Shown here: in pieces, positions 1 to 64,000 of the stretch
Numbering within the stretch: position 1 is the stretch's first letter
How the letters are laid out: the number at the start of each line of letters is the position of its first letter
NCBI RefSeq assembly: GCF_965204145.1
Contig: NZ_OZ241977.1
Location: 1,754,887-1,818,886, forward strand
Length of the DNA: 64,000 bases
Reading direction: 5' to 3'
From: Candidatus Poriferisocius sp.
Lineage (GTDB): Bacteria > Actinomycetota > Acidimicrobiia > Acidimicrobiales > Bin134
The notes under the pieces: model-generated
What the model saw: only the letters and a program-made list of their open reading frames with translations
Database searches by the model: none
Told to the model about the DNA's origin: nothing
Made by a program: the position numbers and the translations under genes

Positions 1-1089
1 ATCAGCCGGTCGCTCAAGCCGCAGCAGGTGCACGTCGGCGACGAATGCCAAGTGCGGCTGGAAATGGCCAACCCCGGCGTGTTCCGCAGCCCGGTGCTGC
101 GACTGGCTGATCAAGTCTCGTTCTCTACCAAGAGCTCAACCAGCTCCTTCCAGTCTCCCGACCTGTTGGTGGCACCGGTTCGCACTGATGACGAGCTCAC
201 CGTTGCCTACCGGCTCCCCACCGAGGAGCGGGGAAGGGTCGTCGTCGGGCCGCTCACGCTGACGGTGACCGATCCACTCAGCATGTCCGCCCGGCATTTC
301 CAGTTCGGCGGCAAAGCAGAGGCGCTGGTCTACCCGGCCATGTATCCCATCGGGCCGCCGCCGCGCCTGCCGGGGAGCTCGTTCGACGCCGTCCGGCGCA
401 GCCCCATGGCCCAAAGCGGCGACGAGTTGTACGGCTTGCGCCCGTTCCAGAGAGGCGACGACCCCCGGCGCATCCACTGGCGATCTTCGGCCCACCACGA
501 CGAGCTGATTGTCCGCCAGTTCGAGGAGTTCTCCCACACCCACACCACCGTTTTGCTGGACACTCGGGGCGCGCTGCTGGGCACTGAGGCCGACGGCGAG
601 CGCTTCGAGGCCATGGTCTCGGCCGCGGCCAGCATCTGCCGGGCCAGCCAGCATCGAGGAGACCAGGTCCGCCTGATCACCACTGCGGACTTCGACAGCG
701 GCTACGGATCTGATTCTGCCCACCTTCACAAGATCTATGAGCACCTGGCTCTGATCAGCCCCGACGTCGGAACCTTGATGGGCGCTGTCGAACGGCTGGG
801 CCGAGAGCACGGCGGCGGGCTGCTGGTGGCCGTGGCCGCCGCGGTCGACGGAACCGAGCCCCGGTCGCTCATGCCCTTGGGCTCCCAATTCAGCTCCAAG
901 ACGGTTGTGCTGTTCGCCCCGGCCAAAGGGGGGCAACCGCCCCCGGCCTTCATTCCGGACACAACCCTGCTGCCCGTGAGCGAGCCCTCGGGATTCACCG
1001 GCGCATGGGCCGCTCATTCGACCTCCGGCGAAGATCCCTCGACAAGGCCCCGCTCGTCGGCCTCGGCTTCCGCCGACAGACGCCCATGA
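1..1089 (+). CDS. DUF58 domain protein (5' truncated by window edge)
   Basis: Motifs RG..VGPL...DP and ELYGLRPFQRGDDPRRIHWRSSA; vWA-like VLLD; frame is open to the window start. Confidence 0.85.
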   Translation: MSRSLKPQQVHVGDECQVRLEMANPGVFRSPVLRLADQVSFSTKSSTSSFQSPDLLVAPVRTDDELTVAYRLPTEERGRVVVGPLTLTVTDPLSMSARHFQFGGKAEALVYPAMYPIGPPPRLPGSSFDAVRRSPMAQSGDELYGLRPFQRGDDPRRIHWRSSAHHDELIVRQFEEFSHTHTTVLLDTRGALLGTEADGERFEAMVSAAASICRASQHRGDQVRLITTADFDSGYGSDSAHLHKIYEHLALISPDVGTLMGAVERLGREHGGGLLVAVAAAVDGTEPRSLMPLGSQFSSKTVVLFAPAKGGQPPPAFIPDTTLLPVSEPSGFTGAWAAHSTSGEDPSTRPRSSASASADRRP

Positions 1090-3431
1090 TCGGCTCCCGA
1101 GACTCTCGCAGGGGTCGGGCGGCCGAGTGGGAAATTCCCTTGGAATCGACTGGACCGATTCTGACGGCGGCCACCGCCTTCGGCCTCATCCGCGTCTTCC
1201 AGGGAGACGACTGGGTTCTGCCTGTGTTCATCGCTGCCGCGGTCAGCCATCTGCTGGCGCTGGCCGTGCGCCGTATCGGCTGGGGAATGCCGATCTCGGC
1301 TGTGGTCACCGGAGTCGGCCTGATTTTCACAGTCACCTGGACCCGCTACTGGGACACTGCGTTCTGGGGCCTGCCGGTCGGAGACACCTGGACAGTGCTG
1401 CCCGACGACTTGGAGCAGGCCTGGGCCAACTTCGGAGAACTCAGCCCCCCGGTGGAGCCGGTCAACGGTTTCATCGTGAGTGCCATGGCCGGGATATGGC
1501 TGCTGGCATTCCTCAACGACTGGACGGCGATGCGGATGCGGGCCCTGTTCGAACCCATGGTTCTGCCCATCGTCGCCTTCGGCTTCATGGGGCTGGTAGG
1601 CGACGGCCAGCACCGCATTCTCACCATCGGGCTGTTCACCGCAGCATTGCTGCTGTTCGCCACGATTCACCGGGTGTCGGCCCGCACCGCAGGGGCCGCG
1701 TGGCTGGGGGGCGAAGGCCGGGCCTCGAGCGGGCGCCGGGCGTTGCTGGGCGGAAGCGCCGCCATCGCGGCGGTTGCCTTGGCGGGGGCGATCGCCGCAG
1801 GTCCGGCCCTGGGCAGCAGCGAAGACCCATTGGTCGACCTGACCGAGGCCGTCGAGCGAGGGCGGAGGAGTTCGGGGAGGGTGGTGATCAGCCCTCTGGT
1901 GGACATCAGGGGCCGACTGGTAAATCAGAGTGACACATTGATGTTCCAGGTGAGGGCGGAGGAGCGGTCCTATTGGCGCCTCACCTCGCTGGACCAGTTC
2001 GACGGACAGGTGTGGACGTCCCGTGCCGAGTACGCCGCTCGACCCACACAGCTGCCGTCCCTCTTCCGATCAGGCTCCAGCGTGCAGGAATCGGTGCAGC
2101 AATTCAACATCGAACGGCTGGGTGCGGTCTGGCTGCCTGCGGCGTTCGAACCCCGGTCGCTGGTCTCGACCACTGACGACACAGGCAATGGCGACATCAG
2201 CTACGAGCCCTCGTCCTCGACGCTCATCGTCGGGCGCTCTCTGGCCAGTTCCAACGGCCTCTCCTACACCGTCACCTCCGCGCTGCCCCGATTCGACCCC
2301 GAGGTGCTCAGGAGCATTCCCCTCGATGCCGTGGGGACCACCCCGGTGGACTCCTACACCTCGCTGCCGTCGGACTTCAGCCCCCGAGCTCGGGATCTGG
2401 CCGCCCAACTGACCGCCGGGGCCCGATCGGGCTACGAACGGGCGCTCGCCCTCCAAGGTTTCTTCCGCAATGGGGGCTTCGTTTACGACGCCAATGTGGC
2501 GCCTGGCCATTCCGGGAACCGAATCGAGGAGTTCCTGGCCAACCGACGGGGGTACTGCGAGCAGTTTGCCGGCACGTTCGCGGCCATGGCCCGGTCGGTG
2601 GGTCTCCCAGCGCGGGTGGCAGTGGGATTCACTGTGGGCGAAGCCGACCCGGACGATCCCAACCTCTATCTGGTTTACGGAAGACACGCCCATGCCTGGC
2701 CCGAGGTGTTCCTGGCCGGCGTTGGGTGGGTGGCCTTCGAGCCCACACCGGGCCGGGGCGCCCCGGGCGCCCAGAACTACACCGGCCTGGCCGAAGACCA
2801 AGCCGTCAGCGGATCTGGTCTCGAGGCTCTGGGGGCAGAGCCGCTCACCGGCCCTGCCGGCCCTCTTGAGCCCCCGACCGACTTCGAGAGCCTCTTTCCC
2901 CCCGATTCGCCGGAATTCGGCGACACCCAGCCAGAAGCCGGCGATGACGGCGGGATGACTTGGAGAACTTGGATTGCCATACTGGCCCCGCCGCTTGCCG
3001 GGCTGCTTATCCTGCTCATCCCCTGGCTCAAGAGATTCCAAAATCAACGGCGATTTCTGAAGATCACGGGCAACCGGGGGAAGATCAGGCTGCTTTGGAC
3101 AGAGACCGTGGAGTCGTTGGCGCTCATCAACATGACCCCTCGGCCCGACGAGACCTACACCGAATTCGCCAGTCGGGCCATCAACCAAGTCCCGCTCCAC
3201 AGCCCGGACCTTCGACAATTGGGCGAGCTGGCCGCGGCCGCAACCTTCGCGCCGTCGGAGCCCACCGACCACAACCAGTGGCTGGCCCGCACCTGGTCGT
3301 TGTCGGTGCGCTCCGAGGTCAACTTCAGGGTGAGCCGGTGGCAGAAGCTGGCGGCCGCGTTCAATCCTCAGCCGCTTGTCAGCTCACGGCGGCGAAGACC
3401 GCAGGGCCCAAGCTGGAAGATCGGCCCCTAA
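1086..3431 (+). CDS. Transglutaminase-like membrane protein (DUF3488 + TGc)
   Basis: N-terminal TM helices; GYCEQFA and HAWPEV...GWVAFEPTP catalytic motifs; ATGA overlap with the DUF58 stop. Confidence 0.9.
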   Translation: MIGSRDSRRGRAAEWEIPLESTGPILTAATAFGLIRVFQGDDWVLPVFIAAAVSHLLALAVRRIGWGMPISAVVTGVGLIFTVTWTRYWDTAFWGLPVGDTWTVLPDDLEQAWANFGELSPPVEPVNGFIVSAMAGIWLLAFLNDWTAMRMRALFEPMVLPIVAFGFMGLVGDGQHRILTIGLFTAALLLFATIHRVSARTAGAAWLGGEGRASSGRRALLGGSAAIAAVALAGAIAAGPALGSSEDPLVDLTEAVERGRRSSGRVVISPLVDIRGRLVNQSDTLMFQVRAEERSYWRLTSLDQFDGQVWTSRAEYAARPTQLPSLFRSGSSVQESVQQFNIERLGAVWLPAAFEPRSLVSTTDDTGNGDISYEPSSSTLIVGRSLASSNGLSYTVTSALPRFDPEVLRSIPLDAVGTTPVDSYTSLPSDFSPRARDLAAQLTAGARSGYERALALQGFFRNGGFVYDANVAPGHSGNRIEEFLANRRGYCEQFAGTFAAMARSVGLPARVAVGFTVGEADPDDPNLYLVYGRHAHAWPEVFLAGVGWVAFEPTPGRGAPGAQNYTGLAEDQAVSGSGLEALGAEPLTGPAGPLEPPTDFESLFPPDSPEFGDTQPEAGDDGGMTWRTWIAILAPPLAGLLILLIPWLKRFQNQRRFLKITGNRGKIRLLWTETVESLALINMTPRPDETYTEFASRAINQVPLHSPDLRQLGELAAAATFAPSEPTDHNQWLARTWSLSVRSEVNFRVSRWQKLAAAFNPQPLVSSRRRRPQGPSWKIGP

Positions 3432-3461
3432 GCGCGACCAGGTTTGTCTCAGGTTGTCCAG

Positions 3462-3848
3462 CTAGGACCGCTCGGCGTCGCCGCGGCGCAGGCGGTTGAC
3501 GATTCGGCGGCCCGGTGACCTCAGGAAGCTGCTCACGTCGCCGCGGTTGATGCTGTCGCTGATCTGCTGGAGCCCGAACCGGCCGAGCTGGCGCAGGTTG
3601 CTCCACCCCCAGAGCGACGCCGCCAACATGACCAGAAAACCCAGGAAAGACAGCAAGTACGAGGTGGAAAGGGTCAGGATCATGAAGACCAACCCCGCGA
3701 TGCAGCCCAGAATCGCCAGCCGGAGGTTGCGGGCAGGATGGGTGAAAACCGTGGTGCGGCCGACCTCGCGGGCCAGCGCAGGGTCGGTTTCATAGAGCTG
3801 TTCCTCTATTTCGCTAAGGATGCGTTGCTCGTCCTCGGAGAGTGGCAC
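3462..3848 (-). CDS. DUF3040 domain membrane protein
   Basis: MPLSEDEQRILSEIEEQLYETDPALA followed by two TM helices. Confidence 0.85.
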   Translation of the reverse strand: MPLSEDEQRILSEIEEQLYETDPALAREVGRTTVFTHPARNLRLAILGCIAGLVFMILTLSTSYLLSFLGFLVMLAASLWGWSNLRQLGRFGLQQISDSINRGDVSSFLRSPGRRIVNRLRRGDAERS

Positions 3849-3915
3849 TTTCTAAGTGTCTCACAGCCCAACCCGCCAAACAATGCCAGCCGCTCGCGGG
3901 CGCGGCCCGACGCGC

Positions 3916-5166
3916 TCACTTCTGCCGGGACCAGCCCATTCCCCGGGGGCCGCCGTCGGCAGCTCCGCCGGTCTGGATGACCTCGCTCCCAAAGCGGTCC
4001 CTGATGCGATCGACAGCCCGGTCGACGTCGTGCCATGAGGGGGTGCTGGCGTCTTCCAGCGAGAGCTGGCGCTGGCCGTGATCCTCCAGATCCGATACCC
4101 CCACCCCGATCAAACGCACCCCCGGGGCAACATCCACGGACCCCAGCAGCCGCTTGGCCTCCCGCGCCAACACCACCCCGGAGTCGACCGAGCTGGCCAG
4201 GGTGTGCGACCGGGTGATGGTGCTGAAGTCCCCGAAGCGGATCTTGATGATCACCGTGCGTCCCGCCACTCCGGCGGCCCGCAGCCGGGAGGCCACCGAA
4301 TCGCTCAAGGCCACCAGCTCCGCGCCGAGGTCCTCTTGGGTGTGCAGGTCGCGGGCAAACGTCTTCTCGTGGCTGATCGACTTGGCTGCCGTCTCAGGAA
4401 TCACCGGCCGAGGGTCGATGGCGTTGGCCAAGTTGTGCATATGCCGGCCATGGGCCTTGCCCACGATCCCCTCCAACCGCTCCAGGGGGAAGTCGGCCAA
4501 CTCGCCGATGGTGGCGATGCCGACGCGGTTGAGGTGGGCCAGCGTGGCCGGACCCACCCCCCAGATGTCGCTGACCGGGCGAGGCGACAAGAAGGCCAGC
4601 TCTTCGCCCACCGGCACCTCGAACACTCCGGCCCCGCCCGACGGCCCCGACGGGGTGGGCTCGGGCTTGGCCAGCTTGGAGCCCAGTTTGGCCAAGAACT
4701 TGACTGCGGCCACCCCCACCGCGCAGTTGATGCCCTCCTCGGTGCGGACCTGCTTTCGGATCAGATGGCCGATCTCCACCGGGGGGCGATGGGCGCCGGA
4801 CACATCCAAGAACGCCTCATCCACCGACAGGGGTTCAACCAGGGGGGTGAACGACCGCAGGATGCCCATGATGCGCCCGCTCACCTCGGAGTACAGCTCG
4901 TGGTCACCGGGCAAGAACACAATCTCCGGGCAGAGTCGGCGCGCCTGCCCCGAGGGCATGGCCGATGAAACCCCGTAGGCCCGGGCCTCATAGGAGGCCG
5001 ACGCCACCACCCCCCGGCTGCCCGAGCCGCCCACCGCCACCGGCAGACCACGCAGTTCCGGGCGCCGGAGTATCTCCACCGACACGAAGAAGGCATCCAT
5101 GTCCACGTGCAGGATGGACCCCGACTGGGTCTGCCTGCTGCCGCTGCTGAAATCCTCCACCGTCAT
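3916..5166 (-). CDS. dinB: DNA polymerase IV
   Basis: HVDMDAFFVSVE, ASYEAR and SVDEAFLD Y-family motifs. Confidence 0.95.
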   Translation of the reverse strand: MTVEDFSSGSRQTQSGSILHVDMDAFFVSVEILRRPELRGLPVAVGGSGSRGVVASASYEARAYGVSSAMPSGQARRLCPEIVFLPGDHELYSEVSGRIMGILRSFTPLVEPLSVDEAFLDVSGAHRPPVEIGHLIRKQVRTEEGINCAVGVAAVKFLAKLGSKLAKPEPTPSGPSGGAGVFEVPVGEELAFLSPRPVSDIWGVGPATLAHLNRVGIATIGELADFPLERLEGIVGKAHGRHMHNLANAIDPRPVIPETAAKSISHEKTFARDLHTQEDLGAELVALSDSVASRLRAAGVAGRTVIIKIRFGDFSTITRSHTLASSVDSGVVLAREAKRLLGSVDVAPGVRLIGVGVSDLEDHGQRQLSLEDASTPSWHDVDRAVDRIRDRFGSEVIQTGGAADGGPRGMGWSRQK

Positions 5167-5179
5167 TGCTACAGCTTCG

Positions 5180-5689
5180 CTACAGCCTTGTGACCGCGAG
5201 ACCGTCGATCTCAGTCCCGGTCACCTCGTAGCGATAGGTCAGCATCTGATCAGGGCGCTCGCGGCACCACTCCAACAGCGGCTCGCGCACCCAACGGGGA
5301 CTGTGGACCAGGCGGGTCTCGCATTCATCAGAATCATAAAAATCGGCGTGCTCCACGATGCCGTCGGGATCCTCCAGCACGATCTCCCCGTTCCAGTCCA
5401 CCGCCCGATGGGCCTCCACCCGCAGCCGCCAGCCCAAGTCGGTGAAGTCCACGGTTATCTCATACAGCGGCCCCTCCCAGAGATGCACGCGGATCCCGGT
5501 CTCCTCCAGCACTTCCCGGCCGAGCGCCTCCAGCATCGTCTCCCCCGGATCCACCACTCCGCCGGGCGTGCTCCACTCCACCGAGTCGTTGCGGCGCCGG
5601 TTCCGCACCAGCAGCATCTGCTCCCCCCGCAGCACCACTCCCCCGGCCACCTCCCAATCCCGAACTCGCCCCGGCGCTGCCTCCGCCAC
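5180..5689 (-). CDS. NUDIX hydrolase
   Basis: Nudix box GGVVDPGETMLEALGREVLEETG; start placed at GTG 5689, 6 nt after a CATACT -10-like box (ORF track extends to 5758). Confidence 0.8.
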   Translation of the reverse strand: MAEAAPGRVRDWEVAGGVVLRGEQMLLVRNRRRNDSVEWSTPGGVVDPGETMLEALGREVLEETGIRVHLWEGPLYEITVDFTDLGWRLRVEAHRAVDWNGEIVLEDPDGIVEHADFYDSDECETRLVHSPRWVREPLLEWCRERPDQMLTYRYEVTGTEIDGLAVTRL

Positions 5690-5721
5690 TTCACCAGTAT
5701 GGCCCGACCCAGCGACAGCAC

Positions 5722-5761
5722 GCCCTGAGATCAACTCGGAGTCCAGCCCTGAGATCAACTC
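5722..5761. repeat. 16-bp direct repeat GCCCTGAGATCAACTC x2
   Basis: Copies at 5722-5737 and 5746-5761, overlapping the HNH gene stop. Confidence 0.85.
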
Positions 5762-7035
5762 AACAGCACAGGTTCAACGTTGCAGGGCCGATGGTTGCTC
5801 ACTCCTACATCGGGAAATGGCTCGGACTCATGCGGAGGCGAATTGGATTTGGATTTCCAGGGTGGGAGATCAGCGCGAGGCTCGGGTGGCGGTCGCAACT
5901 CATAGGTGCCGTCTTGGAGTCGATGCACAACCCAGCCGTCGTCGTGGATGCTGTGGTGGCAGCTGGGGCACACCAGCACCAGATTGTCGATGTCGGTGAG
6001 CCCGCCTCGGAACCATTCGACGATGTGATGCACTTCGCACCAAGCGGCCGAGCGACCGCAGCCGATGCAGTGCTTGTCCCGGACGATGAGAGCATCCCGC
6101 TGGGCGTCGGTAGCCGAGCGGTACTTGCGTCCCACCCACAGTTCCTGGCCCTCAGTGTCGAACACGGCAGGCAGGATGTCGGCGTTGCAGCCCAGCCGCA
6201 GAGCCTCAGACAGAGGCAGCGGCGTACCGTCGAGCAGGCGGGCGTCGGCCAGCTTCTGATTCAGCGAGTCCCAATCGGCGGTCACCACCAAGGTGGTGCC
6301 CTGCGGCTTGCGATCGCCAGACTCGGCGCAGACCAGGTTCTCCAGGGCGTCGGCCAGGCGCTGGTTGAACGTAGCCTGATCGGCCGCCGCTTTGTCGCTA
6401 TTGGCGTTTCGCAGACGGCGTTCCTCATCGGCCAGCGCAGCCTCGATCCGATTCCCGGCTACGGGATCGAACCGGCCGTTCAAGATGAACATGCCGTCGT
6501 CGGGCGACTTGAAGAAGCTCAAGTCGCGGCGCTGGCGCTGCTTGGCCATCAGCGACTTGCCGTCATCGCCCGATTGCTCGTGCTGGTGGTCGCGTAATGT
6601 CCGGGAGAAGGTGCCAAAGTCCTGGTGTCGGGCCGCTTCCACCAGCACGGTTTCGTCAACCGGCCCCTGGGAAGCGGCTTTGGCGATCTGGGTGGCGTGG
6701 GCCGCGGGAATGTCCCCGGCACCCAGCGCGTCGAGGGTTTCGGGAACCTGGGAAAACTGGGAGGCGGTCTCCACCTCCCGCCGAGCCTGCTGCTTGGAGG
6801 CCTGAAGCTCTTCAAGAGCCACCCGGCGGGCCAAACCCTTGCCTGCCCGATTGGAATACGCAGCCAGCGTGGCCGTCTTCATCGCAGCCAGTCGAGCCTC
6901 AGCCTTCTTGATCAACCCCAGCCGCGCCCGCAACTCCGACAACGACAACCCATCGACATCAACCACCTCCGGCCAAACCGCCCCAGATGGCTTGTCTTCA
7001 GCTCGTTTCCCCTGTTCAAGAGGCCCAAACTCCAT
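5755..7035 (-). CDS. DUF222 / HNH endonuclease (13E12-repeat-like)
   Basis: RDKHCIGC..CEVHHIVEW..GG.TDIDNLVLVCPSCHH HNH motif; DUF222-like helical N-terminus. Confidence 0.9.
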   Translation of the reverse strand: MEFGPLEQGKRAEDKPSGAVWPEVVDVDGLSLSELRARLGLIKKAEARLAAMKTATLAAYSNRAGKGLARRVALEELQASKQQARREVETASQFSQVPETLDALGAGDIPAAHATQIAKAASQGPVDETVLVEAARHQDFGTFSRTLRDHQHEQSGDDGKSLMAKQRQRRDLSFFKSPDDGMFILNGRFDPVAGNRIEAALADEERRLRNANSDKAAADQATFNQRLADALENLVCAESGDRKPQGTTLVVTADWDSLNQKLADARLLDGTPLPLSEALRLGCNADILPAVFDTEGQELWVGRKYRSATDAQRDALIVRDKHCIGCGRSAAWCEVHHIVEWFRGGLTDIDNLVLVCPSCHHSIHDDGWVVHRLQDGTYELRPPPEPRADLPPWKSKSNSPPHESEPFPDVGVSNHRPCNVEPVLLS

Positions 7036-7042
7036 ACATGCA

Positions 7043-7064
7043 AGTATACCGACCCCTGTGACAA
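7043..7064 (-). promoter_or_regulatory. Putative leaderless promoter of the HNH gene, PafBC/RecA-NDp-like
   Basis: TTGTCA-N10-TATACT, 7 nt before the ATG. Confidence 0.45.
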
Positions 7065-7319
7065 CATCCCCCTGAATAAGCGTGAACAGGCTAATTTATC
7101 TTGTAATTTATTGAACTTAGTTAAACATAAGCAACATGGTCCACAATCCTCCACGGTCCAGACCCTGTCGCCACCCTCCGAAACCCTCAATTCCGTTGTG
7201 ACTGGGGCGAAAACTTGAACCTCCGCTTCACATCCAGAAAATCAAGAGTCAGAGGTCCCATCGCAGGGGCTGGGCTGATCACCCCCAACAATCACAACAA
7301 GCGGCGTCGCAGCCGGACT

Positions 7320-7655
7320 CAGATTCGGCGCTTCGGCGACCGCAGACGCGCCGCCGCCAAAGCCATCGAGAAGAACATCGAAGAACGCCTCGACGACGCC
7401 GTGCGCAAGAACCCCACCCGGCGAGACCTCGCCGAGCGGTTCCGACGACTCATCGACGAACTCGTCCTCGACTGGAAACGCAAACGACAAACCCTCTCAG
7501 CCGTCAAAGTCACCGTACGCAAGACCCTCGACAACGAACTGCCCGACATCTACGGATCCGAGCTGTTCGACCAAAAGGTCAGCGCCGTCTTCGAGCACAT
7601 CTACGCCAGCTACTACAACAACGGGGAGTCGGTGTATAGCCAATCGCCCCCGTAA
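7320..7655 (+). pseudogene. hsdR: Remnant of type I restriction HsdR C-terminus (DUF3387-like)
   Basis: RKNPTR.DL.ERF..LIDE and LVLDWKRK....AVKVTVRKTLD.ELPD.Y..ELFDQKV..VFEHIY; nuclease and helicase parts absent. Confidence 0.7.
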
Positions 7656-7664
7656 CATGGGCGG

Positions 7665-7952
7665 ATGGTCGATCCGGGGTCTTCTGAGGAGCGGTCGGCG
7701 CTTCCGCCCAGGGGGGCGCGGTGGCTGGCCTTTGCCTCGATTCTGATCGGGGGGCTGTGCGGGGGGTTGATCGGGTTCGCCTTTATCGACCTTCAGTGCG
7801 AGGGCAACTGCGGCCTGTGGACCGGGCTCGGCGCATTGGTCGGCGCATTGGTGGGCGCGGTGGGCTTGGCCGTGGTGGCGATATTGACGTTGCGGGCCAT
7901 GGAGGAGTGGCGTCGCTTCGGCGGCCGCCGACAGGATCGCGATCGCGACTAG
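7665..7952 (+). CDS. Small membrane protein
   Basis: Two TM helices around a CEGNC loop; TAACAT 6 nt upstream. Confidence 0.75.
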   Translation: MVDPGSSEERSALPPRGARWLAFASILIGGLCGGLIGFAFIDLQCEGNCGLWTGLGALVGALVGAVGLAVVAILTLRAMEEWRRFGGRRQDRDRD

Positions 7953-8996
7953 CTAAGCCGGGGCGGAGGACAACGCGGCGACGGCCCGCTCGATGTCGGC
8001 GTCGCCCACGTCCAGATGGGTGACAAAGCGCACGATGCCCGGCGCCAGCAGCCCGGCTCGGATGCCGGCCTGATGGAGGTGGTCCAACAGGCGCGGCGCG
8101 TCGGGGTGGCGAAACGCCACCACGTTGGTGTGCGGACGGCCGCGGGCCGCTTCCGCCTCGCCCAAGCGGGCGCCTGGCCACCGCTCAGCCACAGCATCGC
8201 CCAGGCGCTGCGCCCGGTCGTGGTCGTCGGCCAGCCGATCGATGTGGTGGTCGAGGGCATACAGCCCGCCGGCCGCGATCACCCCGGCTTGCCGCATGGC
8301 CCCGCCCAGCCGCCGCCGGTGCAATCGGGCTTCGGCAATCAGGTCGGCGGGCCCGGCCAGGAGCGAACCCACCGGCGCCCCCAATCCCTTGGACACACAG
8401 GACATGACTGTGGTCGCCGCGCTGGCCAGTTCTTCAGCAGGGGTTCCCAATGCGACGGCGGCGTTGAACAGGCGGGCGCCGTCCAGATGCACCGGCGGTC
8501 CCAGTGCGGCGGCCGCGGCCATTTCCCCAGCCCCGACGGCCAAGCCGCCCGAGGCCAGATGGGTGTTCTCAAGGCAGATGAGCGATACCGGGGGCCAAAA
8601 GCCGCCGCTCCCGGCCGCCACGGCCTCGGCGGCGGCTTCCGTGTCGATCACCCCGCCGGTGTCGTTCACCGCGTAGATCTGGAAGGCATTGTTGAACCCG
8701 GCCGCACCGCTCTCGTAGGACATCAAATGCTGTCGCCGACCCACCACCACGTTGCTTCCCGCTGCTCCGTGCAGCCGCAGAGCGATCTGATTGCCCATCG
8801 TGCCCGACGGCACGTACACCGCGGCAGGCTTGCCCACCAGTTCGGCAAACCGCTCCTCCAAACGGTTGACCGTGGGATCCTCCCCATAGCGGTCATCGCC
8901 GACCGGCGCAGTGGCCATGGCCTGCCGCATGGCCTCGGTCGGCTGCGTCAGCGTGTCCGACCGCAAATCCACCACTCCACGAGATGCCATCGCCAT
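7953..8996 (-). CDS. ltaE: Low-specificity L-threonine aldolase
   Basis: [39 protein letters not shown]. Confidence 0.92.
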
Positions 8997-9013
8997 CAGC
9001 GTAGAGTTCAGCT

Positions 9014-9838
9014 GTGCCAGAGACCGAACCCTCTTCAGTGCCGGCTGGTCCAGAGTGGGACCACCTGGAGAAGCTGGCGGCGGAGGCCGCGGAAGTCGCG
9101 GCTTCGCTGCTGCGAGCCCAGACCGGTGCCCAGCTTCAGATCTCGGCCAAGTCGTCGCGTACCGACCTTGTCACCGACATGGACGTGGCCTGCGAGGCCG
9201 CCATCGTGGAGTTCTTGACCGCCTGGCGGCCCGATGACGCCATCCTGGGCGAGGAGGGCTCGGGACGTGACGGCACCACCGGCGTGCGCTGGATCATCGA
9301 CCCCATCGACGGCACGGTGAACTTCGTCCACGGCCACCCGGGCTTCGGGGTATCGGTGGCTGCCGAGGCCGCCGGCCAGGTCGTCGCCGGCGCGGTGATC
9401 GATCCAATGCTCAACGAGACGTTCACCGCGCACCGGGGCGGCGGGGCCCGGGTCAACGGAAGTCCCATCCACGTGCGCCCCGACGGCGATCTGGCGCTGG
9501 CCCTGGTGGCCACCGGGTTCTCCTATGCCCACGAACGCCGGCGGCGCCAGGCGGAAGTGCTCGGGGAGCTGCTGCCGGTCATCGGCGATATCCGGCGAGT
9601 GGGAGGGGCGGCGGTCGATCTCTGCTCGGTGGCCTGCGGCCGGGTGGACGCCTTCTTCGAAGTCGGGCTGAATCCGTGGGACTATGCCGCGGGGGTCCTC
9701 ATTTGCGAGGAGGCCGGCGCAATCGTCCAAGACCTGAACGGGGGGGCTCCCAGCAGCGATTTCGTGTTCGCCGCGTCGCCAGGAGTGGCCGACACCCTGC
9801 TGAAACTGCTCAAGGATGCCGAAGCCGACCAACTATGA
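9014..9838 (+). CDS. Inositol monophosphatase family protein
   Basis: [12 protein letters not shown] and WDYAAG motifs. Confidence 0.92.
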
Positions 9839-9884
9839 GCCCTCCTGCCACGCATTTGCACTGAAAATCAGGCACCATTTCAGG

Positions 9885-10565
9885 GTGGGAACTCGCATCC
9901 TGGCCATTGAGGACGACGAGAGGATCCGCACCGCGGTCCGCCTTGCCCTCGAAGACGAGGGCTGGGATGTGCTGGAGGCGGCCAACGGGCAGGAGGCGTT
10001 CGCCGCTTTCTCGGAGGCACCCGCCGACGTCGTTCTCATCGACATCATGCTTCCCGATGTCGACGGGTTCGAGGTGTGCCGCACGCTCCGCCGCTCCAGC
10101 GACGTGCCCATCATCATGGTCACGGCCCGAGCCGACACCCACGATGTGGTCGCCGGCCTCGAGGCGGGCGCGGACGACTACTTGACCAAGCCGTTCGCTC
10201 CCAAGGAGCTCTCGGCCCGCATCCGCGCCCTGTTGCGCCGAGTCCGCACCACCGACACCTCCATGACCGACCTGCGCTTCGGGCAACTGGAGATCATGCC
10301 CGAACAAGGGGTGGTGACCGTCAACGGCGAAGAGGCCCACCTCACCAAGACGGAGTTCCGCCTCTTGGTGGAGTTGGCCACCAACTCCGGCAAAGTGCTG
10401 AGCCGAGAGGTGCTCCTCGAGCGGGTGTGGGATCTCGGGTACTTCGGCGACGGCCGCTTAGTGGACGTCCACATCCGGCGGTTGCGCACCAAGATCGAGA
10501 CCGACCCGGCCAACCCGCGTTACGTGGTCACCGTCCGCGGCCTCGGGTACAAGCTCCAGGCCTAG
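9885..10565 (+). CDS. OmpR-family response regulator
   Basis: IEDD, DIMLP, GADDYLTKPF, VDVHIRRLRTKIE; GTG start inferred at 9885. Confidence 0.92.
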   Translation: MGTRILAIEDDERIRTAVRLALEDEGWDVLEAANGQEAFAAFSEAPADVVLIDIMLPDVDGFEVCRTLRRSSDVPIIMVTARADTHDVVAGLEAGADDYLTKPFAPKELSARIRALLRRVRTTDTSMTDLRFGQLEIMPEQGVVTVNGEEAHLTKTEFRLLVELATNSGKVLSREVLLERVWDLGYFGDGRLVDVHIRRLRTKIETDPANPRYVVTVRGLGYKLQA

Positions 10566-10586
10566 AGGCCTGGAGGCGTCGCTCGA

Positions 10587-12044
10587 ATGTCCTGGCCCCA
10601 ATCGGGTTCTGAGGCCCGGCGTCCGGGAATTCGCCCCCGCATTTGGCGCCGGGCGGGCTCTCGGGCCCGGCGGCTGAGGCTCCGCACCCGCATCATCCTG
10701 GCTTTCGTGCTCTCCACCTTGCTGCTGTCGGCGGCGCTCAGCGTCATCGTGTTCGCGCTGACCCGCCAGAACCTCCTCAACGGGAGGGAGAATGACGCCC
10801 TGGCCACGGTGGGGTTCAACGCCTCGGTGGTCAACCGCCGTCTCAGCCCCGACATCGAGTCTGAGGCCCTCCAGAATCTGGTCAGCACGCTGGCCACCCC
10901 CGAGGGCTCCCGGCCGGTCTTGCGGGTGGGCAGCGACTGGTTTCAGCCGTCCTTCGAGTTCGAGCAGGGCGATATCGACGAGCGCCTCCGCCGAACCGTG
11001 GAAGGCGGCAAGCCGGCGCGGATGCGCTACCGGGTGAGGGACAGGCCCTTCTTGGTGATCGGCATCCCCATCCCCGGCCACAACGCCTCCTACTACGAGG
11101 CCACGCCGTTGGATGAAATCGAGGACACCCTGGGCTCCCTGGGAATCATCCTGGCCAGCGCGGGCGGGGGCGTGACCCTGGCCTCGGCCGTGGTCGGCTT
11201 CTGGGCCAGCCGTCGTCTGCTGCGCCCGCTGGTGGACATCGGCGAAGCCGCTCAGTCCATCGCCCGCGGCGACCTCAACACCCGGCTGGAGGCCGGGGCC
11301 GCCCAAGAGCTGGTTGCGCTCACCGACTCCTTCAACGACATGGTGGGCGCGCTCCAAGACCGGATCGCCCGGGATGAGCGATTCGCGTCCGAGGTAAGCC
11401 ACGAACTGCGATCGCCCCTCATGACCCTGTCCGCTTCGGTGGAGGTCATGAACACCCGCCGGGCCGAATTGCCCGAGCGGGCCCGAACCGCCCTGGACCT
11501 CTTGACCGAGGACGTCAACCGCTTCGAGCACTTGGTGGAGGATCTGCTGGAGATCTCCCGCTTCGACGTCGGCACCGCGGAACTGGATTTGGACGTGTTC
11601 AACCTGCTCGAGTTCGTGGAGAATGCCGTGTCGGCCACCAGCCCGGTCAAGATTCCCATCGACTGCGACCTGGTCACCGCTCGAACCAGGGTGCGGGCCG
11701 ACAAGCGCCGACTGGTGCAGGTCTTCGACAATCTGCTGAGCAATGCCCAGAGATACGCCGGGGGCGCCACCAAGATCGCCCTCGGCCATCAAGGCAAAGA
11801 GGTTGTGATCGCAATCGAGGACTCGGGACCCGGCGTGGCCGACGATGAGAGGGAGCACATCTTCGACCGGTTCTCCCGGGGCCGACAAGCAGTCGAGCGG
11901 GGTACCAGCACCGGAGTGGGACTGGGGCTGGCCCTTGTGGCCGAGCACGTGGGCCTGCATCAGGGCCGCGTTTGGTGCGAGGATCGACCTGACGGCCAGC
12001 CGGGGATCAGATTTGTCGTCTACCTCCCCATCGCCGTGCCATGA
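10587..12044 (+). CDS. HAMP-domain sensor histidine kinase
   Basis: Two TMs, SHELRSPL H-box, NLLSNA, DSGPG, GLGL. Confidence 0.92.
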   Translation: MSWPQSGSEARRPGIRPRIWRRAGSRARRLRLRTRIILAFVLSTLLLSAALSVIVFALTRQNLLNGRENDALATVGFNASVVNRRLSPDIESEALQNLVSTLATPEGSRPVLRVGSDWFQPSFEFEQGDIDERLRRTVEGGKPARMRYRVRDRPFLVIGIPIPGHNASYYEATPLDEIEDTLGSLGIILASAGGGVTLASAVVGFWASRRLLRPLVDIGEAAQSIARGDLNTRLEAGAAQELVALTDSFNDMVGALQDRIARDERFASEVSHELRSPLMTLSASVEVMNTRRAELPERARTALDLLTEDVNRFEHLVEDLLEISRFDVGTAELDLDVFNLLEFVENAVSATSPVKIPIDCDLVTARTRVRADKRRLVQVFDNLLSNAQRYAGGATKIALGHQGKEVVIAIEDSGPGVADDEREHIFDRFSRGRQAVERGTSTGVGLGLALVAEHVGLHQGRVWCEDRPDGQPGIRFVVYLPIAVP

Positions 12045-12841
12045 CCAGGGCAACCGCACGCCGACGCCGGGGGGCGGCTCTGGCCGCATCTCTGTCGGCC
12101 GTCGCCCTCTTGGTCGGCGCGGCCTGCTCAGTGCCCGAAGACGGCCGACCCCGCACCGTTGAATACTCCCGTCTCCCCGACGACCTGGCGGCGCCCACCG
12201 CGTCCCCGGAGCCAACGCCGCTGATCACCCAGGAGGTGCTCATCTACTTGATCGATGAGAACAACCTGCTGTCCCCCGTGGCCCGCGACGTGGCCAGCCC
12301 AGCCCGTCCCATCGCCGTGCTGGAGGCCCTCTTCTCCGCTCCCAACGAGACCGAGTCGGAACAGGCCCTGACCACCGCCCTGCCGGCCGATGTCGAGGTG
12401 TCCTCGGTGGACATCGACCCCTCCAACGACTTGGTGGTCGTGGCGCTGGAGTCCGAGGTGTTCGAAGAGCGCTTGGAGGGCGAGAATCGCCAGCTCGCCG
12501 TGGCCCAGCTGGTGTTCACCGCCACCCAGAACACCGGCTCAACCCGATTCTCATTGACGTTGAACGGCAACCCTGTGCCGCTGCCCACCGACAGCGGCGA
12601 GAGCGATGTGCCCGTGACCCGGGACGACTTCTATTCGCTGGATCCCGAATACCAGCCTGAACCCACGCCCGAGCCCACCCCGGTCGAGACTCCCACCGCG
12701 ACCGAACCCCCCACACCGACCGTGCCGCCCGAGGCACCGAGCCCGACGCCGACACCCCCCGTCGTGATCACTCCAACCCCCGAGCCCGGACCCACCCTGC
12801 CCCCGGGGATTCCTCCCGATTTCACCCTCGACTTGTCCTGA
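12041..12841 (+). CDS. GerMN-domain lipoprotein
   Basis: Lipobox GAAC; L.TALP and AVAQLVFTAT GerMN-like motifs; Pro/Thr-rich tail; directly after the TCS. Confidence 0.8.
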   Translation: MTRATARRRRGAALAASLSAVALLVGAACSVPEDGRPRTVEYSRLPDDLAAPTASPEPTPLITQEVLIYLIDENNLLSPVARDVASPARPIAVLEALFSAPNETESEQALTTALPADVEVSSVDIDPSNDLVVVALESEVFEERLEGENRQLAVAQLVFTATQNTGSTRFSLTLNGNPVPLPTDSGESDVPVTRDDFYSLDPEYQPEPTPEPTPVETPTATEPPTPTVPPEAPSPTPTPPVVITPTPEPGPTLPPGIPPDFTLDLS

Positions 12842-12882
12842 GATTGCCAACTCGACGGTGAGTGCCGGCCGGGGAGCGTCGG

Positions 12883-13914
12883 CTAGGGGAAAAACGCCCG
12901 GGCCACGTCGTAGAGCGCGGGGCTGACCGGCTTCAGCTCAGCCACCGCATCGGCGAGCCGTACCCGAACCATCTCCCCACCCTGAAATGCCACCATCGAC
13001 CCCCAGTCACCGTCGTGGACCGCATCGATGGCCGCGATGCCGTACCACGAGCACAGCACCCGGTCGAGCGCACTGGGGGTGCCGCCCCGCTGGATATGGC
13101 CGAGGACCGTCACCCGGGTGTCGAAACCGGTTCGGGCCTCGATCTCAGCCGCCACCACCTGGCCGATCCCGCCCAACCGGACGTGGCCGAACTGGTCGAT
13201 TTCCGGCTCGGGCATCTCGATGGTGCCCTCCTTTGGCCGAGCCCCTTCGGCCACTACCACGATGGAGGCCCAGCGTCCCCGTTGGTGGCGTCTGATGATG
13301 GCATCTGCCACTGCCTCGATATCGAAGGGCTCCTCGGGGATCAGGGTGAGTGTGGCCCCACCGGCGATGCCGGCCCAGGTGGCGATATGGCCCACATGGC
13401 GGCCCATCACCTCTACCACCATCACCCGGTCGTGCGACTCAGCGGTGGTGTGCAACCGGTCGATAGCCGCAGTGGCGATACCCACCGCGGTGTCAAAACC
13501 GAAGGTGAGCTCGGTGAGCCCGATGTCGTTGTCGATGGTCTTGGGCACCCCGACCACATTGGCCGCCCCGGCTTCGAACACCCCCACACCCGCCGAAAGA
13601 GTGCCCTCGCCCCCGATGACGATCAAAGCGTCGGCGCCCGCAGTCTCCATCGTGGCCCGCACCCGGTCGATCCCGTCGTCGTACATTCTGGGAGACAGCC
13701 GGGAAGTGCCCAGCACAGTGCCACCCCGGGGCAGAGTGCCCCGCATGCGCTCGACGTCCACCTCGATGAACTCGCCTTCGAGCACCCCGCGCCATCCATC
13801 GAGAAAACCGATCACCGAGTCGCCGTAGTGTCGCTCGGCCTTGCGCACGATTGCCCGGATGACGGCGTTCAACCCCGGACAGTCACCGCCCCCGGTCAGC
13901 ACACCGACTCTCAT
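12883..13914 (-). CDS. pfkA: 6-phosphofructokinase
   Basis: GVLTGGGDCPGLNAVIR, PKTIDND, EVMGRH. Confidence 0.93.
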   Translation of the reverse strand: MRVGVLTGGGDCPGLNAVIRAIVRKAERHYGDSVIGFLDGWRGVLEGEFIEVDVERMRGTLPRGGTVLGTSRLSPRMYDDGIDRVRATMETAGADALIVIGGEGTLSAGVGVFEAGAANVVGVPKTIDNDIGLTELTFGFDTAVGIATAAIDRLHTTAESHDRVMVVEVMGRHVGHIATWAGIAGGATLTLIPEEPFDIEAVADAIIRRHQRGRWASIVVVAEGARPKEGTIEMPEPEIDQFGHVRLGGIGQVVAAEIEARTGFDTRVTVLGHIQRGGTPSALDRVLCSWYGIAAIDAVHDGDWGSMVAFQGGEMVRVRLADAVAELKPVSPALYDVARAFFP

Positions 13915-13938
13915 GGGGCTCTCAAGGGAACTTGGCCT

Positions 13939-15114
13939 CTAATCCAGCTTGGTCAGCGATTGGCGGAGTTGGCGGACGGCTTGCGCGGTGCGCTGCTCAT
14001 TCTCAATGAGCGCGAACCTGACGTGGCCCTCCCCGCCGGGGCCGAATCCCACCCCCGGCGAGACCGCCACTCGGGCGTCCCGCACTAGCCAGGAGGCGAA
14101 CTCCACCGAACCCATTTCCCGATAGGGCTCGGGGATCTTGGCCCAAACGAACATGGTCCCCTTGGGCGGCTCCACTTCCCAGCCCATTCGGTTCAGCCCC
14201 AAGCAGAGGGCGTCGCGGCGGCTCTGGTAGATGTCGCACACCTCTTTGGGATGGCCGGGCGCCTCGTTCAAAGTCACCGTGGCGGCGATCTGGATGGGCT
14301 GGAAGGTGCCGTAGTCCAAATAGGACTTGAGCTTGGCCAACGCCGCCACCACCCGGGGATTGCCCACCATGAACGCCACCCGCCAGCCGGCCATGGAGAA
14401 GGACTTCGTCATGGAATAGAGCTCCACCGCCACATCCTTGGCCCCCTCAACCTGCATGATGGATGGTGGCAGGTAGCCGTCGTATCCCAGGTCGGCGTAG
14501 GCGAAATCGTGGACCAGCAGCACGTCGTGCTCTTTGGCGAAGTCCACGACACCGGCCATGAACTCCAGGTCCACACATGCGGTGGTGGGGTTGTGGGGGA
14601 ACGAGAGCACGATGATGCGGGGCTTGGGCCACGAATACCGCCAGCGCTCCTGCATCGTCCCGAAGAAATCAGTGCCCGTGCTCAGGGGAATCTCCCGCAC
14701 CTCAGCACCGGCGAACAACGGTGCATACAGGTGGATGGGATAGGAGGGCGAGGGCACCAGCGCGGCGTCGCCGGGCTGGAGCAGCGTCCACATGAGATGG
14801 GAGAACCCCTCCTTGGCCCCGATGGTGTTGATCACCTCGGTGTCGGGGTCGAGATACACGCCGAACCGCCGGGCGTAGTACCCGGCGATGGCCTCGCGCA
14901 GCTTGGGGATGCCCCGGCTGGCCGAGTAGCGGTGGTTGCGGGGGTTGCGAGTCGCCTCCGCCAGCTTCTCCACCGCGATATCGGGGGACGGCAGATCGGG
15001 ATTGCCGAACCCCAGGTCGATGATGTCATGGCCGTCTCGGCGACCTTCCACCTTCAAGTCGTTGATGATGGTGAAGACATACGGGGGCAGGTTGTTGATC
15101 CGGCGGAACTCCAC
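13939..15114 (-). CDS. Class I/II PLP aminotransferase (AlaC-like)
   Basis: [24 protein letters not shown]. Confidence 0.88.
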
Positions 15115-15143
15115 AGGTCCAATCTACTTTCTGGAAGTCAGAT

Positions 15144-15605
15144 TTAATGTGGTTTCCCGGCACCGGATTCGGCCCGGCGGCGCAGGTTCTCCAGTGCGGT
15201 CTGCATGACGCGTGCCTCGGCCCTGCGCTTTACGAAACCGGGCAGCGGCATCACCATCTGGACGGCAAGGTGATAGGTGACCTCCGTGCGATCCGGTTCG
15301 CCGGGCACCGAGTTGAAGCAGTACTCCCCGTCGAGTCGGCGAGTCAGATCCCCCTGCACCAACCGCCAGGACACCCGGAGCGGGTTGGACCCGTAGTAGT
15401 ACTCCAGCAGATAGTTGGTGCTGCGGCCCATGGCTGCGGCCCGGAACGACACCAGGCCGCCCCGGCCGTCGTCGTCCCGTCGGACCACCTCCACCTGCTT
15501 CACCTCGGTGGCCCATTCGGGATAGGACTCGAAATCGCACACCACTTCGAAGCAGCGCTCCGGCGATGCTTCTATGGAGATGCTCTTGGTGGCCTGGTCA
15601 AACAT
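15144..15605 (-). CDS. SRPBCC / polyketide cyclase-dehydrase family protein
   Basis: DFESYPEW START-like motif; start at ATG 15605 overlapping the upstream stop. Confidence 0.8.
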   Translation of the reverse strand: MFDQATKSISIEASPERCFEVVCDFESYPEWATEVKQVEVVRRDDDGRGGLVSFRAAAMGRSTNYLLEYYYGSNPLRVSWRLVQGDLTRRLDGEYCFNSVPGEPDRTEVTYHLAVQMVMPLPGFVKRRAEARVMQTALENLRRRAESGAGKPH

Positions 15606-16098
15606 CGTCACCGTTCCTGCTGGGATCGACGCGTTCTGAAGTTGGGTCATCGGAAGGCCGGGGCGGGAAGATCCCGTGCCTGGCCCCCCATGCACCGGAC
15701 AAGCCGAGTGCATAGACAGGTACCAGGATACCGAATGCGGACGCGGTGAACGGACGCACCGAGGCCGCGGCCAGCGCCACGACCACCTCGGTGGCCACAG
15801 CGGCCATCATCGAGAGCCGAACCGAACGGGGCGCACAGCCCGCCAGAAAGTAGAGGCCCCCCACGCCGATCAACTCGTAGCGACTGCGCTGCAACGCCCG
15901 CTGGAAAGCCCAGAGCATGGCTGCACACCCGGCGACCAGCAGCCCGAGCGACACCACTGCGATGGGAACGGCCATGGGATCGGGAAACGCCGTGGTGGCA
16001 ATAGCGACGGCAGCGAACACCGCAGTCCCCGCCCAGCACGCCCGAAGAAGGTCCTGGCCCTCGACCCCCGGGGGCACCAAGCGGCTGCTCAATGCCAT
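15598..16098 (-). CDS. Hypothetical membrane protein
   Basis: About four hydrophobic segments; translationally coupled to its neighbours. Confidence 0.7.
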   Translation of the reverse strand: MALSSRLVPPGVEGQDLLRACWAGTAVFAAVAIATTAFPDPMAVPIAVVSLGLLVAGCAAMLWAFQRALQRSRYELIGVGGLYFLAGCAPRSVRLSMMAAVATEVVVALAAASVRPFTASAFGILVPVYALGLSGAWGARHGIFPPRPSDDPTSERVDPSRNGDDV

Positions 16099-17240
16099 CA
16101 GCGATTCATCCCGCGGGCTATGACCTCGGCTATCACCCCTCGAAGCCGCTCGGCCATATGGTCATAGGAGAATTCGGCCACTGCTCTCAGCCGGCTTTCC
16201 AGCCCCATCCGCTGAAGGCGAACCCGATCCGACAGCAGGGTATCCAAAGATGCGATCACTGCATCCAGGTGGCTGGGCTCTTGCACCACCAGACCGGTTC
16301 GGCCATGCTCCACCGCCTCGGCCGCTCCCCCACTGTCACCAGCCAACTGTGGCACTCCGGCGGCGGCGGCCTCCAAGAACACGATGCCGAATCCCTCCTG
16401 CTCCAAACCACCCCAGCGCTGGCGGCACACCATGGCGAACACATCGGCACAGCCGTAGAGGTCGGGCAGGTCCGCATCGGCCACCCGATCGAGCAGGCGG
16501 GCCGGTGCGCCCGTGCGCCCGATGAGCCGGTCGAGACGATCCCGGTCGCGCCCGGCACCGGCTATCGCCAGGGTGAGCCCCGGATGGCGGTCGGCCAGTC
16601 GGGCCGACGCCGCAATCAGCACATCCATCCCCTTGCGAGGCACCAGCCGGCTGATGGACACAACCACCGGGGCATCGACGGGAAGTCCGAATCGCAGGCG
16701 GGCCTCCCGCCGCTGGACCGCATCCAGGGGTTTGAAGCGATCGATGTCAACCCCGGGCGGCACGATCACTGCGGGCAGCGGACCACCGGCGGCCCGCTCG
16801 GCTTCGGCCACCGAGTACCGCCCAGCGGTGATCACCACTTCGGCGCCGCGCAGCACCCGGGCCAGCAGCTGCCGGGTGCCGGGCAGGCGACCCGGGACGG
16901 TCACCTCGGCCCCGTGCAGGATCACGCCGTAGGGATGGGGCAGGCGGGGGGCGAGCGCCCCCAGCGGAACCGCGGGGTCATAGAGCACCAGCTCGGCATC
17001 GACCTCGGCGACCAGCCTGCTGATCTCCTCGGCCATCTCCCGGGTGGGCAGCAGAAACTGGCGGGGCGAGCGGACCACCTGGTGACCTTGCTGGGCATCC
17101 CACTCTGCGTCCCCGGGATGGGACCGGGTCAGCACGCATACCTCTTCGGGGGGCAGCCGGCGCCACAGCTCCCACAGGTAGTTCTGGATGCCCCCCAGCT
17201 TGGGGGGATAGTCGTTGGTGACCAGGAGATGCCGGGCCAT
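16098..17240 (-). CDS. GT4 glycosyltransferase (PimB-like)
   Basis: TNDYPPKLGGIQ, SRLVPRKG, EGFGIVFLEA. Confidence 0.9.
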   Translation of the reverse strand: MARHLLVTNDYPPKLGGIQNYLWELWRRLPPEEVCVLTRSHPGDAEWDAQQGHQVVRSPRQFLLPTREMAEEISRLVAEVDAELVLYDPAVPLGALAPRLPHPYGVILHGAEVTVPGRLPGTRQLLARVLRGAEVVITAGRYSVAEAERAAGGPLPAVIVPPGVDIDRFKPLDAVQRREARLRFGLPVDAPVVVSISRLVPRKGMDVLIAASARLADRHPGLTLAIAGAGRDRDRLDRLIGRTGAPARLLDRVADADLPDLYGCADVFAMVCRQRWGGLEQEGFGIVFLEAAAAGVPQLAGDSGGAAEAVEHGRTGLVVQEPSHLDAVIASLDTLLSDRVRLQRMGLESRLRAVAEFSYDHMAERLRGVIAEVIARGMNR

Positions 17241-17243
17241 GGC

Positions 17244-18302
17244 TCAAACCGGCTCTACCGAGCGCACACCGAGGCGGGAAGCCGCCCAATCGGCGTGGCG
17301 CACCAGCATGGGGTCGGGGTCCGACAGGTAGCGGTGCAGGATATCGATCACTGCGGGATCGTTTCTTCGGCCGGAGTTTCCCAGCGCGACCAGCGCGTTG
17401 CGCCGCACATAGCGGGGCTCGCGCCGGGGAATGTACCAGCGGCCATAGCGGGCCATCAGCTCATCGTCGTCCAATTGCAGCAGATCCACCAGATCCACCC
17501 ATGCGATGTCATCATCCAGATCACCAGATCCTGCTTCGGCCCTAGCGCGGTCGGACTCGGCCGCCCTGTTGGGGGGGCACACTTCCTGGCAGTCGTCGCA
17601 GCCGTAGATCCGGTCGCCCAGAGCCTCTCGGAACTCCAGGGGGAAATCGCCGTCGGCCTGCACCAGCCACGCCAGGCACCGGCGGGCGTCCACCACGCCG
17701 GGCGCCACGATCGCCCCCGTTGGGCAGCCGTCCAAACAGCGGCGACACGGCCCGCACTGATCGGGAACCGGGTTCGACTGCTCAAGCGCCGCAGTGGTGA
17801 TCACCGAGCCCAGCACGAACCAGCTCCCCTGGCCCGGAAGCAAGATATTGCTGTTCTTGCCGTACCAGCCCAGCCCCGCCCGCCGGGCCGCCTCCCGGTC
17901 CACGAGGGCATTGTCGTCAGCCACGACGGCGGCCTCATGGCCGGCGCTGCGCAGCAGCTCGGCAACTTCGCGCAGAGCTTCTCGCAGCGTGGCGTAGTAG
18001 TCGCGGCGGGCGTAGGCCGCCACCCGGCCCACCGCCCGGTCGGGTGCCACCGGAATTCGACGCCGGTAGCCGAGCGCACCGACCACCAGCGACCGGGCCC
18101 CGGCCACCGTGCGGCCGGGGTCGGTGGAGCGGTCGGGATTGCGATAGGTGAACGCCATGCCCCCGTGCAGGCCCTGTCCTCGCCTCTCCACCAAGGTGGC
18201 CCGGGTGGACTCGAAGGGCTCGGCCGGGGCCACGCCGACGGCGTCGAGTCCGGCGGCCAAGCCAGCCGCGATCACTTCATCGGCGTTGAGGGCGCTCACC
18301 AC
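17244..18302 (-). CDS. queG: tRNA epoxyqueuosine reductase
   Basis: YAR.RDY, GLGWYGKN, CGPCRRCLDGCPTGA, IYGCDDCQEVCP. Confidence 0.92.
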   Translation of the reverse strand: MVSALNADEVIAAGLAAGLDAVGVAPAEPFESTRATLVERRGQGLHGGMAFTYRNPDRSTDPGRTVAGARSLVVGALGYRRRIPVAPDRAVGRVAAYARRDYYATLREALREVAELLRSAGHEAAVVADDNALVDREAARRAGLGWYGKNSNILLPGQGSWFVLGSVITTAALEQSNPVPDQCGPCRRCLDGCPTGAIVAPGVVDARRCLAWLVQADGDFPLEFREALGDRIYGCDDCQEVCPPNRAAESDRARAEAGSGDLDDDIAWVDLVDLLQLDDDELMARYGRWYIPRREPRYVRRNALVALGNSGRRNDPAVIDILHRYLSDPDPMLVRHADWAASRLGVRSVEPV

Positions 18303-19597
18303 TCTCCGAAACTCGTCCAGCCCTCAGGGTCTTCTACCTCAAGGCCCATGATCTCCAACAGCTTGCGGGGGTGGACGAGGTTGGCCCCCCTGTCTCGGGC
18401 CCGCTCGCGTACTTCACCGTCCTCGGAGACCACCACGATCTGTCGCGACAGCGGATAGGACTCACACTGGTTGATGATGTGGTCATCGGCGGTCATCCCC
18501 GGCTCGGAGAATCGAACCGTCACCCCCAGGGAGCGGGCAGTGGTGGCGATGTAGTCGTAGTCGGTCTCGGTGCCGTCGAACACCACGACGAACTCCGCCC
18601 CGGAATACCGGGCGCTCAGCTCCTCGATCTTGCGAAGAAACCGGTGCCGCTGCTCCTGCACTGCCAGTTTCTCCCAGTTCTTGAACGTCACGTTGTAGCC
18701 GTCGACCAGCACCACCACGTCGGACACCTGCCGAAGCAGATATTCGACGGCTTCAGGGGTGTCATTGAGCAACCCGCCGGGCATGGAAACCGGCGTTCGC
18801 TTGGTCAGCGGGGGCGGCAGCACGGGCTCGGGCTCAGCCGGGGGCTCAAAACCGGCCTCTCGGGCCATCGCCACCTCGTTTTCGGCAGCCGCCAGCCGCG
18901 CTTTGAGGCTGCTGACCTCCCCGCCATGCTGCTCGCGGGCATCCCTGAGGTCTTTTTTGAGCCGGTCGTTCTGCGCCTGAGCCTTCTTCAGCTTCTCGTC
19001 GGTTCGAACCTCTTTGCGCTGGACTCGCTCCAAGCTGCTCTGAGCAGTCTCGAGTGCCGTTCGCGTCTGATCCAACAGGGCAATGAGCCTGGCCGCCTCC
19101 TCATCGGCTCGACGAGCCTCGGTGCGGGCCTGGGCGGCCTGCAATCGAGCCTCATCCCGCTCACGGGCAGCCCTGTCCCGATGGACATCGGCCTTTTCGA
19201 GGCCCGTCTCGGCCCGTTGCAGTCGCTGCGCGAGCTCTTGGACCCGTTGGGCATCAGCAGCCCGCTCTGAATCGCGCTCGGCGGTTGCAGCCAGCGCGGC
19301 ATACTCCTTCTCCCACCCGTCCGGTCGAGTCAGCCAAAGCCAACCGATTCGGCCCACCTCCTCCTCGGCAATAGCCGCAACCACCCGCTCTCGGAACTCC
19401 CCGTCGGCCTCCACCACCTGGCGCACCTGGTTCAACGCCCGTTCGGTGAACTTGCTCTTGTTGAACGCCATGAACTGCTTCAACCGTGCCGGCGGGTCGA
19501 TCGGGGGCTTCTCTTTCTGCCCGGCCCGAGCGATCTCCACCGACCTCATGAGCGCGTCTCTCAATTCCTCAGTTGTCGGACTATTCCCCGGTTTCAT
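18296..19597 (-). CDS. Coiled-coil plus NYN/YacP-like nuclease domain protein
   Basis: LVDGYNV, VVFDG, TADD.I, VVSED motifs. Confidence 0.85.
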   Translation of the reverse strand: MKPGNSPTTEELRDALMRSVEIARAGQKEKPPIDPPARLKQFMAFNKSKFTERALNQVRQVVEADGEFRERVVAAIAEEEVGRIGWLWLTRPDGWEKEYAALAATAERDSERAADAQRVQELAQRLQRAETGLEKADVHRDRAARERDEARLQAAQARTEARRADEEAARLIALLDQTRTALETAQSSLERVQRKEVRTDEKLKKAQAQNDRLKKDLRDAREQHGGEVSSLKARLAAAENEVAMAREAGFEPPAEPEPVLPPPLTKRTPVSMPGGLLNDTPEAVEYLLRQVSDVVVLVDGYNVTFKNWEKLAVQEQRHRFLRKIEELSARYSGAEFVVVFDGTETDYDYIATTARSLGVTVRFSEPGMTADDHIINQCESYPLSRQIVVVSEDGEVRERARDRGANLVHPRKLLEIMGLEVEDPEGWTSFGEW

Positions 19598-20658
19598 TCC
19601 TGCTCCCCACCCTGCTGGTCGGCGTCATTTGAGACCGAGACGAAGGCATCCAGCACTTCGCCCGCCTGCCCGTCGTCGATGGATGCCGACGCGGCCTCCA
19701 GCCCTTCACCCAGTGTGTCGGCCACATCGGCCACCACCAAGGCCCCGGCCGCGTTGAGCACCACGATGTCCCGGTGCGGCCCCGGCTGGCCGTCCAAGAC
19801 CCGTCGCAAGCAGTCGGCATTGACGGCTGCATCCCCGCCTACCAAATCCCCTGGGGAGGCGGGCGCCAGACCCAGCGCAGCGGGATCCACCGTGTGGTGG
19901 AGCGTATTGCCATCCCGCAACTCCCAGACATCGGTGGGCGCTGTGGTGGACAACTCGTCCAAGCCGTCCTGGCCGTGCACGATCATGGCCCGCTCCGAAC
20001 CGGTGGCAGCCAGCACTTCCAGCATGATCTCGGCCATCGACCGATCGCTGGTCCCCACCAGCTGGCGCCGAACGCGGGCCGGGTTGGCCAGCGGCCCGAG
20101 GAAGTTGAACACCGTGCCCACGCCCAGCTCCCGCCGGGGCGGTCCCGCATGGCGCATGGCCGGATGGAAGCGGGGGGCCAAACAGAAACCGAAGCCGACC
20201 TCGGTCACACACCGGGCCACGCCGTTGGGACCGAGATCGATCACCGCCCCCAGCGCCTCCAGCACATCAGCAGACCCGCATTGGGATGAGGCCGACCGGT
20301 TGCCGTGCTTGCACACCCTGGCCCCCGCTCCAACAGCCACCAGCGCAGCCGCGGTGGACACGTTGATGCTGCCGCTGTGGTCGCCGCCGGTGCCGCAGGT
20401 GTCGATCAGGCCGAGGCCGGCGGCATCCAGCGGAACCGTCTCCGCCGCCTCCCGCATGGCCGACAGCAGGCCGACGAGTTCTTCCGCGGTCTCCCCCTTG
20501 GTCCGCAAAGCAATCACAAACCCGGCGATCTGCGCAGGCGTCGCCTCCCCCTGAAGGATCTCGGACATGACCGCGTCGGCCGCCGCCGCGCTGAGGTGGC
20601 CGCCTCCCGTCAACTGCCGGAATATCCCGGCCCATCCCCCGTGCTCGTCGAGGCTCAC
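19594..20658 (-). CDS. trpD: Anthranilate phosphoribosyltransferase
   Basis: DTCGTGGD, NVST, KHGNRS, GSADVLEALG. Confidence 0.95.
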   Translation of the reverse strand: MSLDEHGGWAGIFRQLTGGGHLSAAAADAVMSEILQGEATPAQIAGFVIALRTKGETAEELVGLLSAMREAAETVPLDAAGLGLIDTCGTGGDHSGSINVSTAAALVAVGAGARVCKHGNRSASSQCGSADVLEALGAVIDLGPNGVARCVTEVGFGFCLAPRFHPAMRHAGPPRRELGVGTVFNFLGPLANPARVRRQLVGTSDRSMAEIMLEVLAATGSERAMIVHGQDGLDELSTTAPTDVWELRDGNTLHHTVDPAALGLAPASPGDLVGGDAAVNADCLRRVLDGQPGPHRDIVVLNAAGALVVADVADTLGEGLEAASASIDDGQAGEVLDAFVSVSNDADQQGGEQE

Positions 20659-20703
20659 GGCCTAAGTGTGGCCCATCATCTGTACCCTGCCACAATCTCC
20701 TTT

Positions 20704-22143
20704 ATGAAGATCTGCGTCATCGACGTGGGCACCAGCAGCATCCGCTCCGCGGTGACCGACGGGCATGGGGTGATCTGCTTTCGCCAGCAGCGCACACCCC
20801 CCGACATGCCCGAGCCGGGGCTGGTGGAGTTCGACGCCAACGAGATGGCCGCTGTCATTCTCCGAACCGCCACCGAAGTCATCGACGAGGTCGAGGGCGT
20901 GGATGCGGTGGCCGTCACCAACCAACGGGGATCGGCGGTGGTGTGGGACCGGCAGACCGGAGAGCCGGTGGGCCCGGCCCTGGGATGGCAGGACCTTCGC
21001 ACGGTGGGCGAGTGCCTTTCGTGGCAGGCCGAGGGCCTTCGGCTGGTTCCCAACGAGTCGGCCACCAAGCTGGTCTGGCTGCTCGACCAGCACGATTCCG
21101 ACCGGACTCGGGATCTGTGCTTCGGCACCGTGGACACCTGGGCGGTGTGGTGCTTGTCGCAGGGCGCCAGCCATGTGGTGGATCCCTCCAATGCGGCGAT
21201 GAGCGGGATGCTGAGCGACGACGGAAGCCGCTGGTCGGATGAGATTGTGGGGCAGATCGGGGTTCCCGCTCACTGCCTGCCGGAGATCGTGGACTCCACC
21301 GGGGTGGTGGGCACTGCTTCTGCATTGCCAGGGGCGCCCCCGATTGCCGGGATCATCGGCGACCAGCAGTCTTCGCTCATCGGACAGCGCTGTGTGCTCG
21401 AAGGGCTGGCCAAGCTCACTTTCGGCACCGGTGCCTTCTTGGACGTGTGCACCGGCCCCGACCGGCCGATCGCCGACAAGCGCAGCGACCGGGGCACGTT
21501 TCCCATCGTGGCCTGGCAGGAGGACGGGGCCATCGTGTGGGGCGTGGAGGCCATGATGATCGCCGCCGGGTCGAACATGAGCTGGCTGATCGACGATGTG
21601 GGTCTGCTGGGCGATGTGGCCGAGTCGACCGAGTTGGCCGCCAGCGTGTCCGACACCGGCGGCGTGGTGTACGTGCCGGCCTTATACGGGCTGGGCACTC
21701 CCCACTGGGACTTCGGCGCCCGGGCCGCGCTGTTCGGCATTACCGGGGGCACCACCACGGCCCACATCGTGCGGGCGGTGTTCGAGGGAGTCGCCCACCG
21801 GGCCGCCGATCTGGTGGAAGCCGTCGAGGCCGACAGCGGCCATCGCCTGGAGCGGCTCAGGGTGGACGGCGGGATGTCTCAGAATCCGGTGTTCGTCCAG
21901 ATACTGGCCGACACCCTGGCCCGGACGGTGGAACTGTGCTCCGTGCCGGAGGGGACCGCGCTGGGCGCGGCGGTGCTGGCCGGACGGGCGCTGGGCCAGT
22001 GGTCAAGCTGGCAAGAGGTGGCCGACTCCTGGTCGCCCCGGGCGGTAGTGGAGCCGCAGGCGGTTGTGGAACGCGATCGCTGGCACGACGCGGTGCAGCG
22101 GGCGGCCCGCTGGTACCCCGAGCTCTCCGATATCGGCCTATAA
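20704..22143 (+). CDS. FGGY-family kinase (glycerol-kinase-like)
   Basis: IDVGTSS, TNQR, GDQQS, GLGTPHWD, RVDGGM; ATG at 20704. Confidence 0.85.
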   Translation: MKICVIDVGTSSIRSAVTDGHGVICFRQQRTPPDMPEPGLVEFDANEMAAVILRTATEVIDEVEGVDAVAVTNQRGSAVVWDRQTGEPVGPALGWQDLRTVGECLSWQAEGLRLVPNESATKLVWLLDQHDSDRTRDLCFGTVDTWAVWCLSQGASHVVDPSNAAMSGMLSDDGSRWSDEIVGQIGVPAHCLPEIVDSTGVVGTASALPGAPPIAGIIGDQQSSLIGQRCVLEGLAKLTFGTGAFLDVCTGPDRPIADKRSDRGTFPIVAWQEDGAIVWGVEAMMIAAGSNMSWLIDDVGLLGDVAESTELAASVSDTGGVVYVPALYGLGTPHWDFGARAALFGITGGTTTAHIVRAVFEGVAHRAADLVEAVEADSGHRLERLRVDGGMSQNPVFVQILADTLARTVELCSVPEGTALGAAVLAGRALGQWSSWQEVADSWSPRAVVEPQAVVERDRWHDAVQRAARWYPELSDIGL

Positions 22144-22217
22144 AACCCCTCGGCGCGCGTACGTGCGCCCACAAAACCCCCTCGCCTCAAGATGGCGGGG
22201 CTGGCAGACTGGATGCG

Positions 22218-22588
<371 letters not shown>

Positions 22589-22612
22589 CAATCTCTTCGG
22601 AGACGGCAATGC

Positions 22613-23122
22613 TCAGCGCTGCCGGGGCTGCCGCCGATCAGCGCCCATCTGAGACCGGTCAAGGCGGCCCTGGGTGCAGAACAGGCGCAAACGCTGGCGA
22701 TCGGTGAGGCCGTAGCGGCGCACGGCCCAGGCGCCGACGGCCAATCCGATCAGCTCTAGTGCGATCAGCGCGCCCGCGGGCTTGAATTCGGGAAGGCCCC
22801 CGTTGGCCACATCCACCCCGAAAACCGGCCACCAGAACAGATCAGTGCGCAGCCACGCGCCGTCCAGCACCAAGTACAGGAACAACCCGATGGGCAGTCC
22901 CAGCCAGCGGCGCCGGGCCAACCGGCGGCCCCGGGTGGCCAGCATCACCGCCAACAGCACGACCAGCGGCGCCAGCAGGGTGTGCAGCGCCCACGGACCC
23001 CCGGCCAGCAGCTCGACCATCGGCAGCAGGGAGCCGAGCATCACCATGCGGTAGTCCAGCGCCGGACTGTCGAACACCAGGGCCACCAGCACGAAGCTGA
23101 GGGCCAGAAACCAGAAGAACAC
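22613..23122 (-). CDS. Membrane protein (metal-dependent hydrolase-like)
   Basis: Hydrophobic; DYR..GSLLP..HTL pattern. Confidence 0.65.
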   Translation of the reverse strand: MFFWFLALSFVLVALVFDSPALDYRMVMLGSLLPMVELLAGGPWALHTLLAPLVVLLAVMLATRGRRLARRRWLGLPIGLFLYLVLDGAWLRTDLFWWPVFGVDVANGGLPEFKPAGALIALELIGLAVGAWAVRRYGLTDRQRLRLFCTQGRLDRSQMGADRRQPRQR

Positions 23123-23137
23123 TGGTTGTCCGTCCGG

Positions 23138-23860
23138 TCAGGCCCTCACCAGGATGCGGCCGCACTCCTCGCAGTGGCACAGCTCATCGGCGGGCGCGTG
23201 GCGGATGCGGTCGAGTTCCATGGCCGAAAGCGCCAGATGGCAGCCCTCGCAGATGCCGTTGCGGAGCCGGGCCACCGCCACTCCGCCCATGCGGGCTCGC
23301 AGTCCCTCGTAGCTGGCCAGGGCGGCCTCGGGGACATCGGCGGCCTCGGCTGAGCGTGCGGCGGCCTCCTGGTCGATCTCGGCCTGCACGGCGGCTTCGG
23401 CCTCAGTCAGCTGCTGTTGGGCAGAGATTGCCTCGGCGTCGGCGGCCTCGAGGCTGGTGCCCAGAGTCACAACGTCAGACTCGATTCCCTCGATCGCCTC
23501 CATCAACTCCAAAGCATCGCTTTCCATGGCCGAGCAGCGCGACCGCAGTCCGTCCACTTCCTCTTGAAGCGTCAGCAGCTCCCGGGTGCCGGTGACCTCT
23601 CCGGAGTACAGCCGGTCGTGCTCCCGCTTGGTCCGGTCTTCCAGAGCGGCCAGCTCGTCCTCGTTGCGCTTGAGATTCCGCTGAAGCTCCAGCTGCTTCA
23701 TCTGCAAGGCCTCCCGCTGGTCGACGAGCCTCTTGCTGTCCGATTGCCGGGCGGCCAGCGCGGCCTTCTCGGGCAAGGTGTCAAGGCGATGGCGGAGCTG
23801 GTCGATCCGGGTGTCGTGGTCCTGCACCGACAGCAGGCGCTGGAAGTGATCGTCGCTCAC
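23138..23860 (-). CDS. Coiled-coil protein with C4 zinc ribbon (DUF164-like)
   Basis: CEGCH...CEECGRIL at the C-terminus. Confidence 0.88.
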   Translation of the reverse strand: MSDDHFQRLLSVQDHDTRIDQLRHRLDTLPEKAALAARQSDSKRLVDQREALQMKQLELQRNLKRNEDELAALEDRTKREHDRLYSGEVTGTRELLTLQEEVDGLRSRCSAMESDALELMEAIEGIESDVVTLGTSLEAADAEAISAQQQLTEAEAAVQAEIDQEAAARSAEAADVPEAALASYEGLRARMGGVAVARLRNGICEGCHLALSAMELDRIRHAPADELCHCEECGRILVRA

Positions 23861-23876
23861 GGTGCGATCTTAGGGG

Positions 23877-26225
23877 TCATGCTTCGGACTCAGACACCGT
23901 GCCCGGATCGGGGCCGTCGACACCAGAATCAGGGACCACCTCGTCGTCGGTGGGGAGATCTGAACCAGAACCCGGACCCACGCAGGTGTCGGCCACCCCG
24001 TCGTCGTTGGAGTCCAGAGGGAACTGGCCGTCGAGGCACTCCACCTCGATGGGCAAGGGAGTGCCGCAGAACAGCGGGATGGGCTCTCCGCCCTCCACCG
24101 CGAACTCGCTGAACCCACACGGCTCGACTCCTTCGGTGACCAGCAAATCCACGCACGCGTCGTGAGTGCCGTCTCCGTCGGTGTCCACCGGCACGATGAC
24201 GGGCACAATCACCTCCGGGTCCTCGGGCTCCAGCGGCGTCGCACAGGGGACGCCCACCGTGAACACGTCCTCCAGCTCGATGAGGTCGCTGAGCCGGGGC
24301 TCGCCGGGACAATTCGGAAATTCCACCACCTCAAGGCCCTCGTGATAGCTGGTCATGAACCGGCCCCACGCCACCGCCGGATAGGAGCTGCCGGTGACCT
24401 TGCGCATGGGGATGCGCTCATTGGGGTTCCCCAGCCACACCGCAGTAGCCAGATGAGGAGTGAACCCCACGAACCACGCATCGGCCGACTCCTCGGTGGT
24501 GCCGGTCTTGCCCGCCGCAGTCTGGAGGGGCAGCTGCGCCCGCCGCCCGGTGCCGTTGACCATGTTGTTCTCCAACACGTCGGTGGCCCAGCAGGCCGAG
24601 CGCTCCGTCACCACCCGCTGGCCCGACAGCTCGTGGCGGTAGAGCACGTTGCCCTGGCGGTCGACGATCCGCTCGATGAAGTACGGCTCGTAGCGGATGC
24701 CCCCGGTGCCGATCACCCCGTAGGCCGACGCCATGTCGACGGGGTGGACCTCCTCGGAGCCCAGCGGCAGCGACGCCACCGGCTCCAACTCGGTGGTGAT
24801 GCCCATCTTGGTCGCGGTGTCGACCACCGGCTGAATCCCCGCCACCCGGCCCAACCGCAAGAACGCGCAGTTGGAGGACACCCTGATCTGGTTGGTGATG
24901 GTGTCGACCATGCCAGGCGAGCTGGCAAAGTTGTTGGCCACATAGGGGTCGGGGACGCCACCGGGGTTGGGAATCTGGCAGGGACCCCGTCCGCTGATCC
25001 GGTCGCTGGGCAGGTACCCCTGCTCGAACAGGGTCATCATCACGAACGTCTTGAACGCCGACCCGGGCTGGCGGGTGCCTTGGGTGGCCAGGTTGAACTC
25101 CTCGGTGTCCTGGGCGAACCCCGGTCCCCCCACCACCGCTCTCACCGCTCCGGTGTCGGGTTCGAGGGTGGCCAGGGCCATGGTGGCCTCGACCCCGCCG
25201 TGCTCTCCCTCGTTGTATTCGGCCAGGGTGGCGGCCACCGCCGCCTCGGCCTGGCGCTGGGCGGCAGGGTCGAAGGTGGTGTAGATGCTGAGGCCGCCGT
25301 TGAAAACAAGATTGAAGCGATCCTCGGCACTTCCGCCCAAATACCGGGGGTCGTCCAAGAGCTGCTGCTTCACCTCCTCCACGAAGTAGCTCTTGGGGGG
25401 CAGCTCGATCTCGTTGACCTCTTTGGGCAGCGGCTGGAGGTGGTAGGCGTCGGCCTGCTCGGGGGTGATGTACTCCAGCTCGGCCAGCCGGTTCAGCACG
25501 ATGCGCCGCTGGCGCAGGGCCCGGAGGGGGTTGTTGATGGGGTCGTTGCTGCTGGGGTTGCTGATGAGCGCGGCCAGAAGGGCCGCCTCCCCCCATCCCA
25601 GATCGGCGGCATCCAGCCCCCAGTACACCTCGGCCGCGGCCTGCACTCCGTAGGCGCCCTGGCCGAAGTACACCGTGTTCAGATACAGGTTGAGGATCTC
25701 GTCCTTTTCCATCTCCTGCTCGAGGCGCTTGGCCATGGCCATCTCCTGGAGCTTGCGCTCGGCCTCGACCTTGTTGCCCACCACCAGGTTCTTGATGAGC
25801 TGCTGGGTGATGGTGGAGCCGCCCTGGGTGATGCCCCCGGCCCCCACATTCTCCAGTCCGGCCCGGAACACCGCGCTGAGGTCGACGCCGGTGTGCAGGT
25901 AGAAGTTCTCGTCCTCGATGGCGATCACCGCGTGCTTCAATTCTTCGGAAATGTCGTCGAGGTCCACCAGCACCCGGTTCTCCACGTAGCTGAACACGTC
26001 GATGATCTGGAGGTTCGAGTCGTAGACGTAGGAGCGAATGGCCAGCTCGTCCAGGCTCACATCCTCAGTCAGGTTCACCTCGACTGGGGTGGACTCCCAC
26101 GACCTCAGCACGTCGGTGGTAGGGGGCCAGACCACGAACAGGGTGGCGGCCAATGCCAATGCCAGCATGGGCATGAGCACGGCCAGACGGAACAGGTGGG
26201 ACAGCCACCTCAGGAAGTCCTTCAC
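23877..26225 (-). CDS. Class A penicillin-binding protein
   Basis: EDENFY.H.G, GGSTITQQL, SAFK, SSN, KTGT motifs. Confidence 0.93.
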   Translation of the reverse strand: MKDFLRWLSHLFRLAVLMPMLALALAATLFVVWPPTTDVLRSWESTPVEVNLTEDVSLDELAIRSYVYDSNLQIIDVFSYVENRVLVDLDDISEELKHAVIAIEDENFYLHTGVDLSAVFRAGLENVGAGGITQGGSTITQQLIKNLVVGNKVEAERKLQEMAMAKRLEQEMEKDEILNLYLNTVYFGQGAYGVQAAAEVYWGLDAADLGWGEAALLAALISNPSSNDPINNPLRALRQRRIVLNRLAELEYITPEQADAYHLQPLPKEVNEIELPPKSYFVEEVKQQLLDDPRYLGGSAEDRFNLVFNGGLSIYTTFDPAAQRQAEAAVAATLAEYNEGEHGGVEATMALATLEPDTGAVRAVVGGPGFAQDTEEFNLATQGTRQPGSAFKTFVMMTLFEQGYLPSDRISGRGPCQIPNPGGVPDPYVANNFASSPGMVDTITNQIRVSSNCAFLRLGRVAGIQPVVDTATKMGITTELEPVASLPLGSEEVHPVDMASAYGVIGTGGIRYEPYFIERIVDRQGNVLYRHELSGQRVVTERSACWATDVLENNMVNGTGRRAQLPLQTAAGKTGTTEESADAWFVGFTPHLATAVWLGNPNERIPMRKVTGSSYPAVAWGRFMTSYHEGLEVVEFPNCPGEPRLSDLIELEDVFTVGVPCATPLEPEDPEVIVPVIVPVDTDGDGTHDACVDLLVTEGVEPCGFSEFAVEGGEPIPLFCGTPLPIEVECLDGQFPLDSNDDGVADTCVGPGSGSDLPTDDEVVPDSGVDGPDPGTVSESEA

Positions 26226-26302
26226 CAGACCCCCAACGCTATCGGCCCGGCAGTCGACAGTGGGCGCGCACTATCGGCTCCGCAACCGGGGCAAATGGGC
26301 CC

Positions 26303-26767
26303 TCAGTAGCTGCCGCCCAGCTTGGTGTGATCCCAGCTGATGGTCTTCTCGGCCTTGACCACAACGGCGGTGCGCTTCAGGGCCATGTGTTCGGCTGCCT
26401 GCGACAGCATCTCCCGGTCGACGCCGGGGTTGTTGCGGACCATCACCTCCAAGGCGTAGCGGTGGACCACCTCGGGGTCGGTGTGCAGCTCGGCGTGCCC
26501 GTTGATGGCCACTCCCCGGAGCTTGTCGTACTCAAGGCCGTCCTCCATCAGCAGGGCGATCCGGCTGTCTCGCTCCAGGTTCTTGATCTTCTGCGACTTG
26601 GTGTAGGTCTCGAACACGATGTCGCCATCCACCACCGCAAACCACAGGGTGCTCAGATGGGGCGTCCCATCCCGGTTGATGGTGGCCACCTGGAGGCTCT
26701 TCTGCTCCTCGATGAACACCTCGAGCTCTTCGGGGGTCAAACGGATCTTGTCGCGTCGCTTAGCCAT
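26303..26767 (-). CDS. PPOX-class (probably F420-dependent) oxidoreductase
   Basis: ATINRDGTPH, SQKIKNLERD, SWDHTKL. Confidence 0.82.
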   Translation of the reverse strand: MAKRRDKIRLTPEELEVFIEEQKSLQVATINRDGTPHLSTLWFAVVDGDIVFETYTKSQKIKNLERDSRIALLMEDGLEYDKLRGVAINGHAELHTDPEVVHRYALEVMVRNNPGVDREMLSQAAEHMALKRTAVVVKAEKTISWDHTKLGGSY

Positions 26768-26800
26768 GCGCTCAGCTTTCCACACCGCCTCGGGCGGCGG

Positions 26801-27667
26801 TCATTCGTCCAGCACGGCGCGGGCCCGACGGGCGAGCGGCTCGTCCACCATCTGGCCCTCGAAGGCCACTGACGCCTCACCGCGAGCCTGGGCCTCGTCC
26901 CAGACAGCCAAAAGGGCCCGGGCTCGTTCCCGTTCCTCGGGTGACGGGGAGAAGCACTGGTTGGCCAGCGGCACCTGGGCGGGATGGATGCAGAGCTTGC
27001 CGCTGTAGCCGATGGACCGCCCCACCGCGGCGTCGGCCATGAAGCGCCCGTCGTCACCGAAGGCGGTCACCACCTGATCGAGCACCGGCACTCCGGCCAG
27101 GCGGGCGGCCAGCGCCACCTGCGAGCGGGCGTAGAGCACCTCGAGACCGTCGTCGGTGCGCACACCGCCCATGTCGGTGATGTAGTCCTCGGCTCCGAAA
27201 TAAGCGATCTGAACGCCGGGGTGCCCCACCACATCGACAGCCCGGGCCACCCCGGCGGCGGTCTCGATTCCGGCCAGCAGCCGGAGGTGCCCCCGACCCG
27301 CCTCGGCCAGCGCATCTCGTACCCGATCGACCTCTGCGGCGCTCTCCAGCTTGGGCACCACCACCCCGGCCAGCTCCGTGCCCAGGCTCTCGGCGACGTC
27401 ATCGGCGAACCACTCGGTGCCCGGCGGGTTGACCCTCACGAAAATGGCCAGGTCGGGGTGCTGGCGGCAAAGCTCGTCGGCGGCCGCTCGGGCCTGGCCC
27501 CGGGCCTCGGCTTTGGCTGCGGCCGCCACCGCGTCCTCCAAGTCCAGCACCACCCCGTCGGGGCCGCTGCGGGGGAGCTTGGCGCACATGTCGGGCCGGC
27601 TGGCCGGAGCGAACAGCAGGCTCCGAAGCCGGGGCAGCGCGTCTTCCATCAGGAGATTCTCGGTCAT
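26801..27667 (-). CDS. CitE-like CoA ester lyase
   Basis: RSLLFAP, LDLEDAV, IET, GAED, GKLCIHP.Q. Confidence 0.9.
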
Positions 27668-29610
27668 GTCAGCTCCGGTCGGCTGCGGAAGCAGTCCAAG
27701 GCCTCGGGGTTGGCCAGCGCCTCGATGTTGGCGATGGGCTGCCCGCAGATGGCGTCGCGCACCGCCAACTCCACCGTCTTGCCGCTGCGGGTGCGGGGGA
27801 TGTCGTCCACCGCGCAGATCACCGCGGGCACATGCCGGGGCGAGGCCCCCGCCCGGATGGCCGCCCGGATCGCCGCCTGCAATTCCTCGTCGAGACGGAT
27901 GCCGTCGGCCAGCATCACGAAGAGCACCACCCGAGTGTCGCCGGCGACGGGCTGGCCGACCACCACGCTCTCCGCCACTTCGTCCATGGCGTCCACCAGG
28001 CGGTAGATCTCGGCCGTGCCGATTCGCACCCCGCCGGGGTTCAAGGTGGCATCCGAGCGGCCGGAGATCACGAACCCGCCATGCTCAGTGGCGCAGATGT
28101 AGTCCCCTTGGTGCCAACAGCCCTCGAACCGCTCGAAATAGGCGGTCCGGTAGCGCTCATCGCCCCCCTCGCCCCAGAACCGGAGGGGCTGCGACGGGAA
28201 CGGCGACGAGCACACCAACTCACCGAATTGCCCCGGCCCCAGAGGAGAGCCGTCGCCGTCGAGCACTTGGATGTCCAGGCCCAAGGCAGGGCGCTGGATC
28301 TCGCCCGACCACACCGGGGCGGTGGGATCGCCGGCCACCAGGCAACCGCACAGGTCGGTGCCCCCCGAGATGGACGCCAGATGCACGTCCGCCTTGACCT
28401 GGCTATACACGTAGTCGAAGCCGTCGGGAGACAGCGGCGAGCCAGTGGAGCAGATGGTGCGCAGCGTGCCCAGCCGGTGGGTCTGTCGGGGCGACACCCC
28501 GGCTTTGCGCAACGAGTCGATGTAGCGGGCCGACGTGCCGAACAGGGTGACCCCGGCCCGGTCAACCAAGTCGAACAGGGCGTCTGGGCTCGGATGCACC
28601 GGGTTTCCGTCCCAGACCACCGCGGCGGCCCCAGACGCCAGCGCCGAGGCCAGCCAGTTCCACATCATCCAGCCGGTGGTGGTGAAGTAGAGCACCCGGT
28701 CGCCGGGGCGGACATCGCAGTGCAGCTGGTGCTCGCACAGGTGCTTGAGGAGGATCCCGCCCGCCCGGTGGACGATGCACTTGGGCCGACCGGTGGTGCC
28801 TGAGGAGTACAGCACGTAGAGCGGATGGTCGAAGGGAAGCTGCTCGAACTGGATCGGCCCGGGGGGATGGGCCTCGATCCAAGCGTCGAAGTCCACGGTG
28901 TCATCAGGCGGGTCCCGGTGCGGGTCCAAGCGGTTCAGCACCACGGTGGCCTCCATGGTGGGCAACCCGGCCCGGATCTGTCCCAGCCGTTCCCGGCAGT
29001 CGAACGCCTGGCCGCCGTAGACGTAGCCGTCCACTGCGAACAGCATCACGGGTTCGATCTGGCCGAAGCGGTCGAGCACCCCCGCGGTGCCGAAGTCGGG
29101 AGACGTGGACGAGAACACTGCCCCAACCGAGGCCGCGGCCAGCATCACCGCATAGGCCTCGGGCACATTGGGCATCCAGCACGCCACCCGGTCGCCGGGG
29201 CCCACACCCTGGGCCCGCATGGCCCCAGCCAGCCGGGACACCAGCGCCCGCAGCTGGCCCCGTGTGGTCTCGGCGTAGACACCGGATTCATCGGCGAACA
29301 CCATGGCGATCTCGTCGTCCTCGCCATCCAGCAGATTCTCCGCGAAGTTGAGCCGGGCGCCGTCGAAGAACCGCGTGTCGACCATGTGCTCGGCCTCGAC
29401 CACGGGGGCGCTCCCCCGCTCTGAGGCCACCACCCCGCAGAGATCCCAAACCGCCGACCAGAAGCCGCCCGGGTTTTCCACCGACCACTGGTGCAGCCGC
29501 TCGTATCCCCCCTCGGCCCCCACGTCGATGCCCAATACGGCGCCGAAACGGGCCAGGTTGGTGTAGGCGGCCTTGTTCCGGTCAGGTGTCCAGAGCGGCT
29601 GGCTGCCCAT
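27664..29610 (-). CDS. Acetoacetate-CoA ligase
   Basis: [41 protein letters not shown]. Confidence 0.92.
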
Positions 29611-29612
29611 GG

Positions 29613-29948
29613 TCAGACGATATTGGGGTCGGCCAGCCACCACCACCAAGCCGCAGCCGCCACCGCTCCCGCAATCAAGGCGACGAAGAAGGCCCGCTTG
29701 GCCAGCTTGTAAAGAAACACCAGCGTGGCCAGCACGGCGACCGCCGCCGCCGCCAACGCCAGCTCGGGGTTGGCCGTGGCGAACTCGATCAGCTCGTCGG
29801 GAATGTCGTCTCGCACTTCGGGGGGCAGACAGTCGAGGGCGCGCTCGGGGAGTTTGTCGATCGATCCTTCCCGCAGCTTCTCCAGAAGACCGGGGTCGAC
29901 GCAGTCCACCCCGTCGGGCAGCTCAGGCGTCTGACCCTGCAATGGCAT
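29613..29948 (-). CDS. Small membrane protein
   Basis: Two C-terminal TM segments; fills the gap between co-oriented genes. Confidence 0.6.
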   Translation of the reverse strand: MPLQGQTPELPDGVDCVDPGLLEKLREGSIDKLPERALDCLPPEVRDDIPDELIEFATANPELALAAAAVAVLATLVFLYKLAKRAFFVALIAGAVAAAAWWWWLADPNIV

Positions 29949-30026
29949 CGCGACATTCTCCCTTGCCGGTCGGCTGATTCCGCGCACCCCCGGCGGGGGC
30001 ACCAGTCGACAAGCGCGAGGCGACTC

Positions 30027-31139
30027 CTAGCGCAGGTCGGAGAGCTTGACCAGCTCGGGCTCGATGCGCTCCACCGGGCCGGTGGGCAGGAAGAACCGCC
30101 AGAAGATGCTGCCGGTGGGGCGGCCCTCGGTGTCCAGCCAGTTGTACACGCCGGGGTCCTCATGGGCGATGACCATCTTGAAGGTGCCGTCGGCCTCCAG
30201 CGTGGTATTGGCCCGGTTGCGGCTGGTGACGCGGTTGCCGTAGTCGTAGGTCTGGCCCGCAGCAGTCCATAAGCACACGTTGCCGAACTTGCACTCCGGC
30301 CACCGCCCCGTCATCACCAACGCCTCGTCGGGGCCGAGCACATAGCGCCCCATGGTGTAGTAGGCGTCGAAGGCCGCGAAGCCCATGGTGCCGGGCGGCT
30401 GCGGATCGGGCAGCACGTTGGGCTCTCGGCTGACCCACGTCGGCAAGGGATAGGTGCCGGGGATGGGCTGTTGCAGGGTCTTGCCCAGCACGTGGTTGTT
30501 GACCCGGCCGATGGCGGCGGCCACGGTCTCGTCGTTCCAAAGCGTGGCCGGCCCCACCGGCGACAGGCACTCGATGGTGAGGGGGATGTGGAGCGACTCG
30601 TCGGCCGCCGCCGGCTTGGGGACCTCGAAATAGTGCCGGGTGGTGATCCGGCCCGTCTCGGGGGGCAGGTCCAGCCAGTTGCGGTCCCGGGGCTCGCCGC
30701 CGAGGAACACCTCGTATTTGCCGTCGGCATCCACGTCGATGTCGTCGTCGTTGAGCACTCCCCCGGTGCCGGTGGCGTATTTGCCGTCGGCCGAGCCCAG
30801 TTCCACGGTGAACGACGTGTAGACCGCTCCGGCCAGGTTGCCGGTGACCCGATAGGCCAGATCGCCGCTTACCGGGGCCTCGAAGTACACCGCATCGGCG
30901 TTGTCGCCGGTGAACTTGCGGGTGGGCGACACAATGCGGCGCCACACCGGGCGCTCGGGATCGAACTCGGCATGGGAGAACAGGGCCGACTGGAGAATGT
31001 GCAGCACCAGCCGGTGGCTGTCGGCGATGTCCTGGTCGCCGGAGACTCCCCACTCCTCGCCGCAGAAGCGCTCGCTCACCTGCCCCAGGGCATCAACCAT
31101 GTCGGCCCATGCCGCCTGGGTTTTGGTCTGATCAGCCAT
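30027..31139 (-). CDS. DUF1214-domain protein
   Basis: GDNADAVY and IAHEDPGVYNWLDTEGR..G.IFWRF; RBS GGGGAG. Confidence 0.78.
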   Translation of the reverse strand: MADQTKTQAAWADMVDALGQVSERFCGEEWGVSGDQDIADSHRLVLHILQSALFSHAEFDPERPVWRRIVSPTRKFTGDNADAVYFEAPVSGDLAYRVTGNLAGAVYTSFTVELGSADGKYATGTGGVLNDDDIDVDADGKYEVFLGGEPRDRNWLDLPPETGRITTRHYFEVPKPAAADESLHIPLTIECLSPVGPATLWNDETVAAAIGRVNNHVLGKTLQQPIPGTYPLPTWVSREPNVLPDPQPPGTMGFAAFDAYYTMGRYVLGPDEALVMTGRWPECKFGNVCLWTAAGQTYDYGNRVTSRNRANTTLEADGTFKMVIAHEDPGVYNWLDTEGRPTGSIFWRFFLPTGPVERIEPELVKLSDLR

Positions 31140-31240
31140 AACGATCTCCCCCATTTCAGGACTGTCGCGGGACGTTACCGCAGCGGCTTGAACTCGCCAC
31201 CATCCACCAAACCGTCACCCCTCGTCGGTATGGTCGCACC

Positions 31241-31816
31241 GTGAGTTCAGCCCTGGTGGACACGGCAATCGACGCGGCGATAGGCACAGCTATCGATGCC
31301 GCTTCGGTAGCGCCGCCTCCGCTTCCGATCCGCGTGATCCGCAGTCCGAGGCGCCGCAAGACCGCCGCGGCCAAGGTCCAGCCCGACTGCATCGAGGTGC
31401 GGGTTCCCGCGGGAATGACGCCCGACGCCGAGGCCGAGATGGTGGCCACCCTGGTTGCCCGCCTCGAGCGCAAGCGGGCCGCTGAGGCCGGCGGGGTTAA
31501 CCTGGCCGAGAGGGCCACCAAGCTGGCCTCCCGCTACGGCCTGCCCCAGCCGGAATCGGTCACCTGGGCCGAGCAGAACGACCGCTGGGCGTCGTGTACC
31601 TCGGCCCGGGGCACCATCCGCATCTCCACCCGCCTGGCCCGAGTTCCCGCCTGGGTGCTCGACGCCGTCATCGTCCACGAACTGGCCCATCTCTCCGTGC
31701 CCAACCACAGCCCCGCCTTCTGGGAGCTGGCCAACCGCTACCCCCGCCAAGAGCGAGCCTCCGGCTTCCTCGAAGCCATGAGCGGCGGCCACTCCGACCC
31801 CTGCCACATCTCCTGA
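31241..31816 (+). CDS. M48/DUF45 (YgjP-like) metallohydrolase
   Basis: RWASC and VHELAHL...NHSPAFW HExxH motif. Confidence 0.85.
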   Translation: MSSALVDTAIDAAIGTAIDAASVAPPPLPIRVIRSPRRRKTAAAKVQPDCIEVRVPAGMTPDAEAEMVATLVARLERKRAAEAGGVNLAERATKLASRYGLPQPESVTWAEQNDRWASCTSARGTIRISTRLARVPAWVLDAVIVHELAHLSVPNHSPAFWELANRYPRQERASGFLEAMSGGHSDPCHIS

Positions 31817-31902
31817 GCCCATTGGAAGGCGCGATCACCGCTGGCTTCGATCCAGCGCTTTGATCACTCGTCGCTAACGGGGGTAAGGCAGACTGAGAGC
31901 CG

Positions 31903-33108
31903 ATGGGCGAGCGGATTTTCTATGCGGCCAGCGTGCATGACGAGGCCGAGATCGAAGCGGTGACAGAGGTGCTGCGGGGCGGGGCGGCGGCGCTGTGGCC
32001 GGGGCGCAACGTCACCGCCTTCGAGTGGGCGGTGGCCGAGCGGTTCGGCAAAGGGCGTGGGCTCATGTGCAACTCGGGGTCCTCTGCGCTGTATCTGGCG
32101 GTGGAGCTGGCCGACTTGCCGCCGGGCAGCGAGGTGATCACTGCGGCGGTGACCTTCTCCACCGATGTGGCCCCGCTGGTGCGAGCCGGGCTGGTGCCGG
32201 TGTTCGCCGACGTGGACCCCGACACCTACCAGATCGACGTCGATTCCATCGAGAGCCTCATCAGCCCCGACACCCGGGCCGTCTTGGCCCCTAACCTCAT
32301 CGGCAACGCCCCCGACTGGGATGCCATCCGGGCTATCGCCAACCGCCACGGGCTGTTCGTGATCGAGGACAGCTGCGACGCCCTGGGGCCAATGCTGCGG
32401 GGCACGCCCACCGGCACCCGCAGCGACCTCACCGTCACCAGCTTCGCGTCGTCGCACATCATCACCTGCGCGGGCAACGGCGGGATGGTGCTGCTCGACG
32501 ACGAAGACCTGCGAGACCGGGGTCTGCTGCTGCGCCGCTGGGGACGCCGCTCCGAGCTGCACTTCTACGGCTCCAAGCGCCGGGACCGGAACTTCTGGGA
32601 AGACCTCGACGGCATCCACTACGACAACCAGTTCATCTTCGACGAGCTGGCCTGGAACTTCGAGCCCTCCGAGATCGGGGCCGCCTTCGGTCGCCAGCAG
32701 CTGCACAAGGTGCCCGCCAACTTCGCCCGGCGCACCCGGAGCTTCGATCTCTACACGGATTTCTTCTCGGCCCACGCCGACCGCTTCCGCCTCCCCCGCC
32801 AGACCGAGGGGCTGGACACCGCCTGGCTGTGCTACCCGCTCACCATCGCGCCCGACGCCGGCTTCGTGCGGGCCGACCTCCAGGCCCATCTCGACGGCAA
32901 CGGGGTGGACACCCGCACGGTGTGGACCGGCAACGCCGCCCGCCAGCCGTTCATGGCCGGAGTGGACTTCCGCCAACCCGAAGCCGGGCTGCCCAACGCC
33001 GACGCCATCATGGAACGGGGCGTGGTGCTCCCCATGAACCACTCCCTCGACGACGAAGACATCGGCTACGTGATCAGCCTGATAGAAACTTTCTTGACCA
33101 CTACCTAA
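31903..33108 (+). CDS. DegT/DnrJ/EryC1/StrS family PLP enzyme (RfbH/ColD-like)
   Basis: NSGSSA, IEDSCDALG, SFASSHIIT. Confidence 0.85.
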   Translation: MGERIFYAASVHDEAEIEAVTEVLRGGAAALWPGRNVTAFEWAVAERFGKGRGLMCNSGSSALYLAVELADLPPGSEVITAAVTFSTDVAPLVRAGLVPVFADVDPDTYQIDVDSIESLISPDTRAVLAPNLIGNAPDWDAIRAIANRHGLFVIEDSCDALGPMLRGTPTGTRSDLTVTSFASSHIITCAGNGGMVLLDDEDLRDRGLLLRRWGRRSELHFYGSKRRDRNFWEDLDGIHYDNQFIFDELAWNFEPSEIGAAFGRQQLHKVPANFARRTRSFDLYTDFFSAHADRFRLPRQTEGLDTAWLCYPLTIAPDAGFVRADLQAHLDGNGVDTRTVWTGNAARQPFMAGVDFRQPEAGLPNADAIMERGVVLPMNHSLDDEDIGYVISLIETFLTTT

Positions 33109-33149
33109 TTCCCAGCATTCCCTAATCCCCAGAATCAAAGGAGAACCCC

Positions 33150-34235
33150 ATGCGCGGCGCCGTATTGCACACCAGCCCCGGCGAACTCGTCGTCGAGAAC
33201 CTGACCGTCGACAAGCCGAATGCCAACGAGGTGCTCATCAACACCACCCATGCCGGGCTGTGCCACTCCGACCTGCACTTCATGGACGGGCACTGGCCGG
33301 TGATGGAGTCGATGGTGATGGGCCACGAGTCGGCCGGTGTGGTGGCCGCGGTGGGCGAGGACGTGACCTATGTGAAACCCGGCGACCACGTCATCACCTG
33401 TGTGTCGATGTGGTGCGGAGTGTGTCGCATGTGCCTCCAAGGCAAGCCCTACCTGTGCCTCGATGCCGATTCCATGCGCTCGGGCCGCCCCACCCCGTCG
33501 CTGCGCTTTGACGACGGCCGGGGCTGCAACGCCTTCGCCGGACTGGGGTCATTTGCCGAGGAGCTGCTGGTGCACGAGCGGGCGGTGGTCAAGATCCGCG
33601 ACGACATGCCCCTCGACCGGGCCGCGCTGATCGGCTGCGGGGTCACCACCGGGCTGGGCGCGGTCATGCGCACTGCGGCGGTGCCCGCCGGCTCGAGCGT
33701 GGTGGTGATCGGCTGCGGCGGCATCGGGCTGTCGGCGGTGCAGGGCGCCCGCATCGTGGGGGCCACGCCGATCATCGCGGTGGACTTGGTGGCCTCCAAG
33801 CTGGAGATGGCCCGCACCCTGGGGGCCACCCACACGGTGAACCCATCGGAGACCGATCCGGTGGCCGCGGTCCACGAGATCACCGGGGGCGGCGCCGATT
33901 ACTCGTTCGAGGCCATCGGCCTGAGCGCCACTGCCGAGCAAGCCTGGGCCATGATCGGCATCGGCGGCACGGCCACGGTCATCGGGATGCTGCCCATGAC
34001 CAGCAAGGTGACCATCCCCGGCGGGGAGATCATCTTGAGCGAGAAGAAGCTCCAGGGGTCGCTGATGGGCAGCAACCGCTTCCGCCTGGACATGCCCAAG
34101 TTCATCGACCTCTACCTGGACGGGCGGCTCAAGCTGGACGAGATGGTGTCGGCCACCATCGACATCACCGAGGTGAACGACGGCTACGCCGCCATGAAGG
34201 CGGGCGAGACCCTGCGCTCGGTGATCGCGTTCTGA
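33150..34235 (+). CDS. Zn-dependent alcohol dehydrogenase
   Basis: GLCHSD, GHE, CGVCRMC, GCGGIG. Confidence 0.92.
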   Translation: MRGAVLHTSPGELVVENLTVDKPNANEVLINTTHAGLCHSDLHFMDGHWPVMESMVMGHESAGVVAAVGEDVTYVKPGDHVITCVSMWCGVCRMCLQGKPYLCLDADSMRSGRPTPSLRFDDGRGCNAFAGLGSFAEELLVHERAVVKIRDDMPLDRAALIGCGVTTGLGAVMRTAAVPAGSSVVVIGCGGIGLSAVQGARIVGATPIIAVDLVASKLEMARTLGATHTVNPSETDPVAAVHEITGGGADYSFEAIGLSATAEQAWAMIGIGGTATVIGMLPMTSKVTIPGGEIILSEKKLQGSLMGSNRFRLDMPKFIDLYLDGRLKLDEMVSATIDITEVNDGYAAMKAGETLRSVIAF

Positions 34236-34276
34236 GCGACCCCTCCCCTGCTGCAACATCGAAAAGGAGCACGACA

Positions 34277-35074
34277 ATGGGACAACTTGACGACCGGGTG
34301 GCGGTGGTCACCGGCGGCGCTGACGGCATCGGCCACGGCATCTGCCGGCGCTTCGCCGCCGAGGGGGCCACGCTGTTGGTCACCGACATCGATGGCGAGG
34401 CCGCCGAGCGGGTGGCCGGCGAACTGATCGACGAGTTCAATGTCGACGCCCGGCCGATGCGGGTGGATGTGGCCGACAAAGACGAGGTTTTGGCCATGGT
34501 GGACGCGGCGATCGACCACTGGGGACGTCTGGACGTGCTCATCAACAATGCCTGGGGCGGCGGAGAGCTGTGCCGGGTGGAGGTCAAGACCGACCAGCTC
34601 ATGAACGACGCCATGCACGTGGGGCTGTACGGCCCGCTGTGGGCCATGCAGGCCGCCTTCCGGGTCATGCGGGACCAGGAGTACGGCCGGATCGTGAACC
34701 TGTGCTCGCTCAACGGGGTGAACGCCCACATGGGCACGCTGGAGTACAACTGCGCCAAAGAGGCGCTGCGCACACTCAGCCGCACCGCGGCTCGGGAGTG
34801 GGCCCCCTACGGCATCGTGGTGAATGTGATCTGCCCGGGCGCCAAAACCGCGTCGGCCCGACGCGTGGAGCAGATGATGCCCGACCTCATCCGCAACGCC
34901 GAGGCGGCCAACCCCATGGGCCGCATGGGCGACCCCGAGGGCGACATCGCCCCAGTGGCATTGTTCTTGTCGACCGAGGACGCCCAGTACCTCACCGGCA
35001 ACACGCTGTATGTGGACGGCGGCAGCCACATCAACGGCGCCAACTGGGCCCCCGACATGCCGGAAACTGGATGA
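34277..35074 (+). CDS. SDR oxidoreductase
   Basis: TGGADGIG, NNA, YNCAK. Confidence 0.9.
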   Translation: MGQLDDRVAVVTGGADGIGHGICRRFAAEGATLLVTDIDGEAAERVAGELIDEFNVDARPMRVDVADKDEVLAMVDAAIDHWGRLDVLINNAWGGGELCRVEVKTDQLMNDAMHVGLYGPLWAMQAAFRVMRDQEYGRIVNLCSLNGVNAHMGTLEYNCAKEALRTLSRTAAREWAPYGIVVNVICPGAKTASARRVEQMMPDLIRNAEAANPMGRMGDPEGDIAPVALFLSTEDAQYLTGNTLYVDGGSHINGANWAPDMPETG

Positions 35075-35865
35075 GCGCAAACCAAAAGATGGCCGGCAAG
35101 GTGGCCATCGTCACCGGGGCGGGGCCGGGGTTGGGGCGGTCGTGTGCGCTGGCCATGGCCTCGGATGGCGCCGACCTGGCCCTGGCGGCCCGCCGGGTGG
35201 AGCCGCTTGAGGCGCTGGCCGCCGAGGTGGCCGCGGCCACTGGACGACGGGTGCTGGCCATTCCCACCGACATCGCCCACCACGACTCGGCCGCGGCTCT
35301 GGCCGACACCGCGGCCGCCGAGTTGGGTCGGGTGGACGCGGTGGTGAATGTGGCCACCGCCGGAGGCGCCCGCGCCGCGGTGGCCGACATCGACTGGGGC
35401 GACTACCGCTACTCCTTCGAGCTGAACGTGATCGGCACCCTGGAGGTGAGCCGCCGGGCCGCGGTGCACATGAAGGCTGCCGGCGGCGGTTCGATCGTGC
35501 AGATCAGCACGCTCAGCACCCACTCGGTGCCCGAAAAGATGGCCATCTACACCTCCACCAAATCGGCCATGCAAACCGCATCCATGGTGATGGCCCGCGA
35601 GCTGGGCCCCCACAACATCCGGGTGAACATCGTGACTCCGGGCTACATCACCGGTGACAACCTCGACCGGCTGTGGGGCAACATCGCCGAGCAGACCGGC
35701 AAGACCGCCCAACAGGTCTCCGACCGGGCGGCCCGGGCCGCGGCCCTCAACCGCCACGTCGACCCCGAAGACATCGCCGAGGCCGTGCTGTTTCTGGCTT
35801 CGGAGCGGGGCCGGGGGGTGACCGGCCAAGAGATCCGGGTGGACGCCGGCCAGGTGATCGGCTGA
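35071..35865 (+). CDS. SDR oxidoreductase
   Basis: TGAGPGLG, YTSTK; ATGA overlap at 35071. Confidence 0.88.
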   Translation: MSANQKMAGKVAIVTGAGPGLGRSCALAMASDGADLALAARRVEPLEALAAEVAAATGRRVLAIPTDIAHHDSAAALADTAAAELGRVDAVVNVATAGGARAAVADIDWGDYRYSFELNVIGTLEVSRRAAVHMKAAGGGSIVQISTLSTHSVPEKMAIYTSTKSAMQTASMVMARELGPHNIRVNIVTPGYITGDNLDRLWGNIAEQTGKTAQQVSDRAARAAALNRHVDPEDIAEAVLFLASERGRGVTGQEIRVDAGQVIG

Positions 35866-35881
35866 GCGGCCTGCCCCCGGT

Positions 35882-37093
35882 CTAGGCCTGCTCTTTGGCC
35901 AGAACGTCGGCCATGGTGTCGAACAGGATGCCGATCTCGTGGTCGGTGATCACCAAGGGCGGACAGATGGCCAGCCCGGTGCCCACCGGCCGCAGCACGA
36001 CTCCGGCCTCCAGCAGTCGCATCCGGGGGACCGCGGCGTCGTAGCCCAACTCGGCGGCGTATACCGCTCCGGTCCCCCGGTAGCTCTGGATGATCCCGTC
36101 GGCCTGAAGGGCGGCGAGACCCTCGGTGAGCTTTTTGGCCAGGTGCGGCACCCTCGCCACGAGCTGCTCTTTCTCCATCAGGGCCAGGTTGGCCACCCCG
36201 GCGGCCATGCCGGCGGGGTGCCCGGCGTAGGTGTACCCGGTGCGCAGGGTATATCCGGGCTGCTCCAACAAATCGCACACCGCCCGGCTGGCGATGACAC
36301 CGCCTACCGGCTGATAGCCGGAGGTGACCCCTTTGGCAAAGGTCATCAGGTCGGGCGTCACGCCGTAGTGCTGGGCACCGAACCACGAACCGGTGCGGCC
36401 GAACCCGCAGATCACCTCGTCGAGGATCAGCAGGGCTCCGTGCTGGTCGCACAGCCGCCGCAGTCCCTCCAAGTAGCCGTCGGACGGCGGATATACGCCT
36501 CCCGCCCCTTGCACCGGCTCGGTGATGACGGCGGCCACCCGGCCCTCGTTGGCGGCCATGGTGGTGCTCACCGCCTCGATGTCGTCGCGGGGAACCTCGA
36601 TGAAATGGGGCACCAGATCACCCCACCCCTCCCGGTTGCCGGCGATGCCCTGGGCCGTGGTGCCTCCGAAGTTGGTGCCGTGGTAGGCATCGGTGCGCCG
36701 GATGATCACCTGACGATCGGTATCGCCCCGGAGCTGGTGTACCGCCCGGGCGATCTTCAGCGCGGAGTCCACCGCCTCCGACCCCGAGCCGCAGAAGAAC
36801 ACCCGTCCATCGGGATGCGGCGAGCGCTCGGCCACCATCGAGGCCAGCTCTTCGGCCGGCTGGTTCGTGAACGGGGCGAACGTCTGATAGGCGTCCAACA
36901 GGCGCATCTGGTCGGCCACCGCGTCGATGATCTCGGCCCGACCATGGCCCACCTGGCAATACCAAAGGCTGGCCAGGGCATCGAGATACCGCTTTCCCTG
37001 GTCATCCCAGAGCGTGCAGCCCTCAGCCCGCACGATGGTGATGAAGTCATCGGCCGCGGGTGGAGCGAATCCATGCAAGAACTTGGTAGGCAC
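35882..37093 (-). CDS. Class III aminotransferase
   Basis: SGSEA, EPVQG, DEVICGFGRTG, FAKG. Confidence 0.9.
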   Translation of the reverse strand: MPTKFLHGFAPPAADDFITIVRAEGCTLWDDQGKRYLDALASLWYCQVGHGRAEIIDAVADQMRLLDAYQTFAPFTNQPAEELASMVAERSPHPDGRVFFCGSGSEAVDSALKIARAVHQLRGDTDRQVIIRRTDAYHGTNFGGTTAQGIAGNREGWGDLVPHFIEVPRDDIEAVSTTMAANEGRVAAVITEPVQGAGGVYPPSDGYLEGLRRLCDQHGALLILDEVICGFGRTGSWFGAQHYGVTPDLMTFAKGVTSGYQPVGGVIASRAVCDLLEQPGYTLRTGYTYAGHPAGMAAGVANLALMEKEQLVARVPHLAKKLTEGLAALQADGIIQSYRGTGAVYAAELGYDAAVPRMRLLEAGVVLRPVGTGLAICPPLVITDHEIGILFDTMADVLAKEQA

Positions 37094-37155
37094 CGCCGAA
37101 TTCTACCCACCGCCGATTCAATTACCGGCCACCGGGAGTGGGATAGTGCGGGCAT

Positions 37156-38217
37156 ATGAAGCTGGGAATCGGGGTGGACATTTGGAACCAGGCCAGGCTG
37201 AATACCTCGCTGGCCGAAGAGCAGTTGGCCAGGGTGCAACTGGCCGAGCGACTGGGGTACGACTCGGTGTGGTCGGCAGAGATCTACGGCGTTGACGCCA
37301 TCACCCCGCTGGCCTGGATCGCGGCCCACACCCGCCACATCCGCCTGGGCACCGCGGTGTGCCAGGTGGCCGCCCGACCGGCGGTGACCGCGGCCATGCA
37401 GTTCGGCACCCTGGAGGCGCTGGCCGGGCCGGGGCGGGCCATCTGCGGACTGGGCCTGTCGGGTCCCCAGATCGTGGAGGGGTGGTACGGCCAGCCGTGG
37501 GGCAAGCCCAATGCCCTGCTGCGCGACTACGTGTCGATCATCAAAAAGGTGTTCGCCCGCCAGGGGCCGCTGACCCACGACGGGTCGCAGATCAGCCTGC
37601 CCTTTGCCGGCGAGGGCGCCCTGGGCGTGGGCAAGCCGCTCAAGTCGATCCTGCACATGAACCCCGACATCCCGGTGTTCCTGGCCACCGGCGGGCCGGC
37701 CAACACCGCGCTGATGGCCGAGCTGGCCGACGGGTGGCTGCCGCTGGGCTACACCCCCGGCAGCGCCCACCTCTACACCGAGGCCATCCAAAAGGGGCTC
37801 GACCGGGCCGGGCGCACCTGGGACGACATCGAGATCCAGGCCGGGTCCCGAGTGTCGATCACAAACGACGTGCAGGGGGTCATCGACGAGGCCAAGCCCC
37901 AGTTCGCCTTTCTGGTGGGGGGCTACGGCACCCGGGAGTACAACTTCCACCGCGACGCCATGGTGCGGCGAGGATTCGGCGAGGCCGCCGAGCGCATCCA
38001 GGAGCTGTTCATGGCCGGGCGCCGGGACGAGGCGGTGGCCGCGGTGCCCGACGAGTACATCGACGACGGTGCGCTAATCGGCTCCCGCCAGCGCATCAAA
38101 GAACGCTTTTCTCGCTGGTGCGACACCAAGGCCACCGGCCTCACCATCAGGGCCGACACCGACGAGGAGCTGGCTTATATCGCCGAACTCGCCGAGGCGA
38201 AACCTCGGACTACTTAG
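37156..38217 (+). CDS. LLM-class (probably F420-dependent) oxidoreductase
   Basis: AERLGYDSVWSAE, GLGLSGPQIVEGWYG. Confidence 0.88.
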   Translation: MKLGIGVDIWNQARLNTSLAEEQLARVQLAERLGYDSVWSAEIYGVDAITPLAWIAAHTRHIRLGTAVCQVAARPAVTAAMQFGTLEALAGPGRAICGLGLSGPQIVEGWYGQPWGKPNALLRDYVSIIKKVFARQGPLTHDGSQISLPFAGEGALGVGKPLKSILHMNPDIPVFLATGGPANTALMAELADGWLPLGYTPGSAHLYTEAIQKGLDRAGRTWDDIEIQAGSRVSITNDVQGVIDEAKPQFAFLVGGYGTREYNFHRDAMVRRGFGEAAERIQELFMAGRRDEAVAAVPDEYIDDGALIGSRQRIKERFSRWCDTKATGLTIRADTDEELAYIAELAEAKPRTT

Positions 38218-39400
38218 CCGTCAGCTTGGCCGGGATGGGCAAATGCGACATGCCACCGGGCAGCGGCGGGTAAGTCGCCCCCGCAACCACTGACATCTCC
38301 GCCACCCGGTCGCAGAGCACGTTGACCGCGCACGATGCCTCGATGCGGGCCAGGGTGGCGCCGGGGCAGATGTGGGGGCCACCGCCGAACCCCAGGTGGT
38401 CGCGGGGGTCGTCTCGGTCCAATCGGAATGCGTCGGGGTCGTCGTAGACCGTCTCATCTCGGTTGGCCGAGCCTATGCCTACTTCTACCCATTCTCCGGC
38501 GTGCATCTCTACTCCGTCGAGCGCGACGTCGTGGGTGCAGCGCCTGGTGGTGGCCTGCACCGGCGCGTCATGGCGCAGCGATTCCTCCACCAGCGGGCTC
38601 ACCAGGTCGCGGTCGGCCGATACCCGCTCGAACAGCTCTCGGTCCCGCAGCAGCCGGTGGGCCAGGTGTACCAGCAGCGCCCGGGTGGTGTGGACCCCGG
38701 CCATCACCATGAATTGGAGCTGAGTGACGATCTCGGTGTCGCTTAGCGGCACCCCGTCGATCTCTGCGTTCATCAGCCCGACAATCACATCGTGGGGCTG
38801 CTCTTCCCCGGCGGCGGCCGAGGCCCGGCGCCCAGCCAGCGCGTCTCTGAAGTAGTCGAGAATGGCCGGCCCTGTCGGCTTGATCCCCGGCGTGCCCGGT
38901 CGCTGCATGAGCGTGCCGTCGAACGACCAGCCCATGAACTTCTCGCCCGCCTCGGGAGGCAGCCCCATCAAGTCGGCCAGCGTGGCGCTGGGGATGGGCA
39001 TGGCGTAGCCCGCGTGCAGGTCGCCCTCACCCGCGTCCAGCATCGGGTCGAGCAGCCGGTGGCAGGTTCGGGTGACAAACTCCTCGGTGTTGCGCAACCG
39101 GTGGGGGGCGAAGTTGGAGTTGTACAACCGGCGGATGCGGCCGTGGCGGGGCTCAGGGATCTCGCTCAGAAACAGCTCTTCGGCTGGCACCACCTCGGTC
39201 CCCGACAACCCGGCCATGGGAGCCAGGTCGGCGACGAAAGTCTCCACTTCCTTGAGAGCAGTGTCGATGTGGCGCCGGGTCGAGAGATACCAGCCGCCTT
39301 TGGGCGATGGGCAGATGGGCTGCTCGGTGCGAATACGGGACAGCGTGTGAAAGGGGACCCCGTCGACTTCATGAGACGGGTCGCGGGCGTCGAATTCCAT
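38210..39400 (-). CDS. Cytochrome P450
   Basis: EESLR, SANRD, HLGFGGGPHICPG. Confidence 0.92.
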   Translation of the reverse strand: MEFDARDPSHEVDGVPFHTLSRIRTEQPICPSPKGGWYLSTRRHIDTALKEVETFVADLAPMAGLSGTEVVPAEELFLSEIPEPRHGRIRRLYNSNFAPHRLRNTEEFVTRTCHRLLDPMLDAGEGDLHAGYAMPIPSATLADLMGLPPEAGEKFMGWSFDGTLMQRPGTPGIKPTGPAILDYFRDALAGRRASAAAGEEQPHDVIVGLMNAEIDGVPLSDTEIVTQLQFMVMAGVHTTRALLVHLAHRLLRDRELFERVSADRDLVSPLVEESLRHDAPVQATTRRCTHDVALDGVEMHAGEWVEVGIGSANRDETVYDDPDAFRLDRDDPRDHLGFGGGPHICPGATLARIEASCAVNVLCDRVAEMSVVAGATYPPLPGGMSHLPIPAKLTAK

Positions 39401-39452
39401 GGGTGCACGGTAGTTGGGCTCTTGTCGGCCATGCCGCGTCTAGTCTCGGCCC

Positions 39453-40274
39453 GTGAACCATCCCCCCTACCTGTGTACCGGCACGCTGGGCCGGATCCCT
39501 TGGGAGGACAAGGCTCGGATTGCGTCAGAGGCCGGATTTGCCCGGCTGTCGATTTATGGGTGGGAGCACCGCAAGCTGCACGAACGGGGATGGGACGACA
39601 CAGACATTGTGAACCTATTGGACGATCTGGGCCTTCGGGTCGCCGAGTACGACGGGGTGGTAATGACGATGCGGTCCCCAGAGGGTGCCCAGGACGCGGT
39701 GGCTGCAGCCGTGGCATTGGGTGCCCGGTCGATCACGGTGCTCGAGCATTCCGACTGGCAGCCGGGCGAGCACCTGGATCAAGCCGCCGCGACACTGGCC
39801 GAGATCGCCGACCAGGCCGCCGAACACGGCATTTTGGCCCTTATAGAGCCGTTCGCCTGGTCGCCGCTGGACGACCACCGGGTAGCGGCTCAAATCGTCG
39901 AAAAGGCTGGTCGCCCCAACGCTGGGCTACTGCTCGACACCTGGCACCTGTGGCGGGGACCGGAACGGGGACAGTTGGACCCCGCCATCCACCCGGCCAT
40001 GATCAAGGCCATCCAGGTTGGCGACACTGGCCCTGCGCCGATTGGGACCCCGACGCCCGACGAGATTGCCTACGAATGCATCCACCATCGCCTCATGCCC
40101 GGTGAAGGCCACGGCGATATCGCTGAAATGCTGGCCGACTTCGCTGAGCGAGGGGTGGATGCCCCTATCGCGATAGAGGTGTTCTCCGACCAGCTCAATG
40201 CCCTCGAAACCGGCGAAGCTGCCCGTCGGTCGATGGCCTGCTTCGAGAATTTGAAAGCTAGATTGGCCTTGTGA
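39453..40274 (+). CDS. Sugar phosphate isomerase/epimerase (AP endonuclease 2 fold)
   Basis: IEP, LDTWH, PGEG, IEVFS. Confidence 0.8.
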   Translation: MNHPPYLCTGTLGRIPWEDKARIASEAGFARLSIYGWEHRKLHERGWDDTDIVNLLDDLGLRVAEYDGVVMTMRSPEGAQDAVAAAVALGARSITVLEHSDWQPGEHLDQAAATLAEIADQAAEHGILALIEPFAWSPLDDHRVAAQIVEKAGRPNAGLLLDTWHLWRGPERGQLDPAIHPAMIKAIQVGDTGPAPIGTPTPDEIAYECIHHRLMPGEGHGDIAEMLADFAERGVDAPIAIEVFSDQLNALETGEAARRSMACFENLKARLAL

Positions 40275-41470
40275 GCACTGACGGAATCCCCCAAGAAGTC
40301 GACGACGCCATCGACGCGCTGCTGGCCGAGCACGACCCGACCACCATGTCGGTGGAAGAGTTCCGCGGCTACCAGTACGACGCCGGGCTGGCCTGGGTCC
40401 ACTTCCCAGTAGGATTCGGCGGCCTCGGCTTGGCGCCCCGCTTCCAGCGCCATATCGAGACCCGCCTGCGCAACGCCGGCACCGGTTCTGCCGATCCCGG
40501 CATCTTCTTCTTCACTTTGGCCGGTCCCACCATCGTGACCCACGGCACCAACGAGCAGAAGCGCCGCTTTCTGCGGCCCATGTTCACCGGCGAAGAGCGC
40601 TGGTGCCAGCTGTTCTCCGAGCCGGGCGCGGGCAGCGATTTCGCCGGACTGGCCACCCGGGCAGTGCGCGACGGCGACGTGTGGACCGTGGAAGGCCAGA
40701 AGGTGTGGAACACCCTCGCCCACCTGGCTGACCGGGGCATGCTCGTAGCCCGAAGCAATCCCGACGCCCCCAAACACAAGGGTATGACGTATTTCGCTCT
40801 GGACATGCATGCCGAGGGGGTGGAGGTACGCCCGCTGCGCCAGATCACCGGCGAGGCCGAGTTCAACGAGGTGTATATGACCAACGTGCAGGTGCCCGAT
40901 GCTGACCGGATTGGCGACGAGGGCGAGGGCTGGGGGGTAGCGCTCACCACGTTGATGAACGAGCGCACCGTGATCGGGGGCGGCGGTTCCCCCAAACGGG
41001 GCTCAGGCAGCATTGCCGAACTGGTGCAGGTGTGGGCCGAGTTGCCCGACGAGCAGCGCACCTCGGCCCGCTTGGACCGGGTGATGAAGCTGTGGAGCCA
41101 AGCGGAGACGCTGCGGCTCACCAACATGCGGGCCTCGCAGAACCGCCGGGCCGGCAATCCCGGTCCGGAGGGCTCGGTGGCCAAGGCCATCCACGCCGAG
41201 TTGAACAAGTCCATCTTCGAGGAGTGCATAAACCTTCAGGGCCTGGCCGGATCAGTGGATTTCGACTACACCTTCCGCCGTCCTGACGTGGTCTCAGAAA
41301 CCGGCGCCGAGAACGGCTTGGGCCACGCTTTCTTGAGGTCCCGGGCCAACTCCATCGAGGGCGGCACCACCGAGATCATGCGCAACATCCTGGGCGAGCA
41401 AATCCTCGGCCTCCCCGGCGAGCCCCGAGTGGACAAAGCCATCCCCTGGAACGAAGTCCCCCGCAACTGA
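40271..41470 (+). CDS. Acyl-CoA dehydrogenase
   Basis: WCQLFSEPGAGSD, GQKVW, SIEGGTTEI. Confidence 0.92.
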   Translation: MSTDGIPQEVDDAIDALLAEHDPTTMSVEEFRGYQYDAGLAWVHFPVGFGGLGLAPRFQRHIETRLRNAGTGSADPGIFFFTLAGPTIVTHGTNEQKRRFLRPMFTGEERWCQLFSEPGAGSDFAGLATRAVRDGDVWTVEGQKVWNTLAHLADRGMLVARSNPDAPKHKGMTYFALDMHAEGVEVRPLRQITGEAEFNEVYMTNVQVPDADRIGDEGEGWGVALTTLMNERTVIGGGGSPKRGSGSIAELVQVWAELPDEQRTSARLDRVMKLWSQAETLRLTNMRASQNRRAGNPGPEGSVAKAIHAELNKSIFEECINLQGLAGSVDFDYTFRRPDVVSETGAENGLGHAFLRSRANSIEGGTTEIMRNILGEQILGLPGEPRVDKAIPWNEVPRN

Positions 41471-41541
41471 GCCCGATCCGTCGTGGCGGATCATTACCTA
41501 CTCGAGTTTTCTGCGAATTTTCACTCCAAATGGAGGAGGAT

Positions 41542-42421
41542 ATGAGAATCACCGACTTGCCAACTTACGACGAATTGATGTTACCGACGATTGAAGCGCT
41601 CAAAGAAGAAGGAGGCTCGAGTCGGCGTCAAGAAGTCGTTTTGGCGGTCGCGATCAGGCTGGATTTGACGGATGAGCATCTCGATGTGCGGTATGAGAGC
41701 TCTGGAGCGCCCATCTTTGCAGACCGGATCAGTTGGGCTCTGAGCTATCTAAAAATGGGGGGTGCTACCGACAACTCGAAGCGGGGGGTATGGGCGCTCA
41801 CTGAGTTGGGATGGAGCATCGAGTCTGAGGACCAAGTCAAGTCGCTGTTGAAGGACGTCCAGTCTGAAAAGGGCCGCGCCTCCTCACGTCGCCCGAAAGA
41901 GGAGAGTCTTGATGACCAAGACCCTGCGCCCTGTGAAGAGCTTGCTCCTGATAGCGAACACTGGAAGGGTCGCTTACTCGAACGGCTACTCGACATGACA
42001 CCAAGTGCCTTTGAGCGACTCACGCAACGCTTGCTCCGGGAAGCTGGATTCCGAGACGTTGAGGTTCTAGGGCAGTCGGGTGACGGTGGCATCGACGGCG
42101 TCGGGGTGTATCGCCTCTCACTTGTGTCATTCCCGATCTTCTTCCAGTGCAAGCGGCACAAAGGGCAGGTCTCTGCTGGAACTGTTCGCGACTTCCGAGG
42201 GGCTATGGCAGGCCGGGGAGAGAAGGGGTTGCTGGTCACCACCGGCACATTCACGCGAGGGGCAAGAGAGGAAGAGCCGAGACGGTGCGCCTCCTGTTGA
42301 GCTGATTGACGGTGATGATCTGTGCGACTTGCTGAAGGAGTACGAACTCGGGGTTCAAACACAGATGGTCGAGGAAGTCGATTTGAATCCAGATTTCTTT
42401 GACCAGTTCGAAAGCAAATAA
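41542..42421 (+). pseudogene. mrr: Mrr-type (type IV) restriction endonuclease, frameshifted near 42274
   Basis: Mrr N-terminal domain; SGDGGIDG and QCK; the C-terminal RDGAPPVELIDG lies in a different frame; RBS GGAGGA before ATG 41542. Confidence 0.85.
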
Positions 42422-42460
42422 GCCGCGCAGAAAGACCTGCGTTGTCCAGAAACACGCCTG

Positions 42461-43573
42461 CTACGTCGATCGGAAGGAAGCAAGAACCTCCTGCCAGAGG
42501 GCAGTGAGGGTTGAAGTGGGTTCGTAGGTGCGCCCTCGCTTCTCGCCGACGGGATGGAGCAGTCCGGCGTCGACCAAAGCTGAGAGGTCTCGAGTGGCCA
42601 TGGCCGAGCTGATCTGGTCGCCGGTGGTCCAGGTGACCACCTTGGCGTACAGGGACCGGTGCAGCCGCCAGCCCCGAGCGGCATCGCACATCGGGCCGAC
42701 CGTCCGACCGGGAAGTTTGTGCTTTGCCGCTAGCCGCTCACATGCATCCCAAAGAGATTCAGTGGCTTGAATTCGCCGCAAGTGCCGCTGCACCTGCTGC
42801 TCATGGGCATCGAGGGCGAAAGCCACCCAGGGCCGGGCGCTTCGCTCGGGCGACCACGAGCCTTGGGCCACAGCCGACAGCGCGTCGTAATACGCCGCAG
42901 TGTTGAAACCCAAGTGCTCTTCGATGCTGGCGAACCAGGGGTGAGACTCCCCGTCGGTGGCGAGCACGAACGACTGGGCGCAGCGGGCCATGCGCCCATT
43001 GCCGTCGCTGAACGGGTGAATGAGCGTGAGGTTGAGGTGGGCCATGGCCGCTGAGATGATTGGTGGTGCCTCTCGCGCAACAACCTGCTTGAGCATTTCC
43101 GCCACAAGCCCGTCTACCAGTCTCCGCTCCGGTGCCTCGTAGACCAAGTTGTGCTCGGCATCTTCGACCCACACCGCTCCTGGCCGCCATTCGCCGGGGT
43201 TCTTGTCCAAGTAGTGCTTGAGCATCATGTAGTGCAGCGCCTTCAGCAGTGTCTCGTTCAAGGGTGCTCCAGATGAGGCCACCCGAAGGGCGTAGGTCAT
43301 GGCTTCCTGATAGCCGAGAATGGCCAGTCGGGTGTCCTCATCGGGACCGTCGGGGCTCTCCCCGTCGATGATCGCCGCAGCGTTCTCCACGCTGGTGGTG
43401 TACCCCTCGATACTGTTGGAACCCTGGACAGCGGCAGCCTGCACCACCCGTCGTAGGGTGCCGTGCCATTGCCGGGGGACATGCAGTCGGTGACGAAGCC
43501 CGCGTCGAAGTTCCTCTATGCGGGCCAGCGCCTGCTCGTCGGCTGCTAAGGGGGTCGGAGTCCGATAGATCAC
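42461..43573 (-). CDS. Fic-family protein
   Basis: HPFSDGNGRMAR motif, SNSIEG inhibitory helix, C-terminal HTH-like segment. Confidence 0.9.
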   Translation of the reverse strand: MIYRTPTPLAADEQALARIEELRRGLRHRLHVPRQWHGTLRRVVQAAAVQGSNSIEGYTTSVENAAAIIDGESPDGPDEDTRLAILGYQEAMTYALRVASSGAPLNETLLKALHYMMLKHYLDKNPGEWRPGAVWVEDAEHNLVYEAPERRLVDGLVAEMLKQVVAREAPPIISAAMAHLNLTLIHPFSDGNGRMARCAQSFVLATDGESHPWFASIEEHLGFNTAAYYDALSAVAQGSWSPERSARPWVAFALDAHEQQVQRHLRRIQATESLWDACERLAAKHKLPGRTVGPMCDAARGWRLHRSLYAKVVTWTTGDQISSAMATRDLSALVDAGLLHPVGEKRGRTYEPTSTLTALWQEVLASFRST

Positions 43574-43596
43574 CCGCGCGATAGTATCTTATATAT

Positions 43597-44379
43597 CTAC
43601 GCTTGTTGATAAGTATTATTCAAACGACCGAGCCAGCCGATGACCGCCTCGGCCACGGCTTCGGGCTGTTCGGGCAGCAGGGCGTGGCCGGCGTTGGGGA
43701 TTACCACCACCTCCACCCGGTCGCCGACGGCTTCTGCCAGGGCGTCGGCGTTGGCGGGCACGGCCAGGCGGTCGTCGGCGGGCTGCACCGCCAGCATGGG
43801 GGCGGTGCCTCCGGCCCACCAGTCGCCCACCGGGGTGGACACGGTGGCCTGCTCCTGGGCTCGGGCCAGTTTTCCGAACCAGCCTTCGGCCCACACGCTC
43901 GCGTCGTTGCCTGGCGCGAAGAACGCTCGCCCTACCGCGTCTAGGCGGGCTTCGGGCGGGTTGCGGGGGTCGAAGATCGTCCGCATGGCCACGGCCATCT
44001 CGTCGGTAACCGGGATGAACCCGCCGCAGGCCAGCAGCACCAGGCTCTCCACCTGCTCGGGGTGGTTGGTGGCAGTCATGCGGGCGATCCGGTTGCCGTA
44101 GGCGTGCCCCACAATCACTGCGGGTCCCCCACCGATCTCGGTGATCACCGCGGCCACATCAGCAGCCAGAGTGGACAGAGTCTCCTCCCGGTCGGGCGCC
44201 GCGCTGGCCCCGAGACCTCGAGGCTCGGGGCAGGCAACCCGGTAGCCGGCGGCAGCCACGTCGGCGGCCAAGTGGTCGAAATCGGCCGCTCCCCGGCCCA
44301 TCGACGGCAGCATCACCACCAGCGGTCCCTCGCCGCGCACGTGTACTTCGATCAGCCCGTCGTCGGTGGGCACCATCAC
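43597..44379 (-). CDS. Alpha/beta hydrolase-fold protein
   Basis: GHAYG elbow and AGHALLPEQP. Confidence 0.8.
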   Translation of the reverse strand: MMVPTDDGLIEVHVRGEGPLVVMLPSMGRGAADFDHLAADVAAAGYRVACPEPRGLGASAAPDREETLSTLAADVAAVITEIGGGPAVIVGHAYGNRIARMTATNHPEQVESLVLLACGGFIPVTDEMAVAMRTIFDPRNPPEARLDAVGRAFFAPGNDASVWAEGWFGKLARAQEQATVSTPVGDWWAGGTAPMLAVQPADDRLAVPANADALAEAVGDRVEVVVIPNAGHALLPEQPEAVAEAVIGWLGRLNNTYQQA

Positions 44380-44468
44380 AATCTGGGACTGTAACCCAGG
44401 GGCAAAGAGGTCGAGCAGGTCAGCGCAGGCAACCGAATTCAGCCATCGCCGGTTAGCCTGTCGGCCAA

Positions 44469-45515
44469 GTGTCAGTCGCCGATTCTGCTGCTCCCCTGCT
44501 GTCCGTCGAGGGCGTGTACAAGTCGTTCGGCGCCACCAAGGTGCTGGTCGACTTCAATCTGACGCTGCACGCCGGGGAGATGCTCTCGCTGCTGGGGCCG
44601 AGCGGGTGCGGAAAGACCACGCTGCTGCGGCTCATCGCTGGCCTGGAGCAGGCCGACCAGGGCAAGGTGGTGTTGGACGGGAACCCGGTGGACGGCCACC
44701 GCTCCTGGATCCGGCCTGAGGACCGCCAGGTGGGCATGGTGTTCCAAGACTGGGCGCTGTTCCCCCACTTGGATGTGGCCGGCAACGTGGGCTACGGGGT
44801 CTCTCGCCGCCAGCGGAGCGCAGAGGTGGCCAAAACGCTGGAGTTGGTGAACTTGCCGGGAATGCAGGACCGCACCCCTGACACCCTCTCGGGCGGCCAG
44901 CAGCAGCGGGTGGCGCTGGCCCGGGCCGTCGCCCCCAAGCCCAAGGTGCTCTTGCTGGATGAACCCTTCTCCAATCTGGACGCCGCTCTGCGGCGCGAGG
45001 TTCGCACCGAGGTGCGCGAGCTGCTGCGCGATGCCGACATGACTGCGGTGTTCGTGACTCACGACCGGGAAGAGGCGTTGGTGCTGGGTGATCGCGTCGC
45101 GGTGATGAACGCCGGTCGCATCGTGCAGACCGGATCGCCCTCTGAGGTCTACCACCACCCGGCCACCCCCTGGGTGGCAGCCTTCGTAGGCGCGGTGTCG
45201 ATGTACCCCGCGGTGGCCGCGGGCTCCACGGCCGAGACCGATTTCGGGCCCGTTCCCCTCCTCGAGCCTCGTCAGGGCCCGGTTGAGGTGGCGGTGAGAC
45301 CCGAGGACGTGGACTTGCGCGCGGCCGAGGGCGAGGCTGCCACCCACACCGTGGAGAACTTCGAGTTCCAGGGTGCTGATGCCGTGGTTACCGTGGCCAA
45401 CCCCGACGGAATCTGTCTCCACATCCGAGTCAGCGGCACGCAGCGCTTCTCCCCCGGTGACTGGGTCGCCCCCTTCTACGCCGGTCCGCCTGCGGTGGCT
45501 TTCGACCGCGGCTGA
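44469..45515 (+). CDS. Fe3+-type ABC transporter ATPase
   Basis: GPSGCGKT, LSGGQQQR, LLLDEPF; TOBE-like tail. Confidence 0.9.
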   Translation: MSVADSAAPLLSVEGVYKSFGATKVLVDFNLTLHAGEMLSLLGPSGCGKTTLLRLIAGLEQADQGKVVLDGNPVDGHRSWIRPEDRQVGMVFQDWALFPHLDVAGNVGYGVSRRQRSAEVAKTLELVNLPGMQDRTPDTLSGGQQQRVALARAVAPKPKVLLLDEPFSNLDAALRREVRTEVRELLRDADMTAVFVTHDREEALVLGDRVAVMNAGRIVQTGSPSEVYHHPATPWVAAFVGAVSMYPAVAAGSTAETDFGPVPLLEPRQGPVEVAVRPEDVDLRAAEGEAATHTVENFEFQGADAVVTVANPDGICLHIRVSGTQRFSPGDWVAPFYAGPPAVAFDRG

Positions 45516-45614
45516 TCCCGACCATCAATCGACGGCAGCAAACTCCAGCCTGCTTCGCAAGCCATGTAAAGCAAGCTTTATCTCTATGGGCTCCTGTGGA
45601 TAAAGTCGCTCTTT

Positions 45615-47213
45615 GTGCAGTCGCCGACAATCCGTTCCCCGGCACTGCTGAAGATCGTCGCCGTCGTGGTAACCGTGGGATTTGCCTTTCCCGCTGGCTA
45701 CCTGGTGTGGCGCAACTTCACCTTCCACAGCGACCCGCTGGGCGTGCTGTTCTCCCAGCGCACGCAAGGACCGCTGCTGCGCACGCTGCGGCTGGCCGTG
45801 CTGGTCTCGGCCTCCACCGCGGTGCTGGGCACTGCCCTGGCCTGGCTGACGACCCGCTGCGACGTCCCGCTCAAGCGCATGTGGCAGGCACTCCTGCCGT
45901 TGCCGCTGGTGTTCCCCACGTTCATCGGCGCCGCGGCGCTGATCCGGACCCTCAACCCCGGCGGACTGCTGTCCGACTGGCTGGACAACCTAGGGGTGGT
46001 GTGGGACGTGGAAGTACGGGGACTGTTCGGCGCGTGGCTGGCGCTCACCCTGTTCACTTATCCATACGTGTACTTGCCGGTGGCCGCCCGACTGCGGCGC
46101 CTGCCCGGCTCAGCGGAGGAGACCGCGCGACTGCTGGGCGACAGGCCGATCACTGTGATCCGGCGAATCGTTCTGCCCCAGACGGCCACTGCCATCAGTG
46201 CGGGAACCCTTCTGGTGTTCCTCTACGCCATCAGCGACTTCGGCGCAGTACAGCTCATGCGCTACGACACGCTCAGCCGGGCCATCTACACCACCCGGCT
46301 CAACAATCAGCGGGTGTCGATGGCCCTCAGCGTGATCCTGCTGGTGCTGGCTGCGGTGGTGGTCCTGGTTGAGCGGGGCGCAACACGGCGCTATGAGCAC
46401 GCCGCCCCCGTGCGGTCGAGAAGCCCGGTGGTCTACCGCCTGGGGCGGACAAAGCCCCTCGCGGTGGCGTTCTTGGTCGGCGCGGTGACGCTGGGGCTCT
46501 TGGGGCCATTGGCATCGCTGGCCGACTGGACCATCGACGGCATCAGGCTGGAAGCCTCGGGCGGACGGGACCTCCTGGTGGGATGGGATGACGTGTGGTC
46601 GCCGACCTGGAACACCGCCTACGGCAGCATCCTGGCCGCGGTGGTCTCGGTGGCCCTGGTGCTTCCCGCCGCCTACCTCGTGGTGCGCTACCGGTCCCGG
46701 ATCGGCACGGTGGCCAACGCGGTCATCGTGTCGGCATTCGCACTTCCTGGGATCCTCATCGGGCTGGCGCTGTTGTTCTGGACGCTGAAAACCGACGCGG
46801 GCAGCCATCTCCGCAACACCCTGGTATTGCTGGTGTTCGCCTACATGGTGCGCTTCGGAGGCCAGACCATGCGCACCTCCCAAGTGGCGGTGGCCGCAGT
46901 GTCGACCCGGCTGACCGACGCGGCCCGCACGCTGGGCGCCAGTTGGGTGCGCCGCTTCCGGTCGCTGGAGCTGCCGCTCATGGCCCCCGGGCTGTTGGCC
47001 GGGGGCGGGCTGGTGATGCTGTCGGTGATGAAGGAGCTGCCCATCACCCTGCTCATCGCCCCATTCGACTTCCCCACTCTCACCACCAAGGCGTTCAACA
47101 GCATCGAGGAGGCCTTCGTCGCCGAGGCCGGCATCTGGTCGGGCGTGCTCGTGGTGCTGTCGGCCGTGCTCACCTGGCTCTTCGTCGTCCGCAGGGCGGA
47201 TCATTTCGATTAG
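45615..47213 (+). CDS. Fe3+-type ABC transporter permease (duplicated TM domain)
   Basis: Two EAA-like loops (EETARLLG, DAARTLG); SDFG and MKELP. Confidence 0.88.
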   Translation: MQSPTIRSPALLKIVAVVVTVGFAFPAGYLVWRNFTFHSDPLGVLFSQRTQGPLLRTLRLAVLVSASTAVLGTALAWLTTRCDVPLKRMWQALLPLPLVFPTFIGAAALIRTLNPGGLLSDWLDNLGVVWDVEVRGLFGAWLALTLFTYPYVYLPVAARLRRLPGSAEETARLLGDRPITVIRRIVLPQTATAISAGTLLVFLYAISDFGAVQLMRYDTLSRAIYTTRLNNQRVSMALSVILLVLAAVVVLVERGATRRYEHAAPVRSRSPVVYRLGRTKPLAVAFLVGAVTLGLLGPLASLADWTIDGIRLEASGGRDLLVGWDDVWSPTWNTAYGSILAAVVSVALVLPAAYLVVRYRSRIGTVANAVIVSAFALPGILIGLALLFWTLKTDAGSHLRNTLVLLVFAYMVRFGGQTMRTSQVAVAAVSTRLTDAARTLGASWVRRFRSLELPLMAPGLLAGGGLVMLSVMKELPITLLIAPFDFPTLTTKAFNSIEEAFVAEAGIWSGVLVVLSAVLTWLFVVRRADHFD

Positions 47214-47240
47214 GCAAGCCTGACGTGACACGCTGCGGGA

Positions 47241-48410
47241 ATGAGCATTGAGCCGTTTGAGATCGACGTCCCCCAAACCGACCTAGACGACCTGCACCGG
47301 CGTCTGGCCATGACCCGCTGGCCCGACACGGTGCGTCCGGGCTGGGCCGACGGCGCCGACGTGGCCTACATGCGGGAGCTTTGCGAGTACTGGGCCGACG
47401 ACTACGACTGGCGGGCCCGCGAGGCCTATCTCAACGCCTTTCCCCAGTTCACCGCCACTGCGGCCGGTGAGCGGGTGCACTTCTACCATGTGCGCTCGCC
47501 CGAGCCCGACGCCCTGCCCATGGTGCTCATCCACGGGTACATGGGCTCGGTGGTGGAATTCCGCGAGATGATGGGCCCGCTGTCCGATCCGGCAGCCCAT
47601 GGCGGGAACCCGGGCGACGCCTTCCACGTGGTGGTCCCCTCGCTGCCCGGCTACGCCTTCTCCGGACCCACCGCCAACCCCGGCGTGGACATGCACCACT
47701 GCGCCGATGCCATCGCCGGGGTCATGGAGCAACTGGGCTACGACCGCTACATCGTGCAGGGGGGCGACTGGGGGGCGCTGGTCACCCGGCGCATAGCCGA
47801 GGCCTACGGCGACCGGCTCATCGCCGCCCACTTCAACATGCTCTTCGCCCAACCCACCGCCGAAGAGGCCGCCGACCCCGAGAAGATGATGGACGGAGTG
47901 ACCGAGGCTGAGCAGGCGGCCCAAGCCAGGATGATCGAGATGATGGCCGGCGGCACCGGCTACATGGCCATGCTGAGCACCAAGCCCCAGACCCTGGCCG
48001 TAGCCCACAACGACTCCCCCGCCGGTCTGGCCGCCTGGTTCGTTGAGAAGTACCAGCACTGGTGCGACCTGGACGACGGCGACCTGGAGAGCGTGTTCAC
48101 CAAAGACCAGCTGCTCGACAACGTGATGCTGTACTGGACCACCGCCACCGCGGCGTCATCCGGGCGGCTGTACCTGGAGTCGGCCCGCAAGGGGACCTCG
48201 GCGCTCGACCCGTGGGCCGGCCAGATCACCGTGCCCACCGGCCATGCCGTCTACCCCCGGGAGCTGCTGCAAACCCCGCGGGCATGGGCCGAGCGCCGCT
48301 ACAACATCGTCCACTGGGCCGTGCAGCCCAAAGGCGGCCACTTCGCCCCCTTCGAGCAGCCCGAGCTGTTCACCGACGACCTGCGGACCTTCGGCCGCCT
48401 GTTCCGCTGA
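47241..48410 (+). CDS. Epoxide hydrolase (EHN family)
   Basis: EHN-type N-terminus, GGDWG, GGHFAPFEQP. Confidence 0.9.
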   Translation: MSIEPFEIDVPQTDLDDLHRRLAMTRWPDTVRPGWADGADVAYMRELCEYWADDYDWRAREAYLNAFPQFTATAAGERVHFYHVRSPEPDALPMVLIHGYMGSVVEFREMMGPLSDPAAHGGNPGDAFHVVVPSLPGYAFSGPTANPGVDMHHCADAIAGVMEQLGYDRYIVQGGDWGALVTRRIAEAYGDRLIAAHFNMLFAQPTAEEAADPEKMMDGVTEAEQAAQARMIEMMAGGTGYMAMLSTKPQTLAVAHNDSPAGLAAWFVEKYQHWCDLDDGDLESVFTKDQLLDNVMLYWTTATAASSGRLYLESARKGTSALDPWAGQITVPTGHAVYPRELLQTPRAWAERRYNIVHWAVQPKGGHFAPFEQPELFTDDLRTFGRLFR

Positions 48411-48418
48411 ACAGCCCT

Positions 48419-50170
48419 TCAAATCACAAGGCCGCTGCGGCGGTCCACCGTTCGATGGTCCTTTTCGATGATCGCGGTCACGTAGCTGAGGTCGAGCCGA
48501 CTGAGGTTCCAGTGCGAACGGAAGCCGTGGCGGAGCAGTTCGAGGTAGAGCAGACTGGGGCTGGATTCGGCCTGCCCAGAGAGATGCCGTCGAACGATCT
48601 CCTCCACGGCGGTCTCAGGAGGATCGACCAGTTCGCCAGCCACACCTTCAGCAGCGCGCATGGTGAGCATCAGGTCGAGTGTGGCTGTGTTCTCGAATCC
48701 GGATGCAAGCCCCTTCACTGAGCGTTGGCCCTTGTCCAGCATGGCGATGAGTTCCGGGACTACCTCCAGGCCAGCGGCTGCAATGGACCGCTGGAGTAGC
48801 TGCCACACCTTTCCAGAGCTGTTGCCGAAAAGCAGGGTGATGAACCCTCCCGGCTTCACAATACGGAGGCACTCTCGCAGGGCATCAGTCATGATCTGCT
48901 CGTATCGCTCAGCAGTCCGGACGGCGCCAGTGTCTACTCGGTCGATTACTGCCTCCTTGTCCGGGTCGGTGAACTCCGATAACCAGGCCTCTTGAAAGAG
49001 GTTCATGTCCGAGTAGAAGATATTGGCCCCGAAGGGCGGGTCGGTAAATACGTAGTCGACCGAATGATCTTCGATTGGCAGGTCATCGGCGCTCGCGCGC
49101 TGGTAGCTGATGCCATGATCATCTTCAGGGACCCAATTGAGACGAGTCCGACGTTCTGCGGCGATCCACCGGTCGGAGCGGATTGCAGCCTCGACCTTCC
49201 TGCTGAAGAGGTCGAAGACGTTCCACTCGTAGAACACCGGGGCAACGTAGTAATTGGCGTTTGCTGCATTGAGCGGGCGCTGACGGGACCACTGGTACCG
49301 CTTGCTCGCCCTGGTCAATATGGCCGTGAAGGCAAACCGCAGCTTGTCACGCAGGTCTGCTTCATCAACCTCGTCGATCCCGGCGCGTAGTGCAGCAAGA
49401 GCACAGAGATTGCGTTGAGAATAGAAGGAGGCCACAGATGTCAGACCGTGTCGACCAAGTGCAGAGGCAACATACATCTGACGAGACTCTTCGATGTCCA
49501 CATCAGGCCACATCAGACCGGACGAGTCGGCTTCCTGAATCGCTGGTCGATGGGCCTGCTCTATCTGGGTCCGAGAGCAATCACAGGCAATCGAATCCAC
49601 TACTGGCCTCTCATGGAGCCGCTGGCACCTACTCGAAACTGCCGCACCGCAGCCAGGGCAGGCCATCTGGGTCTTCTTCCAGTCGGCTGCTTCCAAGCAG
49701 TAGTAGAAGTTGAAACCTTGCCCGCAGGCTGGGCACTCCATGACCGCCGACCAAACCGTCTTGGCGATCTCTGCGTTGTCCCCGCAGAGTCCGCACTTCA
49801 CGGCATACACCTCCCCAACACGCTTTCTCGCTTGATCGATGACCTCATCGGCCCTCTTGCGCAAGTGTTCTTCCGACACCTGGTTCACGTAGTTGGTCCC
49901 AATATGTCGGCCGAGCGCCGAAACGTCGTACAACCGTGCTCTCCGACCAGTCATGAGCGCGGCCACTCCAGTCATCCCCGAGCCTGCGAATGGGTCAAGT
50001 ACGATTTCACCCTCTCGGGTGAAGGCCTCAATGAACGGCACGATGCCCGCCACCGGTACTTTGGTCAGGTACGCGTGGGCCATGTACACCGGGTCACTGC
50101 GCTTGACTGCAACCATCGACGGCAGGGCGGGAAGCCCGGTTTTGCTCACAACCCCGACCTTACCCACCAT
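48419..50170 (-). CDS. Amino (N6A/N4C) DNA methyltransferase with Zn ribbon
   Basis: YLTKVP, motif I DPFAGSG, several CxxC, motif IV DPPF; start uncertain (50170 vs 50215). Confidence 0.85.
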   Translation of the reverse strand: MVGKVGVVSKTGLPALPSMVAVKRSDPVYMAHAYLTKVPVAGIVPFIEAFTREGEIVLDPFAGSGMTGVAALMTGRRARLYDVSALGRHIGTNYVNQVSEEHLRKRADEVIDQARKRVGEVYAVKCGLCGDNAEIAKTVWSAVMECPACGQGFNFYYCLEAADWKKTQMACPGCGAAVSSRCQRLHERPVVDSIACDCSRTQIEQAHRPAIQEADSSGLMWPDVDIEESRQMYVASALGRHGLTSVASFYSQRNLCALAALRAGIDEVDEADLRDKLRFAFTAILTRASKRYQWSRQRPLNAANANYYVAPVFYEWNVFDLFSRKVEAAIRSDRWIAAERRTRLNWVPEDDHGISYQRASADDLPIEDHSVDYVFTDPPFGANIFYSDMNLFQEAWLSEFTDPDKEAVIDRVDTGAVRTAERYEQIMTDALRECLRIVKPGGFITLLFGNSSGKVWQLLQRSIAAAGLEVVPELIAMLDKGQRSVKGLASGFENTATLDLMLTMRAAEGVAGELVDPPETAVEEIVRRHLSGQAESSPSLLYLELLRHGFRSHWNLSRLDLSYVTAIIEKDHRTVDRRSGLVI

Positions 50171-50233
50171 GGGTGACAGTAACGGGTAATGCGCCGGTAC
50201 ACTCCCGGCAGTCATGAGTGCAGGCAGTACCTA

Positions 50234-51703
50234 GTGGGCTTCAAAGAGGACGCAGACTTCGCACGCTTCGTATCGGTGGGCGCAATTGGAACTGCCTCGG
50301 TGGCCGACCACCTTCAAAATCAGCTCAATCATCAGCCGATTGAGCTCGAGCGCTATGCCATGGCCAACAAGGTTTGGCAGACGAAGGTCAAGCGGCTGCG
50401 GCTGCCTGATCTGTTGTGTGTGCGGTGTGGCTTGAGAGTGGAGTCGAGGGCAAAGTCGAAGCTCAAAATCATGCTGTCGCATTCGGATACGCCCGGCCGA
50501 GAGTGGGACGCGGGTGGAATGCGCCAGGATGACCTGTTCGCGTTCCTCCACACCGACATCAACCAGGATCCGCCGCATTGCGGCGCTCCCATCTTCTTTT
50601 CGACTGAGGCACTCCGAGCCAGCATCGCGCAAGCCAAGAGATCGGCACCGAAAGCAGCATCGGAAGGGTCCGAAATCACCCTCACATGGCCCTGTTGGGT
50701 TCCGACCAAACGAGGGCAGTATCTCGGTGTCGACGATGAAGACCGGATCGTGTTCTCAGGCGTGGACGAGAAAGTTCAGCGATACTGGCAATGGCGAGAT
50801 TGGGGTGGTCCGAGATTTATCTACTCGGAACCGGGAGATTTCATAAGGGGCGGCGAACAAGTTCTCGCTGGAGTCGCCGAACAGACTTCCAACCCAATGT
50901 GCTCGGGAGACTCATGGGACTTGGCCGCGGCCCTACACTCCAGCGAGGCCGTCGAGCGGTATGCAGCGGTCAAAGCAGCAGGATCAATGGAGCTTCGCGA
51001 ACTGTTCAGCACCCTGTCCAGTATGAGCAGCGACTCCAGCGAAGATTGGAGAGTCCGACTTGAGGCTCAGATCGCTCTAGCTCGGCTCGAACCCGACCCT
51101 TGGGTCAGGAAAATCACGGACCAGATTTCAGACACCGAGACTGAAGCCGATCAAAAGATGGAGGCAGTCTTGGCAATGTCCGAACTCCCGTCTGAAGCAG
51201 CGGCCATTGCTCTTGATCGGATTGCGGCGAAAACAGACCTTCCAAATGAACTGAGGGCGGCAGCAGCTTGGGGACTGGGACAAGGGGCAGCGCGGAACCC
51301 AGAATTGCTGATCGACCACTTCGTCGATCCGGACCCCATCATCGCTCTGCACGCAATTTCTTCCGTAGATGAACTCTCAAGTGATCTGCAGCGGAAGCTC
51401 GTCGGATGGATGGCCGAAGAAGGGGTGAACCGGGCTTCTGCTGCCGCCCAACTCCTTCAACGCCACGGCTGTGTCGACTCGCTTCTAGAAGCCACGCAAT
51501 TTGGCGACAACGCTCGCCTATGGGCACTTCGAGCACTGGGAGAATTGCCCCCGGCATTGGTCAGGTGTCTAGCCGGAAGCCGACTAACTCCCGATATCGA
51601 ACAGGTACTGCGCCCGATGTGGTTGGGACAGGACGATTGGCTCAGGCAGGACGGCAAAGAGGGTCTCGACGCCCTCGATGTTCAAAAGATCCGGTTCCGC
51701 TAA
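50234..51703 (+). CDS. Putative PD-(D/E)xK-like nuclease fused to HEAT-like repeats
   Basis: PDLLCVRCGLRVESRAK at the N-terminus; repeated R..AA.AL helices at the C-terminus; divergent from the MTase; GTG start inferred. Confidence 0.6.
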   Translation: MGFKEDADFARFVSVGAIGTASVADHLQNQLNHQPIELERYAMANKVWQTKVKRLRLPDLLCVRCGLRVESRAKSKLKIMLSHSDTPGREWDAGGMRQDDLFAFLHTDINQDPPHCGAPIFFSTEALRASIAQAKRSAPKAASEGSEITLTWPCWVPTKRGQYLGVDDEDRIVFSGVDEKVQRYWQWRDWGGPRFIYSEPGDFIRGGEQVLAGVAEQTSNPMCSGDSWDLAAALHSSEAVERYAAVKAAGSMELRELFSTLSSMSSDSSEDWRVRLEAQIALARLEPDPWVRKITDQISDTETEADQKMEAVLAMSELPSEAAAIALDRIAAKTDLPNELRAAAAWGLGQGAARNPELLIDHFVDPDPIIALHAISSVDELSSDLQRKLVGWMAEEGVNRASAAAQLLQRHGCVDSLLEATQFGDNARLWALRALGELPPALVRCLAGSRLTPDIEQVLRPMWLGQDDWLRQDGKEGLDALDVQKIRFR

Positions 51704-51722
51704 GCGTCGACTGGACTGATCG

Positions 51723-52283
51723 CTACGCGAATCGGGCGGAGCGCATGGCCAGGAGATCGCCGTCGGATGCCTCTAGCACCTCGCGGGCCTCGTCGGGGCC
51801 CTTCATGCGCAGCGGGCAGGACACGACTACGTCCATCACCTGGTTGAGCCGGCCGAAGGCAATCCAGCAGCCGATGGCTAGGGTCATCTCCACCACCAGA
51901 TCTTCGCCGAAGTGCCCGACCATGCGGTCCATGAACTTCTGGTCGATGGACAGGTGGTCGACCGCGAATTTCTCCGCGTACTCCAGAGCATCGCGCTCGG
52001 CTTCGCTGAAGCCGTCGTATTCGTTGCGATTTCCGACGTTGAGGTAGTCGTCCTCGCTCAGTTCATATTGCGCCAACGACGCAATGCGGGTGTCCAGTCA
52101 AACCACGCATTCGTTGATCTGGGCGATCCTCATCCGCAGCAGCTCCCGCAACCGCACCGGGAGCTTGCTCTCGTTGTACACCGCGCCGCTGAACGCCGAT
52201 GCCGGTCCGGACAGCGCCGGGGTCATCATCCACAGTCGGTGCAGCTCCTCTTCGGGGCCATCGGGAATCCGAATTCGTGCCAT
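51723..52283 (-). CDS. AhpD/carboxymuconolactone decarboxylase family protein, probable selenoprotein (CxxU)
   Basis: Two ORF-track pieces are in one frame, joined through TGA 52098-52100 in RELLRMRIAQINECVV*LDTR; C-terminal half has ERDALEYAE and VEMT CMD-like motifs. Confidence 0.8.
52067..52085 (-). promoter_or_regulatory. Putative bacterial SECIS hairpin
   Basis: AUUGCGUC-GUU-GGCGCAAU, starting 12 nt after the UGA; loop begins with GU. Confidence 0.6.
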
Positions 52284-52352
52284 GCCTCCTCCTTGGCTGG
52301 GGTCGTCCCCACAGTACCGCCCCGTGTTCCTGTTGCCCCTACAGTCGATGGA

Positions 52353-54047
52353 ATGGGCGCCAATGGCCGACGATTGACAGCCATCGCACTGGCCGTTGCG
52401 CTGGTCTTGTCAGCCTGTTCTTCATCTGAGAAGTCGGCCGAACCGCCAGCGCCGACGGCTGCTCCCGCATCACCGGCCGAACAGCCGCAGTCCCAAGCAA
52501 CCGCTGAGGCCGAACCGACATCTATGCCCGAGCCAACGTCTGAGTTTAGGCCGACAGCCAGCGAATCGCCGGGCGGCAGCCCGCCTGAAGTCATAGAGCA
52601 TGCCGCCGACTGGCCCCTGCCCAATCGGGACAACGCCGCCACCCGGGCTGTGTTCGACAGCCCCATCGACTCGTCCAACGTCCATCGCCTGGAAGTGGCC
52701 TGGACTGCCGAGGTTCCCGGCGGCAGCACCTGGGGCAACCTGGCCACGACCCCGCTCATCTTGGGCAACCGGGTGTACGTGGCCGGCCTCGACGGCGGGG
52801 TTCAGGCCATCGACCGAAAGACCGGCGAGGTTCTCTGGACGACGGGACGACGGGGTGGCATGTACGGCCCCTCGGGAGTGGTGGTGGGCTGGGGCAAGGT
52901 GTTCGCCACCAAGATCGGCTGGCGCCAGCGGGGCCAGCTCATCGCGGCCTATGACGCCGAGACCGGCGAGGAGATCTGGGCCACCGACATCACCGGTGGC
53001 GACCTCAGCGAGATCAACGTGCAGCCGTTCGCCTACAACGGATTGGTGTACGCGGCCACCAGTGGCTTCCCCGCCGGGGCGCGGGGCACCATCCACGCCT
53101 TGGACCAGGCCACCGGTGAGATCGTGTGGTCGTTCGCCACCGTGGAGGACGAAGACCTGTGGGGAAACCCCAGCATCAACAGCGGAGGCGGGGCATGGTA
53201 TCCCCCCGCGCTGGACACCGAAACTGGCACGCTTTACTTCGGGGTGGGCAACCCCTACCCCTTCCCCGGCGCCCCCGGCTGGCCGGCGGGGTCGAGCCGT
53301 CCGGGCGACAACCGGTGGACCAGCGGCACGGTGGCCCTCGACGCGGCCACCGGCGAGCTGCGCTGGGGGTTCCAGGCCTTCCCCCACGACATCTTCGACC
53401 GCGACCACGTGCTGGTGACGCTGGCCCACGCCCAAGACCACGGCCTGGACCGCGACGTGCTGGTGACCGCGGGCAAAGGCGGGGTGGCGTTCGGCCACGA
53501 TCCGGCCACCGGCGAGGTGCTGTGGCGCACTTCGGTGGGCCAGCACCAGAACGACCACCTGGAGAGCTTCGACAAGCCGGTCGAGGTGATGCCCGGCGCC
53601 CAGGGCGGCATGGTGACTCCGGTGGCAGCGGCCGACGGGGTGTTCTACGCCGTGGTGGTCAACGCCCCCAGCTTCTACGAGTCCGACCAGGTGGCCAGCG
53701 GCGGCGAGGGCACCCAGCTTTTCACCCGCCCTAGCAACGCGGTGGCCATCGACATCGCAACGGGCGACATCGTCTGGGACGTGGAGATCGTCTCCCAGTT
53801 CCCCGACGTTCCCGCCGCCGACGCGTTCGGCGGCATGACGGTGGTGAACGACCTCCTGTTCACGTCCACGTTCTTCGGAGAGCTATTGGCCCTCGATCGG
53901 GCCACTGGCGAGATCGTGTGGCACCACCAGGCAAAGGGGGCCACCAACGGCTGGCCCGCAGTGGCCGACGACATGATCATCTACCCCATCGGCCTTGTGG
54001 ACGAGCCTGGAATCCCCCACCTGCTGGCCCTGCGCCTGAAGCCCTAG
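52353..54047 (+). CDS. PQQ-like beta-propeller lipoprotein
   Basis: Lipobox LSAC; repeated ALD..TGE..W blades; PHD.FD.D. Confidence 0.85.
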   Translation: MGANGRRLTAIALAVALVLSACSSSEKSAEPPAPTAAPASPAEQPQSQATAEAEPTSMPEPTSEFRPTASESPGGSPPEVIEHAADWPLPNRDNAATRAVFDSPIDSSNVHRLEVAWTAEVPGGSTWGNLATTPLILGNRVYVAGLDGGVQAIDRKTGEVLWTTGRRGGMYGPSGVVVGWGKVFATKIGWRQRGQLIAAYDAETGEEIWATDITGGDLSEINVQPFAYNGLVYAATSGFPAGARGTIHALDQATGEIVWSFATVEDEDLWGNPSINSGGGAWYPPALDTETGTLYFGVGNPYPFPGAPGWPAGSSRPGDNRWTSGTVALDAATGELRWGFQAFPHDIFDRDHVLVTLAHAQDHGLDRDVLVTAGKGGVAFGHDPATGEVLWRTSVGQHQNDHLESFDKPVEVMPGAQGGMVTPVAAADGVFYAVVVNAPSFYESDQVASGGEGTQLFTRPSNAVAIDIATGDIVWDVEIVSQFPDVPAADAFGGMTVVNDLLFTSTFFGELLALDRATGEIVWHHQAKGATNGWPAVADDMIIYPIGLVDEPGIPHLLALRLKP

Positions 54048-54083
54048 ACCTCAGATGCGGTGCGGCCTAGTCCAACGGCGTTT

Positions 54084-54506
54084 TCAGCCACCCGCCCAAG
54101 GGTCGATGAGGTCGACTGCCATGCCTTCGAAGTGCCGGATGTTGCGAGTTGCCACGGCCATGTCGCGAGAACGGGCGATCGCCGCGATCTGGCCGTCGGA
54201 CTGGGAAACGGGACGTCCATCTGCCCGGCAGGCAGCAGCGATGCCGGCGTATGCGCGTGCCGCATCACTGTCAAACGGCAGCACACGACCAGCGAAGACC
54301 TCACGCAGCATCGCCTCAACCTCAGTTTCCAGGGCGTCTCGACGCCGGCCCGCAGGCATTATGGCAATGCCATAGAGCAACTCCGCCTCGCTCACTGCGG
54401 AGAGGAACATGGTGGTTGCTGCGCGCTCTGCCACCCATGCTTCAACTGCTGAATCCGGCAACGGGCGCATCAATTCAGAGACAACGTTGGTGTCGAGAAC
54501 AATCAC
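54084..54506 (-). CDS. vapC: PIN-domain toxin (VapC/FitB-like)
   Basis: IVLDTNVVSE, DGQIAAIA, ATRN..HF. Confidence 0.9.
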   Translation of the reverse strand: MIVLDTNVVSELMRPLPDSAVEAWVAERAATTMFLSAVSEAELLYGIAIMPAGRRRDALETEVEAMLREVFAGRVLPFDSDAARAYAGIAAACRADGRPVSQSDGQIAAIARSRDMAVATRNIRHFEGMAVDLIDPWAGG

Positions 54507-54516
54507 CGCTCCTGCC

Positions 54517-54759
54517 TCATTCGAAACGAGGCGGTTCTGGCATGGCCTCTCTTGGGGGCAATTCCAACTCCACCCCCCCGAGATGGGCAAAGCGTTCGCG
54601 AATTGCAGCAGCAAGATCGGTGGGGCCCACGTCCTGCTCAACGGCGTCGCGCAAGATCAAACGGGCCTCCTCTTCCATTGAACGCCCGTGGCTGGCCGCC
54701 AGTACACGGAGCCGCTTCTTCACTTCATCGTCAAGATTGCGAATGGTGATGCTCGCCAT
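54517..54759 (-). CDS. RHH antitoxin (FitA-like)
   Basis: MASITIRNLDD..K.RLR..AA.HGRSMEEEAR.IL. Confidence 0.9.
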   Translation of the reverse strand: MASITIRNLDDEVKKRLRVLAASHGRSMEEEARLILRDAVEQDVGPTDLAAAIRERFAHLGGVELELPPREAMPEPPRFE

Positions 54760-54807
54760 TTCTTCTCTTGCCTTCTTTCGCCTCCCACAAGCCTACCGTG
54801 ACATGGC

Positions 54808-54822
54808 GATTGCAATGCAATC
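54808..54822. promoter_or_regulatory. Palindromic operator candidate upstream of the FitA-like gene
   Basis: GATTGCA-A-TGCAATC; TAGGCT -10-like box at 54790-54795 on the minus strand. Confidence 0.5.
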
Positions 54823-54849
54823 ACCTTCACCTCAAAGAGATCATGGGCG

Positions 54850-55002
54850 ATGGCTGAACTCGCAGTAATCATCCACGGCGAGCGGGCCGGAACGGTCTCA
54901 GACGGCAGGGACGGGCGGGCGCTTTTCTCCTACAGCGGCGAGTACCTTTCAGGTGGCTGTCTTATGGGGTGGGGGCCTGGGGGGTGGTTTGGGGGCCTTT
55001 GA
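54850..55002 (+). pseudogene. Truncated HipA N-terminal domain fragment
   Basis: Hand translation MAELAVIIHGERAGTVSDGRDGRALFSYSGEYL resembles the HipA N-terminal subdomain; runs into the end of the large gene. Confidence 0.55.
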
Positions 55003-58000
55003 TTCTTATCCATTGGCTGGAGTGGGGGCTGTCTTCGCCGGTTCTGGGGCCGGTGAATGAGCGGACGAACACGCCGGTGGGGACGCCGTTTTGGAGGCCG
55101 GTGATGGTATAGGCGGCGGTGCCGCCCTCGACGACGATGCCGTCGTTGTGGTGGCCTCTGGGCCCGGCTGGGTTGGCCCAGACTCCGGCGACCTGGCTCC
55201 AGCGCAGGGCGTGGCGGATGTCGTCGTCGGCCTCGCCGGCTCGCGGCGACACGATCCAGGTGATGGTGAGGGTGCCGTCGCCGGGCACGGCCTGGACGTT
55301 GAACGGCTCGAGCCTGCCGTCGCCGGGATGCTCGGGCTGCGGGTCCTCGGGCTGCGGGTCCTCGGGCTGCGGGTCCTCGGGCTGCGGGTCCTCGGGCTGC
55401 GGGTCCTCGGGCTGCGGGTCCTCGGGCTGCGGGTCCTCGGGCTGCGGGTCCTCGGGCTGCGGGTCCTCGGGCTGTTGGGGGAGGGTGGTGGTGTTGTGGG
55501 TGCGGGGGCCTTTGCCGGTTTCGTTTTGGGCTCGTACCCATATGTTGCAGGTTGTGCCGGGTTTGAGGTTGCGGAAGGTGGTGGTGGTTTTGGGTGCGTC
55601 GACGGTGCGGTGTTTGCCGTTTCTGCCGCATCTGATGTGCGCGATGTAGTGGTCGGGGGCGCCGCCGACAGCGGGGGGCTGCCAGGAGACGGTCACGTTG
55701 CGCGGTCTCGCGGCCAGCGACAGGCCGGTCACCGCCCCGGGCGCCTCGACGGTCGTGTCGGCGACCGCGACCGACACCGAGTCGACCGCGATGGCGTCGT
55801 ATCGGGTGTCGCTGCTTGTGGCCTGGTGGGTGACGGTGGCGGTTTCGTCGTGGGTGTCGGGGTCGGCCACCCCGGTGACGGTGAAGGTCTGGGGGGTGTC
55901 CCAGTCGGCGGGGGTGAAGGTCGCCGACGCGGGCGACACAGTTGCGGCGGCGGGGTCGCTGCTCTCAGGGGTGATGGTGACGTCGTGGGCGGGTCTCGCG
56001 TCCAAAACGGCGGTGTAGGTGGCGGTTGTGTTCTCGTCGGTGTTGAGCGTCAGCGGTGTGACGGTGACCGCGGGCGGCTCCGGGACGGGGTCGGTGGTGG
56101 TGGTCAGCGTGTAGGTGGTGGTGGTGTAGGCGTCGGCGGCGGTGACGGTGACCTCGAACGCGACGGGCTCATGGAAGGTGTAGCCGGTGCTCAGCGACCA
56201 CCAGCCGATGCCGGTGTTCCAGCCGGGGGCGGTGAAGGTCGCCTCGGGGTGCTGCGTGCGGATCTTGGCCAGCACGGAGATGTAGGGGGCCTGCTGTGCG
56301 GTGTGGTGGATGGTGTAGTCGGCGGTGTCGGGGTCGAACGCGGGAGACAGCGCCCACCCGTCGGGCAGAGACAGCGATGCGAGGCGGGCGTTGTCGGACT
56401 TGCCCGGTATGGGCTTTCTGGGCTTGTCGCGCTCGCGCTTTTCCGCCGCGGTCTTCTCCGCGGCGAGGCTGGTCGGTCTGGCCTCGGCCGCGCCGGGGGG
56501 CGCGCCGGTGTCGTGGTTCAAGATCGTGATGACCATCCCGCGGCCCTCGAACCCCTCGGCTGTGGGTTTGACGATGATGGTCTCGCCGCTGTCCTCGTGC
56601 GCGTCGTCGACGATGCGCAAAAACACCCGGTGGTAGCCGGTCTCGCCCTCGGCGAAGAACACATAGGGCGCCGTGGTGACCTTGGCCTGCCGGTCGGGCG
56701 GCACGAACGGGTCATAGGAGTTCAGCCACTCGTAGTCCACCCCCGCGGTCGCGGTGCTCGCCGGGTCCACCTCGAGCTCGACCCGCAGCCCGCCGGGCGG
56801 GGCGGGCTCGCTGATCCAGATCGGCAGCGAGTAGAACGCCCCGGCGGGCTCGTCGGGGTCCTTGCCCCTGACGTCGACGATGCTCCCCGCAGGCGGGGTC
56901 TCGCGCACGTGCATCGGGAACGCGCCGAGGCGGTCGGGCCGGTTCGTGGTGGACTCCATCCACAGCAGCGGCGTGTACACCAAAGCCAGGTCCGCCGTGT
57001 CGCCCGCAGACCAGCCCAGACCGGCGCCGGACCACGCGAACAACATGGGGGCGCGGCCCAAGACGGCCTCGTAGTTGTAGGACTCGCCGGTGAGCAGCGG
57101 AAACACCTCGCCGTCGACGACCAGCGACAGGAACATCCACTCGCCCAGCACCGACTCCAACGCGAAGCTCAACGTGCCCGCCCCCGAGTCCTGATGGGCC
57201 AGAGTGCTCGAGCCCAAGTGGACGTAGTGGCCCGAGCCGAGGTTGACATAGGCCACGCCGACGGGCGAGCCCCGGAAGGCCACCCTGCCCGCCGACATCG
57301 CCGACGAGCAGACCGGCCCGGTGCGGGAATCGCCGGGCGCGCCGCAGCCCACCGCGGACGCCGAGCGGCCGTGGCCCAGCCCGAACGACACCTCGCCCAC
57401 CGTCAGGTCCGACTCCCACACCACCCGCTGATTTGCCGGAAGCACCCGCACCGCCACCGGCGACGACCAGAAACTCGGCCCCTCCGCATCAGAGGCCCGC
57501 ACCCGCACCACATAGCGGCCGTAGGTGTCCAGCCCCGCGATCCGCTCCGTCGTGCCGGTGCCCGAATGACCGGTGTCCACCCAGCCCGTAGCAGGATCGC
57601 CCGCCGTCGTCGCCGCCCGGTCCGGGGCGCTTTGGCGCCTGTACTCCACGTCATAGCCGACCACCGCGAAATCAGGGTCGCTCGGAGCGGTCCACGACAC
57701 GTCGATCGTCCCCTCGGAGGTCTCCAAGGTCAGCCCCGTCGGGACGGTGCCCAGCTTGATCTGGAGCTGCACCACCTGCCCCTCCGCCCACGCCGGGCCG
57801 CCGCTCCACTGCTTGGAGTGATCGGCGTCGGTGACGTCGGGATTGGCGAACGGGAACTGCGCATCGCCCACCTGGAGCACATAGGCCCTCAGCCCGGCGG
57901 GAAACACCGGCCCGGCATCGCTAATCACCAAAGACAGGGCGCCTGCGTTGACCGAAAGCGAACTGATGCCGTAGGTCGCGCCGTCGAGGACGAAGTCGTT

Positions 58001-60871
58001 GTCCTCGATCACCGGCGAGCCGACGTTCTGGCACGACAGCGGCGACGTCGCGCCGCCGGGGAGATGGCAGCCGAAAAACCCCGCGCCTAGATCGGCCACC
58101 ACGAGCTTCGCGGCCCAGATCGTCCCCTCGGGCAGCGGGATGGCGCGCACCGCATCAGACCAGCCGCCCGCGCCCTGCGTGTTCGCCGCCAGCACCCGCA
58201 CCTCGTACTGCGTCAAATTGGCGAGACCGGCGATCACCAGGGACAGCCCCGACCCCGCCGGGGCCACGCGCCCCGCCGACACCCACCCGTCAGCCGGGTC
58301 GCCGGTCGGGTTGTCCAGCCGGTCCGGCGCGGCGCGCTCCTTGTACGACACCTGATAGAAGACGATCGCCGAACCCCCAACATCGCCCGGCGCCCGCCAC
58401 GACGCCGTCAACTCCCCGTCCCCGGCCGCAACCGCCAAACCGGCCGGAACGCCCGGCGTCACCAAAGACTTCAGAATGCGCAGCTCCACCGACTGGCCCG
58501 ACGCCCACTCGCTCCACACCAAACCGCTCACCAGCCACTGCACATCGGTCGAATCCGCCAGGCCCTCGACGAACGAGAACTCAGCATCGCCCACCACCAG
58601 CGTGTAATCCGACCTGAGACGACTCTCGGAGATGTCGGTGAAGAACTCCAGGCGGAGGTGATTCGGGCAGGGCGACATGCTGTCGTCACCGCAATTGGAC
58701 TCGTACTCCAGCCTCAGACTCGTAATCGAAAAATCGTTCCCCCCGGTCTCGAAGGTGCTGTCGGTCAGCGCCGTGGAGCACGCCGACGCGCCCGAACCCC
58801 CACAGCCCCGCGTGCCGGTGCCTAGGATCACGGCTGAGACCGTCTTGGAAGTCAACGTCGCCGACCACACCTCCCGCTGACGCGCCGGCGCCCCAGACAC
58901 CACCGCGCTCCACGCGCCCGCGTCGATCGAGTTCACCGCCCGCACCCGCACGTCATAACCCCGGTAGTTCACCAGGCTCCCGCCCGAGGGCACCAGCTTC
59001 AAGCTGACCGCGCTGCCCGCGGTCAAGATCTCGTCTGCATGCGCCCACATGGCTATGGTGCCGCCGCCGCTGATCGTGGCGTCGGCCAGAGCGAACTCGT
59101 CGTCGCCCACATGCAGGACAGAGCCCTTGAGCGTGTCGCTGATGACGTTGTCGAAGGTGACCCACACATTCCTGGAGGAGCCGTACTGGGCGATGCGGGT
59201 GACCGAGAACGCCGTCCCGCCCAAGGTGAAGTCGTCGTCGGACAGCGTCGCCGCGGCAGTGCACTTGTTCGCCGCGGCCGACTCGGCGTTCTCACAGCCA
59301 ACGGCCGCGAGATTCCGGATGTTCTTGGGCGTCAGCGTCGCCTCCCACACCGGCTCCGGCTCGCCCAGCACAGCGGCGCGGATCCCCGTGCCCGAGTGCG
59401 GGACGGGCACCCAGCCGTCGCCGGGGCCTCTGCCGGCTGGGCTGCCGTCGCTGGTGACGAGCGACAGCCGGACCTGCTGGCCGTCGGTCCACGTCACGCC
59501 GGAGCTCGTCCAGCTGGTGGAGCTGAAGTCCCGGAAGGGCGACAGCGAGAAACGGGAGCCGCCGACGACCAGCGAATAGTCCGCGAGGTCACCGATATCG
59601 GTGCTGAAGCCCATCACCAACTCGCCGGTCGACGAACTGAGATCGAGCTCAATGACTGTGTACTCGACGCCGCCCAGGCTGAAGCCGGCATCGTCGAGGG
59701 CGACAGAACAGGCATCGAGGACGCTGAAGTCAGTGCAGCCAAAAAATTGCGCGCTGCGGTCCACGGTCAGCGTCGCTTCCCACAACACGTCAGACCCGCG
59801 GTCCGGCGCCGAGGACTCCTTGTACTGCACCTCATAACCGGTGACCTCCGAATCGCCCGGGTCGTCGGGCGGCTGCCAGTAGGCGTTCAGCCGCCGGTCG
59901 CCCGCCGCCGCGCCCACGCCCTTGGGCTTGTCGGGCGCCTGGGACGGCTCCAGGCGCATCTGCACCGCGGTGCCCGCGGTCCAACTCAAGCTGGAGCTCC
60001 ACTGGACGCTAGTGCCGGATTCGCCGGCCAGGGGGAACTTGTCGCCGCCCACGTGCAGCGTGTAGCCCGTGAGCGCGTCGGGGATACTGGCGCTGAACTC
60101 GACCTCCAGAAGCTTGGTGGAGTTCAGCACCCCGATGTAGGTGATCGACAGCGTCGTGCTGCCCAGCGTGAAGTTGTTGTCGTCGAGCGTCGCCGTGGTG
60201 CTGCACTTGTTGGCCGCAGTCGTATCGTCGGTGTCACAGCCCAACGCCAAGTTGTTCACGATGCTCTTGGGCGTCAGCGTGGCCTCCCACAGGATCGAGT
60301 CGTCCAGGATGAATAAATCCTGGCTCGACGCCGCGCTGTCCACGGTGTAGGGCTCGCCCGCGACCGCGGTCATCAGGAACCGGACGGTCTCGTTGCGGCC
60401 CTCGAAGCCGCCGTCGTCGTTGACGTAGTCCGCCACCGCGTGCACCGTGAAGGAGGCCTGGGCCGCTCCCGCCGGCAGCACCAGATGGCCGCTGGCGTCC
60501 AGCCCCGACACCGTGTAGTCCTCAGGAGAGGTGGCGTGGTCGCTGCTGTGGGTGATCAGCACACGGCTGTCAGAGGCCAGCGCCGGGCTGATATTGACTG
60601 TGAACGTTATGTCGGTGCCCTCAGAGGTGATGACGGTGGACTCGTGGAACCTCAGCGTCGAGGCCGACTGAGCCGCCGCCGGACGCTCAGCAGGCGCCAG
60701 CAGCCCCGCGAACACCCCCAGAACCATCAACAGCGCCGCCAGCGTCCGGGGTGCCCCCGCGAACCGCCTCACCCGCCGGACCACCATCACGCCCCGACGA
60801 CGCATATCGGGGGGGGGGGGGGTCACTGCAACAGAACCCGACACAGCACGCCGCAAACGAAGAAACGACAT
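54962..60871 (-). CDS. Large secreted/surface protein with Calx-beta-like, FN3, cadherin-like and six Cys-pair repeat domains
   Basis: Signal-like segment ending AAAQS; FN3 motifs (W..P..G.V.GY; Y.VRV.A.N..G.G.WS); ~1970 aa from ATG 60871 (start uncertain). Confidence 0.85.
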   Translation of the reverse strand: MSFLRLRRAVSGSVAVTPPPPDMRRRGVMVVRRVRRFAGAPRTLAALLMVLGVFAGLLAPAERPAAAQSASTLRFHESTVITSEGTDITFTVNISPALASDSRVLITHSSDHATSPEDYTVSGLDASGHLVLPAGAAQASFTVHAVADYVNDDGGFEGRNETVRFLMTAVAGEPYTVDSAASSQDLFILDDSILWEATLTPKSIVNNLALGCDTDDTTAANKCSTTATLDDNNFTLGSTTLSITYIGVLNSTKLLEVEFSASIPDALTGYTLHVGGDKFPLAGESGTSVQWSSSLSWTAGTAVQMRLEPSQAPDKPKGVGAAAGDRRLNAYWQPPDDPGDSEVTGYEVQYKESSAPDRGSDVLWEATLTVDRSAQFFGCTDFSVLDACSVALDDAGFSLGGVEYTVIELDLSSSTGELVMGFSTDIGDLADYSLVVGGSRFSLSPFRDFSSTSWTSSGVTWTDGQQVRLSLVTSDGSPAGRGPGDGWVPVPHSGTGIRAAVLGEPEPVWEATLTPKNIRNLAAVGCENAESAAANKCTAAATLSDDDFTLGGTAFSVTRIAQYGSSRNVWVTFDNVISDTLKGSVLHVGDDEFALADATISGGGTIAMWAHADEILTAGSAVSLKLVPSGGSLVNYRGYDVRVRAVNSIDAGAWSAVVSGAPARQREVWSATLTSKTVSAVILGTGTRGCGGSGASACSTALTDSTFETGGNDFSITSLRLEYESNCGDDSMSPCPNHLRLEFFTDISESRLRSDYTLVVGDAEFSFVEGLADSTDVQWLVSGLVWSEWASGQSVELRILKSLVTPGVPAGLAVAAGDGELTASWRAPGDVGGSAIVFYQVSYKERAAPDRLDNPTGDPADGWVSAGRVAPAGSGLSLVIAGLANLTQYEVRVLAANTQGAGGWSDAVRAIPLPEGTIWAAKLVVADLGAGFFGCHLPGGATSPLSCQNVGSPVIEDNDFVLDGATYGISSLSVNAGALSLVISDAGPVFPAGLRAYVLQVGDAQFPFANPDVTDADHSKQWSGGPAWAEGQVVQLQIKLGTVPTGLTLETSEGTIDVSWTAPSDPDFAVVGYDVEYRRQSAPDRAATTAGDPATGWVDTGHSGTGTTERIAGLDTYGRYVVRVRASDAEGPSFWSSPVAVRVLPANQRVVWESDLTVGEVSFGLGHGRSASAVGCGAPGDSRTGPVCSSAMSAGRVAFRGSPVGVAYVNLGSGHYVHLGSSTLAHQDSGAGTLSFALESVLGEWMFLSLVVDGEVFPLLTGESYNYEAVLGRAPMLFAWSGAGLGWSAGDTADLALVYTPLLWMESTTNRPDRLGAFPMHVRETPPAGSIVDVRGKDPDEPAGAFYSLPIWISEPAPPGGLRVELEVDPASTATAGVDYEWLNSYDPFVPPDRQAKVTTAPYVFFAEGETGYHRVFLRIVDDAHEDSGETIIVKPTAEGFEGRGMVITILNHDTGAPPGAAEARPTSLAAEKTAAEKRERDKPRKPIPGKSDNARLASLSLPDGWALSPAFDPDTADYTIHHTAQQAPYISVLAKIRTQHPEATFTAPGWNTGIGWWSLSTGYTFHEPVAFEVTVTAADAYTTTTYTLTTTTDPVPEPPAVTVTPLTLNTDENTTATYTAVLDARPAHDVTITPESSDPAAATVSPASATFTPADWDTPQTFTVTGVADPDTHDETATVTHQATSSDTRYDAIAVDSVSVAVADTTVEAPGAVTGLSLAARPRNVTVSWQPPAVGGAPDHYIAHIRCGRNGKHRTVDAPKTTTTFRNLKPGTTCNIWVRAQNETGKGPRTHNTTTLPQQPEDPQPEDPQPEDPQPEDPQPEDPQPEDPQPEDPQPEDPQPEDPQPEHPGDGRLEPFNVQAVPGDGTLTITWIVSPRAGEADDDIRHALRWSQVAGVWANPAGPRGHHNDGIVVEGGTAAYTITGLQNGVPTGVFVRSFTGPRTGEDSPHSSQWIRIKGPQTTPQAPTP
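55331..55474. repeat. 15-bp tandem repeat CTCGGGCTGCGGGTC x9.6 (encodes PEDPQ x9)
   Basis: Perfect head-to-tail units inside the large gene. Confidence 0.95.
60809..60822. repeat. G14 homopolymer (C14 on the coding strand)
   Basis: Counted directly; encodes TPPPP in the N-terminal leader. Confidence 0.9.
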
Positions 60872-61028
60872 CACTTCAAACTCCCGATCCGTTATCAAGG
60901 CCGCGAACGCAACCCCAAACTCCAACAGGCCCCAAAGCCCGCCCAACACCAATTCTATCCCACAAAACCCCAACACCACGCCAACCGACGGACACGCACG
61001 CCACTGCCCTCAGACGCGTTCGCGGGTG

Positions 61029-61451
61029 TCAGCCCAGGTCGAACAGCTCCAACCGATTTGTCCGACTCGCCCACGCCGATATCTGGGTATCGGCTGTGGC
61101 AAGGCGGAGGCCGCCATTGAGCGCGGTGGAGACGATCATCCGGTCCATTGGATCCTTGTGGAACCCGTCGTCTCCCAACTGAACCGCCTTGACCATGATG
61201 TCTCCGGTTGGGGCAATCTCCCGGAGGCCATCGGAGAGAAGCCGCAATCGCAGACTGGAAGTGGGTGGCATCTGGGACATGCCGTTCCTGGGCTTGCGCC
61301 GGATGTGCTCCAATTCCCAAAACGTGACGGAGGAAACCGCTGCTTCACCAACCAGCATCGCGGCATCGATCTCATCCATGCGATCGCCGCTCATTTTCCT
61401 TGTATCCCCAGTGGCACACCAAACGAGGACGTGCGTATCGAGCAGGATCAC
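61029..61451 (-). CDS. vapC: PIN-domain toxin (VapC)
   Basis: ILLDTHVLVW, S.V.FWE, HKDPMDRMIV.TA, TAD. Confidence 0.9.
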   Translation of the reverse strand: MILLDTHVLVWCATGDTRKMSGDRMDEIDAAMLVGEAAVSSVTFWELEHIRRKPRNGMSQMPPTSSLRLRLLSDGLREIAPTGDIMVKAVQLGDDGFHKDPMDRMIVSTALNGGLRLATADTQISAWASRTNRLELFDLG

Positions 61452-61762
61452 GAGCGGGGCTCATCGGCAGGTGCGGGATTCAACCACCACTGCTGGTTGC
61501 TATCCCACTCGCCCATGATCTCATCCCATTCCTCTTCGGTGAACGCTCCTTCGGAGGGGTCGTCAATCGCAGGCATCATCCCCTTGTACCGGCCGTGGAT
61601 TCCCCGAGGCTCGAACCCCGCTGGCACCAGACGAGACACTGGGCGGCCGTGCTTGGTGATGACGATCTGCTCACCAGTGTCATTCACCTCGTCCATGAGC
61701 TTTAGGCACTTCGCCTTGAACTCTCCAGCAGGGATGGTGCGATAGGGCGTCTCCGGCGACAT
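61448..61762 (-). CDS. Phd/YefM-family antitoxin
   Basis: AGEFKAKCLKLMDEV..TGE.IVITKHGRPV. Confidence 0.92.
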   Translation of the reverse strand: MSPETPYRTIPAGEFKAKCLKLMDEVNDTGEQIVITKHGRPVSRLVPAGFEPRGIHGRYKGMMPAIDDPSEGAFTEEEWDEIMGEWDSNQQWWLNPAPADEPRS

Positions 61763-61790
61763 GGCTCAAGGATAACAGCCTTTGGAAATG

Positions 61791-61810
61791 ATGACCATTT
61801 AATAGGTCAT
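61791..61810. promoter_or_regulatory. Inverted repeat, putative Phd operator
   Basis: ATGACC-N8-GGTCAT upstream of the TATCCT -10-like box of the antitoxin gene. Confidence 0.55.
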
Positions 61811-62691
61811 GCCTTTGGCGTTGTTTTGGGGCGGGTGGTGGCGATGGTGCCGTAGAAGACGCCGATGAGCACGATGACGGCGCCGACGGCGGCGACCGGA
61901 CGGGGGAATTCACTGAAGAATGCGGCGGCCCATATCGTGCCGGCCACGGTCTCGATGGGGGCGAACAGGGCCACGTCGGCCACTGGGGCGAAGCGGGGGG
62001 CGTTGGACAGGGCCAGGCGGCCGAAGGGGTTGAACGCCAGGCCCATGGCGGCGATCGACAGGTACGCCCGCAAGTCGAGTGACAGTGGCGATGCCCAGTA
62101 GATCAGGGCCACCACGGTCATCACCCCGCCGATGGACAGTCCCACCAGGCGGCTCATGTCGGGATACCGGCGCCACATGGTCAGGCTCACCGCGAAGCCC
62201 ACGATGGCCACCACGCCCAAGAGATCGCCGGTGAGGGTGGGCTCCCCCACCGAGCTGGACACAATCGCCCCGATGCCCGCCATCGTGATGGCGATGGCGA
62301 TAGCCGTTGTTCGGTTGATGCGCTCCCTCAGCCATATCCAGGCGCACACCGCGGCCATCAGCGGCACCGCGGCCACGATGGCCACCACGTTGGCCACTCG
62401 GGTCTGGGTGACGGCGATGACGAAGCTGAGCTGGCTACCCCCGGTGAGCGCCCCGATGACCAGCTGCTGCCAGGGGTGGCGGCGGAACGCCTCCAGCGGC
62501 CAGCAGCCGTCCACCCGATGGCTCAGCGCGGTGTAGAGGGGAACCGAGCAGCACGCCACCCAGAAGGAGACATCCACGGCGTCGGCCTCCGAGAGCCGGA
62601 TCCACAGGGAGTCGGTGGAAACCGACAGCATCCCCACCCCGGCGAGCAGCCAGCCCAGCCGCCGCCGATCACTGGACTGGGCGACATCCAT
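61807..62691 (-). CDS. EamA/DMT family transporter
   Basis: About ten TM helices; WLRER and FFSE.P repeat ends. Confidence 0.85.
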   Translation of the reverse strand: MDVAQSSDRRRLGWLLAGVGMLSVSTDSLWIRLSEADAVDVSFWVACCSVPLYTALSHRVDGCWPLEAFRRHPWQQLVIGALTGGSQLSFVIAVTQTRVANVVAIVAAVPLMAAVCAWIWLRERINRTTAIAIAITMAGIGAIVSSSVGEPTLTGDLLGVVAIVGFAVSLTMWRRYPDMSRLVGLSIGGVMTVVALIYWASPLSLDLRAYLSIAAMGLAFNPFGRLALSNAPRFAPVADVALFAPIETVAGTIWAAAFFSEFPRPVAAVGAVIVLIGVFYGTIATTRPKTTPKA

Positions 62692-62695
62692 TCGG

Positions 62696-62769
62696 TGGGC
62701 CGTAAGGGACTCGAACCCCTGACCCCCTGCGCGTCATGCAGGTGCTCTAGCCAACTGAGCTAACGGCCC
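62696..62769 (-). tRNA. tRNA-Val(GAC)
   Basis: GGGCCGT acceptor stem, TAGCTCAGTTGG D-arm, CCTGC-ATGACGC-GCAGG anticodon arm, GTTCGAGT T-loop; CCA not encoded. Confidence 0.93.
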
Positions 62770-62947
62770 GGAATGCGCCAGGCTAGCAGGATCAGGGGCA
62801 ATCCCCAGACTCAGTTCCGCGACTGGGAGGTGTCCCACGGGGCTGGAAACACATATGTGTCACCGGAATCGTCGCAGGGTCTAAGGTTGTCGAGGGCCAA
62901 TCGCCCGCTTCGGTTGCTTTCTTGAGCCTCGGGATAGGAGCAGATTC

Positions 62948-64000
62948 ATGCAAAAGACCATCCGCCACTTCTTGCCCGTGCTCGGGTTGGTGCTGGCCTT
63001 CTCGCTGGTCGCCGCCTCGTGCGGCAACGACGATGACGACGGCGCCGCCCCAGCGGCCCCCGAAGCCACTGCGGCCAGCACCGAGGCCCCAGAGGTCACT
63101 GAACCAGAAGAGACCGTCACCGTCGTTCCTCAACAAGCCGGCGGAACCTTGCAGGCGGTGCTGGACCGCGGCCATGTGCTGTGCGGCTCCAGGGATGATC
63201 TTCCCGGATTCGCGCTGTTGAACGAAGAAGGCGAATATGTGGGCTTCGACATCGACATGTGCCGGGTGCTGGCTGCTGCCATATTCGGGGACTCCGACGC
63301 CATGGAGATCGTGCCGGTCACCAGTGCCGAGCGCTTCACCGCCCTTGCATCAGGGCAATTCGACGTGATGAACCGCAATACCACTTGGACGGCCACCCGC
63401 GACGGGTCCGAAGGCGCCAACTTCAACTTCATCTACTACTACGACGGCCAAGGCCTCATGGTGCCAGCCTCCACTGGCTTCACCACGCTGGAAGACCTCG
63501 CCGACGCCAACATCTGCGTGAGCACCGGCACGACCACCGAGCTGAACCTCACCGCGGTGTTCGCCGCCCGGGGCATCCCGTTCAACCCGGTCACGTTCGA
63601 GGGCTTCGACACCCTGGTGCCGGCCTACCAGGAGGGTCAGTGCGAGGCGATGACCTCCGACACCAGCGTGCTCGGCGTGTTCAAGTTCGAGATCGAGGGG
63701 GATGACGGTCCCGCCCAGCACATCATGACCGAGATCATCTCCAAGGAGCCCCTCGGCCCGGTGGTGCGCGACGGCGACACCGAATGGGCGCAGGTTGTGA
63801 ATTGGGCCATCATGGCCACCGTCCAGGCCTGGGAGTTCGGACTCGACTCCGCCAACATCGCCGGCTACGACGGCACCGACCCCAACATCTTGAACTTCCT
63901 GGGCCGCGACGGCTTCGACCCCGGCTTGGGCCTGCCCCCCGACTTCGCGGTGCAAGTGGTCTCACAAGTGGGCAACTACGAGGAGATCTACAACCGCCAC
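62948..64000 (+). CDS. Amino-acid ABC transporter substrate-binding lipoprotein (AapJ/BztA-like), 3' truncated by window
   Basis: RBS AGGAG; lipobox AASC; GFDIDMCR..AAAIFGD, RNTTWT..RD, ISKEPLGP. Confidence 0.88.
   Translation, partial: MQKTIRHFLPVLGLVLAFSLVAASCGNDDDDGAAPAAPEATAASTEAPEVTEPEETVTVVPQQAGGTLQAVLDRGHVLCGSRDDLPGFALLNEEGEYVGFDIDMCRVLAAAIFGDSDAMEIVPVTSAERFTALASGQFDVMNRNTTWTATRDGSEGANFNFIYYYDGQGLMVPASTGFTTLEDLADANICVSTGTTTELNLTAVFAARGIPFNPVTFEGFDTLVPAYQEGQCEAMTSDTSVLGVFKFEIEGDDGPAQHIMTEIISKEPLGPVVRDGDTEWAQVVNWAIMATVQAWEFGLDSANIAGYDGTDPNILNFLGRDGFDPGLGLPPDFAVQVVSQVGNYEEIYNRH

What the first reader, a model, noticed from the sequence alone, without database searches (positions are those of the whole stretch)
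48419..51703. Candidate undescribed two-gene defence system: Zn-ribbon DNA methyltransferase plus nuclease-HEAT fusion
Seen: two head-to-head genes about 60 bp apart, visibly less GC-rich than the flanks, wedged between metabolic genes. One is an amino-MTase with motif I (DPFAGSG), several CxxC and then motif IV (DPPF). The other has an N-terminal PD-x10-E-S-R-A-K motif with an embedded CxxC, followed by roughly seven HEAT-like helical repeats. Known: PD-(D/E)xK nucleases pair with MTases in RM systems, but HEAT solenoids are not part of classical type II enzymes. Inference: an RM-like system whose nuclease may be gated by a protein-sensing HEAT domain. The YxTKVP-type MTase reminds me of BREX-associated MTases, but no brx/pgl genes are present.
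Basis: partly seen in the sequence, partly recalled or inferred. Interest (0 to 1): 0.75.

Follow-up and report, generated by a model that had tools for sequence, protein, structure and literature searches.

The report
Restriction-modification pair with HEAT-repeat nuclease
This is a self-contained two-gene cassette, a DNA methyltransferase plus a DNA-cutting enzyme that carries an unusual helical-repeat tail, which most likely works as a restriction-modification defence system whose nuclease belongs to no described family.

Summary
Two divergent genes fill a 3.3-kb low-GC island (48409-51721). Three same-genus genomes lack exactly this island.

Gene 1 is a permuted N6_N4 DNA methyltransferase: motif I, then eight invariant Cys, then DPPF. 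Gene 2 has an N-terminal domain that models confidently. Its best fold matches are PD-(D/E)xK nucleases (Hjc Z 7.9, I-Ssp6803I 7.4, NhoI 7.2). D59, E70 and K74 are invariant. A barrel-sandwich domain and about eight acidic HEAT repeats follow.

Linkage is very tight. All 42 loci found with the nuclease have the methyltransferase directly upstream and divergent. In 11 of 85 unique loci a PvuII-family restriction enzyme replaces the HEAT nuclease, and the two partner types interleave on the methyltransferase tree. Decay is one-sided: 12 loci have a broken nuclease beside an intact methyltransferase, and none show the reverse.

I read it as a Type II-like restriction-modification cassette with an undescribed nuclease architecture. 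It is not BREX: the genome has no PglZ.

The parts
48409..51721 (.). The island: a two-gene cassette that is present or absent as one unit
   Evidence: blastn homology to three same-genus genomes stops at 48408 and resumes at 51722. In those genomes the flanking genes lie 4 bp apart (L129, L130) or 133 bp apart (L131). GC is 0.56-0.60 against 0.66-0.72 in the flanks.
48419..50116 (-). DNA methyltransferase gene (565 aa from M34; the longest ORF runs to 50215)
   Evidence: Pfam N6_N4_Mtase 3.5e-17. PADLOC MTase_II PDLC03312 8.4e-95 and PglXI 2e-79. The start is inferred from homologue starts and a 565-aa orthologue named by NCBI.
49976..49996 (-). Methyltransferase motif I (DPFAGSG, SAM binding)
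   Evidence: Found as DPFAGSG in 69 of the 70 homologous loci where my pattern found both motifs.
49577..49795 (-). Four Cys pairs (CGLC, CPAC, CPGC, CDC), read as two zinc ribbons, in the variable middle region that probably recognises the target
   Evidence: All eight Cys are invariant or at least 90% conserved in 45 sequences. This is among the most variable parts of the protein between close relatives. The zinc-ribbon reading is an inference from the Cys spacing.
49031..49042 (-). Methyltransferase motif IV (DPPF, catalytic)
   Evidence: DPPF in 70 of 70 loci where the pattern matched. That D-P-P-F suggests N6-adenine methylation is from general knowledge, not tested here.
50117..50233 (.). 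Divergent intergenic region (117 bp if the methyltransferase starts at M34)
   Evidence: Sequence read. No sigma-70-type promoter consensus was found, and that scan does not cover other promoter types.
50234..51703 (+). Nuclease-SBHM-HEAT gene (489 aa, GTG start)
   Evidence: More than 863 homologues, mostly 489-502 aa. Full-length AF2 model: pLDDT 91.4, pTM 0.87.
50234..50653 (+). PD-(D/E)xK-type nuclease domain (residues 1-140). The motif PD59, C62xxC65, E70-S-R72-A-K74 lies at 50405-50455.
   Evidence: AF2 gives helix 6-31 then strands 35-37, 60-62, 68-74, 79-84 and 101-108. VIA matches: Hjc Z 7.9 (111 of 121 residues, rmsd 3.2), I-Ssp6803I 7.4, NhoI 7.2, MspI 6.3, DpnI 5.6, HhaI 5.6, PvuII 5.3. 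E37, E39, D59, C62, C65, E70 and K74 are invariant in 46 sequences. The domain is basic, median pI 9.5.
50654..50920 (+). Barrel-sandwich hybrid (SBHM / biotinyl-lipoyl-like) domain, residues about 141-229
   Evidence: VIA: RNA polymerase beta SBHM Z 8.1 (59 residues, rmsd 2.4); biotinyl and lipoyl domains Z 6-7.
50921..51700 (+). Acidic HEAT-repeat solenoid, residues 230-489, about eight helix pairs, with a conserved C-terminal tail
   Evidence: Pfam HEAT_2. Foldseek: alphaRep 1.2e-6, then transportin and PP2A-A. Median pI 4.7 and net charge -16 over 46 homologues. L478, L481, Q484 and R487 in the tail are conserved.

Best explanation
This is a self-contained two-gene restriction-modification cassette of Type II style.

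The methyltransferase is an N6_N4-family enzyme with its motifs in the order I, target-recognition region, IV. The region in between carries two predicted zinc ribbons. It marks the host's own DNA, probably at N6 of adenine.

The divergent gene encodes the restriction nuclease. It has a small basic PD-(D/E)xK catalytic core with D59, E70, R/K72 and K74, and perhaps a structural zinc site formed by H33, C62, C65 and C223. This core cuts DNA that lacks the mark. A barrel-sandwich domain and an acidic HEAT solenoid are fused to the core. They most likely mediate protein contacts (self-assembly or regulation), not DNA reading.

What is shown:
- the two genes and their motifs;
- the island boundaries;
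- the obligate linkage of the two genes;
- the repeated swapping with PvuII-family restriction enzymes;
- the one-sided decay.

What is predicted: the nuclease fold, the domain layout and the domain charges.

What is inferred: cleavage, protection by methylation, anti-phage effect, the zinc sites and the role of the HEAT domain.
For: 1. Linkage. All 42 loci found with the nuclease carry the methyltransferase (50-94% identity) directly upstream and divergent. These loci come from Acidimicrobiia, Dehalococcoidia, Streptomyces, Nonomuraea and Corynebacterium.

2. Partner slot. Among 85 de-duplicated loci:
- 53 have both genes intact;
- 12 have an intact methyltransferase and a partial nuclease;
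- 11 have an intact methyltransferase beside a PvuII-family restriction enzyme (Pfam PF09225, 4.8e-30 to 1.5e-6, for the six scanned; PADLOC REase_II; the other five called by blastp);
- 4 have an intact methyltransferase and no partner (two of these are contig edges);
- 5 have a partial methyltransferase.

3. Partner swapping. On the methyltransferase tree, PvuII-linked and HEAT-linked rows interleave. L027 (HEAT) is sister to L111 (PvuII) with support 99. L101 and L103 (HEAT) sit in a clade with L097 and L100 (PvuII), support 99. Well-supported branches force at least 5 changes of the PvuII label.

4. One-sided decay. No locus has an intact nuclease beside a broken methyltransferase; 12 show the reverse. 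One of these is an IS insertion: a DDE transposase (PF13701, 1.1e-48) splits the nuclease gene in L093. On the tree the broken copies need at least 10 separate label changes.

5. Nuclease fold and invariant acidic and basic residues.

6. Discrete island. Its boundaries match the two genes exactly, and three same-genus genomes have empty sites. Distribution is patchy: 5 of 301 sampled genomes of the order including this one, and 0 of 6 other same-genus genomes.

7. No NTPase or other motor domain in either protein.
Against: - No experiment supports cleavage, methylation or phage protection.
- The fold matches are middling: Z 7-8, where the tool says Z under 8 may reflect only a common arrangement. 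Foldseek found nothing at E <= 0.001 for the N-terminal model.
- The third motif residue is R, not K, in this protein and in most Acidimicrobiia. It is K in Streptomyces and others.
- No sequence similarity to the PvuII-type partners (hhalign probability 1.1%) or to any Pfam nuclease family.
- Five of the 12 'broken' nuclease genes are frameshift or stop type in metagenome assemblies, and could be sequencing errors. One (L040) is a contig-edge cut.
- The locus sets came from two searches, each favouring an intact copy of its own query.
- In relative L002 the nuclease is 96% identical to this one, yet the methyltransferase's variable region is only 57-80% identical. This is awkward if both proteins must read the same site independently.
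- A 140-residue core with an acidic tail leaves it open how the target sequence is recognised.
Confidence: 0.7

Rival explanations
1. Sensor-gated restriction. The HEAT solenoid binds a phage or other foreign protein, and this switches the nuclease on or off. The methyltransferase is then only a safety device. DSR2 is the model: there a HEAT-repeat region binds a phage tail tube protein (activator) and a phage inhibitor.
For: - The HEAT domain is acidic in nearly all homologues (median pI 4.7, net charge -16, range -26 to +2). That is unlike a DNA-binding surface.
- Together with the barrel-sandwich domain it is the fastest-evolving part of the protein.
- Its architecture is fixed: nearly all full-length hits to the N-terminal profile among the best 150 listed are 470-525 aa.
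- Precedent for a HEAT sensor on a defence effector: DSR2 (PMC11263360, passages read).
Against: - No partner was identified.
- The same methyltransferase lineage works with plain 200-aa PvuII-family enzymes that have no sensor, so gating is not needed for the system's logic.
- No homologue of the nuclease was found in phage or plasmid collections.
Confidence: 0.15
2. Methyltransferase-dependent nuclease. The nuclease does not read DNA sequence itself. It docks through its HEAT domain onto the methyltransferase, whose zinc-ribbon region supplies target recognition, as in Type III or Type I complexes.
For: - The nuclease core is minimal.
- The L002 allele combination: 96%-identical nuclease with a methyltransferase variable region of 57-80% identity.
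- Distances in the HEAT domain correlate with those in the methyltransferase's zinc-ribbon and C-terminal regions after controlling for the conserved core (partial r 0.49 and 0.40).
Against: - With stricter controls the partial correlations fall to 0.18-0.21, and the nuclease core shows about the same (0.14-0.16). The signal is therefore not specific.
- The methyltransferase lineage functions beside independent PvuII-family enzymes.
- Neither protein has an ATPase or helicase domain of the kind Type I and Type III systems use.
Confidence: 0.1
3. Not a defence system. The nuclease is a benign accessory of the methyltransferase, for example a repair endonuclease in the manner of Vsr beside Dcm, or the pair regulates gene expression epigenetically.
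For: Frequent loss of the nuclease with the methyltransferase retained would also be expected for a dispensable accessory.
Against: - A benign accessory should sometimes survive loss of the methyltransferase, but this was seen in 0 loci.
- The slot is filled by bona fide restriction-enzyme family members in 11 loci.
- The cassette is a patchy, low-GC indel.
- That motif IV DPPF points to N6-adenine or N4-cytosine methylation, which creates no T:G mismatch problem, is from general knowledge.
Confidence: 0.05

Closest known systems
Type II restriction-modification systems with a PvuII-family endonuclease (Pfam PF09225)
   Same: - Two separate adjacent genes.
- A methyltransferase of the same lineage (50-56% identical to this one).
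- A small PD-(D/E)xK nuclease and no NTPase.
- The PvuII-type enzyme occupies the slot beside the methyltransferase in 11 of 85 loci.
   Different: - The nuclease here shows no sequence similarity to PvuII-type partners (hhalign probability 1.1%; no Pfam hit). The structural match is only weak (single-chain PvuII Z 5.3).
- It carries about 350 extra residues: a barrel-sandwich domain and HEAT repeats.
Hjc-type Holliday junction resolvases, I-Ssp6803I and NhoI (minimal PD-(D/E)xK nucleases)
   Same: These are the best fold matches to residues 1-140 plus the returning segment: Hjc 2wcw Z 7.9, I-Ssp6803I 2ost Z 7.4, NhoI 8q5n Z 7.2. The core size is similar.
   Different: - Sequence identity is 9-14% in the structural alignments.
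- The barrel-sandwich domain appears to be inserted before the last core element.
- A CxxC lies in the hairpin between the D and E strands.
- The genomic context is a methyltransferase, not recombination or intron homing.
BREX type 3 methyltransferase PglXI / BrxXI and DUF1156 methyltransferases
   Same: The methyltransferase matches the PADLOC PglXI profile (2e-79, profile positions 189-609 of 919) and, more weakly, DUF1156 methyltransferase profiles. It has the same permuted motif order.
   Different: - No PglZ anywhere in the 3.57-Mb genome.
- The island holds only two genes.
- The best PADLOC match is a Type II methyltransferase model (8.4e-95).
DSR2 (Sir2 effector with a HEAT-repeat sensor region)
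   Same: An enzymatic effector domain fused to a HEAT-repeat region. In DSR2 that region binds phage proteins (PMC11263360, passages read).
   Different: - The effector differs: a nuclease here, an NADase in DSR2.
- No sequence relationship was tested or seen.
- DSR2 has no methyltransferase partner.
- The resemblance is of concept only.

Membership tests
Type II restriction-modification system | Separate, adjacent methyltransferase and endonuclease genes inherited together | tested here: met
   42 of 42 nuclease loci have the methyltransferase adjacent and divergent. The island boundaries enclose exactly the two genes.
Type II restriction-modification system | Methyltransferase with a SAM-binding motif I and a catalytic motif IV | tested here: met
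   DPFAGSG and DPPF are present. They are conserved in 69 of 70 and 70 of 70 loci respectively. Pfam N6_N4_Mtase 3.5e-17, above the cut-off.
Type II restriction-modification system | Endonuclease that cuts at or near a defined site and is blocked by the cognate methylation | not testable with these tools
   Needs enzyme assays and a methylome. Indirect support only: one-sided decay and partner swapping with PvuII-family enzymes.
Type II restriction-modification system | No ATP-dependent translocase or helicase subunit | tested here: met
   Pfam and NCBIfam find no NTPase domain in either protein. There is no third gene in the island.
PD-(D/E)xK nuclease superfamily | Alpha-beta-beta-beta-alpha-beta core fold | tested here: inconclusive
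   The AF2 model is confident (pLDDT 86.3 and 91.4). Its top VIA matches for residues 1-140 are all PD-(D/E)xK nucleases. However, Z is 7.1-7.9, below the tool's caution line of 8, and Foldseek gave no hit at E <= 0.001.
PD-(D/E)xK nuclease superfamily | Conserved D ... (D/E)-x-K catalytic residues on adjacent strands | tested here: met
   D59 sits at the start of strand 60-62, and E70-x-[R/K]72-x-K74 lies in strand 68-74. D59, E70 and K74 are invariant in 46 sequences. Position 72 is R in this protein.
PvuII restriction endonuclease family (PF09225) | Significant match to the family profile | tested here: not met
   No Pfam hit at E <= 10 for any of the 46 N-terminal domains. hhalign against the PvuII-type partners gives probability 1.1%.
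BREX (type 3) | PglZ phosphatase and the other brx genes beside the methyltransferase | tested here: not met
   No PglZ (PF08665) match in the whole genome, which is one contig and 96% complete. The cassette has two genes.
HEAT-repeat proteins | Tandem antiparallel helix pairs forming a solenoid | tested here: met
   Pfam HEAT_2 at 30.6 bits against a cut-off of 27.7. 16 predicted helices between 239 and 483. Foldseek: alphaRep 1.2e-6, then transportin and PP2A-A.
DSR2-like sensor-gated defence effectors | Effector activity switched by binding of a phage protein to the HEAT region | not testable with these tools
   No partner is known. The only data here are the domain's acidity and its fast evolution.

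The most novel reading that the evidence does not exclude
The HEAT solenoid is a sensor or docking platform that gates a restriction nuclease. The system would then combine two layers in one protein pair: self-marking by methylation, and sensing of an infection-derived or partner protein. It would be a restriction enzyme that is licensed by a protein signal, not constitutively active, and would be the first restriction-modification system built this way.
Probability: 0.2. Interest if true: 0.8.

Novelty: new variant of a known kind. Interest (0 to 1): 0.55.

Why it matters
- If the reading is right, this is a restriction-nuclease family that present annotation misses. Sources name it 'hypothetical' or 'HEAT repeat protein'. 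PADLOC has no restriction-enzyme model that matches it. I infer that the methyltransferase would therefore be scored as an orphan.
- The family is not small. The N-terminal profile finds 383 clusters at 50% identity. It occurs in sponge-associated Acidimicrobiia, in Dehalococcoidia, and in cultivable genera such as Streptomyces, Nonomuraea, Corynebacterium, Microbacterium and Occultella. Bench tests are therefore feasible.
- The fusion of a minimal nuclease to an acidic HEAT solenoid raises a testable question: are some restriction enzymes regulated through a protein-binding module?
- The repeated exchange between this nuclease and PvuII-type enzymes on one methyltransferase lineage is a clean natural example of modular partner replacement in restriction-modification systems.

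Tried and rejected
- **Complex prediction.** Methyltransferase (568 aa) with the HEAT domain (residues 225-489): score 0.00, verdict 'no answer'. This counts neither for nor against binding.
- **Co-evolution test.** Correlating distance matrices of nuclease regions and methyltransferase regions first suggested a HEAT to zinc-ribbon and C-terminal signal (partial r 0.49 and 0.40). With rate-matched and quadratic controls it shrank to 0.18-0.21, and the nuclease core gave 0.14-0.16. I treat it as inconclusive.
- **Sequence searches of the N-terminal domain.**
  - PDB profile search: best E 0.024, to an unrelated complex I subunit.
  - Pfam at E <= 10: no nuclease family.
  - PHROGs: no hit.
  - hhalign against PvuII-type partners: probability 1.1%.
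- **Foldseek on the N-terminal model.** Nothing at E <= 0.001.
- **ESM Atlas.** Only HEAT-named clusters, at scores 0.76-0.79, below the tool's 0.9 lead threshold.
- **Plasmid and phage collections.** No match to the nuclease protein.
- **Sequencing runs.** No RNA holder is listed, so nothing can be said about expression. I did not lay reads.
- **Earlier findings of this scan.** Nothing for this sequence or place.
- **Recognition-site inference from palindrome avoidance.** Considered and dropped. The genome carries many other DNA methyltransferase genes, so any avoided word could not be assigned to this system.
- **Literature.** Four full-text searches found no paper describing a restriction nuclease with HEAT repeats or this gene pair. 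REBASE could not be consulted, and supplements were closed, so a listing there cannot be excluded.
- **Promoter scan.** No sigma-70-type consensus in the island. This is uninformative for a high-GC actinobacterium.


Full report
**What is there.**
- The window holds two divergent ORFs: 48419..50215 (-) and 50189..51703 (+).
- Homologues of the second protein are mostly 489-502 aa. This fits a GTG start at 50234.
- For the first protein, several homologues begin at a Met that aligns about three residues upstream of window M34, and NCBI annotates a close orthologue at 565 aa. I therefore favour a start at 50116 and an intergenic gap of 117 bp.
- GC falls to 0.56-0.60 across the pair, from 0.66-0.72 outside.

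**The island.**
- About nine related genomes carry the pair in the same place, between an epoxide hydrolase gene and a 117-aa ORF.
- None of six other sampled genomes of the same genus has the nuclease.
- In three of those six, the two flanking genes lie 4 bp (L129, L130) or 133 bp (L131) apart. Homology to the window breaks at 48408 and resumes at 51722.
- The cassette is therefore a discrete 3,313-bp unit that contains exactly these two genes.
- In a sample of 301 genomes of the order, 5 have the nuclease, this genome included.

**The methyltransferase.**
- Pfam finds N6_N4_Mtase in two pieces. The C-terminal part of the profile matches residues 47-103, and methyltransferase models match around 364-400. 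The motif order is thus I, insert, IV.
- DPFAGSG lies at 74-80 and DPPF at 392-395.
- Between them are four Cys pairs. All eight Cys are invariant or at least 90% conserved in 45 homologues. I read them as two zinc ribbons.
- The zinc-ribbon region, a short stretch near residues 361-390, and the C-terminus are the variable parts between close relatives. The catalytic blocks are 93-100% identical.
- The best PADLOC match is a Type II methyltransferase model (8.4e-95), followed by PglXI of BREX type 3 (2e-79).
- The genome has no PglZ, so this is not BREX.

**The second protein.**
- Only its C-terminal half matches a known family: HEAT_2, 4.1e-7.
- An AF2 model of residues 1-235, built on 46 sequences, is confident (pLDDT 86.3, pTM 0.86). 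So is the full-length model (pLDDT 91.4, pTM 0.87).
- A search of 48,161 representative PDB chains puts PD-(D/E)xK nucleases at the top for the first domain:
  - I-Ssp6803I Z 7.4
  - NhoI Z 7.2
  - Hjc Z 7.1
  - then MspI, DpnI, HhaI, PvuII and ThaI
- A second look at Foldseek's candidates gives Hjc Z 7.9, with 111 of 121 residues aligned at rmsd 3.2.
- These Z values are middling by the tool's own note, and Foldseek alone found nothing at E <= 0.001. The fold assignment is therefore well supported but not proven.
- The residues sit where the fold expects them. D59 opens strand 60-62, and E70-x-[R/K]72-x-K74 lies in strand 68-74. E37, E39, D59, C62, C65, E70 and K74 are invariant down to 36% identity.
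- H33, C62, C65 and C223 are all invariant and could form a structural zinc site. This is an inference, because I had no coordinates.
- Residues about 150-216 form a barrel-sandwich hybrid domain (RNA polymerase beta SBHM Z 8.1; biotinyl domains Z 6-7).
- Residues 230-489 form about eight HEAT pairs.
- The nuclease core is basic (median pI 9.5). The HEAT domain is strongly acidic (median pI 4.7, net charge -16, over 46 homologues).
- A profile of the N-terminal region finds 383 clusters at 50% identity. Nearly all full-length hits among the best 150 listed are 470-525 aa, so the three-domain architecture is fixed.

**Why I read it as restriction-modification.**
1. *Linkage.* All 42 loci found with the nuclease have the methyltransferase directly upstream on the other strand, across several phyla.
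2. *The reverse search.* It returned 80 methyltransferase loci. After removing duplicates across both sets there are 85 loci:
   - 53 with both genes intact;
   - 12 with an intact methyltransferase and a partial nuclease;
   - 11 in which the neighbouring gene is instead a roughly 200-aa PvuII-family restriction endonuclease;
   - 4 with no partner found (two at contig edges; one beside a GmrSD-type gene);
   - 5 with a partial methyltransferase, none of them beside an intact nuclease.
3. *Partner swapping.* On a maximum-likelihood tree of 81 methyltransferases the two partner types interleave with strong support. At least 5 changes of the PvuII label are forced. The HEAT nuclease and a classical restriction enzyme have replaced one another repeatedly.
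4. *One-sided decay.* There are 12 loci with a broken nuclease and an intact methyltransferase, against none the other way. This is what a toxic nuclease held in check by a protective methyltransferase predicts.
   - One break is an IS insertion.
   - Four are deletions that leave only fragments.
   - One is a truncation near a contig end.

**Cautions.**
- Five of the 12 breaks are frameshift or stop type in metagenome assemblies and may be errors. One is a contig-edge cut.
- Each locus set was gathered with one of the two proteins, which favours intact copies of that query. The design is symmetrical, however, and the asymmetry survives: 0 of 42 in the nuclease-ascertained set have a broken methyltransferase.
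- Nothing here shows cleavage, methylation or phage protection.

**The HEAT domain.**
- Its acidity argues against DNA reading and for protein contacts.
I found no evidence for a partner here.
- A complex prediction with the methyltransferase gave no answer.
- A co-evolution test was not specific once controlled.
- One observation fits poorly with two independent readers of the same site. Relative L002 has a 96%-identical nuclease, but its methyltransferase variable region is only 57-80% identical. Either those changes do not alter specificity, or the nuclease does not read the site alone.

**Novelty.**
- The system's logic is that of a known kind, Type II restriction-modification.
- The nuclease matches no family model outside its HEAT repeats in the four libraries searched.
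- I found no paper describing it in four full-text searches.
- Sources name it 'hypothetical' or 'HEAT repeat protein'.
- REBASE could not be checked.
- I rate it a new variant of a known kind, of moderate interest. It would rise to high interest if the HEAT domain proves to gate restriction.

Noticed in passing
window 48401-48408 and 51694-51701: The 8-base word GTTCCGCT ends the epoxide hydrolase gene just before the island. It recurs at the end of the nuclease gene, about 20 bp before the island's right edge. It may be microhomology involved in gain or loss of the cassette, or chance. The empty sites are not an exact excision product.
   Followed up: partly
window 54084-54759 (-): A toxin-antitoxin pair about 2.4 kb to the right of the island: a PIN-domain protein (8.5e-14) overlapping a FitA-like ribbon-helix-helix antitoxin (1.4e-20).
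   Followed up: partly
window 54962-60979 (-): A 2,005-aa ORF with a run of about nine PEDPQ repeats, many repeated modules, and strong strand-composition skew. It is probably a large surface or secreted protein. It was not analysed.
   Followed up: no
L093:3658-5010: An IS element (DDE transposase, PF13701, 1.1e-48) is inserted in the nuclease gene of a close relative, near residue 268. The methyltransferase there stays intact.
   Followed up: yes
L079:2408-5427: In one genome the methyltransferase has no nuclease partner. It sits beside an HTH protein and a 757-aa GmrSD_N plus Schlafen AlbA_2 protein, a Type IV restriction-like gene. This looks like a defence-island context.
   Followed up: partly
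window 48419-51703 compared with L001, L002, L003 and L046: The alleles are mosaic among close relatives. The nuclease is 96-97% identical to L001 and L002 but 86% to L003. The methyltransferase is 93% identical to L001 but 84% to L002 and L003. Flanking genes are 92-95% identical. This suggests recombination within the cassette.
   Followed up: partly
own genome G000, several places: The 3.57-Mb genome carries many DNA methyltransferase genes: seven places match N6_N4_Mtase, seven match N6_Mtase, and there is one C5 methylase and others. The symbiont appears rich in restriction-modification systems.
   Followed up: no
window 51723-52076 (-): The 117-aa ORF that borders the island on the right has no Pfam family, yet it is 70-98% conserved in relatives with and without the island.
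   Followed up: no

Follow-up and report, generated by a model that had tools for sequence, protein, structure and literature searches.

Results

Organization of the locus

The DNA analysed in this work (hereafter the window) is a 64,000-nucleotide stretch of the single 3.57-Mb contig that makes up the genome of a Candidatus Poriferisocius species. Between positions 52283 and 51723 its minus strand holds a single frame of 186 codons, with one in-frame TGA at 52100-52098. The list of open reading frames (ORFs) presents this gene as two, one of 61 aa (52283-52098, minus) and one of 117 aa (52076-51723, minus), both in the same frame; reading through the TGA gives a product of 186 aa, ...RIAQINECVVULDTR..., which ends at a TAG stop (51722-51720) and whose redox motif is C59-V-V-U62. 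The first-pass annotation had placed the gene at 51723-52283, and on re-reading of the sequence all of its coordinates and features proved correct. It had also claimed that the two ORFs share one frame and that the UGA falls on the second Cys of a CxxC motif, which agrees with the 186-aa frame, with C59-V-V-U62 and with the Cys that homologues carry in this column. The features of the gene and its surroundings are collected in Table 1.

Table 1. Features of the UGA-containing gene, its neighbours and other TGA-bearing genes of the same genome (G000)
Feature	Position	Strand	Basis or remark
Predicted complete selenoprotein gene, CMD/AhpD fold	51720..52283	-	ATG 52283, codon 186 at 51723, TAG 51722-51720
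Shine-Dalgarno-like AAGGAGGAGG, abutting ATG 52283	52285..52294	-	Read from the sequence; putative function
TGC codon, Cys59, first residue of the C-x-x-U motif	52107..52109	-	Cys column in 24/24 full-length rows of alignment A1 (query included)
In-frame TGA, codon 62, probably read as selenocysteine	52098..52100	-	Orthologues, homologues, RNA-library contigs
SECIS-like hairpin, 8-bp stem, GUU loop, 12 nt past the UGA	52067..52085	-	Pairing and compensatory changes
C-terminal extension, ~26 residues (161-186), genus orthologues only	51723..51800	-	Alignment A1, pLDDT, dN/dS
Lipoprotein-like PQQ-type beta-propeller gene, divergent neighbour	52353..54047	+	Present in 18/30 related loci examined
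HEAT-repeat gene (504 aa), convergent neighbour	50189..51703	+	Present in 9/30 related loci
PIN-domain gene	54084..54641	-	
2005-aa ORF	54962..60979	-	
selD (locus L060)	G000:C1:3454000-3455900	-	One in-frame TGA
Second CMD gene (locus L059)	G000:C1:3212800-3213900	+	CxxU motif
Six further TGA-bearing matches (AhpC-TSA, four; molybdopterin oxidoreductase, one; Rdx/SelW-like, one)	G000:C1:1107279-1107662, 1619520-1619897, 2251195-2251527, 1170955-1171296, 1265723-1266994, 1098013-1098225		Candidate selenoprotein genes

The selenoprotein gene is flanked by a divergent beta-propeller gene and a convergent HEAT-repeat gene, the latter adjoining a DNA methylase gene. The methylase (598 aa, N6_N4_Mtase, minus) and the HEAT-repeat protein occupy 48419-51703 of the window, and of 30 related loci only 9 have the HEAT-repeat gene next to the selenoprotein gene, which suggests a variable island, possibly of restriction-modification type. 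Beyond the PQQ-type gene lie a PIN-domain gene and a long ORF. Related contigs come from Candidatus Poriferisocius, Acidimicrobiales or Acidimicrobiia MAGs, and the runs that hold this stretch are labelled sponge metagenomes; by these labels the host genus is sponge-dwelling.

Protein family and fold

The read-through protein matches the Pfam CMD family (PF02627) over residues 30-104 with 38.9 bits against a cut-off of 23. Its AlphaFold model (pLDDT 82.7, pTM 0.76) is all-helical, with Sec62 placed within a short helix formed by residues 60-64. The best Foldseek match was 7xw1, an AhpD of P. aeruginosa (TM 0.87 by target length, rmsd 2.2 A), and the 15 best-ranked matches were all AhpD, CMD or peroxidase-related chains. 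A profile made from alignment A1, which comprises the query and 27 of the 56 proteins matched in the database, returned PA0269/AhpD (E = 1e-18), then Atu0492, the debrominase Bmp8 (3e-7) and other 'peroxidase-related' CMD proteins. The closest solved relatives are thus PA0269 (2o4d, 2ijc, 7xw1) and Atu0492 (2gmy), with profile E values of 1e-18 to 2e-15, TM scores of 0.79-0.87 by target length and a shared Glu-x11-Cys-x-x-Cys register, in which Glu47, 12 residues before Cys59, aligns with the Glu of PA0269. These proteins are only 22-24% identical to ours, however, and differ in carrying Cys rather than Sec, and in having His where our protein has Arg four residues past the second Cys.

The motif that defines AhpD includes a His four residues past the second Cys (CxxCxxxH). 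Arg66 stands where PA0269 has that His, and Arg is found throughout the subfamily, the Cys homologues included. The AhpD core model TIGR00778 scored below its cut-off (19.7 versus 27.8 bits), and no ahpC-type gene was seen among the immediate neighbours, the nine AhpC-TSA matches of the genome lying elsewhere. Because of the Arg in place of His, the sub-threshold TIGR00778 score and the lack of an AhpC-type neighbour, a role as an AhpD-type peroxidase partner is not established. The AhpD of M. tuberculosis (1knc) shares the CMD-superfamily fold and a CxxC redox centre, but its fold was matched only marginally (rank 49, Foldseek E = 1.7), and our gene has no adjoining ahpC; in that enzyme the second Cys is the nucleophile, the position held by Sec in our protein. 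Judged by sequence and model, we are dealing with a CMD-superfamily CxxU selenoprotein that is AhpD-like in fold and motif and does not qualify as a canonical AhpD.

Of the NCBIfam selenoprotein models, NF053654, the model of a YciW-related (seleno)protein, reached 48.7 against a cut-off of 310, while NF041047 and NF041238 were absent among matches with E <= 0.01. As no AhpD-superfamily selenoprotein model of that collection was reached, the protein looks like a member of a subfamily without its own model.

The C-terminal tail (residues 161-186) is peculiar to the genus. The Cys homologues of 156-172 aa stop short of it in alignment A1, its block-mean pLDDT is 46-61, and its dN/dS values (0.05-0.72) are above those of the rest of the gene. 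The last residues of the tail (...RMKGPDEAREVLEAS..LLAMRSARFA) are nevertheless conserved despite the low model confidence.

Conservation of the UGA codon

Sixty-one related genomes, the window's genome (G000) among them, were searched in six frames with stops read through. Full-length orthologues, 75-99% identical by tblastn, were recovered from G000 and from 29 further genus genomes, each with exactly one internal TGA, and in all 30 that were extracted this TGA is codon 62; neither TGC nor TGT occurs at that codon among the genus orthologues. The first-pass annotation had named a TGA unique to this strain, in a genome devoid of Sec machinery, as the outcome that would speak against recoding; what we find is a TGA in 30 of 30 orthologues and sel genes in the genome. 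As to the remaining 7 of the 36 other genus genomes, the gene of G016 is split across two contig ends, both pieces having the TGA, and from G006 residues 1-32 alone were recovered, while the six-frame search gave no match to the selenoprotein gene in G005, G012, G013, G014 and G031. The last five are small genomes (1.8-2.9 Mb), all with selA, of which G012 and G014 are only 68% and 84% complete; the gene seems to be dispensable in a part of the genus with reduced genomes.

As gauged by dN/dS in eight pairwise comparisons (0.03-0.44 for codons 1-61, 0.05-0.34 for codons 63-160), both halves of the gene are under purifying selection in the same frame. The UGA is also bridged by RNA-library contigs from three sponge metatranscriptome libraries of two studies (covering 52043-52294, 51887-52245 and 51941-52256), which are 95-99% alike and for which no difference is listed at 52098-52100. 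They give a weak hint of expression, as such libraries may contain DNA and say nothing of translation. Cover by RNA-library contigs is absent over 51400-51707 and most of 52588-52700, which carries no weight either way.

Cysteine and selenocysteine forms

The database search returned 56 proteins. Twelve of these are C-terminal fragments of genus orthologues, 117-120 aa long, which begin just past the UGA and go by the name of 'hypothetical protein' or 'alkylhydroperoxidase family enzyme'; no full-length genus orthologue is present among the 56. The expectation that annotation pipelines would split the gene has thus come true in the public record. The full-length matches are 156-233 aa long and 34-56% identical. 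All 23 full-length database proteins in alignment A1 carry C-x-x-C, and the second Cys falls in the TGA column. Cys is found in the same column in four genomic homologues (G044, G053, G047 and G052; 33-35% identity), and TGA in homologues from three other families of the order (G040, G037 and G058) and in a paralogue in G003 (36-44% identity). Alternation of Cys and TGA at this column, which had been put forward as a check on the gene, is therefore real, with Cys in 23 database and 4 genomic sequences and TGA in 4 distant homologues.

In a quick tree of 75 sequences the Sec forms fall at three places between Cys forms, and the well-supported branches require the Sec/Cys label to have changed at least twice. 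The tree was obtained by a quick search with SH-aLRT support, was rooted at the midpoint and has several long branches, and no direction of change was inferred from it; 13 of the 56 database matches were left out, namely the 12 C-terminal fragments and the aberrant P0051. The pattern fits the dynamic exchange of Sec and Cys already described in the selenoprotein literature.

A conserved hairpin downstream of the UGA

Twelve nucleotides (CUGGACACCCGC) separate the UGA from the sequence AUUGCGUC-GUU-GGCGCAAU (window 52085-52067), which can form a hairpin of eight pairs, one of them U-G, with a 3-nt loop that begins 20 nt past the UGA. This is the element described in the first-pass annotation, which spoke of an 8-bp hairpin with a loop starting in GU and spacings of 12 and 20 nt; it reads as stated, and relatives have it in place with covariation.

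Folded as a single sequence, the 64 nt past the UGA give z = 0.06, and 86 of 200 shuffles fold as well. Since such a fold is uninformative in DNA of 66% G+C, comparative pair counts were used instead. There are 34 TGA-bearing sequences, of which 18 are distinct when compared over 54 nt (the TGA, 6 nt ahead of it and 45 nt past it). A stem of 7-8 bp can form at the same offset in every one of these 18, the homologues at 36-44% identity included. When the structure is imposed on this alignment (A2), standard pairs fill 97.9% of the cells, as against 23-56% with the 3' partners slid by 1-3 columns, and none of 500 shuffles matches the observed paired-cell percentage or the covariation score. Compensatory replacements are seen at three of the eight pairs (A-U to G-C, U-A to C-G and G-C to A-U), with one further change of U-G to U-A, in a set of related sequences that embodies few independent events. 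On one arm, some of these changes alter the encoded residue (Ala to Met or Val, Tyr to His), which is to be expected where RNA structure constrains a coding sequence. In every case G is found at loop position 1 or 2, the loop sequences being GUU, GGC or CGGGA; the loop of our gene, at 3 nt, is small.

When 51650-52350 was scanned against Rfam at E <= 10, three matches at chance level came up and no SECIS family. In four Cys-form homologues folded over the corresponding region, no hairpin formed at +12, a weak control in that the same regions fold strongly elsewhere (-18 to -26 kcal/mol).

Selenocysteine machinery

The genome contains selA (398 bits), selB (276 bits, adjoining selA) and selD (350 bits), all above their curated cut-offs, together with a tRNA-Sec of 66.9 bits, likewise above its curated cut-off, which ARAGORN also calls tRNA-SeC with anticodon tca (UCA). 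All four genes that the first-pass annotation had proposed to look for, selA, selB, selC and selD, are thus present. Its remark that Sec use is uncommon in Actinobacteria, on the other hand, does not hold for this lineage: selA is above the cut-off in 50 of the 61 genomes searched, namely in G000, in 35 of the 36 other genomes of the genus and in 14 of the 24 from other families. Actinobacteria are in fact counted among the phyla rich in selenoprotein families in passages of PMC1794560. Among genomes outside the genus, selA accompanies the TGA form in 3 of 3 (G037, G040 and G058); of the Cys-form genomes, G047 and G052 have it, and none was found in G044 and G053. In G021 (93% complete, 80 contigs) the TGA orthologue is present (locus L028) and no selA was found in the assembly, probably through an assembly gap.

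Discussion

Probable recoding of the UGA as selenocysteine

Taken together, the data make it very probable that the UGA at codon 62 is recoded as selenocysteine in one 186-residue selenoprotein of the CMD/AhpD fold. During translation, the hairpin 12 nt past the UGA would then serve as a bacterial SECIS element; SelB with Sec-tRNA(Sec) would bind to it and insert selenocysteine at the UGA in place of termination, the Sec-tRNA being made by SelA with selenophosphate supplied by SelD. Selenium incorporation and the binding of SelB are what we infer from the codon, the hairpin and the genes, and any substrate and physiological reductant are likewise putative. With Sec in the second position of the CxxC motif, the enzyme most likely cycles between the selenol/thiol and the selenenylsulfide, and, as a small AhpD-like enzyme, it would reduce peroxides or disulfides.

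A highly improbable alternative is that the UGA is decoded, though not as Sec, either by near-cognate read-through with Trp or Cys or by a lineage-specific reassignment. A frame that is open under a chosen code is no evidence for that code. Against this alternative, the genome has a complete Sec machinery, the column is Cys (the usual counterpart of Sec) in all Cys-form homologues and never Trp or Gly, and the TGA is accompanied by a position-specific hairpin that the four folded Cys forms lack at that offset. Besides, TGA is no general sense codon, since it ends 28 of the 53 long ORFs in the window, in a rough count that includes spurious ORFs.

Two separate products, a 61-aa peptide and a 117-aa protein started at TTG 52076, would yield either a split CMD domain or a C-terminal part that is functional alone, and this we regard as a highly improbable reading. 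Both ORFs do exist, and because bacteria as a rule insert Sec with low efficiency, some chains will probably end at 61 aa whichever reading holds. However, the protein sequence of codons 63-69 (LDTRIAS), which run from the UGA to the TTG, is conserved and can be aligned with Cys homologues made as a single chain, no Shine-Dalgarno sequence could be read ahead of TTG 52076, and the active-site motif would be severed past its first Cys. Finally, the notion of a dead gene with the TGA as a true stop, whether through a recent nonsense mutation or an assembly error, has in its favour only that gene callers treat the gene so and that databases hold nothing longer than 117-120-aa 'hypothetical protein' fragments, and it is effectively refuted by the conservation of the TGA, which recurs in 30 of 30 independently assembled full-length orthologues, in contigs from three RNA libraries and in homologues of other families, and by the coding constraint on both sides of it.

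Relation to known selenoproteins

Selenoproteins of the AhpD-like and CMD kinds with a CxxU motif have been in print since 2005, as the first-pass annotation had noted in saying that AhpD-like CxxU selenoproteins are known from marine metagenomes. As far as the excerpts of these sources go, Zhang, Fomenko and Gladyshev (2005) described AhpD-like CxxU proteins (27 sequences) and 'CMD domain-containing' CxxU proteins (4 sequences) from the Sargasso Sea (PMC1088965), Zhang and Gladyshev (2008) reported 'AhpD-like 1' (COG2128, 299 sequences) and 'AhpD-like 2' (pfam02627, 70 sequences) in the GOS data (PMC2398784), and a 2026 review tabulates several AhpD/CMD CxxU selenoprotein families (PMC13188914). 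Our protein resembles the marine families in belonging to PF02627, in having Sec at the second position, widespread Cys homologues and a bacterial SECIS-like element, and in its marine setting; it has the pfam02627 domain and the CxxU motif by which the AhpD-like 2 and CMD families are defined in the parts of those papers referred to here, a likeness of published descriptions rather than of sequences. It differs in its host, a sponge-associated genus of Acidimicrobiales, and in the 26-residue C-terminal tail of the genus form. Our literature search found no work on selenoproteins in sponge Acidimicrobiia, though the supplements of the selenoproteome papers may list this subfamily; for Poriferisocius itself, it gave work on coral microbiomes only.

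We therefore regard the gene as a new and unannotated representative of a kind of selenoprotein that was already known, probably from a subfamily without its own model. Nothing is changed by it in what is known of recoding or of the family. The practical gain is one of annotation, in that a conserved redox enzyme of a widespread genus of sponge symbionts is represented in databases by a stump of 117-120 aa. The Sec forms, with their hairpin at the same offset, and the Cys forms interleaved with them also make a clean natural series for the comparison of Sec with Cys.

A possible link to dehalogenation

A more specific function can be imagined from the relationship to Bmp8 (6ohi, 6ohj), a CMD-family reductive dehalogenase of marine bacteria (Foldseek E = 8e-4, TM 0.65) whose C-M-Y-C aligns with the CxxU motif. 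The Sec-bearing, Arg-containing CMD subfamily might catalyse a selenium-dependent reductive dehalogenation, or a similar reduction of small molecules, acting, like Bmp8, on the organobromine compounds abundant in sponges. The aligned CxxC of this relative, the missing AhpD His, the lack of an ahpC neighbour and the sponge-dwelling habit of the genus are all compatible with such an activity, which we nevertheless consider very unlikely. Bmp8 is more distant than PA0269, has no Sec and, according to an excerpt of PMC7918430, is part of a cluster for bromopyrrole biosynthesis; around the selenoprotein gene there is no such cluster. Were a dehalogenase to be confirmed, it would be a bacterial counterpart, with a different fold, of the animal deiodinases. 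Those enzymes are Sec-dependent.

Other candidate selenoproteins in the genome

Several other genes of the window's genome carry in-frame TGA codons. The selD gene has one (...YSHGAG-U-AGKLGP...), at the site where SelD usually has Sec or Cys, with a hairpin that starts 7 nt downstream. A second CMD gene encodes another CxxU motif (...RVNDC-N-I-U-KNLR...) and has a 7-bp hairpin 10 nt past its TGA, so that two of the six CMD matches in this genome carry TGA. In-frame TGA codons are also present in four of nine AhpC-TSA matches, in one of five matches to molybdopterin oxidoreductases and in the single Rdx/SelW-like match, which has two. Counting selD and the two CMD genes, the genome contains at least nine candidate selenoprotein genes. 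In view of the in-frame TGAs in selD, the second CMD gene and the AhpC-TSA, molybdopterin and Rdx matches, the lineage probably has a sizeable, under-annotated selenoproteome, and selenium supply may matter to the handling of oxidative stress by sponge symbionts. Weak matches with one TGA are found elsewhere in most genomes of the genus, and may include orthologues of the second CMD gene.
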